Under the pieces are notes generated by a model. The model did no database searches, was not told where the DNA came from, and saw nothing but the letters and a program-made list of their open reading frames with translations. Of a stretch of 24,000 nucleotides of DNA, positions 1-24,000 are shown in pieces. The DNA lies in the NCBI GenBank assembly GCA_031432155.1, contig JASJPP010000028.1, positions 1-24,000 of the forward strand. Reading direction: 5' to 3'. A program made the position numbers and the translations under genes. The stretch is from Patescibacteria group bacterium (GTDB lineage: Bacteria > Patescibacteriota > Minisyncoccia > UBA6257 > UBA9933). Within the stretch, counting starts at the first letter, position 1. The number at the start of each line of letters is the position of its first letter.

Positions 1-2
1 AG

Positions 3-25
3 CATCGTTATGACAACGATTTTTT
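3..25 (+). terminator. Weak intrinsic terminator candidate, probably ending an off-window upstream gene
   Basis: 6-bp stem ATCGTT/AACGAT (4-9 / 15-20) with a 5-nt loop, followed by a T6 run (20-25). Confidence 0.25.
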
Positions 26-87
26 GTCAAACGAATGGCGCGTTTGGATTGGAGAGAATATAGCGAATGTTTTTGATCAAAAACACG

Positions 88-104
88 ACCGGATCCGGTT
101 TTTT
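88..104. terminator. Palindrome ACCGGATCCGGT with flanking T runs; possible weak bidirectional terminator downstream of the minus-strand tRNA pair
   Basis: Only 4 bp can pair around a 4-nt loop. T6 follows on the plus strand; CGTG then T5 follows on the minus strand. Confidence 0.2.
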
Positions 105-173
105 GACGGAAAAAGTTTTTTGGTTGACGAATATATTTATTAGGCGGACAGCGTTCGCTTGAGAAATCCTTTC

Positions 174-263
174 TGGCGGAAGCGGGAGGATTCGAACCTC
201 CGATGCCGTTTCCGGCATACCGCATTTCGAGTGCGGCCCATTCAACCGCTCTGGCACGCTTCC
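174..263 (-). tRNA. tRNA-Ser (anticodon CGA), CCA encoded
   Basis: The reverse complement folds as a cloverleaf. Acceptor is GGAAGCG/CGCTTCC. Anticodon arm is CCGCA-CTCGAAA-TGCGG, T arm is GGAGG-TTCGAAT-CCTCC. A long variable arm (TATGCCGGAAACGGCATC) is typical of Ser, and the 3' end is GCCA. Confidence 0.85.
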
Positions 264-331
264 TTTGTCCTCGCGAGGAGCCCTGATAAAAATTTTTCTC
301 TTTTGCGCGCGGCGGGCTGAACTCGCAAATA

Positions 332-403
332 TGCCCTCGGAGAGAATCGAACTCCCATTTTCGCCTTAGGACGGCATTGTTCTGTCCATTGAACTACGAG
401 GGC
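332..403 (-). tRNA. tRNA-Arg (anticodon CCT), no encoded CCA
   Basis: The reverse complement is GCCCTCG..CGAGGGC-A. Anticodon loop is GTCCTAA, T arm is GGGAG-TTCGATT-CTCTC. The first anticodon-stem pair is a mismatch. Confidence 0.8.
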
Positions 404-419
404 CTCTTACGGTTTTAGC

Positions 420-467
420 TTATAATTTTTAGATTTTAGTTGCAAGATCACGTGTTTTTATTATAAA
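420..467 (+). promoter_or_regulatory. Candidate promoter region upstream of tRNA-Ala(GGC)
   Basis: TATAAT at 421-426 lies inside a 16-nt module that recurs at 8262-8277. A second candidate is TTGCAA (440-445), 16 nt spacer, TATAAA (462-467). TTGCAA is palindromic and could also serve the divergent minus-strand tRNAs. Confidence 0.35.
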
Positions 468-508
468 ATTATTGTCAGTCATAATTGTCAGTTGTCAGCC
501 GTAAATGA

Positions 509-579
509 GGGCCTATAGTAAAATGGTATTACGAGTCCATGGCATGGATTAGGTCGGGGTTCGATTCCCCGTAGGTCCA
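509..579 (+). tRNA. tRNA-Ala (anticodon GGC), no encoded CCA; integration target of the element
   Basis: Acceptor is GGGCCTA/TAGGTCC with the G3:U70 alanine identity pair. D stem is GTAA/TTAC. Anticodon arm is AGTCC-ATGGCAT-GGATT, T arm is CGGGG-TTCGATT-CCCCG. Confidence 0.85.
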
Positions 580-2175
580 CAATTCCGAATTTGAAGAAAG
601 ATTGACCTCGCCCGCGCCAAAGGCGCGGGCTCGGGCTGGTATTTCCGCCAAGTCCCGCCAAGGCATTTTGAAATCCGCCAAAAGCATTCCCGCCGCGAGG
701 CGGCGGTTCGAGCCGATGTCCACAAGAAAATCTTTCATCCCCGAAAGATTTTCTTGTTTAATGAGATTTCCGGCTTGGTTGGCTTCTAAAATCCAGTTCC
801 GCATGAGTTCGAGCCAATGATTGCCTTTGTGTTCAAAATCGCTCAATTTCTTTTCTAGTGTTCGTTTTTCCGCCGTCAGCGCGTTCTTGCGCTCCAAGTA
901 CTCGCCGAGTTCCAGTGCTTCGTTTAGGTACGCGTCTGTGAGGCGAGAGAGACGCGCTGAAACGGCGGAAATATCGTTTTTGAGATTTTGAACGAAAAGG
1001 TCTGATGAGTGGTGGACATCGGCGTTTTCGATTTCAAGTTTCTTGAGATATGCGTCCCGCCACTCATCAGGCAAAGAAACTTTTTGAACCATGTCTTGCA
1101 CTTGTCGTGTCAATTCTTTTTCCCGCAAAAAGCGAGTTTGCGAACATTTTTGAGTGTGGCTTTTGAAAGTGCAGTGGTAGTAGTGATAAACCAATCCACT
1201 TTTCTTTATCTTTCGCTCGGCAGTTATCGCGTAGCCGCACTCACCGCATACCGCGAATCCTTTGTACAGCAAACCTTTTTCTCCTCGCTTTTTTCGTGGC
1301 TTTCCATTGACGACAAGTGCCTCTTGGATTTTGTCAAAAAGTTTCTTTGAAATCATTGGCTTATGCGAACCTTGATGTACCTCGCCTCGGTACTGAAAGT
1401 GCCCGTAGTAAAAAGGATTTTTCAAAATATGTTCAACCGAGGCGAGTGCGAGAGGTTTACCACTTCGAGAGCCAACCAAGCCGAGAGAAAACATTTTGTG
1501 CTGAATTGTCGTGAGCGTAAATTGTCCCGTAGCAAAAGCCCCTAAACATTCTTTCACTTTGTTAAAAGTTTTCTTGTCAGGTTCAATCGTCCGAAGTCGT
1601 GGCTCGTTGAAATAACCAAGAGGGGCTTTTGCCGACAATTCACCACGGCGTATTTTTTGCCGAATACCGCGCAAAATGTTTTCTCTCAAATTGTCGGTGT
1701 AATATTTTGCTTGGCCGAAGGCGACACTCAACATAAATTTTCCTTGGGGTGTCGCCTCGAACCAAAATGTCGGGAATTTTAGCGCAACAATTTTTAGTGT
1801 ATCCACAAAATATATGACCTTTCCACCATCAATCGAATTTCTCGCCAAACGGTCTGGATTCCACGCTAAAATTCCCGAGGCAGAACCTTTTTCAATTTCG
1901 CCAAGCATTTCGTTAAAAACTTCACGACCAGGTTCTTTGGCAGTTTTACTCTCATAAAACTCTTTCACCACGAACAAATTTTGTTGCTTGGCGTATTCCC
2001 GAAGCTCATGAAGCTGTGCCTCAATACTTAAAACTTGGCGTTCTTCGTCCTCACTTGATTTTCTACAATATATAAAATATTTGATCATAGCTTCGGGAAT
2101 TAAATTGATAAAAGGTTTTGCATTACATCGACAATTTGTAATCTCATTATACATCGGCTCATGTGCCTTTGGCAC
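529..2175 (-). CDS. Large serine recombinase (integrase/invertase type)
   Basis: The N-terminal resolvase-type catalytic domain shows YCRKSSEDEERQVLSIEAQ and DRLARN. A recombinase domain follows, then a Cys-rich zinc ribbon (CGECGY...YYHCT...C) and a long predicted coiled coil. The ORF-track start at 2175 is GTG. ATG at 2088 (MIKYFIYCRKSS) is the more typical start. The 3' end reads through IR-A and the att core into the antisense of tRNA-Ala. Confidence 0.9.
   Translation of the reverse strand: MPKAHEPMYNEITNCRCNAKPFINLIPEAMIKYFIYCRKSSEDEERQVLSIEAQLHELREYAKQQNLFVVKEFYESKTAKEPGREVFNEMLGEIEKGSASGILAWNPDRLARNSIDGGKVIYFVDTLKIVALKFPTFWFEATPQGKFMLSVAFGQAKYYTDNLRENILRGIRQKIRRGELSAKAPLGYFNEPRLRTIEPDKKTFNKVKECLGAFATGQFTLTTIQHKMFSLGLVGSRSGKPLALASVEHILKNPFYYGHFQYRGEVHQGSHKPMISKKLFDKIQEALVVNGKPRKKRGEKGLLYKGFAVCGECGYAITAERKIKKSGLVYHYYHCTFKSHTQKCSQTRFLREKELTRQVQDMVQKVSLPDEWRDAYLKKLEIENADVHHSSDLFVQNLKNDISAVSARLSRLTDAYLNEALELGEYLERKNALTAEKRTLEKKLSDFEHKGNHWLELMRNWILEANQAGNLIKQENLSGMKDFLVDIGSNRRLAAGMLLADFKMPWRDLAEIPARARAFGAGEVNLSSNSELWTYGESNPDLIHAMDS
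557..601 (+). other. attL-like junction J1 (tRNA arm | CCACA | element arm A)
   Basis: The sequence is ..CCCCGTAGGT-CCACA-ATTCCGAATTTGAAGAAAG. The right half is identical to junction J2. The left half is the tRNA T/acceptor stem. Confidence 0.6.
577..709. repeat. IR-A, left arm (133 bp, perfect inverted repeat of 2195-2327)
   Basis: Base-by-base comparison with the reverse complement of 2195-2327 is identical from c577 to c709 and then diverges (GAGCCG versus CTCAAT). This is confirmed by identical translated segments RRLAAGMLLADFKMPWRDLAEIPARARAFGAGEVNLSSNSELW in ORFs 529..2175(-) and 2190..2375(+). Confidence 0.95.
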
Positions 2176-2194
2176 ATCTTAATCTTTGATTGAG

Positions 2195-2327
2195 GAACCG
2201 CCGCCTCGCGGCGGGAATGCTTTTGGCGGATTTCAAAATGCCTTGGCGGGACTTGGCGGAAATACCAGCCCGAGCCCGCGCCTTTGGCGCGGGCGAGGTC
2301 AATCTTTCTTCAAATTCGGAATTGTGG
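2195..2327. repeat. IR-A, right arm (133 bp, inverted copy of 577-709)
   Basis: See the left arm. It lies between the recombinase start and IR-B and would form the 5' UTR of a recombinase transcript started at the 2330-2338 promoter. Confidence 0.95.
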
Positions 2328-2347
2328 TCATTATACCAAAAAGTTCG
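2303..2347 (-). other. Internal attP-like composite junction J2 (arm B | CCACA | arm A), inverted relative to J1 and J3
   Basis: The reverse complement reads TTTTTGGTATAATGA-CCACA-ATTCCGAATTTGAAG. Its left half is identical to J3 and its right half is identical to J1. The two repeat families overlap by exactly the 5-bp core (TGTGG at 2323-2327). Confidence 0.55.
2330..2338 (-). promoter_or_regulatory. Extended -10 promoter (TGGTATAAT) pointing leftward through J2 and IR-A toward the recombinase gene
   Basis: The minus strand reads TGGTATAAT (TGnTATAAT consensus). The predicted start is about 7 nt downstream, which falls on the CCACA core. There is no good -35, which is acceptable for extended -10 promoters. 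Confidence 0.5.
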
Positions 2348-2660
2348 GACTCATTTCCAGCAGAACCCCGAATGATGTACCACGCGCGGAGCGCGTGGTG
2401 GCTCTGGCCAAAAAGCGTACGCTCCGAGAAAGCCCCACGCACTGGCGAGTACGCCAGCAACCCCGAAAGAAAAAACACTCCTTGCATTTCTGATTTGGCG
2501 GGGGTGAAATTTCTTTTGAAAAAGGAAAGGGTGTTTTTCTTTCGGGGTTCTGCCCTCCAAGTATTCGGGCAGTGCGTGGGGCTTCAATGCGGACTCGACA
2601 AAGCAAAAACTATTTTTGCGGGAGAAAAGGATTTTGCTTTGCCTCGACTTTTTTTGTTTT
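2339..2660 (+). ncRNA. Candidate structured RNA inside IR-B (copy 1); strand assigned only from terminator polarity
   Basis: Several perfect helices are present. 2379-2387/2391-2399 is 9 bp with a GGA loop. 2432-2444/2570-2582 is 13 bp and encloses three elements. These are 2444-2447/2452-2455, 2459-2478/2531-2549 (19 bp, one bulge) and 2550-2555/2567-2572. An alternative 12-bp pairing joins 2361-2372 and 2541-2552. The region ends in a hairpin plus T run. No known RNA family was recognised. Confidence 0.35.
2594..2660 (+). terminator. Intrinsic terminator-like hairpin plus T-rich run at the inner end of IR-B
   Basis: CAAAGCAAAA (2599-2608) pairs with TTTTGCTTTG (2632-2641). An extra TCGA pairing lies across a 2-nt bulge. 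TTTTTTTGTTTT follows at 2649-2660. The stem is AU-rich and the loop is long. Confidence 0.4.
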
Positions 2661-2744
2661 GGAGCGGGAGCGTTTCCGCCGCGCAGGAGGGCGCAGGAGG
2701 AATGCGCGGCGGATTTTACGATTACTGGAGAAAATCTTTTTTAC

Positions 2745-3722
2745 ATGATAATCTTGAAAGATATGAACGATGGTTATTATCGAAGAATAAATTTAGCTGG
2801 ATTATCCGTCGAAACCTGTACAGATAACTCCTTTGTAAATATAAGAGATTTTTTAGATAAATTTGCCGATGATAATCCAGATCAAGGTGAAAACCAAGAA
2901 CTCAAAATATTGTTCGCCAAGGGCAACAGAAAAATAGAACTATCGAGTGGATGGAATTCTTTATCTATCATTGGTGATGATATTGACGACTTACATAACC
3001 CATTTAATTTGATAGGAATTGCTCAAGCACTTTTCAGATTTGCCGCGATTCAACTTGCTCCAAAGGGAATATTTTTGTTACATGGTTCGACTACGGTCTT
3101 AGATGACAAAGCTATCTGTTTTGGGGACGATGGAAGCAGTACGGCCAAAACTCTTAGTTCTTTAGAAGTTGCTCTTGTTTCTAAACACTATGTCGCCGAT
3201 GAGTTTTGTTTTTTTAATTCTCAAACTAAAGAAGTCTCTGGCTATCGTTTTATACCAATTCATATAAGACCAGTGGTGAAAGAACATTTAGAAAAGTGCC
3301 ACGGATTTTCCTCTCCAAAAAGCTATTGTAGAAAGACGCTTGCCGGAGAATTTGTTGAGCAAGATAAATTGTTTACAACTATATCGGGTAAGTTAAAAAT
3401 GTTGGCTTATACTCATTTCTCAGAAAAGGACCCCGAGATTCAAAAATTATCAATACAAGAAGCAACAAAAGCGTTTGGTTTTTGTATAACTTCCCACGTG
3501 GCGAAATTACTCCATCCCAACTTTGATCGAATGCGGTTTTCGTCAATGACCGATACAGATGATGTAAAAATTATTAACGAAGAACTAGTGAGTGAAATAC
3601 TAGCCAAAATAACGAATGGTAACAAAATGCCCCCCGGAATTTTTGAAGAAATCCCTAGTTATAGATTAATCGTTTCTCAACCTTGCCAAATAATTGACTT
3701 GCTTAGAAAAGGAACTGACTGA
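2745..3722 (+). CDS. HPr-kinase-like (HprK-related) putative kinase, cargo gene
   Basis: The segment LHGSTTVLDDKAICFGDDGSSTAKTLSSLEVAL resembles the HprK C-terminal domain core (HG..V...G.G.L..G.SG.GKS), with a degenerate P-loop. The ORF-track start at 2616 is TTG inside IR-B and its terminator, so the first ATG outside the repeat (2745, or 2763) is preferred. Confidence 0.45.
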   Translation: MIILKDMNDGYYRRINLAGLSVETCTDNSFVNIRDFLDKFADDNPDQGENQELKILFAKGNRKIELSSGWNSLSIIGDDIDDLHNPFNLIGIAQALFRFAAIQLAPKGIFLLHGSTTVLDDKAICFGDDGSSTAKTLSSLEVALVSKHYVADEFCFFNSQTKEVSGYRFIPIHIRPVVKEHLEKCHGFSSPKSYCRKTLAGEFVEQDKLFTTISGKLKMLAYTHFSEKDPEIQKLSIQEATKAFGFCITSHVAKLLHPNFDRMRFSSMTDTDDVKIINEELVSEILAKITNGNKMPPGIFEEIPSYRLIVSQPCQIIDLLRKGTD

Positions 3723-4810
3723 GCGTTGTTCTAACAATAGCTTCATCAACATCATTTATAATTTCATATTTCCCAATTCTTTTTAGAATCACTAAATTGA
3801 TCCCTCCATTTACACTAATCTTATCTCTTTTTAAGAGATTGATGATCTGATCGATACTGGTGACATGCGGGAACTTCAACGGTAAATTTGCGGAAGCAAT
3901 CAAAGAATTTTGTAGCTCCAAATCATCCCTGTTTAGAATTCCGAGCTTATTACTTATCTCTCCGCTTATGCACATTCCCAGTGCAACCGCTTCCCCATGC
4001 CTAAAATTAAAATCCGATAGCCCTTCAAACGCGTTTGCAAAAGTATGTCCATAACTCAATCCTTTGTGAGCTCCAAGCTTATCGAATGGGTCTTTAGCAA
4101 CAATCTCGCTTTTGATCCTTAAGGATTCATAAATGACATGATCCCAATTGCAATTTTCCTGACCGTGGGGCACTGAAGACAATGTCGTCGATAAAGTCTT
4201 TGTTAGTTTTGGTGAATAAATAAGAGCATGTTTGATAATCTCGCTCAGTCCCAAACTTACTTCTTTTTCCGGTAATGATTGTAAGAAATTGGTGTCGCAG
4301 AAAGTAAAACGCGGAGAATAAAAACTGCCAATAATATTTTTAAGAAGCTTGTAGCTAATGGCGACTTTGTTGATTATTGTATCTCCTTGAGCCATTAAGG
4401 TCGTCGGGATAAAAACCATATCTACGCCCCTCATATAGACTGAAGCGAGGAAGCCCGGCAACATCTCCCACAATACCGCCCCCTATAGCGATTAAACAGC
4501 TATTTCTATTTAGTCTCGCCGCTACACACTTTTCAAGACATACATTTAAAAACTCAATGCTCTTATTCGCTTCTGTTGGCGTAACTAAAATTATTTCTAC
4601 TGGCTTCAGTTTGGTCTTTACTTCCGATAGAAAATCTCGGTAAAGGTCAGCGATATTGTGATCACAAAAAACAACGAACGAAGAATAATTATTTGAGGCA
4701 ATATTTTCAATTATCCATGAAGAAAAATTAGTGCCTATAAAAATATCCTGTCTTTTGTCAGGCAGAGATACTTTTAGATGTTTAATTGTTTTTTGATTTT
4801 TCGAAAACAT
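3703..4810 (-). pseudogene. 3-dehydroquinate-synthase-family sugar-phosphate cyclase, interrupted by a single-base frameshift near 4450-4460
   Basis: ORF 4355..4810 carries ..IAIGGGIVGDVAG. ORF 3703..4473 continues in another frame with FLASVYMRGVDMVFIPTTLMAQGD, KNIIGSFYSPRF..DTNFLQSLP, YGHTFANAFE and RHGEAVALGM. Together these are the DHQS family motifs in order. Removing one base in GCCGGGCTTC restores a ~369-aa protein. Confidence 0.75.
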
Positions 4811-5555
4811 AGCGCGTAAATTTTTCTATGTACTCATCAACCCTGCGAAAAATATCTAAAATTTCTTTATTGTCACTTAATTCATGCCATTGTTCAATAA
4901 TACGGAAATTGTCCTCAATCACTTCAAAATTAAAACCCGGAAATATCAGCTTTGCTTGATTCAAAACGTCATGATATTCTCCTTGAGAATTTCCTGTTGA
5001 GTATTGAACCGCCAACTTTGTGATTATTAAAGACGCCCGTATTTCTCTTTTCAACAACTCTTTCTTGTTTTTGTCAGTATATAAAGTCGTGGTTAGCGTC
5101 CTTCGGTTCCTTTTAAGAAACATTCCTATGTTGCTTAAACTATATTGTTTCAGGACATCAACATTTGGAGAATAGACCTTTTCGAGGTTAATTGTTTTGT
5201 GAAGATAAATAACTCTTTCAGGATATTTTTTTAAGTCAATAAGCGCTTGAAGCGTTTTACCTTCAAGTAAAATTTCTGGAAATTTCGGCGCTAAAAATTC
5301 TTCTTCGGTAATTACATTTATCCCATGGTGCAGTTTTGTATCATCTTCCAATTTTGCAATTACTCGAGCCAATCTCAATTTTGTGTCAAGATCAAGTTTG
5401 CGGACTACAATTAATAAATCGATATCACTCCATTCTTCTTTGAATGAGTCAGGGAAACTGCCCGCGAGGACTATCGCAACAAGGTTTTCGTTGAGGGCAT
5501 CGAATAATTTATTAACGATGCTCAATTTAATTTTGTTTGAATCTAAACCATTCAT
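4782..5555 (-). CDS. Pol-beta-superfamily nucleotidyltransferase with AadA/ANT-like architecture
   Basis: LVAIVLAGSFPDSFKEEWSDIDLLIVV matches the minimal NTase motif (hG[GS]x9-13DhD). It parallels AadA LLAVHLYGSAVDGGLKPHSDIDLLVTV. Total length is ~257 aa with a helical C-terminal domain. Start and stop overlap the neighbouring genes, suggesting translational coupling. Confidence 0.7.
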   Translation of the reverse strand: MNGLDSNKIKLSIVNKLFDALNENLVAIVLAGSFPDSFKEEWSDIDLLIVVRKLDLDTKLRLARVIAKLEDDTKLHHGINVITEEEFLAPKFPEILLEGKTLQALIDLKKYPERVIYLHKTINLEKVYSPNVDVLKQYSLSNIGMFLKRNRRTLTTTLYTDKNKKELLKREIRASLIITKLAVQYSTGNSQGEYHDVLNQAKLIFPGFNFEVIEDNFRIIEQWHELSDNKEILDIFRRVDEYIEKFTRYVFEKSKNN

Positions 5556-6927
5556 AATCGTCTATAAACTGAATTTTAATTTTCACATACGAATTTATAA
5601 AAAATCGGACAAATCTATAAAATAGAAACGGTCCCTTTAACCTCCACGGCAAGCGCAATATTTTTCGGTAATCTAGTTTTTGAAAAAGAGCGCGAGAACA
5701 CTCCTCAATTCTATCCTTAGAAAAATGTTTTGAAAGTTGTTTAGAGCCGACCATTATGCGAATAAATCTTCGGTAATAATCGGAAAGACTGGCCACAGAG
5801 TTAAAGTAAATTATAGAGTTTTCGACCTCTTTTGTCTGGGGCCAGTATATGTATTGTAAAAATTGGTCTTCATTAAGCACCGCAGGAAGATGAACAAAAT
5901 TTTCTCTTCTTAACATCATGGTGGCCCCTCTCATTATTTCGCTTTGCTTGCGGTAAGGTTGAATATCAAACTTGACCCCCAAAATCCAATGCCAAAACAG
6001 CTTCCATGGATTTTTGCTTTGGAGTGGTAATCTTTTCCATGATGAAAAAATGCATCTCAAATTTTTTTGTGTAATGAGAGCGTCCATGAGATTTGTCAGA
6101 CATTTTTCTTCAAGAATAACATCATCATCAACTACACAGAAAAGCTCTCCGGACGAGACAGAAAAAATTTTGTTTAAGGTGTTTGATTTACCTTTTATGC
6201 CATTGTTTTCTATCAGACGAGTTTTTATATTACTTACATCACTCTCTTTTATGAAATTCTCTACAACCGAGACGGTATTGTCGGTACAATGGTCTGCACA
6301 AATTATCACTTCTTTTCTGATAGAGTCTTTAATCTTCTGCAAGTTTTCAAACAGAGATTGAAGAGTTTTTGAAATTGTAAGTTCACCGTTGTGGATTGGA
6401 ATGGCAATGGTTAGCGATTTTATATCAGTTAGATCTTTATAGGTTTTGACTTTCTTGTTGTAGTAAAAGCATTGTCGCGCCTTAAGAAGGTTTTCTTTAT
6501 CAAATGAAATTTTTTCGACCGCCTCTTCAAATGGAATCCACTCAGCCGCTTCAAACCCCTCATCAGTATTAGGTTTAATCTCTGCTTTTTCATTAAGACG
6601 AAGGACGTAGAGATGAACATTCTTATAGTGAGTAGTATCGCTATCGTCAAGAGTAAATGTGTAACTATCAATCTTCAAAAACGAAACGATCTCCGGAGTT
6701 TCTTTTAGGGTAAGTTCTTCTTTAACTTCCCTTATTGCGGCATCCTGCGCTCCTTCGCCTTTTCTGATGTGACCTTTTGGAATGAGGTAATGTCCGTCTG
6801 GTTTACGTAATAAAGCTACAAACGGCTCGTGAGTCTTGTCGTCTTCGAAAAACACAAAACCTCCGGCAGATTCATGTTTTATGCCGTTTGGCGAATATTC
6901 AATTTGATCGTTTTCGTTAAATTCCAT
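5527..6927 (-). CDS. Nudix hydrolase - family 2 glycosyltransferase fusion protein
   Basis: The N-terminus carries a Nudix box, GHIRKGEGAQDAAIREVKEELTL (Gx5Ex7REUxEExGU). The C-terminal ~290 aa has GT2 features: LTIAIPIHNGELTISKTLQSL, ICADHCTDNT, and VVDDDV as the DxD motif. Confidence 0.8.
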   Translation of the reverse strand: MEFNENDQIEYSPNGIKHESAGGFVFFEDDKTHEPFVALLRKPDGHYLIPKGHIRKGEGAQDAAIREVKEELTLKETPEIVSFLKIDSYTFTLDDSDTTHYKNVHLYVLRLNEKAEIKPNTDEGFEAAEWIPFEEAVEKISFDKENLLKARQCFYYNKKVKTYKDLTDIKSLTIAIPIHNGELTISKTLQSLFENLQKIKDSIRKEVIICADHCTDNTVSVVENFIKESDVSNIKTRLIENNGIKGKSNTLNKIFSVSSGELFCVVDDDVILEEKCLTNLMDALITQKNLRCIFSSWKRLPLQSKNPWKLFWHWILGVKFDIQPYRKQSEIMRGATMMLRRENFVHLPAVLNEDQFLQYIYWPQTKEVENSIIYFNSVASLSDYYRRFIRIMVGSKQLSKHFSKDRIEECSRALFQKLDYRKILRLPWRLKGPFLFYRFVRFFINSYVKIKIQFIDDYEWFRFKQN

Positions 6928-6933
6928 CGTTGT

Positions 6934-6962
6934 ATTATAGCGGTTTTTAGCGTGGATTGGAA
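6934..6962 (-). promoter_or_regulatory. Candidate promoter of the Nudix-GT2 / NTase / cyclase operon; probably yields a leaderless or near-leaderless mRNA
   Basis: The minus strand has TATAAT (6939-6934) only 6 nt upstream of the ATG at 6927. TTCCAA (6962-6957) lies at a 17-nt spacing as a weak -35. Confidence 0.35.
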
Positions 6963-6992
6963 AAGCGGCTCTATCTTTCGAGAGAGCCGCTT
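6957..6992 (-). terminator. Intrinsic terminator (minus strand) just inside the right cargo boundary
   Basis: A 10-bp perfect stem joins 6963-6972 and 6983-6992, with 2 more inner pairs. On the minus strand it is followed by TTTTCC. It lies directly after the stop codon of the ORF tail at 6996. Confidence 0.45.
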
Positions 6993-6995
6993 GGG

Positions 6996-7100
6996 TTACG
7001 GGAGATATTTCTGAACCAGTTGGTCTATCTTCTGGTAGAGTTCCTTGAGCGTCCCAGAATTGTCAACAACTTCGCCTGCGATCTCCTTGAGCGCTGGGAT
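6996..7100 (-). other. Orphan 3' coding end (35 codons, ..AGIPALKEIAGEVVDNSGTLKELYQKIDQLVQKYLP*) abutting IR-B
   Basis: This is the non-repeat part of ORF 6996..7217(-). It has protein-like amphipathic composition and a stop followed immediately by a terminator hairpin. The only in-frame starts lie inside the structured repeat. Confidence 0.25.
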
Positions 7101-7128
7101 TCCTGCGCGGCGGAAACGCTCCCGCTCC

Positions 7129-7195
7129 AAAACAAAAAAAGTCGAGGCAAAGCAAAATCCTTTTCTCCCGCAAAAATAGTTTTTGCTTTGTCGAG
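7129..7195 (-). terminator. Second copy of the IR-B terminator-like hairpin (reads inward, toward the cargo)
   Basis: Exact mirror of 2594-2660. Confidence 0.4.
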
Positions 7196-7450
7196 TCCGC
7201 ATTGAAGCCCCACGCACTGCCCGAATACTTGGAGGGCAGAACCCCGAAAGAAAAACACCCTTTCCTTTTTCAAAAGAAATTTCACCCCCGCCAAATCAGA
7301 AATGCAAGGAGTGTTTTTTCTTTCGGGGTTGCTGGCGTACTCGCCAGTGCGTGGGGCTTTCTCGGAGCGTACGCTTTTTGGCCAGAGCCACCACGCGCTC
7401 CGCGCGTGGTACATCATTCGGGGTTCTGCTGGAAATGAGTCCGAACTTTT
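7129..7450 (-). ncRNA. Candidate structured RNA inside IR-B (copy 2)
   Basis: Exact mirror of 2339-2660, with the same helices. Confidence 0.35.
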
Positions 7451-7486
7451 TGGTATAATGACCACATTTTAGAAAAGGGCAAGATA
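7442..7486 (+). other. attR-like junction J3 (arm B | CCACA | host flank)
   Basis: The sequence is TTTTTGGTATAATGA-CCACA-TTTTAGAAAAGGGCAAG. The left half is identical to J2 and the right half is unique. Confidence 0.6.
7451..7459 (+). promoter_or_regulatory. Extended -10 promoter (TGGTATAAT) firing outward across the attR-like core into host DNA toward the ydcF-like gene
   Basis: TGG TATAAT lies at 7451-7459. The CCACA core at 7462-7466 is where the transcription start is expected. Confidence 0.5.
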
Positions 7487-7590
7487 GAGGAAGCCGCCTC
7501 GCTTCGCTCGGCGGCCAATTCGTATTGAATTTTGGGCGAAAAAATCAGTTGGCAATTCTGTATTTTGGGAAAAGAAAAATTTTTAATCTC

Positions 7591-8226
7591 ATGGAAACAA
7601 AAGAGACCGACTTGAAAACCATCCAATCGTTCGTTGACACAATCATCGGGTTTCTTATTGAAAGCGTCCCATCCAAAGATTTGCCGCAAGTTGACGCTAT
7701 TTTTGTTTTTGGCCACTACGAGCCCCAAGTAGCGCATCATGCCGCAGAACTTTGGAAGAAAGGTAAGGCGCCGCGTATTGTAATTTCTGGCAAGGGCAGA
7801 GATGCTATTCCTGAAAGATTTGAGACGGAGGCGGATTTTTACGCTTCTTTGGTTGAATCTGACGGCGTTCCTAAAGAAGTATTGATACTCGAGAAGGAAT
7901 CTACAAACTCTCTCGAGAATGTAATTCTTGGGATGGCTATGTGTCGAAATGCCGGAGTAAATCCAAAATCGGTAATTCTGTGCGCTATGCCGCCACTCTT
8001 GCGGAGGTCGTGCGCTACTTTCCGAAAGCAGTTTCCAGACATCACTGTTTATGGTAGCGCATTCTCTATGCCTCAAGGGTGGTTCACGCCTCGCCGGATT
8101 AACCGACTTCTCGGTGAGCTTGAAAGGCTTGATGAATATGCCGAGAAAGGCGACATCATAAAAGTAGAAATCCCTGACGAAGTTTTCTCTTCTGCGGAAA
8201 AAATCCGCCAACACTTGCTCCGGTAA
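7591..8226 (+). CDS. DUF218 / YdcF-like (SanA/ElyC family) protein
   Basis: AIFVFGHYEP...APRIVISGKG...ETEADFYASLVESDGVPKEVLILEKESTNSLENV matches the DUF218 pattern (G..., SGG-like, SEA..M, GVP...I..E..S.NT.EN). The ORF-track start at 7525 is TTG; the first ATG is 7591. Confidence 0.8.
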   Translation: METKETDLKTIQSFVDTIIGFLIESVPSKDLPQVDAIFVFGHYEPQVAHHAAELWKKGKAPRIVISGKGRDAIPERFETEADFYASLVESDGVPKEVLILEKESTNSLENVILGMAMCRNAGVNPKSVILCAMPPLLRRSCATFRKQFPDITVYGSAFSMPQGWFTPRRINRLLGELERLDEYAEKGDIIKVEIPDEVFSSAEKIRQHLLR

Positions 8227-8261
8227 TCTATTGATCGCTGGGGCTTTTTCTTTTTGATTTT

Positions 8262-8278
8262 TTATAATTTTTAGATTA
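8262..8278 (+). promoter_or_regulatory. Candidate uppS promoter module TTATAATTTTTAGATT
   Basis: It contains TATAAT (8263-8268). 16 nt are identical to 420-435 upstream of tRNA-Ala(GGC). Confidence 0.3.
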
Positions 8279-8358
8279 AGATTCATATTGAATTTGCCGC
8301 CAAAGAAAAACTTGATTCGCCGGCTGGCGAATGTCAACGGCGCGGCGGAGCGAAAACC

Positions 8359-8388
8359 GTCCGAACTATTTCAAGAATAGACCACAAT
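8359..8388 (+). repeat. Degenerate copy of the IR-B outer end plus core (pseudo-att-like)
   Basis: GTCCGAAC-N13-GACCACAAT compares with GTCCGAAC-N13-GACCACAAT at J2 (and GTCCGAAC-N13-GACCACA at J3). Spacing is identical and 22 of 30 positions are identical. It is 7 nt upstream of the uppS ATG. Confidence 0.4.
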
Positions 8389-8394
8389 ATTGTT

Positions 8395-9099
8395 ATGAAT
8401 TTACCGTCTCACATCGTTATTGTTCCCGACGGCAACAGGCGGTGGGCGGAGAATAAAGGCCTGCCTTCTTTTTTTGGCCATCGCGAAGGAGCGAAAACAA
8501 CGGAAAAAATTCTGAAAACCGCCATGGAAATGAAAATCCCTTTCTTTACTTTTTGGGGGTGTTCGCTTAATAATGTGATTAAGAGACCAAAAAAGGAAGT
8601 TGATTTTTTATTCGGCATTTTTGAAAAGCATTTTGAAAAATTGGCCAAAAACAGGGAAGTTCATAAAAACGGCGTCAAAATAGACGTTATCGGCCGTTGG
8701 CGCAAAATATTTCCAGAAAGAGTAAAAAAAGCGATTGAAAAAGCGATTGAGAAAACGAAAGATTATAAAAATTACCGCCTTACTTTTCTGATGGCTTACA
8801 GTGGCGTTGACGAGATGACAGCCGCGATTCAAAAAATCACGCAACTTAAAATTAAAGATTCAAAATTTGAAATTGACGAAAAAACCGTAAAAGAAAATCT
8901 TTGGACGAAAGATTTGCCGCCGGTTGATTTGGTTATTCGCACCGGCGGCGAACCGCACTGGTCAGCCGGATTGATGATGTGGGACGTCGCCGAAGCGCAG
9001 CTTTATTTCACTAAAACTTTGTGGCCGGATTTTTCCGAGAATGAATTCAAAAAAACGATAGAAAAATATTCGGAAATCGAAAGAAGGATGGGGCAGTAG
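8395..9099 (+). CDS. uppS: Undecaprenyl-diphosphate synthase (cis-prenyltransferase)
   Basis: HIVIVPDGNRRWA is the N-terminal motif. FTFWGCS, IRTGGEPHWS, GLMMWDVAEAQLYF and the ~234 aa length are typical of UppS. Confidence 0.9.
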   Translation: MNLPSHIVIVPDGNRRWAENKGLPSFFGHREGAKTTEKILKTAMEMKIPFFTFWGCSLNNVIKRPKKEVDFLFGIFEKHFEKLAKNREVHKNGVKIDVIGRWRKIFPERVKKAIEKAIEKTKDYKNYRLTFLMAYSGVDEMTAAIQKITQLKIKDSKFEIDEKTVKENLWTKDLPPVDLVIRTGGEPHWSAGLMMWDVAEAQLYFTKTLWPDFSENEFKKTIEKYSEIERRMGQ

Positions 9100-9164
9100 C
9101 TCAGCGGCAGAGCACTACATTTGCAATGTAGGGGTCGCGGGTTCAAATCCCGCCTGCTCCACCA
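9090..9164 (+). tRNA. tRNA-Ala (anticodon TGC), CCA encoded
   Basis: Acceptor is GGGGCAG/CTGCTCC with G3:U70. Anticodon arm is CTACA-TTTGCAA-TGTAG, T arm is GCGGG-TTCAAAT-CCCGC, and the 3' end is ACCA. The 5' end overlaps the last 10 nt of uppS. Confidence 0.85.
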
Positions 9165-9206
9165 ATACGGAACGGAGCGGTTTTTGTCGGTAAGATTTGA
9201 ATTTAC

Positions 9207-9296
9207 GGAGGAGTGCCTGAGTGGTTGAAAGGGACGGTCTTGAAAACCGTTATACCCGAAAGGGTATCGTGAGTTCGAATCTCACCTCCTCCGCCA
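9207..9296 (+). tRNA. tRNA-Ser (anticodon TGA), CCA encoded
   Basis: Acceptor is GGAGGAG/CTCCTCC. Anticodon arm is ACGGT-CTTGAAA-ACCGT. The long variable arm is TATACCCGAAAGGGTATC. T arm is GTGAG-TTCGAAT-CTCAC, ending GCCA. Confidence 0.85.
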
Positions 9297-9691
9297 TGTT
9301 GGAAAATTTTGAACCGTTTAAAAAAGAAGAACAATCTTTTGAGATTGATTCCGATAAAATCGCCAAAGAATACGCCGAAAAAGTGCGCGAGTGCCTTCGC
9401 GACTTAAAAAATAAAAACGCCGACATTCATTTTGAAAGTATTGATCCGGATGAGCTGACTTACGATGATTTAATGATCGCCGATAAATTTCAAAAAGGGA
9501 ATTTAAGCAAAAAAGAATTTAATGAATATCGCGAGCGGCTGCAATCCTACATTGATTTGGCGAAGCGGGATAACGGAGAAAACTTCAATCTTCTTAAAGA
9601 TTCTCGCGTCAATCTTTCCGCCTGGATTTTGAATAAGATGATAATTTCCGAATTTAAGGAAAAACATCCTGAAATTGAAAATCAAAAATAA
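9296..9691 (+). CDS. Hypothetical protein (131 aa, charged, no obvious TM segment)
   Basis: The ORF 9221..9691 begins inside tRNA-Ser. The first ATG (9296) overlaps the terminal A of the tRNA CCA. No recognisable motif. Confidence 0.45.
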   Translation: MLENFEPFKKEEQSFEIDSDKIAKEYAEKVRECLRDLKNKNADIHFESIDPDELTYDDLMIADKFQKGNLSKKEFNEYRERLQSYIDLAKRDNGENFNLLKDSRVNLSAWILNKMIISEFKEKHPEIENQK

Positions 9692-9732
9692 ATGCGAATA
9701 AGTCGCTGAAAAATCATTGCTGTCGCTGTTTT

Positions 9733-9748
9733 ATCGCGGCGATTTTTT
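9733..9748 (+). terminator. Weak terminator candidate after the hypothetical gene
   Basis: ATCG-CGG-CGAT forms a 4-bp stem, followed by a T6 run. Confidence 0.2.
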
Positions 9749-9764
9749 GTGTTAAACTTCGGCA

Positions 9765-10982
9765 ATGTTCAGATTTAAAATTAAAAATATCCATAAAAAA
9801 TCAAGAACCGGATTTTTTGACACGCCGCACGGAAAAATTAAAACGCCCAATATCGCCACCGTTGCCACGCACGGTAAAATAAAATTACTGACCAAAACCG
9901 ATCATTCGCGAGTCAATCCGGATTTAACGATTGCCAACACTTTTCATCTTTTCGTAAATAACAAAGTAAAAGAAATTAAAAAAGCCGGCGGGCTTCATAA
10001 ATGGTCCGGATTTAAAAAACCGATCATGACCGATTCGGGCGGATTTCAAGTTTTTAGTTTGGGTTGGGGGAGGGCGCATGGAACGGGAAAGGTCGGTAAA
10101 ATAGAAAATTTTTTTGAAGCGAGCCGGAAATTCGACGTTCAAAAATTTGCGAACAACAAAAATCCCGTTAAGATTTCCGAAAAAGGAGTTGTTTTTAATT
10201 ATGACAATAAAAAATACGATTTTATTCCGGAAAAATCAATAAAAATCCAGGAAGATTTGGGAGCTGATGTCATTTTCGCTTTTGACGAATGCACTTCGCC
10301 GCTTCATGACCATTTTTATACCAAAAAATCAATGGAACGGACTCATCGCTGGGCGGTTCGTTCATTGAACGCCCATAAAAAAAAGAATCAGGCGCTTTTT
10401 GGCATTGTTCAGGGAGGCGTTTTTGAAGATTTAAGAAAAAAATCTTCAAAATTTATCGGCGGCTTGCCTTTTGACGGATTTGGCATCGGCGGTTCATTCG
10501 GCGAAAAACAAATGAAAGACGTTTTAAGATGGTCATTGAGCGGTTTGCCGGAAGAAAAACCCCGCCATCTTTTGGGAATCGGAAAAATCAAAGATATTTT
10601 TATCGCCGTCAAAGAGGGAATTGATTTGTTTGACTGCGTTATCCCGACCCGCGAAGCTCGCCACGGAATTCTTTACGTTAAATCCGGCAAATTCGCGATT
10701 GAAAAGGGGATTTTCGCCGGCGACAAAAAATTGATTGACGGAAATTGCGGCTGTTTCGTTTGCCGCAACAAAATTACCCGCAAAGAGCTTCATTGCTATT
10801 TTAAGTCGGCGCGAAAAGCCGACAACAAAAAATTATCGACTTGCGATGTCGATAGATTGGTTTTGGGAAAACGTTTGGCTACCATTCATAATATCCATTT
10901 TTTTAAAAATCTTTTCGGGGAAATCCGCGAAGCGATTGCCGACGGAAAACTGGATAAACTGGAAAGGGAATATCTTTTTTGA
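9765..10982 (+). CDS. tgt: tRNA-guanine transglycosylase (queuine tRNA-ribosyltransferase)
   Basis: Motifs are TPHGKIKTPNIATVATHG, MTDSGGFQVFSL, FAFDECTS, GIVQGG, GFGIGGS, LLGIGK and a C-terminal CxCxxC zinc site (CGCFVC). Confidence 0.9.
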   Translation: MFRFKIKNIHKKSRTGFFDTPHGKIKTPNIATVATHGKIKLLTKTDHSRVNPDLTIANTFHLFVNNKVKEIKKAGGLHKWSGFKKPIMTDSGGFQVFSLGWGRAHGTGKVGKIENFFEASRKFDVQKFANNKNPVKISEKGVVFNYDNKKYDFIPEKSIKIQEDLGADVIFAFDECTSPLHDHFYTKKSMERTHRWAVRSLNAHKKKNQALFGIVQGGVFEDLRKKSSKFIGGLPFDGFGIGGSFGEKQMKDVLRWSLSGLPEEKPRHLLGIGKIKDIFIAVKEGIDLFDCVIPTREARHGILYVKSGKFAIEKGIFAGDKKLIDGNCGCFVCRNKITRKELHCYFKSARKADNKKLSTCDVDRLVLGKRLATIHNIHFFKNLFGEIREAIADGKLDKLEREYLF

Positions 10983-10983
10983 T

Positions 10984-11703
10984 TTACGCTTTCGCCAAAA
11001 CCAAAGCGATTATTTTTTTGGCGCCGTTTTCTTTCAATATTTTTACGGCTTCGTTTATCGTGGCTCCGGAGGTGAAAACGTCGTCAACCAGAATAACGTT
11101 TTTACCCGTGATTTTCTCGATATTTTTCGCTTTAAAACATCCTTTGATGTTTTCAATTCTTTCTTCGTTGTCTTTCAGATGCGCCTGGTTTTTGGTTTTT
11201 TTCGTTCGGTTAAGAGGCGATTCAAGCGGCAGTTTAAAATCGTCGCTGAGGCGGGAAGCGATCAGTTCCGCCTGATTGAAGCCCCTTGTTCTTTGTCGCG
11301 AAGAATGAAGGGGAATAGGCGCGACAATTGTTCCCGATTTTAAAATTTTAAGTTCGGGATTTAAAAGATTAACGTAATCAACCGCAATTTTCCCCAGAAC
11401 CGGCGACAAGTTTTTAAAATTTTTGTATTTAAAACAAAGAATCAGATTTCGGAGAATCGGGTCGTTGTAATCGCCGGCGGCGGCTAAAATATACGGGCTG
11501 TTAAAATGGCAGATTTTTTTGTTTTCCGCGAGTCTTGAACGGCAGACCGGACAAAAAAGAGAGGTGTTTAATTTGATCGAAGACAGGCATTTTCCGCAAA
11601 TCAGATTATTTTCGTCCCCAATATATTCTCGGCAATTCAGGCAAACCGGCGGGAAGAATATGCTTAAAAAAATGTTTTTCGCTTTGATTAGGAATTGAAA
11701 CAT
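10984..11703 (-). CDS. comFC: ComF-family phosphoribosyltransferase-like competence protein
   Basis: The N-terminus has a double CxxC zinc finger (CLNCREY..CGKC..CPVCR). RGFNQAELIA is present. The C-terminal PRTase motif is ILVDDVFTSGATINEA. Confidence 0.85.
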   Translation of the reverse strand: MFQFLIKAKNIFLSIFFPPVCLNCREYIGDENNLICGKCLSSIKLNTSLFCPVCRSRLAENKKICHFNSPYILAAAGDYNDPILRNLILCFKYKNFKNLSPVLGKIAVDYVNLLNPELKILKSGTIVAPIPLHSSRQRTRGFNQAELIASRLSDDFKLPLESPLNRTKKTKNQAHLKDNEERIENIKGCFKAKNIEKITGKNVILVDDVFTSGATINEAVKILKENGAKKIIALVLAKA

Positions 11704-11711
11704 TGTATAAT
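11684..11711 (+). promoter_or_regulatory. Candidate promoter of the pil operon
   Basis: TTGATT (11684-11689), 16 nt spacer, TATAAT (11706-11711). The pilM ATG lies 17 nt downstream. The -35 sits inside the divergent comFC 5' coding end. Confidence 0.4.
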
Positions 11712-11727
11712 AATATCATATAAAAAC

Positions 11728-12804
11728 ATGTTTGATTTTTTAAGCTCAATTTTTAGCCCGCGATCTTATTTGGGCGTTGACATTGGAACGACTTCCATAA
11801 AAATCGTTGAAATAGAAAAAGGGCGGGGAAAACCCGAACTTAAAAATTACGGCATTTTGGAAAGCCATGGCCATCTTGAGCGCGTTAACGACGCCATTTA
11901 TACCAGCAGTTTGAAAATGGCCGATAAAGAAACCGCCGAATTGTTAAAAATTATTTTATCCAGTTCAAAATTTAAGACCAAAAACGCCGTTGCCTCAATT
12001 CCGTCTTTTTCGTCCTTCATCACTTTTATGGAAATACCGCAGATGCCGGCGGCGGATACGGCCAAAGCTCTGCAGTTTCAAATTCGGCAGTACATTCCCT
12101 TGCCTTCATCGGATGTGGCGATTGATTGGTTGAAAATCGGCGAAAAAGAAGATCAGCGGGGATTTATCAGACAGCAGATTATTTTAATCGCCGTGCCCAA
12201 CGAGCAACTTTTTAAATATCGGGAAATTTTCAAACTGGCCGGTTTGCGGCTGATGGCTTTGGAAGTGGAAAGTTTGAGTCTTGTAAGGTCTCTGGTGGCC
12301 GGCGACCAGACTCCGACATTGCTTGTTGACATCGGCGGCCGCTCGACAAGCATCATGATTGTTGACAAGGGAACGTTAAGACACGGCAGTCACACCGACT
12401 TCGCCGGCGCTTCGCTTACCCAGGCCATCGCCAACGGCTTGCAAATAAACGTCAGAAGAGCAGAGGATTTAAAAAGAAGAAAGGGACTTGTCGCCAAAGG
12501 CGGGGAATATGAGTTATCCACACTTACTTCTTTTTATTTGGATGCTATAATAAACGAAGTTAAAAGAGCAAAAGAAATCGCCGAAAATAATCAGGAAATT
12601 AAATTGGAGCGGATAATTTTGGCCGGCGGAGGAGCGAATTTGCCGGGCATCGGCCAGTATTTTGAAAGCCAGATCGGCTTGCCGACGGTAATCGGAAATT
12701 CGTTTTTAACGCTGAAATATCCGGATCAAATTGAGCCGATCGCCAAAGAATTGGGCTCAACGCTCGGCGTGGCGATAGGGTTAGGAATCAGAGAGTTTGT
12801 TTAA
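11728..12804 (+). CDS. pilM: Type IV pilus assembly protein PilM (actin-like ATPase fold)
   Basis: YLGVDIGTTSIKIVEIEKG is the phosphate-1 motif. VDIGGRSTSI and ILAGGGANLPG are also present. The gene sits at the head of the pilN/O-like genes. ATG at 11728 is preferred over TTG at 11695. Confidence 0.85.
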   Translation: MFDFLSSIFSPRSYLGVDIGTTSIKIVEIEKGRGKPELKNYGILESHGHLERVNDAIYTSSLKMADKETAELLKIILSSSKFKTKNAVASIPSFSSFITFMEIPQMPAADTAKALQFQIRQYIPLPSSDVAIDWLKIGEKEDQRGFIRQQIILIAVPNEQLFKYREIFKLAGLRLMALEVESLSLVRSLVAGDQTPTLLVDIGGRSTSIMIVDKGTLRHGSHTDFAGASLTQAIANGLQINVRRAEDLKRRKGLVAKGGEYELSTLTSFYLDAIINEVKRAKEIAENNQEIKLERIILAGGGANLPGIGQYFESQIGLPTVIGNSFLTLKYPDQIEPIAKELGSTLGVAIGLGIREFV

Positions 12805-12805
12805 T

Positions 12806-13360
12806 ATGCCTCAATACAATTCCCGTTCAGTTTTGGAAAAAGAATTAATCAAAGGAGAACGTTTGCCGGTCGGCTGGCCATGGCGGCTTTTGACTTTTAT
12901 GGCGATTGTTTTTTTGACGGCTATTTTGATTTATGCCGGAATCGCTTTCGGTTATTCGGCCTATCTTGAATCGCAGATAAAAAACCTCGACGAAAAAATC
13001 GCCGAATTTAACAGGGCGATTGATCGGGAAACCCAAACGAAATTAGCCGCTTTTTATTCGCAATTCGCCAATATCCAAAAATTGCTTGATTCTCACGTTA
13101 ACGGCTCGAAAATTTTCGAGTTTTTGCAAAAAAACACCCATCAAAAGGTTTATTACGCGAACATGAATTTATCGCTGAAAGAAAAAAACATCCGGCTTGA
13201 CGGAGTGGCCGCCGATTACAACGTTTTGGCCCAGCAGATGGAAATTCTCCGCCGGGCGCCGGAAGTCCAAAATGTTTCTTTGACCGGGTCGCAAAAAAAA
13301 GACAATGAAATTACTTTTTCCGTTTCAATTATTTTAAAGCCGGAATTGTTTAAATTTTGA
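12806..13360 (+). CDS. pilN: PilN-like pilus assembly protein
   Basis: It has a short cytoplasmic N-terminus, a single TM segment (LLTFMAIVFLTAILIYAGIAF), a coiled-coil segment and a C-terminal domain. Its position is immediately after pilM. The call rests on topology and synteny only. Confidence 0.6.
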   Translation: MPQYNSRSVLEKELIKGERLPVGWPWRLLTFMAIVFLTAILIYAGIAFGYSAYLESQIKNLDEKIAEFNRAIDRETQTKLAAFYSQFANIQKLLDSHVNGSKIFEFLQKNTHQKVYYANMNLSLKEKNIRLDGVAADYNVLAQQMEILRRAPEVQNVSLTGSQKKDNEITFSVSIILKPELFKF

Positions 13361-13366
13361 TTATTT

Positions 13367-13945
13367 ATGAAAGCCTCTTCAAAAAGAACTTTAAGCATTC
13401 TCTTGAGCATCTTTTTATTCATCGGGTCATTGGCGATTTACAGTTATTTAATCGGTCCGGCTTACGAGAAAACAAAAACGCAAAAAAGCGAAATCGCTTC
13501 GCGCGCGGAAACGGTCAGGCAATACGAGGAAATCATCAATCGGATAAAAAATCTTTTGGAACAATACGAAAACGCCGCGCAGATGCAGGAAACCATGTCG
13601 GTTATTCTGCCGACCGATCAAAACGTCGCCGAATCAATCAATCAGATCAACGGCCTGGCTTATTTCAATAATTTGTCCATGGATCGCTTATCGGTCCGGC
13701 AGATGGCGATCGCGCCTTCAGCCGATAAATCCAAACTTATCAAGGGAATCGGGACGTTGAGAATCAATATCCGTTTTAACGGCGATTATGCCGCGATAAA
13801 ATCGTTTCTTCAAAATATGGAAACCAACTTGAATTTGATGGATTTGGTAAGCTTAAGAGCCGAACCGATCGCCGCCGGCGCCAGAGGAAGCAATTTTTTC
13901 GATTATGTCGCGGAAATAGACACTTATTATCAAGCGGAACAATAA
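13367..13945 (+). CDS. pilO: PilO-like pilus assembly protein
   Basis: It has an N-terminal TM segment (LSILLSIFLFIGSLAIYSYLI) followed by a coiled coil. The call rests on position and topology. Confidence 0.55.
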   Translation: MKASSKRTLSILLSIFLFIGSLAIYSYLIGPAYEKTKTQKSEIASRAETVRQYEEIINRIKNLLEQYENAAQMQETMSVILPTDQNVAESINQINGLAYFNNLSMDRLSVRQMAIAPSADKSKLIKGIGTLRINIRFNGDYAAIKSFLQNMETNLNLMDLVSLRAEPIAAGARGSNFFDYVAEIDTYYQAEQ

Positions 13946-13949
13946 AAAT

Positions 13950-14243
13950 ATGGCCATCATCATTGAAGAAGAAAAAAGAAAAATTAATTGGTTTGCCGCT
14001 TTTGTCATTATTTTGGTTTTAGCGATACTTTTTATTTCGGCTTATTATTTGTTTTTCAGCGGCGAACCGCTTATCGAAAAAGTCATTCCTTTGCAGCCGG
14101 AACTTCAATCATTGAATCAGCTTTCCAGCGTTAAATTCGATCCTGCTTTGATAGCCGACAATAATCTTTTCCAATTGCTTAAAAAATACGTCAATCCCAT
14201 TGAGATCGGACCGACCGGCAAAGATAATCCTTTTTTGAGATAA
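13950..14243 (+). CDS. Small single-pass membrane protein in the PilP position
   Basis: It has a TM segment (WFAAFVIILVLAILFISAYYLFF) and a C-terminal GKDNPF motif. It is tightly packed between the pilO-like gene and pilB. Confidence 0.45.
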   Translation: MAIIIEEEKRKINWFAAFVIILVLAILFISAYYLFFSGEPLIEKVIPLQPELQSLNQLSSVKFDPALIADNNLFQLLKKYVNPIEIGPTGKDNPFLR

Positions 14244-14247
14244 AAAC

Positions 14248-15996
14248 ATGGAAAATAAGGCGCTTTTACAAGAGCTCGTTAAAGGCGGATTTTTTAACGA
14301 TGAATCGTCGAGAAAAGTTCTTCAGGAAGCTTCGATCGCTCAGCGAAGCGTTGAGGACTTGATTTATGAAAGGCGCTTGGTTGACGAAGAAACGCTGGCT
14401 AACGTCAAAAGCCGGCTTTTAAATATTCCGTATAAAAAAATCAAAGCCGACGAAATTTCCGATGAACTGCTCAAAGCCGTTCCGGAAGAAACAGTCAGAA
14501 ATTACAAAGTGATTCCCATTGAGCGGTCCGACGATATGCTTGTCGTCGGCATGGTCAACCCCGACGATATCAGGGCGCGGGAAGCTTTGAAATTCGTCGC
14601 CAAACAGCTAAAGGCGAACGTCGGCGTTTATTTGATTGCGCCTTCGCTTTGGGAAGCGGTTTTAAGGCGTTATTCGCCGTACCGGAACGTAATCAACGAG
14701 GCCGTTCAATTATTGCATGTTCAAACCGGCAAAAGAGCGTTTGGCGCCGGTCAAATCATTCAACTGGAAGCGGGAGCGAACGTTTCCGAAGAAGCGCCGA
14801 TTATCAGGATTGTTGCTTCCACCTTAAAAGAAGCGGTTTGGCAGAAAGCGTCCGACATTCACATTGAGCCGCAGAGAAATCGTTTAAGAATCAGGTTTCG
14901 GGTTGACGGCGAACTTCAGGAAGTTTCTTCAATGCCTATAGAGCTTCATCAGCCGATTGTTTCCCGCGTGAAAGTTCTTTCTAATTTAAAAATTGACGAA
15001 ACAAGAATTCCGCAGGACGGCCGGTTCAGGACCGTTCTTTTCGGCCGAGATATTGATTATCGCGTGGCGACTTTTCCGACTCCGGTCGGAGAAAAAGCGG
15101 CTATCAGGGTTTTGGATCCTCTGGTCGGCTTAAAAGGCCTGGAAGAGCTTGGGTTGATGGGCAGAAATCTCAGGGTGATTAAAAACAGCATTGAAAAACC
15201 TTACGGAATGATTCTTATTACCGGGCCGACCGGTTCCGGGAAAACCACCACTTTATACGCCGTTATGCAGATTTTAAACCAGGAAGACGTCAATATCGTC
15301 AGCTTGGAAGATCCAGTTGAATATTTTATGGACGGGCTGAATCAGTCGCAGGTGAGGCCGGAAATCGGATATGATTTCGCTTCGGGCTTGCGCCAGATTC
15401 TTCGGCAGGACCCGGATATCATCATGGTCGGTGAAATCAGAGACAACGAAACAGCCGGCTTGGCGGTTCACGCCGCTCTTACCGGCCATATTGTTTTGTC
15501 CACGCTTCACACCAATAATTCCATCGGGGTTATTCCGCGGCTTATCGATATGAAAGTCGAGCCGTTTCTTTTGCCGGCTTCTTTGAATTTGATGCTGGCT
15601 CAAAGATTGGTTTCTAGGCTTTGTTCGGAATGCCGGCAATCAAAAACCGCGTCGCCTGAAATTGAAGCAATCATTAAAAAAGAATTGGCGAAAATGTCCA
15701 AAGAAAATTTAAAAGAATCGGAGATTAAGAATCTTGACGGGCCGTACGAAATTTTTCATTCAGTCGGTTGTAAAAGCTGTAAAAATAAAGGAGTGGTGGG
15801 CCGCCTCGCCTTGTTTGAAATTTTTGAAATGACGACGGAGCTGGAAAGGATTATTTCCGAAGGGCCGACCGAACATAAAATTTTAGAAGAGGCGAACCGG
15901 CAGGGAATGATTACCTTGCGTCAGGACGGCGTTTTAAAATCTTTAAAAGGATTGGTTTCCGTTGAAGAAGTATTGAAAGAAACAATGGAAGTATGA
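14248..15996 (+). CDS. pilB: Type IV pilus extension ATPase (GspE/PilB family)
   Basis: An N-terminal GSPII-type domain is present. Walker A is GPTGSGKTTT. Also present are the Asp box, Walker B (DPDIIMVGEIRD), the His box (TGHIVLSTLHTN) and a tetracysteine motif (CSEC...CKSC). Confidence 0.92.
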   Translation: MENKALLQELVKGGFFNDESSRKVLQEASIAQRSVEDLIYERRLVDEETLANVKSRLLNIPYKKIKADEISDELLKAVPEETVRNYKVIPIERSDDMLVVGMVNPDDIRAREALKFVAKQLKANVGVYLIAPSLWEAVLRRYSPYRNVINEAVQLLHVQTGKRAFGAGQIIQLEAGANVSEEAPIIRIVASTLKEAVWQKASDIHIEPQRNRLRIRFRVDGELQEVSSMPIELHQPIVSRVKVLSNLKIDETRIPQDGRFRTVLFGRDIDYRVATFPTPVGEKAAIRVLDPLVGLKGLEELGLMGRNLRVIKNSIEKPYGMILITGPTGSGKTTTLYAVMQILNQEDVNIVSLEDPVEYFMDGLNQSQVRPEIGYDFASGLRQILRQDPDIIMVGEIRDNETAGLAVHAALTGHIVLSTLHTNNSIGVIPRLIDMKVEPFLLPASLNLMLAQRLVSRLCSECRQSKTASPEIEAIIKKELAKMSKENLKESEIKNLDGPYEIFHSVGCKSCKNKGVVGRLALFEIFEMTTELERIISEGPTEHKILEEANRQGMITLRQDGVLKSLKGLVSVEEVLKETMEV

Positions 15997-16011
15997 TAAA
16001 ATTTTCATAAT

Positions 16012-17085
16012 ATGATTAATTACAAACAAAAGCTTGAAGAATTGATGCTGGCAACGGCCCAGCAAAACGCTTCCGATCTTCATTTGGCGGTGGGTCGTTA
16101 TCCGACCTTAAGAATTGACGGCGCTCTGATTCCGCTTAATAAAGAGCAGATATTAACGCCGGAAACCGCGCGCAATTTAATAATGGAATTGCTGACCCCG
16201 GCGCAAAAAGAGATTTTTTTGGCCGAAAAAGAAATCGACTTTTCTTACAGTTTAGGGGAAAAAGCCCGGTTTCGGGTCAATATTTTCCAGCAAAAAGGTT
16301 ATGTGGCGGCGGCTCTGCGTTCCATTCACGCCAAGGTAAAAACAATGGAAGAATTGAATTTGCCGCCGATTCTCCATGATTTTGCCAGGCTTTCGCAGGG
16401 ATTTATTTTGATAGTGGGGCCGGCCGGTCATGGCAAGTCAACGACTTTGGCGGCTATCTTGGACGAAGTTAATCGTAAACGGACGGAACACATCATTACC
16501 ATAGAAGACCCGGTTGAATATATTTTTACTCAGGACAAATCAATCGTTTCCCAGCGGGAGGTAAAAAGCGACACCGTTGATTTTCATAACGCTTTGCGTT
16601 CGCTTTTGCGTCAGGATCCGGACGTCGTTATGATCGGCGAGATGCGCGACATCGAATCAATGGCAACGGCGATGACGGCGGCTGAAACCGGCCATTTGGT
16701 TTTTTCCACTCTTCATACCAATTCGGCGGCTCAGACCATTGACAGGATCATTGACAGTTTTCCGGCGGAACAGCAAGGGCAGATTTCTTCCCAATTGGCC
16801 GCCACATTGGTCGCCATTATTTCCGAGCGCTTGATTCCGAGAATAGACGGCGGCCGCGTGCCGGCTTGCGAGATAATGCTTTCCAACGCGGCCGTCCGCA
16901 ATCTTATCAGGGAGAGAAAAAGCTATCAGATTGATTTGGTGATTGAAACCAATTTTCAGGACGGAATGATGACGCTCAACCGCGCTTTGATCGATTTGGC
17001 CAGAAGAGGCGAAATTTCCATGGAAAACGCCGAAATGTATTCTCTGAATCCGGGCGAACTGAGGATATTGCTGGAAAAATCATAA
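16012..17085 (+). CDS. pilT: Type IV pilus retraction ATPase (twitching motility protein)
   Basis: ASDLHL is present. Walker A is GPAGHGKSTT. Also present are DPDVVMIGEMRD and TGHLVFSTLHTN. The ~357 aa length is typical of PilT. Confidence 0.92.
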   Translation: MINYKQKLEELMLATAQQNASDLHLAVGRYPTLRIDGALIPLNKEQILTPETARNLIMELLTPAQKEIFLAEKEIDFSYSLGEKARFRVNIFQQKGYVAAALRSIHAKVKTMEELNLPPILHDFARLSQGFILIVGPAGHGKSTTLAAILDEVNRKRTEHIITIEDPVEYIFTQDKSIVSQREVKSDTVDFHNALRSLLRQDPDVVMIGEMRDIESMATAMTAAETGHLVFSTLHTNSAAQTIDRIIDSFPAEQQGQISSQLAATLVAIISERLIPRIDGGRVPACEIMLSNAAVRNLIRERKSYQIDLVIETNFQDGMMTLNRALIDLARRGEISMENAEMYSLNPGELRILLEKS

Positions 17086-17089
17086 TTCA

Positions 17090-18298
17090 ATGAAGTTTAA
17101 ATACAACGCCAGAACCCAAGAAGGCGAATTGCAAATCGGTTTCGTGGAATCGGTCAACCGCGAGGCGGCTGTCAACGTTTTGACCGGCCACAATCTTTTT
17201 ATTCTTTCTTTGAGCGAAGCGGAAAAAGCCGGCTGGGGAGACAAAATTTTCAGTCTTTTCAACAAAGTAAAAATGGTTGATTTAATGATTTTTACCCGCC
17301 AGTTCGCGACTCTTCTGGAATCCAAGGTGCCGCTGGGGGATTGTTTGCGCGCTCTTCGCAAACAAACCAGAAACCCGATTTTAAAAGAAATCGTTTTTGA
17401 AATTTCCAACGACGTTGACGCCGGTTTATCTTTGTCCCAGGCGCTGGAACGCCACGGCAACGTTTTTTCGGAATTTTACATCAGCTTGATTCGGTCGTCT
17501 GAAATCACCGGACGGCTGGAGGAAGCCATGGTTTTTTTGGCCGATTATATTGATAAAGAATTGATGTGGCGGACGCGCATCAGAAACGCCATGATTTACC
17601 CGAGTATTTTAATCGGTTTGTTCGTTATTGTGGCCGGGTTGATGATCGTGATTGTTTTTCCCCAGATCGCCCCGATTTTTAAGGAAGCCAAAGTTGAATT
17701 GCCTTTTATCACCAGAATTCTTCTGGCTGGCGGCGAGTTCGTCGGCCGGTGGTGGTGGGCCATCATAACGGTTATTTTTCTTTTTATCGTTCTTTTGGTT
17801 GATTATTTCCGGAGCAAAGAGGGAAAAATAGTGTTTGACGAAATTTCGATTAAGCTTCCGATTCTGGGCAATCTTTTCAAGAAAGTTTATATTGCGAGAT
17901 TCGCCGAATCAATAAGCGTTTTGATAAAAGGCGGCATTCCGATTACCCAGTCAATTGAAATCACGGCCCATTCCGTCGGCAGTATCGTGTATCGCGACGT
18001 TCTTCACGATTGCGCCGAACGGGTGAAAGCCGGCGAAACTTTTTCGTCAATCATAGAAAAAGAAGAGGGTCTTTTCCCTCCCTTGGTAAGTCAGATGATA
18101 GCGATTGGCGAAGGAACCGGGCGTTTGGACGAAATCCTGTCGCGAATTTCAATTTTATACACCCGCGAAGTTAATGATTTGCTTGCCAATCTGACGGAGC
18201 TTATCCAGCCCTTGCTTATCGCCTTGATCGGCGTTTTCGTCGGTTTGCTGTTTGCTTCAATTTTAATTCCGATATATAATTTAGTACAAGCATTTTAA
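17090..18298 (+). CDS. pilC: Type IV pilus platform protein (GspF/PilC family)
   Basis: It has two GspF-type repeats with three TM segments, and motifs such as FTRQFATLLESKVPL and MIAIGEGTGRLDE. Confidence 0.9.
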   Translation: MKFKYNARTQEGELQIGFVESVNREAAVNVLTGHNLFILSLSEAEKAGWGDKIFSLFNKVKMVDLMIFTRQFATLLESKVPLGDCLRALRKQTRNPILKEIVFEISNDVDAGLSLSQALERHGNVFSEFYISLIRSSEITGRLEEAMVFLADYIDKELMWRTRIRNAMIYPSILIGLFVIVAGLMIVIVFPQIAPIFKEAKVELPFITRILLAGGEFVGRWWWAIITVIFLFIVLLVDYFRSKEGKIVFDEISIKLPILGNLFKKVYIARFAESISVLIKGGIPITQSIEITAHSVGSIVYRDVLHDCAERVKAGETFSSIIEKEEGLFPPLVSQMIAIGEGTGRLDEILSRISILYTREVNDLLANLTELIQPLLIALIGVFVGLLFASILIPIYNLVQAF

Positions 18299-18331
18299 AG
18301 AAAAGGTCGAAAAAAAATATTAAAATTACTG

Positions 18332-18826
18332 ATGAAAAAAGGTTTTACGTTAATTGAAATATTGATCGTGGTTGCCATTATCGCAATTTTGGCTTCAATC
18401 GTATTGGTCGGTTTGACGGGCGCGAGAGCCAAGGCCCGCGACGCCAAAAGAATTTCCGACGTTACTTCGGTTCAAAACGTTTTGGAGCTTTATTACACGC
18501 GTTGCGGTTTTTATCCGGGGCAGGTGAACTGCGGTGAAGCCGCTAATCCGGCCAACTGGGTTGATTTGTCGGCTGCCTTAACCGGCAGCGGTTTGGGGGT
18601 TACGGGAATTCCCGAGGAACAAATTACCGGCCACCAGGATTATAGTTATTCGGTTGACACTAACGCGTCAACCAACAGACAGGGATATGTGTTAAGCGTT
18701 CAATTGGAAGGCGATAATCAGGTTTTGAGAAATCCCGAAGAAGTTGACGCTTCTTCTTTTCCGGCCGGTTTCACTCCGGTTTTAAGCTGTGATGACGCGG
18801 CTTTCAATTATTGCGTCAGGTATTAA
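18332..18826 (+). CDS. Type IV pilin (likely major pilin)
   Basis: The class III signal is MKKGFTLIEILIVVAIIAILASIVL (G|FTLIE with Glu5). The C-terminal Cys pair (SCDDAAFNYC) forms a D-region-like disulfide. Confidence 0.85.
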   Translation: MKKGFTLIEILIVVAIIAILASIVLVGLTGARAKARDAKRISDVTSVQNVLELYYTRCGFYPGQVNCGEAANPANWVDLSAALTGSGLGVTGIPEEQITGHQDYSYSVDTNASTNRQGYVLSVQLEGDNQVLRNPEEVDASSFPAGFTPVLSCDDAAFNYCVRY

Positions 18827-18835
18827 TTTTAGGTT

Positions 18836-19777
18836 ATGACGTTTTTTACTTGCGCCGTTTTATTTGTTTTCGGTTTGGCGGTCGGAAGTTTTTTGAACGT
18901 CATCGGTCTTCGTTATCAGGAAAGGGAGCGGTTATTATCCGAGAAAACAACGGGTGGCCGCTCCTTTTGCGTTTTCTGCCGCCGGCAATTGAGGTGGTTT
19001 GAATTGATTCCGCTTTTAAGTTTTTTGATTCAACGCGGAAAATGCAACGGTTGCGGCAAAAAAATTTCCCGGCAATATCCGTTTGTTGAATTGTTGAGCG
19101 GACTGATTTTTGTTTTCGTCCCTTATTATTTAATTAATTTTCAATTTTCAATTTATAATTTTCAGTCAATTTTTCAATTTTTTAATTATCAATTATTAAT
19201 TATTGCTGTCTGGATTTTAATTTTCTTGCTCCTTCTTTTGCTTTCAATAATTGATTTCCGGCTTTTCATTATTCCTGATTCCATAAATTTAGCTTTGGCG
19301 ATTTTGGGATTTGCCTTAATCCTATTTTCAATATTTTTGACGTCCGACGTCCAAAGATTAAATAATTTTTCTTTTTTAGGGCATTACGCTTTATTGTTTG
19401 ATTTTAATTTTCTTAATAACTCAATAAGTAATAACTTAATAACCATAGCCGTCAATCGTTTGTTCGCCGCTTTCGTCGGTACGGCGTTTTTCGGAGCGAT
19501 TATTCTTTTGAGCCGCGGCCGGGCGATGGGAATGGGGGATTTTAAGCTGATCGCCGGCCTGGGTTTGATTTTCGGCTGGCCGGATATTCTGATGATCGCC
19601 GCTTTTTCTTTTATCATCGGCGCGGTTTTCAGCGTTCCTTTTCTGATAAAAGGCGTCAAAACCATGAAAGACGCGGTTCCTTTCGGGCCTTTTATCGTCA
19701 GCGGAGCGGTCTTGAATTTTTTCTTTGGTTATCAAATTATAGAGAGTTATTTCAAATTGTTCGGGGCAGTTTATTAA
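18836..19777 (+). CDS. pilD: Prepilin peptidase / N-methyltransferase (A24 family)
   Basis: The N-terminal Cys motifs are CVFCRRQL...CNGCGKKIS. YPFVELL and the catalytic-region GMGDFKL are present, and the protein is polytopic. Confidence 0.88.
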   Translation: MTFFTCAVLFVFGLAVGSFLNVIGLRYQERERLLSEKTTGGRSFCVFCRRQLRWFELIPLLSFLIQRGKCNGCGKKISRQYPFVELLSGLIFVFVPYYLINFQFSIYNFQSIFQFFNYQLLIIAVWILIFLLLLLLSIIDFRLFIIPDSINLALAILGFALILFSIFLTSDVQRLNNFSFLGHYALLFDFNFLNNSISNNLITIAVNRLFAAFVGTAFFGAIILLSRGRAMGMGDFKLIAGLGLIFGWPDILMIAAFSFIIGAVFSVPFLIKGVKTMKDAVPFGPFIVSGAVLNFFFGYQIIESYFKLFGAVY

Positions 19778-19899
19778 CATTGTAAATAAGGTTCTGATTT
19801 TTTATAATTTATATGCAAGAAGATGAAGCGTTATTTATAATATTTGCTTTATAAAGGTCGCCGTACAATAACGTAAAAATCAAATAAATAATAAAAACA

Positions 19900-20517
19900 A
19901 TGAACAAAGGATTTACCATTATTGAATTATTGGTGATAATCGCGATTTTAATGACGATGACGGGTTTTTTGGTTATTTATAATCGCGCCGGCGAAAGACA
20001 AATAATTATTTTTCAGGAACAGGCGAAGGTGATTAACGCCATCAGCCGGGCAAGATCGTTGAGTGTCGCCACCTTCGGCAAGGCGAGCGCGCCTTGCGGT
20101 TACGGCGTTCATTTTGACGCGCCGCGGACAGTTACTATTTTCAAGGATTTGGCGGCTGATTGCGGAAGCGCCGACAAAAAATATACACCTTCCAATCCTG
20201 AAGAAAAAGTTGAACAATTTTATCTGGATTCAAAAGTTTCGCTTGACTTGGGCTTGACCGATGTTTTGTTTATTCCTCCGGATCCGATAGTAATAATCAC
20301 CCCCAATCCGGAAGCGGCGGTTTTAAACATTAAAGAAGAAGGCGGAACAGGCATGGCTTCGATTAAAATCAACAAATCGGGCCATATCGGCACAGAGCCT
20401 GAAACTGTTTATAATCCGGTTGGCGAGGGCGGTAAAGGCGGTTACGAAGAAGAAGGCGGTAAAGGCGGTCATGAAGAAGAAGAAGGAGGAATGATGCCAA
20501 CGCCGTATGCTCAATAA
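19900..20517 (+). CDS. Minor pilin-like protein (GspH/FimT-like N-terminus) with acidic Gly/Glu repeat tail
   Basis: The prepilin signal is MNKGFTIIELLVIIAIL. The C-terminus reads GEGGKGGYEEEGGKGGHEEEEGG. Confidence 0.7.
   Translation: MNKGFTIIELLVIIAILMTMTGFLVIYNRAGERQIIIFQEQAKVINAISRARSLSVATFGKASAPCGYGVHFDAPRTVTIFKDLAADCGSADKKYTPSNPEEKVEQFYLDSKVSLDLGLTDVLFIPPDPIVIITPNPEAAVLNIKEEGGTGMASIKINKSGHIGTEPETVYNPVGEGGKGGYEEEGGKGGHEEEEGGMMPTPYAQ
20428..20481 (+). repeat. Tandem 27-bp direct repeat (2 copies, two mismatches in the TAC/CAT codon)
   Basis: GGCGGTAAAGGCGGTTACGAAGAAGAA is followed by GGCGGTAAAGGCGGTCATGAAGAAGAA. It is in frame and encodes GGKGG(Y/H)EEE. Confidence 0.8.
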
Positions 20518-20541
20518 AGTTCGGCGATAAATTAAAAATAA

Positions 20542-22146
20542 ATGCGCGAAAAAACACATTCCCGCAAAGGATATCTTTTTATTGAGGCGATGGTCGCCAT
20601 CAGTATTATTATTCTCGGAATTTTGGGAATGGTTGTTCTTCTTTCGCGTTCGTTGAGCATTAATCGGGTGATAAGCGATCAGTTTGACGCTTCTTATCTG
20701 GCCAGTGAAGGCATTGAGGTTGTCAAAAACATCATTGATGCCAACGTCATTCAGGGAAGGCCGTGGAACGACGGCCTTGGCAACGGCGATTTTGAAATCG
20801 TTTATAACAGTTTGATCATGGAACCGGATTCCAATCGTTATCTTTTGTTTGATTCCGGCACCGGCCGTTTCAATTATCAGACCGGCTCCTTAACGTTTTT
20901 TGTCAGAACGGTTTCTTTGGAGCAGATTGACGATGATTGCGTTCCCGGAGCGGAAAGAATAAGAGTTAATTCTTTGGTTGAGTGGAGAACCCGCGGCGGC
21001 GGAGATTTTAAAATTGATCTGGAAGATAATTTTTTTGATTGGCGGAGCGGCGGCGCGGTTGTTTGTGGCGCCGGTCCGGGGCCTGGTCCCGGCCCGGTTT
21101 CCAATTGTATCGGCAGCGGCGCGGTTAATCACGCCGGCGCCGATTGGACGCCGAATTCCGGCGATTTTATCTGCGGTCTTCACACAAACATTAATAATTT
21201 CAGAATTAACGGCGGCGATACGGTTTACGTTACTCCTTATGACGGCGTTAATTCAAATTATGGATTTTTGGAAGTTCAGGCGAATAATAACGCGCAAATT
21301 TTGGGGACTTTAACGGCTTCCGGCGCAGGATATGGAGGAGGAGGGGGAGGAGGGGGAGGGGGAGCAAACTCTAGCGTAGGAGGAACTGGGGGATCCGGAG
21401 TTTCCGGAGGTGCAACGGGAAATGCGGGTGGAACTAGCAGCGGCGATCCCGGCGCGTCTGGCGGTTCGGGCGGCGGCGGAGGTGGATCTTATGGCGGCGG
21501 AAGCGGATTTGCCGGAGGACCAGGAAATCCCGGCGCAAATGGCAGCGCAGGCGGTATGGGCGGTTACGCGATTGTGGGCGGTAATGGCGATTCTTCAACT
21601 AACGAATTTCTCAATATCGGCTCTGGCGGAGGCGGCGGAGGAGGCGGCGGCGGCGGAAACGCAAGTTGGCCTTATGGCGGATCCGGCGCCGGAGGTGGCG
21701 GAGGCGGCAATCGCGGCGGCGGTCAAATTATGCTTCGCGCTACTGCCTTGTTAATTATTTCTGGAATCGTAAATACAACGGGAGAATTTGCTGCTACCGG
21801 AAATGGTGGCGGAGGAGATTGGGTTTCAGGATCCGGCGGCGGAGGCGGTTCCGCAAGCGGTGTTGGGGCATCAAATGGCGGTGCCGGAGGAGTAAATGGA
21901 TTTACCGCGGCCACCGACGGCGGAAACGGCGGTTCTGGCGCCGCCGGCGCCGGCGGCGGCGTATTGTTAAAAGGCAATCAAGTAAATATTGCCGGCGGAT
22001 CGACGATTGACGCCCGGGGCGGCGGAGGTCTTTCCGCTAACGGCGGAACCCTGAAAATTTTTTCCGATAATTTGATCAACAACGGTTCCGTTTTGAGCGG
22101 CGCGCTTTGCGCCGGCCCTTATTCCGGGCCGTGCGTGTATCAATAA
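20542..22146 (+). CDS. Pilin-like protein (PilV/GspI-like N-terminus) fused to a ~350-aa glycine-rich, beta-helix-like C-terminal domain
   Basis: The prepilin-like signal is KG|YLFIEAMVAISIIILGILGMVVLL, with Glu at +5. The C-terminal region has runs of 9-13 Gly, GGxGG repeats and an ending ..VNIAGGSTIDARGGGGLSANGGTLKIFSDNLINNGSV. Local GC is clearly higher than the surroundings. Confidence 0.7.
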   Translation: MREKTHSRKGYLFIEAMVAISIIILGILGMVVLLSRSLSINRVISDQFDASYLASEGIEVVKNIIDANVIQGRPWNDGLGNGDFEIVYNSLIMEPDSNRYLLFDSGTGRFNYQTGSLTFFVRTVSLEQIDDDCVPGAERIRVNSLVEWRTRGGGDFKIDLEDNFFDWRSGGAVVCGAGPGPGPGPVSNCIGSGAVNHAGADWTPNSGDFICGLHTNINNFRINGGDTVYVTPYDGVNSNYGFLEVQANNNAQILGTLTASGAGYGGGGGGGGGGANSSVGGTGGSGVSGGATGNAGGTSSGDPGASGGSGGGGGGSYGGGSGFAGGPGNPGANGSAGGMGGYAIVGGNGDSSTNEFLNIGSGGGGGGGGGGGNASWPYGGSGAGGGGGGNRGGGQIMLRATALLIISGIVNTTGEFAATGNGGGGDWVSGSGGGGGSASGVGASNGGAGGVNGFTAATDGGNGGSGAAGAGGGVLLKGNQVNIAGGSTIDARGGGGLSANGGTLKIFSDNLINNGSVLSGALCAGPYSGPCVYQ

Positions 22147-22150
22147 TAAA

Positions 22151-22726
22151 ATGCTTATTAATTTTAAATCAAAAAACGGATACACATTGGTTGAGTTGCT
22201 GGTGGCAATGGCTTTGTTTTTGATCGTTCTTTCAATCATTTCCGGGCTTTTCATAAAATCGATGAATAACCAGCGCGCGGCCGTCAATCTGCTGGAAGTC
22301 AACGACAGCGTCAGTTTTTCCATAGAGCAGATGGCGAGAGAAATCAGAACCGGATATTATTTTTGCACAAACGATTATCCGATTTCTTTTCCGCCTTATC
22401 CGGGATATCCGGACTGCGGATTACTGGGAGACGACGAACTTCAATTCGTCAACGCTTTCAATCAGGTTGTCTGGTATCGCTTGAATAACGAAGCGATTGA
22501 AAGGGGAATTGAAGACCCTTCCACATTAATAAGAACTTACACGTCGATAACCACAACCAACGTCAAAGTGAAACGTTTTAACGTCGAGCTTATCGGCAAT
22601 AATCTTAATGACGGTTATCCGCCGAGAATTATTATAAGTTTGGCCATTGCCGCCACCGAGAAAAATCTGGAAAATTTCGTCACAAACATTCAAACGACAA
22701 TCAGCGCCCGGCTTTTGGACAGCTGA
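22151..22726 (+). CDS. Minor pilin-like protein (PilW/GspJ-like)
   Basis: The prepilin signal is NGYTLVELLVAMALFLIVLSIISGLF, followed by the ..SIEQMAREIRTGY motif typical of PilW/GspJ-type pseudopilins. Confidence 0.7.
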   Translation: MLINFKSKNGYTLVELLVAMALFLIVLSIISGLFIKSMNNQRAAVNLLEVNDSVSFSIEQMAREIRTGYYFCTNDYPISFPPYPGYPDCGLLGDDELQFVNAFNQVVWYRLNNEAIERGIEDPSTLIRTYTSITTTNVKVKRFNVELIGNNLNDGYPPRIIISLAIAATEKNLENFVTNIQTTISARLLDS

Positions 22727-22805
22727 TGGACGTTTCCATTTGCTTTAAAAGTTAATTTTTGATAATATAATAATACCCGAACAGGGGTTATTTTTAACGT
22801 AAAAT

Positions 22806-24000
22806 ATGGCAAAAAACGAATTAAAAGAATCGAAATCTTCCTATGAGGCCAAGGATATTTATGTTTTAGAGGGCCTGGAGCCGGTTCGCAAAAGACCGGG
22901 AATGTATATCGGTTCAACCGGCGTTGACGGCCTGCATCATTTGATTTGGGAGGTGATGGATAATTCTTTGGACGAAGCGATGGCGGGTTACGCCAAAAAT
23001 ATCAAAGTTGAACTTTTGGAGGGCAACAGGGTGGCGATAACCGACGACGGGCGCGGCATTCCGGTTGATATTCATCCCCAAACCAAAAAATCGGCTCTGG
23101 AAACCGTAATGACGACTCTCCACGCCGGCGGCAAATTCGGCGGCGAATCTTACAAAATTTCCGGCGGGCTTCACGGCGTCGGCGTTTCGGTGGTTAACGC
23201 TCTTTCAAAATGGCTGAGAGTTGAAGTTTGCCGCGACGGTGTTCTTTATTCACAGGAATACAAGAAAGGCGAAGCGCAATATAAAGTCAAAAAAGAAGGC
23301 AAGTGCGATCAAAACGGCACGAAAGTAATTTTTGATTCCGATCCGGAAATTTTTTCAAAAATCGAGTTTGACAGAAAAAGAATCATTGACCATTTGCGGC
23401 AACAGGCGTTTTTAACTCGCGGCGTGAAAATAGAAATTGTTGATTCCCGCGACAATCAGCCGGCCGGCGGACAGTTTTATTACGCTTTTTATTTTGAAGG
23501 CGGACTTTTTTCTTTTATCAACTATCTTAACCAAACGAACGAGTCGATTCAAAAAGAAAATTTTTACGTTCAAAAAGTTCACTCTGAAAGCGGCATAGAA
23601 GTGGAAGCGGCTTTCGTTTATAATCGGCAGATTGAGATTCAGGAATTAAGTTTCGCCAATAATATCTACACGCCGGACGGCGGAGCGCATCTTACCGGAT
23701 TTCGTTCGGCTTTAACCAGAGTTCTTAACGATTACGCGAGGGGCAATAATTACATTAAAAACAGCGACGAGAATTTAAGCGGCGATGACGTGCGGGAAGG
23801 TTTAACGGCGATTATTTCGGTTAAACTTCGCGAGCCGCAGTTTGAAGGCCAAACCAAAGCGCGACTGGGCAATCCTTCGGCGCGGACGGCGGTGGAGGCC
23901 GTCGTGAGCGAATCCCTAAAGGAATTTTTGGAAAAATATTCTTCCGATGCCAGAGCGATAATTGAAAAATGCCTTTTGGCGCAGAAGGCCAGAAAAGCCG
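22806..24000 (+). CDS. gyrB: DNA gyrase subunit B, 5' partial (runs off the window)
   Basis: My own translation from ATG 22806 is MAKNELKESKSSYEAKDIYVLEGLEPVRKRPGMYIGSTG..HHLIWEVMDNSLDEAMAGYA..DDGRGIPVD..LHAGGKF..SGGLHGVGVSVVNALS, the canonical GHKL ATPase motifs of GyrB. It is absent from the ORF track because there is no stop in the window. Confidence 0.93.
   Translation, partial: MAKNELKESKSSYEAKDIYVLEGLEPVRKRPGMYIGSTGVDGLHHLIWEVMDNSLDEAMAGYAKNIKVELLEGNRVAITDDGRGIPVDIHPQTKKSALETVMTTLHAGGKFGGESYKISGGLHGVGVSVVNALSKWLRVEVCRDGVLYSQEYKKGEAQYKVKKEGKCDQNGTKVIFDSDPEIFSKIEFDRKRIIDHLRQQAFLTRGVKIEIVDSRDNQPAGGQFYYAFYFEGGLFSFINYLNQTNESIQKENFYVQKVHSESGIEVEAAFVYNRQIEIQELSFANNIYTPDGGAHLTGFRSALTRVLNDYARGNNYIKNSDENLSGDDVREGLTAIISVKLREPQFEGQTKARLGNPSARTAVEAVVSESLKEFLEKYSSDARAIIEKCLLAQKARKA

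Follow-up and report, generated by a model that had tools for sequence, protein, structure and literature searches.

Does the long inverted repeat that lies beside a recombination core in this Patescibacteria genome encode a structured RNA, or does its folding potential have another origin? The window, i.e. the whole 24,000-nucleotide stretch analysed here, carries a 366-bp segment in two copies, 2323–2688 and 7101–7466, which are inverted, as reported in a preliminary description that proposed a novel structured RNA at 2339–2660, and are 100% identical. The helices of the repeat are real and far above chance. Direct checks of complementarity gave 13/13 for the closing helix (2432–2444 with 2570–2582), 9/9 for the upstream GC hairpin (2379–2387 with 2391–2399) and 12/12 for 2361–2372 with 2541–2552, and the terminal hairpin (2594–2649) is followed, as described, by a T run (TTTTTTT at 2650–2656). 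Two of the original claims had to be trimmed: the 19-bp stem 2459–2478/2531–2549 does pair over 19 bp but with one bulged A and a longest perfect run of 16 bp, and the second of the two perfect partners ascribed to 2541–2552 is perfect over 9 bp only (2459–2467 with 2541–2549), not 12. Five perfect stems of at least 9 bp occur in the repeat, compared with a mean of 0.19 and a maximum of 2 in 200 shuffles. RNA folding of 2324–2665 yielded −137.3 kcal/mol for the + strand (z = −5.6 vs shuffles) and −133.0 kcal/mol for the − strand (z = −6.7), and the minimum-energy fold recovered the closing helix around three hairpins, reproducing the four-way-junction-like layout.

No RNA family in Rfam accounts for these helices. 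At gathering scores, the proposed search (Rfam 15) returned nothing in the window but its five tRNAs; with the limit relaxed to E = 10 there were only sub-threshold miRNA-type matches, none of them credible. Consistent with the earlier failure to see signatures of RNase P, tmRNA, SRP or 6S RNA, neither setting produced anything credible for these four, for introns or for riboswitches, and ARAGORN reported no tmRNA. The motif TTCGGGGTTCTG is present in both orientations in the repeat (2541–2552 and 2361–2372) and resembles the T-arm of the target tRNA, TCGGGGTTCGA (553–562); GGGTTCT is repeated near the recombination core in other clades, and the motif may be a recombinase half-site. Elsewhere in the window (21472–22048) a 31-nt unit rich in GGCGGCGGAGG occurs six times in diverged form; this array resembles a coding repeat rich in glycine and has nothing to do with the 366-bp segment.

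At the scale of the locus, the sequence of 577–7466 reads as a 6.9-kb integrative islet of a large serine recombinase (LSR) at the 3′ end of a tRNA-Ala(GGC) gene, with the following features.

509–580, + strand: tRNA-Ala(GGC), found by ARAGORN and Rfam, the 3′ end of which forms the left half of the attB target.
577–581, no strand: J1 core CCACA, attL (tRNA/A), from junction comparison of the window and 11 loci.
577–709, − strand: left arm of IR-A, a 133-nt inverted repeat, 100% identical, which codes for the recombinase's C-terminal extension as far as the crossover site.
529–2091, − strand: LSR gene in its integrated form (Pfam Resolvase, Recombinase and Zn_ribbon_recom).
2146–2177, − strand: promoter-like site of the recombinase, GTGCCA-18-TATAAT, from a consensus scan.
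2161–2177: operator-like perfect 17-bp palindrome ATGTGCCTTTGGCACAT, overlapping the recombinase promoter-like site, by direct reading.
2195–2327, + strand: right arm of IR-A (A′), in which the 3′ end of the recombinase gene is repeated in inverted form.
2323–2327, no strand: J2 core TGTGG, internal inverted attP (A′/B), from junction comparison.
2325–2375, + strand: protein-coding first part of arm B (WSLYQKVRTHFQQNPE, then stop), which is the tail of the recombinase in the frame across attP.
2689–7100, no strand: cargo segment Z, with one ORF without assignment, a split DHQS-like gene, a nucleotidyltransferase and a Nudix-glycosyltransferase.
7101–7466, − strand: right arm of IR-B (B′), identical to 2323–2688 and ending at the J3 core.
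7462–7466, no strand: J3 core, attR (B′/Y), from junction comparison.

The CCACA core is common to the three window junctions, tRNA/A, A′/B (inverted) and B′/Y, and these show that arms A (133 bp) and B (366 bp) are each present twice, in inverted orientation. J1, J2 and J3 have the compositions expected of attL, an extra internal inverted attP and attR, respectively, and on these assignments the element spans 577–7466. The 366-bp repeat is thus arm B of the attachment site, occurring twice because the element holds an internal inverted attP, and the proposal that it abuts the crossover site of a recombinase agrees with the junction comparison. The recombinase itself is readily recognized by Pfam (E-values 1.8e-20 for Resolvase, 6.6e-09 for Recombinase and 2.5e-08 for the zinc ribbon).

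Several smaller features of the islet can be recorded here. The candidate operator ATGTGCCTTTGGCACAT looks suited to a helix-turn-helix repressor; the XRE gene typical of relatives is absent from the window. The 3-dehydroquinate-synthase-like cargo gene (3703–4810, − strand) is split into overlapping ORFs, 4355–4810 and 3703–4473, probably by a frameshift or as a pseudogene. A short ORF without a Pfam match (6996–7100, − strand) runs from arm B′ into the cargo (..GIPALKEIAGEVVDNSGTLKELYQKIDQLVQKYLP, then stop) and may be a gene fragment left by rearrangement. Arm A has TTGGCGG(A/G) three times in a 40-nt stretch (2222–2262 and 642–682) that lies in the tail-coding part of the recombinase gene; it may represent a binding motif or a mere consequence of the encoded peptide.

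A scan of one genome per species uncovered more than 571 relatives of the recombinase, at 71–96% identity, which were assigned almost exclusively to Patescibacteria (CPR) lineages. Almost every related locus has IR-A on both sides of the recombinase gene, and the order [B-cargo-B′][A′-recombinase-A]tRNA recurs in ~20 independent CPR assemblies with enough flank, including one long-read assembly (L062). A tRNA lies directly beyond arm A in 21 of the 23 loci with flanks (20 tRNA-Ala and one tRNA-Ser). Arm A measures 124–133 bp and arm B 190–400 bp, and the copies are usually 96–100% identical within a genome. The junctions of 11 loci agree with one another (...GGTCCACCA/A, ...ACACCACCA/A and ...ACACCAC/Y) and share the core CCAC(CA), and only the types tRNA/A, B′/A and B′/Y were found, i.e. 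hybrids of the two parental sites; no empty tRNA/Y site was retrieved among the related loci. Moreover, two contigs from one groundwater project (L207 and L208) are ~99% identical up to TGTGG, beyond which one continues into B and the other into a tRNA, indicating that the core is the real crossover point.

The cargo, 1.5–4.7 kb long in related loci, is different in every one of them and includes methyltransferases, restriction genes, Nudix, an Erm-like methyltransferase, a two-component system and DUF218. In most loci, an AT-rich stretch and then the gene of an XRE-type regulator come after B. The cargo operon of the window and of L062 runs away from the distal junction and toward the recombinase, whereas most loci have it the opposite way round, which implies that the cargo segment was inverted between the B arms in evolution, unless short-read assemblies set its orientation arbitrarily. 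The same B-cargo-B′ unit, 99.5% identical, is found in L093 (1926–4413) and L139 (1785–4279); it adjoins the recombinase in L139, and L093 has no recombinase, a different genomic context and one decayed arm. Phage or plasmid origin of the family was considered and rejected, the closest LSRs in phage and plasmid collections sharing at most 28% identity with the window recombinase and IMG/VR giving two partial matches only.

Assembly is a concern wherever long perfect repeats occur, and the inverted duplications could in principle be an artefact produced by an invertible or an excised-plus-integrated population. Indeed, both pairs of arms are 100% identical in the window, many of the recombinase relatives lie at contig ends and many related contigs break inside A or B. 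The breaks at the two arms are systematic: 45 of 80 related contigs begin no more than 400 nt from the recombinase gene, and several are just 1.4–2.5 kb long. However, the same architecture is shared by the ~20 independent assemblies, long-read L062 among them, unique sequence flanks each arm on both sides, and the arms differ by substitutions or a 55-nt deletion within some genomes, namely L007, L133 and L002, the last with arms of 96% identity. The duplications are almost certainly not artefactual.

What, then, does arm B contain? The reading frame of the recombinase runs through arm A and past the crossover site, and in the attP configuration it gains 16 codons of B. The part encoded by arm A (..IGSNRRLAAGMLLAxFKxPWxxLAE..) is kept as protein across loci. 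The tail codons in B (2325–2372, stop at 2373–2375) follow the consensus W-S/C-L-x-x-KVRTHF-x-x-NP-D/E-stop, and a KVRTHF-type tail with a stop at codon 15–19 is present in ~100 of 115 B copies. In the set of tails found through protein, which is unbiased by the DNA pattern used to find other B copies, minor alleles fall 55, 32 and 121 times on codon positions 1, 2 and 3, respectively, and the KVRTHF core displays synonymous changes only, e.g. CGG/AGA. The conservation of the tail together with this variation by codon position identifies 2325–2372 and the stop as the tail of the recombinase in its attP configuration. In the integrated copy the tail codons of B are replaced by antisense tRNA sequence, and database ORFs accordingly have two endings, the KVRTHF tail or the tRNA-antisense tail. 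The ORFs of the repeat had been dismissed as junk-like in composition; this does not hold for all of them, since the 3′ end of ORF 2190–2375 is genuine coding sequence. Likewise, the preliminary description had named a match to a protein-coding gene fragment as evidence against an RNA, and such a match exists for 2339–2375 of the region 2339–2660.

A recombinase joined to a B-type tail is seen only in the truncated remnants L155, L203, L204, L207 and L209 and in the composite array L098, the last having a full-length gene; beyond these, the loci gave no clean case of an excised circle or of a flipped recombinase segment, the latter never being seen among related loci. Such recombinase-end plus B loci are remnants or composite arrays. 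In many loci only the last 50–170 recombinase codons and arm A are kept, and in L203 (6750–8050), L204 (349–1214), L155, L207 and L209 the remnant is joined to a B arm by an attP-type junction in line with the gene. In L098 (1–1814), an A-recombinase-A′ unit lies between two different B arms with the tails DEIRTFF and EKVRTHF, a layout that suggests tandem or hybrid arrays, perhaps formed by recombination between attL-type and attP-type sites. We also considered B as a 5′ leader of the recombinase gene and rejected it, because the gene has its own promoter-like site and operator-like palindrome, which lie between A′ and the start codon.

The remainder of B and its immediate flank (2376–2712) consists of four GC-rich palindromic modules, m1–m4, which start a few bases past the tail stop.

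2379–2427, no strand: m1, the 9-bp GC hairpin (2379–2399) and a conserved stretch ending GTACGCTCCGA, by complementarity check.
2429–2585, no strand: m2, a four-way junction (covariance model R1, 138.7 bits).
2594–2656, + strand: m3, a hairpin of the form CTCGAC-stem-loop-stem-CCTCGAC plus T7, by direct reading and complementarity check.
2676–2712, no strand: m4, hairpin CCGCCGCGCA...TGCGCGGCGG around the G-rich loop GGAGGGCGCAGGAGGAA; the two repeat copies are identical (366 bp) up to 2688, inside this loop.

Module m2 is built from the closing helix 2432–2444/2570–2582, a small hairpin (2445–2458), a long hairpin (2459–2549) and a third hairpin (2550–2569). A pattern scan of metagenomes added ~100 further B copies, and across the family a median of 10 nt separates the tail stop from the first hairpin. 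In most relatives the run of palindromes ends at the promoter of the XRE-type regulator and cargo operon. The modules are combined differently between elements, with a mosaic presence and absence, and are not kept as a set. Module m1, with the loop GGA or its complement TCC, is present in the window, L007, L026, L028 and L040. Module m3, flanked by the motif CTCGRC, is terminator-like in this window only; in relatives its stems covary and its loops flip, e.g. in L175 compared with L010/L191. Two possible promoters were discarded: hexamers inside m2 are not conserved, and an extended −10 element (TGgTATAAT, 2330–2338, − strand) is limited to the clade of the window and lies in tail-coding DNA. 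A 62-aa ORF on the − strand of the palindromic part, tried as a conserved small ORF, is broken in relatives.

Covariation in homologs, another check proposed at the outset, is strong. When 24 distinct m2 sequences were aligned to the covariance model, 95.5% of the cells were paired, and 17 of the 33 base pairs varied on both sides. The covariation score reached 0.421, compared with 0.199 for shuffles (0 of 500) and no more than 0.137 for slid-partner controls. The compensatory changes, like the lack of an Rfam match, thus agree with a novel structured RNA at 2339–2660, from which the coding part 2339–2375 has to be subtracted. A discrete RNA should bear a strand signature, with G·U but not A·C tolerated and with better folding of the sense strand, but the helices of 104 sequences count 776 vs 755 G·U pairs on the two strands, which differ in folding energy by 0.2 ± 9.8 kcal/mol on average. 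Among the isolated mismatches of 199 long stems, 11 are G·T, 13 A·C and 24 of other kinds. In the m2 alignment alone the two ways of counting diverge: by cells G·T exceeds A·C, 27 vs 15 with a doubtful helix left out, and by columns the counts are 9 vs 12.

Orientation also varies. The G-rich loop family is seen 39 times forward and 18 times flipped, and the same GCGC stem encloses TTC in L093 (GCGC-TTC-GCGC) and GAA in L160 (GCGC-GAA-GCGC). Loops are flipped even between near-identical elements, L175 vs L010/L191 and L167 vs L201. Furthermore, the whole segment within the 13-bp closing helix of m2 is inverted in L005 and L197, and since these belong to different m2 subtypes, the inversions are two separate events. 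In all but these two lineages m2 has a single orientation, with conserved unpaired stretches, which would also suit a directional RNA or a protein-binding element. The loops, e.g. GGAAGGGGGTTGGGGGGAAGG, are more conserved than expected of a neutral spacer, and this counts against a spacer reading.

Signals of transcription are similarly scarce. A consensus scan of the window identified no + strand promoter-like site upstream of B. In the family, T-runs (at least 5 T in 8 nt) follow hairpins in 9% of cases in one direction and in 5% in the other, and with T-runs this rare classical termination is unsupported; the pattern of an intrinsic terminator, a GC-rich hairpin running directly into a U-tract, is present at 2594–2656 in the window but is not kept across the family. 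Collectively, the strand-neutral, flipped and mosaic palindromes, lacking a promoter and poor in T-runs, favour DNA palindromes over a discrete RNA gene. Thus, a discrete structured RNA, as initially proposed, is not supported by the tests of strand, orientation and architecture that can be made on these sequences: its helices taken together bear no strand signature, loops and m2 are flipped, modules are mosaic, and neither a + strand promoter nor a conserved U-tract after hairpins is found.

A cis-acting RNA is a different matter. Palindromic B could form the 3′ UTR of the excised-form recombinase mRNA, its distal copy being the 3′ end of the cargo operon, and could stabilize or end transcripts, with the four-way junction of m2 as the functional fold. 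Such a role would fit the strong covariation, the start of the hairpins so shortly after the tail stop codon and the T7 after the last hairpin of the window; it would also fit the constant orientation of m2 in most lineages, the few U·G pairs that persist on its B_out strand and the likeness of loops such as TTCG and TACG to stable RNA tetraloops. Against it, overall strand asymmetry is absent, loops are exact reverse complements in sister elements, m2 was flipped twice, T-runs are rare, modules are not kept as a set and the proximal copy in the integrated element lacks an upstream + strand promoter. We regard this possibility as rather unlikely.

The palindromes might instead act as folded DNA, either as cruciforms that aid synapsis by the recombinase or by fold-back of single-stranded DNA (A:A′, B:B′) that rebuilds a double-stranded attP. 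Palindromes are indeed nested at every scale, from stems of 9–20 bp and the 13-bp helix around 125 bp to the 133-bp arms around the recombinase gene and the 366-bp arms around the cargo; they behave in a strand-neutral manner, tolerate flips and include a motif of the d(GCGAAGC)-type mini-hairpin, which is stable. However, conserved loop sequences would still require a reader, and ~50-bp duplex sites are all that the LSRs characterized so far need. Folded DNA is a clearly unlikely explanation. In a more elaborate form, the nested repeats would be an adaptation to movement as single-stranded DNA, with A:A′ and B:B′ forming a dumbbell whose stem is a complete double-stranded attP and with the small palindromes as folding nuclei. 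Natural competence is a plausible route of DNA entry for CPR cells, and an element acquired in this way could be recognized by the recombinase or primed for second-strand synthesis without host homology. We give this scenario only slight credence. A related reading concerns the inverted spare 3′ end (A′ plus tail), by which the integrated recombinase would regain its excised-form C-terminus by flipping its own gene.

The preliminary description also drew an analogy, as pure speculation, to guide and bridge RNAs at the ends of other elements, according to which B would encode a trans-acting RNA that programs the recombinase. In IS110-type systems, an IS110/IS1111-type recombinase works with an RNA that base-pairs through its loops with both target and donor. 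The CPR element shares with the bridge and seek RNAs of IS110/IS1111 (reviewed in PMC13604230) a structured non-coding DNA adjoining the crossover site, and this position and the rich structure are all that speaks for the analogy. The window enzyme is a classical LSR, not of the IS110/IS1111 type, the core-proximal part of B is protein-coding and there is no strand signature. Moreover, the target is in all cases a tRNA 3′ end closing with CCAC(CA), almost invariably that of tRNA-Ala, which the freely varying part of B does not track. The analogy is unsupported, and an RNA of this kind is very improbable indeed.

We consider it reasonably probable that the repeat is att arm B of an LSR islet at tRNA-Ala and combines a coding tail with strand-neutral palindromes that are likely a spacer or insulator, not a trans-acting RNA. 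The compensatory changes and loop flips would then have arisen at the level of DNA. Template switching during replication is known to generate perfect stems, multi-base compensatory changes and inverted loops (PMC8794818). Each palindrome of one B copy recurs in the other copy on the same strand with its loop inverted, and short-patch conversion between the copies would for this reason flip loops. Template switching within palindromes and short-patch conversion between the inverted copies are the likely routes of the flips. Lying between the cargo promoter, on one side, and the crossover site and end of the recombinase gene (3′), on the other, the palindromes would be a spacer or insulator that works in both orientations, and they might act by forming hairpins in transcripts of either direction or as DNA that is bound by protein or extruded into cruciforms; a role as a discrete trans-acting RNA is not expected.

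Our literature search found no paper on this CPR LSR element. The closest systems are LSR genomic islands at tRNA or tmRNA genes, namely the Dehalococcoides ssrA islands (PMC3146451) and the LSR-bearing minority of tycheposons (bioRxiv 10.1101/2020.12.28.424599), with which it shares small variable cargo, an LSR of Resolvase, Recombinase and zinc-ribbon domains, and insertion at the 3′ end of a tRNA-type gene. Unlike these islands, it has an internal inverted attP that turns both att arms into long inverted repeats, its recombinase ORF crosses the crossover site, and the family is CPR-wide and only distantly related to phage and plasmid LSRs. An attP within a gene is known from integrases of the SSV1 type, which are split by integration, and from the integration-dependent immunity of mycobacteriophages. 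There, too, integration alters the product of the attP-spanning gene, but in the CPR element the exchange concerns no more than the 16 final codons of a serine recombinase. The yeast 2-micron plasmid carries FLP/FRT inverted repeats and encodes a tyrosine recombinase. Excision by J1 × J3 would predict a similar circle, in which two inverted ~0.5-kb repeats, each with a recombinase site, part two unique segments; unlike the plasmid, however, the CPR element has a serine recombinase and no replication gene, and flipping of the recombinase segment is not seen. Finally, the perfect stems, multi-base compensatory changes and fully inverted loops are shared with template-switch hairpins, which were described in RNA genes (PMC8794818), whereas here the pattern is shown by an att arm present in two copies, and conversion between these copies is a second way in which flips could arise.

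These results bear on how structured RNAs are discovered. Strong covariation and very negative folding z-scores can stem from DNA palindromes, and because such palindromes can mimic RNA covariation, strand asymmetry and loop orientation should be checked before a structured RNA is called. Mobile elements of CPR/Patescibacteria are poorly described, and two features of the present one stand out, the integration-dependent C-terminus of the recombinase and the internal inverted attP. In a serine recombinase, the first of these may be relevant to the control of directionality without a separate factor. The LSR family is unusually conserved (71–96% identity) over many CPR lineages and carries restriction-modification, Nudix, methyltransferase and sugar-modification genes. 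Given this conservation and cargo, it probably serves these reduced genomes as an important means of exchanging genes.

Follow-up and report, generated by a model that had tools for sequence, protein, structure and literature searches.

What would a large glycine-rich segment be doing at the C-terminus of a minor pilin? Host recognition by CPR bacteria and DPANN archaea is poorly understood, and among the candidates for it type IV pili have the best support. The window analysed here, a stretch of 24,000 nucleotides, comes from a CPR bacterium with a 653-kb, 99.9%-complete genome. Its named relatives are listed as ‘Patescibacteria group’, in agreement with the CPR-like cell that the original prediction had read from the letters alone. 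That prediction described one gene of the window as encoding a pilin-like protein extended by a PGRS-like glycine domain, a candidate pilus-tip adhesin.

A minor pilin with a foreign module

The gene does lie in a pilus locus as predicted, a complete type IV pilus operon in which PilD, PilB, PilT, PilC, PilM/N and a putative major pilin share one block (Table 1). Its product begins MREKTHSRKG/YLFIE, a 10-residue basic leader with a cut predicted at the slash (G10/Y11), which would put Glu15 at position +5 of the predicted mature protein, within a stretch of 24 hydrophobic residues (aa 11-34). Alignment A1 shows no variation at G10, L12 or E15. The prepilin-type N-terminus claimed earlier (KG/YLFIE, Glu5, hydrophobic helix) thus holds in each of its parts. 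The protein matches neither PF07963 N_methyl (no Pfam family at E <= 1) nor TIGR02532, and its only NCBIfam match is TIGR02523 PilV (E 0.002, 18.6 bits, below the cut-off of 52.2). Behind the leader, the pilin module comprises a hydrophobic alpha-1N helix, a long helix and a four-stranded sheet, with Cys133 and Cys175; AlphaFold2 models it as a helix at residues 10-71 plus four strands. The putative PilV/GspI-like placement of the protein rests on gene position, the TIGR02523 match being sub-threshold and the pLDDT of the head model low (33-59).

Table 1. Features of the pilus operon and of the modular pilin gene (positions are those of the window)
Feature	Positions	Strand	Basis
PilB, PilT, PilC (assembly and retraction ATPases, platform protein)	14248..18298	+	T2SSE/T2SSF matches, L001 gene table
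Putative major pilin	18332..18826	+	PF07963 E 7e-8, TIGR02532 E 5e-9
Prepilin peptidase PilD	18836..19777	+	PF06750 E 3e-26, PF01478 E 2e-9
Upstream minor pilin, weakly GspH-like	19900..20517	+	TIGR01708 E 2.8e-5 (below cut-off), N_methyl E 9e-4
Whole gene, predicted 534-aa modular minor pilin	20542..22146	+	Frame open for 534 aa, stop codon included
Predicted prepilin leader, aa 1-10, ending at Gly10 (predicted PilD site)	20542..20571	+	Sequence reading
Pilin module, aa 11-177, ~165-aa head	20572..21072	+	Weak PilV match, orthologs, AlphaFold2
GPGPGPGP linker, (GP)4, aa 178-185	21073..21096	+	Sequence reading
C-terminal glycine-rich domain, aa 186-534, 349 aa	21097..22143	+	Family members, motif order, AlphaFold2
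GGA/GGG tract, Gly265-274, holding the left cassette junction	21334..21363	+	Sequence
Cassette, apparently exchangeable, 579 nt, aa 271-463, with both Gly-rich excursions and the middle rung	21352..21930	+	Identity drop vs L001
GGC/GGA array, Gly362-372, the family-conserved ‘MGSGGGGGGGG’ motif	21625..21657	+	Sequence, family alignment
GGC/GCC-rich tract, motif G-x-G-A-A-G-A-G-G-G, holding the right cassette junction	21925..21961	+	Sequence
Downstream minor pilin, N_methyl motif	22151..22726	+	PF07963 E 1.4e-7, TIGR02532 E 4.6e-6

AlphaFold2 gives a pLDDT below 50 across aa 166-183, up to and into the linker. The glycine-rich domain beyond it has the length predicted (‘about 350 aa’); it is an acidic unit of ~31 kDa with a pI of 4.4 and four cysteines (Cys189, Cys211, Cys523, Cys531). 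A DNA-binding role of the kind played by competence pilins is unlikely given that pI and a count of 6 K+R vs 13 D+E. Glycine makes up 146 of the 534 residues (27%), rising to 35.5% in aa 186-534 and 45% in aa 271-463. Uninterrupted glycine runs are present as described, their lengths having been put slightly off at 9-13: the two longest span aa 265-274 (10 residues) and aa 362-372 (11 residues), and further ones have 6, 6, 5, 4 and 4.

Both flanking genes encode minor-pilin-like products, as had been thought, the GspH likeness upstream being weak. The ‘GspJ-like’ label given to the downstream product found no support in the HMMs (gspJ E 0.26), its better weak matches being ComGE, ComGF and GspI. 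The upstream product ends in an acidic Gly/Glu repeat tail, and the downstream gene begins 4 nt past the stop codon of the modular gene. The same fused architecture is found in the P0001, P0003 and P0004 lineages, which come from other samples. The protein has the three parts by which Raynaud et al. (2021, PMC8179133) define modular pilins, namely a pilin module, a short linker and a module that is not specific to pili. Together, these features support its reading as a minor pilin of the prepilin type, onto whose C-terminus a large foreign module has been grafted.

An unnamed, folded domain family

The original prediction had proposed structure prediction and a profile search of the C-terminal domain as checks. 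The domain is confidently modelled (pLDDT 93.1, pTM 0.91), with short strands in groups of three at aa 242-258, 395-411 and 474-525, the predicted counterpart of the beta-helix-like periodicity that had been seen towards the C-terminus. These predicted beta-strand ‘rungs’ are set apart by ordered Gly-rich excursions of 60-130 aa. The profile search uncovered an unnamed family of 337 members at E <= 1e-3 among 1.8 billion cluster representatives. Since the same domain, with its motifs in the same order, recurs in hundreds of proteins, the glycine composition is not due to chance. Several positions other than glycine are near-invariant in the family: the Tyr of GGYA, the Asp of NGDxS, the Ser of GSGGG, the Asn and Lys of NGGTxKIF and the His of (D/N)H, a ‘DH’ motif whose first Asp is Asn in the window protein. 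On the evidence of the model, then, the glycine-rich part is a compact, conserved, folded domain and not loose low-complexity sequence.

Profile, sequence and structure searches returned no counterpart of the domain in Pfam, NCBIfam, PHROG or the PDB. Sequence and family-profile searches of the PDB gave only spurious short Gly matches. Foldseek searches of both AlphaFold2 models against the PDB and BFVD found no significant fold match, with none in the PDB at E <= 0.001; the two BFVD matches below 1e-3 (TM <= 0.22, rmsd > 18 Å) reflect composition only. For the canonical right-handed beta-helix (pectate-lyase-like, TpsA, autotransporter), the best match was 2odl, at E 2.6 and TM 0.28. A whole-protein scan of genome contigs found no close relatives, and literature searches no description of the domain.

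Named glycine-rich families were also considered. Membership in Gly_rich (PF12810) or Gly_rich_2 (PF21722) finds no HMM match at E <= 1, and a relation to the latter, sought via a neighbouring protein, reaches an hhalign probability of 9.6% against a PF21722 protein. A PE_PGRS identity is rejected: there is no PE domain or other Pfam match, and the N-terminus is that of a pilin. The PGRS-like label therefore gives way to that of a compact conserved domain with no detectable relation to PE_PGRS. The family is currently annotated as ‘hypothetical protein’ throughout, and merits a Pfam or InterPro domain model of its own.

Origin of the graft and other carriers

A search of 40 relatives found orthologs of the pilin module (~aa 3-175) in most of them; these are plain pilins, whose open frames of 157-226 aa leave no room for a 349-aa module. 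Of 11 relatives' loci examined, 9 keep the order PilD, GspH-like pilin, ortholog, downstream pilin, and two are incomplete. Short orthologs and conserved synteny together point to a graft at the level of the genus, and the glycine-rich module is, as far as this comparison reaches, a recent addition to the minor pilin.

Where does the domain occur otherwise? Pilin signals accompany it in 10 of 177 domain-bearing proteins, the other 167 having none. The carriers are the clade of the window protein, P0030/G328 (N_methyl plus TIG), P0071, the archaeal P0033, P0090 and P0163 (PF04021), the archaeal ones being class-III-signal pilins fused to the same domain. On the domain tree the pilin label changes six times in the best topology, and at least twice on well-supported branches. 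The tree places an unfused copy from the relative G021 as the closest outgroup (SH-aLRT 98); this copy lies inside a PilB-PilC-pilin-pilin-X-PilM cluster and has a plain hydrophobic N-terminus with no pilin signal. An ordinary signal peptide is found on most members of the family, and the identifiable partner domains and N-termini are all extracellular (signal peptides, FN3, PKD, IPT, T9SS tails, Laminin_G). Two phage tail-fibre loci carry members as well, one in a baseplate/tail-fibre/endolysin cluster and one on an IMG/VR contig beside a tail-fibre-like protein. Most members have no link to pili and several CPR copies adjoin rpoB, so type IV pili are not an obligatory setting for the domain.

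A core exchanged between near-identical strains

Comparison among strains, likewise proposed at the outset, revealed a sharply bounded difference. The window and L001 are 98.8% identical over 10.8 kb upstream and 2.1 kb downstream of a 579-nt cassette in which identity falls to ~50%, and both ends of the cassette lie inside GGN tracts. Within it, 60 of 94 Gly columns are identical vs 37 of 92 non-Gly columns, with 27 gap columns; the reading frame is kept, and every family-conserved motif is present in order. Gradual divergence can be rejected, because the cassette shares 47% identity with its 99%-identical sister allele, much the same as with unrelated family members (46-50%), and because the cassette and flank trees are incongruent. 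The window-type cassette is found on three contigs with different flanks, those of the window, L003 (98.6% identical) and L004 (99.7%), and the three copies are identical apart from one SNP.

No gene that could have donated a close cassette was found among 5.8 billion protein clusters, and Gly codon usage and GC3 in the cassette resemble those of host genes. The 99.9%-complete genome holds no second copy, its only matches to the cassette being GGN tracts of at most 33 nt. To judge from these alleles, the core of the domain has been exchanged wholesale between near-identical strains, as would be expected of a host-recognition module.

A model for the module, and its rivals

Taken together, module-free orthologs, independent pilin fusions in bacteria and archaea, the copy in a pilus cluster, the tail-fibre contexts and the cassette swap favour a role for the domain in surface recognition. 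The account that we consider probable, while leaving real room for doubt, is that of a modular minor pilin that would be processed by PilD, sit at the pilus tip and present an exchangeable ligand-binding module. PilD would cut after Gly10, as suggested by the class III signal and by the presence of a PilD gene in this operon. The hydrophobic helix with its Glu5 would insert the subunit into a minor-pilin priming complex alongside its two neighbours, the GspH-like pilin and the downstream minor pilin, and this complex would reach the distal end of the pilus. There the flexible (GP)4 linker would bear the 31-kDa domain, in which beta-strand rungs and conserved Gly motifs may form a compact scaffold and leave the variation to the non-Gly stretches from one motif to the next. 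The domain would serve the pilus as a head that binds ligands and recognises the host surface, and its specificity could be changed when recombination within the GGN tracts swaps the Gly-rich core as one cassette, a logic like that of phage gp38 adhesins.

Could the pilin-like N-terminus be only an anchor in the cytoplasmic membrane, uncleaved or a pseudopilin stub, with the domain on the cell surface, perhaps binding there, and not borne by a pilus? The failure of the protein to match the N_methyl and TIGR02532 HMMs would fit, as would the plain hydrophobic N-terminus of the G021 homolog and the prevalence of ordinary signal peptides in the family. Yet G10 and E15 are invariant, and it is hard to explain why a mere anchor should have a short ortholog kept between two minor pilins, straight after PilD, in the relatives' loci examined; a protein that is only membrane-anchored is therefore unlikely. 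The module might instead be delivered by the pilus as an enzyme or metal-dependent effector, acting for example on host envelope polymers, and be no passive adhesin. Glycan lyases and hydrolases are common among beta-helical proteins, the near-invariant Tyr, Asp, Ser, Asn, Lys and His positions could be taken for catalytic or metal-binding residues, and a putative pectinase stands among the non-significant Foldseek matches. The domain resembles no catalytic family in Pfam, NCBIfam or the PDB, however, the ‘DH’ motif lacks its first Asp in the window protein, and a core replaced wholesale suggests a binding surface more than an active site, all of which makes catalysis rather improbable.

The cassette, or even the whole glycine region, might also be a chimera of metagenome assembly formed via low-complexity GGN tracts. 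Both junctions do lie in such tracts, and the three window-type contigs may share one study and pipeline. Against this stand the different flanks and the single SNP among those contigs, the intact frame and motif order, the missing donor, the host-like codon usage and GC3, and the recurrence of the fusion in other samples (lineages P0001, P0003 and P0004); an artefact of this kind is very unlikely. Nor is there more than a slight chance that dedicated diversification, by a diversity-generating retroelement (DGR) or by gene conversion from silent cassettes of the Neisseria pilE/pilS type, produced the difference. CPR genomes often carry DGRs, and the variation is sharply bounded, but a second cassette copy is lacking in the genome, the differences are indels and ~50% substitutions that are not confined to adenines, and the cassette is stable across three contigs.

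A wider idea suggests itself, which we offer as a speculation more doubtful than not. The domain could be an unrecognised receptor-recognition fold, shuffled horizontally and common to phage tail fibres and the type IV pilus tips of ultra-small episymbionts, CPR bacteria and DPANN archaea alike, with conserved GGN-encoded Gly motifs as the recombination sites that re-target host specificity, a gp38-like switch used by cells instead of viruses. The analysis in any case supplies a confidently modelled, unannotated domain family, repeatedly put on pilins in CPR and DPANN, and ties it to phage receptor-binding gene clusters. The window type and the P0001 type also constitute a natural near-isogenic allele pair, differing only in the domain core, and so an almost ideal start for asking whether the core sets binding specificity.

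Comparison with known systems

In composition, the domain shares its GGxGG-rich character with PE_PGRS, Gly_rich (PF12810, ALK-type) and Gly_rich_2 (PF21722); its match to 7lrz, the entry for the ALK glycine-rich domain, gives E 6.5 and TM 0.10. In predicted structure, it shares stacked short beta-strands and an adhesin-like context with beta-helical adhesins such as the HMW1/TpsA secretion domains, Ag43 and the Caldicellulosiruptor tapirins. Its rungs, in contrast, lie 60-130 aa apart, and the Foldseek matches to this group are non-significant (2odl as above; tapirin 6n2b, E 3.3, TM 0.13).

The gp38 long-tail-fibre adhesins of phages (T2/S16 type), of the polyglycine-II sandwich kind, have an attachment part and, behind it, beta-helix strands and a glycine-rich core; their Gly motifs are proposed to be hotspots at which recombination shuffles the modules (PMC12032242, citing Dunne 2018). 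Conserved Gly-rich motifs alternate with variable segments in both, the cassette junctions lie in GGN tracts, and the family of the window protein also occurs in phage tail-fibre loci. The likeness is one of analogy only: no homology is detectable (Foldseek against the gp38 RBD 9v85, E 5.8, TM 0.07; no PHROG match), the domain is larger at 349 aa, and a whole 193-aa core is swapped where gp38 varies in short hypervariable segments.

Further parallels come from pili themselves. In the CPR bacterium Nanosynbacter lyticus TM7x, the minor pilins PilX1 and PilX2 likewise carry C-terminal accessory domains, and efficient binding to the host requires PilX2 (PMC11623550). Those modules are lectin-like or beta-propellers and differ from the Gly-rich domain; the carrier here is a pilin in the PilV/GspI position. 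Modular pilins that serve as adhesins have a published precedent in Streptococcus sanguinis (PMC8179133, PMC9934059), with PilB (vWA module) and PilC (Ig plus ConA-like lectin module). Unlike theirs, the module of the window protein is an unnamed Gly-rich domain with no InterPro/Pfam signature or solved structure; its core is swapped between strains, and its binding is putative. In other respects the two systems agree: a small pilin and a short linker bear a bulky C-terminal module that is also found outside pilus biology, the gene sits beside I-like and other minor pilins, and a monoderm-type envelope and secretin-free pilus machinery go with a predicted presentation at the tip.

The pilin and its operon

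The target protein begins with MREKTHSRKG|YLFIE, a basic ten-residue leader ending in Gly and followed by 24 hydrophobic residues, so that Glu stands at +5 of the predicted mature protein. Residues 11-177 are 10% Gly, lack repeats and contain Cys133 and Cys175; GPGPGPGP (aa 178-185) then leads into a 349-aa C-terminal part (aa 186-534; 31 kDa, pI 4.4, 35.5% Gly). The original prediction of a pilin carrying a Gly-rich domain holds for this architecture, but its Gly runs of 9-13 residues shrink to 10 (aa 265-274) and 11 (aa 362-372) at the longest, and its GspJ-like label for the downstream pilin was not borne out. The gene lies in a pilus operon (comFC-side, PilM, PilN, PilO-like, PilB, PilT, PilC, pilin, PilD, minor pilin, target, minor pilin, gyrB), 24 nt from the upstream pilin and with 4 nt between its stop codon and the start of the next. 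The organism belongs to the CPR, given its 653-kb genome (99.9% complete) and a relative of its pilin named "Patescibacteria group bacterium".

The same genome encodes four PilB-like ATPases and PilT. At least two more pilus-like clusters lie outside the window, on contigs C4 (L036) and C17 (L037), with other large pilin-signal proteins: one of 593 aa (N_methyl and CarboxypepD_reg), one of 750 aa with FN3 and an oddly internal N_methyl motif at residues 555-580, and a third of 364 aa. The tail repeat of the upstream GspH-like pilin reads GGKGGYEEE-GGKGGHEEE in the window and contig L004, is reduced to one unit in the Hainich groundwater contig L001 (196 vs 205 aa), is rearranged in contig L003 (GGKGGKGGYEKEEGGYEKEE), and is replaced by an unrelated Lys/Glu tail in contig L005. 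The L003 and L004 contigs both start at window position 20225, just 5' of this repeat.

Features of the window and of compared loci
Feature	Location	Strand	Description
Target ORF	20542-22146	+	Open for 534 codons
Exchangeable core (cassette)	21352-21930		aa 271-463
Left cassette junction			GGA/GGG tract encoding Gly265-274
Right cassette junction			GGC-rich tract encoding G-x-G-A-A-G-A-G-G-G
Gly/Glu repeat, 27-bp	window 20428-20482		Tail of upstream GspH-like pilin; varies among strains
Phage-context pair	L033:3534-7185		680-aa tail-fibre-like repeat protein, then directly 395-aa family member
Stand-alone family members	L029:7001-8392, L030:7001-8320, L035:263-1558		Directly 5' of rpoB
Laminin_G_3 / Big_9 protein	L031:8360-11665		1101 aa; Woesearchaeota contig
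PF05635-type ORF	L018:7538-7927		Relative G021

An unnamed domain family

With aa 186-534 as query, HMMER was run in full over 1.84 billion cluster representatives and returned 337 proteins at E <= 1e-3, of which 170 reached E <= 1e-10; most match over nearly the entire query. These proteins, all named "hypothetical protein", derive among others from Woesearchaeota, Nomurabacteria, Patescibacteria, Peribacteraceae, Deltaproteobacteria and unclassified archaea. The motif order is fixed across 121 aligned domain segments: a first block, (D/N)HxGADW ... HTNIGxF.V..G.TV.V.PYDG ... G.LEI.A...I.I.GTLDA.GAGYGGGGGGGG; a Gly-rich stretch; GGYA...NGD.STDES..MGSGGGGGGGG; GGGGGGAG..GGG.I.L.A...L.I.G.I.A.G; a second Gly-rich stretch; and a last block, GG.GAGGGILL ... 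TID.RGG ... NGGT.KIF. The domain has no match in Pfam, NCBIfam or PHROG, no sequence or profile match in the PDB, and no description found in literature searches.

AlphaFold2 modelled the domain alone from a 38-row alignment with a mean pLDDT of 93.1 and a pTM of 0.91, and the full-length model gives the same picture. Short strand triplets occur at domain residues 57-73, 210-226, 289-306 and 318-340, and some two thirds of the residues, though placed with confidence, fall in no DSSP class. These features fit a predicted short beta-solenoid with ordered Gly-rich excursions between its rungs, for which polyglycine-II packing is an attractive guess. Foldseek against the PDB returned nothing below E 0.79 (TM <= 0.28); the non-significant rows, mainly beta-helical adhesins and polyglycine proteins (HMW1, Ag43, tapirin, gp38 RBD, ALK GRD, Bxb1 tail tip), hint at most at such a likeness. 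Alignment and model together indicate that this C-terminal part folds as a domain and belongs to a large family without a name.

Recurrent fusion to pilins

Every partner feature of the domain is of an extracellular kind (signal peptides, FN3, PKD, IPT/TIG, Laminin_G_3, subtilase, Cys-rich repeats, T9SS sorting tails), and these contexts point to surface recognition. Pilin fusions recur outside the window clade. N_methyl, TIG and the Gly-rich domain are combined in G328 and P0030 (a compared genome and protein), which share the C-terminal tail L-C-x-G-x-Y-S-G-x-C with the window protein; P0071 joins the domain to a GspG-like pilin; and P0163, P0090 and P0033 are archaeal fusions. P0163 and P0090 match PF04021 (Class_IIIsignal) at 24.5 bits, above the cut-off, and 21.2 bits, just below it, and archaeal housekeeping genes flank the P0034/P0163 locus. 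The pilin-fused state requires six changes on the best domain tree, at least two of them forced by well-supported branches. The relative G021 supplies the sister of the window clade (SH-aLRT 98), an unfused protein of 588 aa made up of a hydrophobic N-terminus, the Gly-rich domain and FN3. Its gene lies in a second cluster of pilus genes (PilB, PilC, two N_methyl pilins, the 588-aa protein, a small hydrophobic protein, PilM/N).

Two family members have phage contexts. P0017 (contig L032) lies between tail-fibre-like proteins, a BW3TFN baseplate-wedge tail-fibre-network protein, a 1639-aa DUF4815 protein and an Amidase_2 endolysin; the other, on an IMG/VR contig, follows a protein with the repeat unit ASGDLSGTYPxP...L.G. 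In other Patescibacteria/Peribacteraceae a stand-alone member adjoins rpoB, preceded, in the two loci with upstream sequence, by a conserved unknown protein of about 400 aa and by a 380-aa Gly_rich_2/tail-fibre-PHROG-like protein (L029) or a 627-aa unknown protein (L030). Because the domain gene adjoins a tail-fibre-like protein there, its tie to pili is recurrent but not obligatory. Within the class the domain is rare and patchy, occurring in two of 301 sampled genomes including the window's own. The Laminin_G_3/Big_9 protein directly after the archaeal member P0008 looks like part of a surface-protein operon with it.

An old pilin and a recent graft

Orthologs were sought in 40 genomes from related genera within the same family and order. 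In at least 32 the match covers only residues ~3-175, in open frames of 157-226 aa, and in a few further relatives it is limited to the N-terminal helix. The order PilD, GspH-like, ortholog, downstream pilin is kept in nine of the 11 relatives' loci examined, the other two being incomplete, and these nine leave no space for a C-terminal domain. The fused architecture is confined to the window's own lineage: P0002 (same allele), P0001 (100% identical in aa 1-262), and P0003 and P0004 from other samples (87-88% identical). These comparisons indicate an old conserved minor pilin whose C-terminal remainder is a recent graft. Separately, a small four-helix-bundle ORF of the 23S rRNA intervening-sequence protein type (PF05635) occurs within or directly 5' of pilus genes in relatives, and in P0006 and P0007 the gene call runs it together with the minor-pilin ortholog.

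Replacement of the domain core

The window and L001, which encodes P0001, share a stretch from window position 10523; identity is 98.8% as far as 21356 and returns to that level from 21928, with almost no mismatches in the flanks inside the target gene. The intervening 579 nt of the window and 610 nt of L001 are about 50% identical and differ by several indels. P0003 and P0004 carry the P0001-type core, diverged to the extent that the flanks would predict (82-85%), and L001 aligns continuously with L005 (82%), so it is the P0001 type that has been inherited vertically. The window-type core is 47% identical to that type and 46-50% to unrelated family members. In a tree of flank columns the window protein is 99% identical to P0001, within a clade supported at 100; in a tree of cassette columns it falls outside that clade, nearest to P0019, P0008 and P0030. 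All eight cysteines present in the P0001 type are missing from the window-type core, which is also shorter by 13 residues and richer in Gly. It retains all family motifs, and neither its Gly codon use nor its GC3 marks it clearly as foreign.

Could the cassette, or the Gly region itself, be an artefact of chimeric assembly? The window-type core was assembled three times (window, L003 and L004), with one SNP within the core and flanks differing by 0.3-1.4%, which leaves chimerism a small residual risk. Diversification by a DGR or from silent cassettes is less probable still; the window's genome holds no second copy of this core. Among 5.8 billion protein clusters the core has no close relative. 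We read the difference as a probable homologous replacement of the core, the incoming allele stemming from a donor that has not been sampled.

Proposed mechanism and known systems

Following type IV filament biology (PMC8179133, PMC9934059, PMC10191384), the leader would be cleaved by PilD and the subunit would enter the assembly-priming complex of minor pilins, which would bring it to the distal pilus end. Bulky as it is, the module would be sterically compatible only with the tip or flexible lateral display, uncoupled from the pilin by the (GP)4 linker, and may bind a surface component of a host cell or another substrate. That the target is displayed on the surface outside any pilus is unlikely, and that it is an enzyme delivered by the pilus slightly less likely again. 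In the favoured model of a pilus-borne binding module, Gly motifs and rungs would make up the scaffold, with the intervening segments as the exposed surface; in cassette columns Gly is 64% identical vs 40% for non-Gly, with 27 gap columns. Recombination in the GGN tracts could then change the surface in one step.

Modular pilins, including modular minor pilins in CPR, are already known. What is new is that this module belongs to an unannotated family with a confident predicted model and no solved or named relative, that it has been repeatedly recruited to pilins in CPR bacteria and DPANN-type archaea besides occurring in phage tail-fibre contexts, and that its core is replaced at strain level. 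The recombination logic proposed for the GGN tracts resembles that of phage gp38, whose conserved glycine-rich motifs, as described in PMC12032242, serve as scaffold and recombination sites while variable segments set receptor choice. The domain itself tested negative as a gp38-type adhesin, and the likeness is one of analogy only. The concept of a module-bearing minor pilin has an experimental precedent in this phylum: the CPR bacterium TM7x needs PilX2, a minor pilin that carries a C-terminal module, to bind its host efficiently (PMC11623550).
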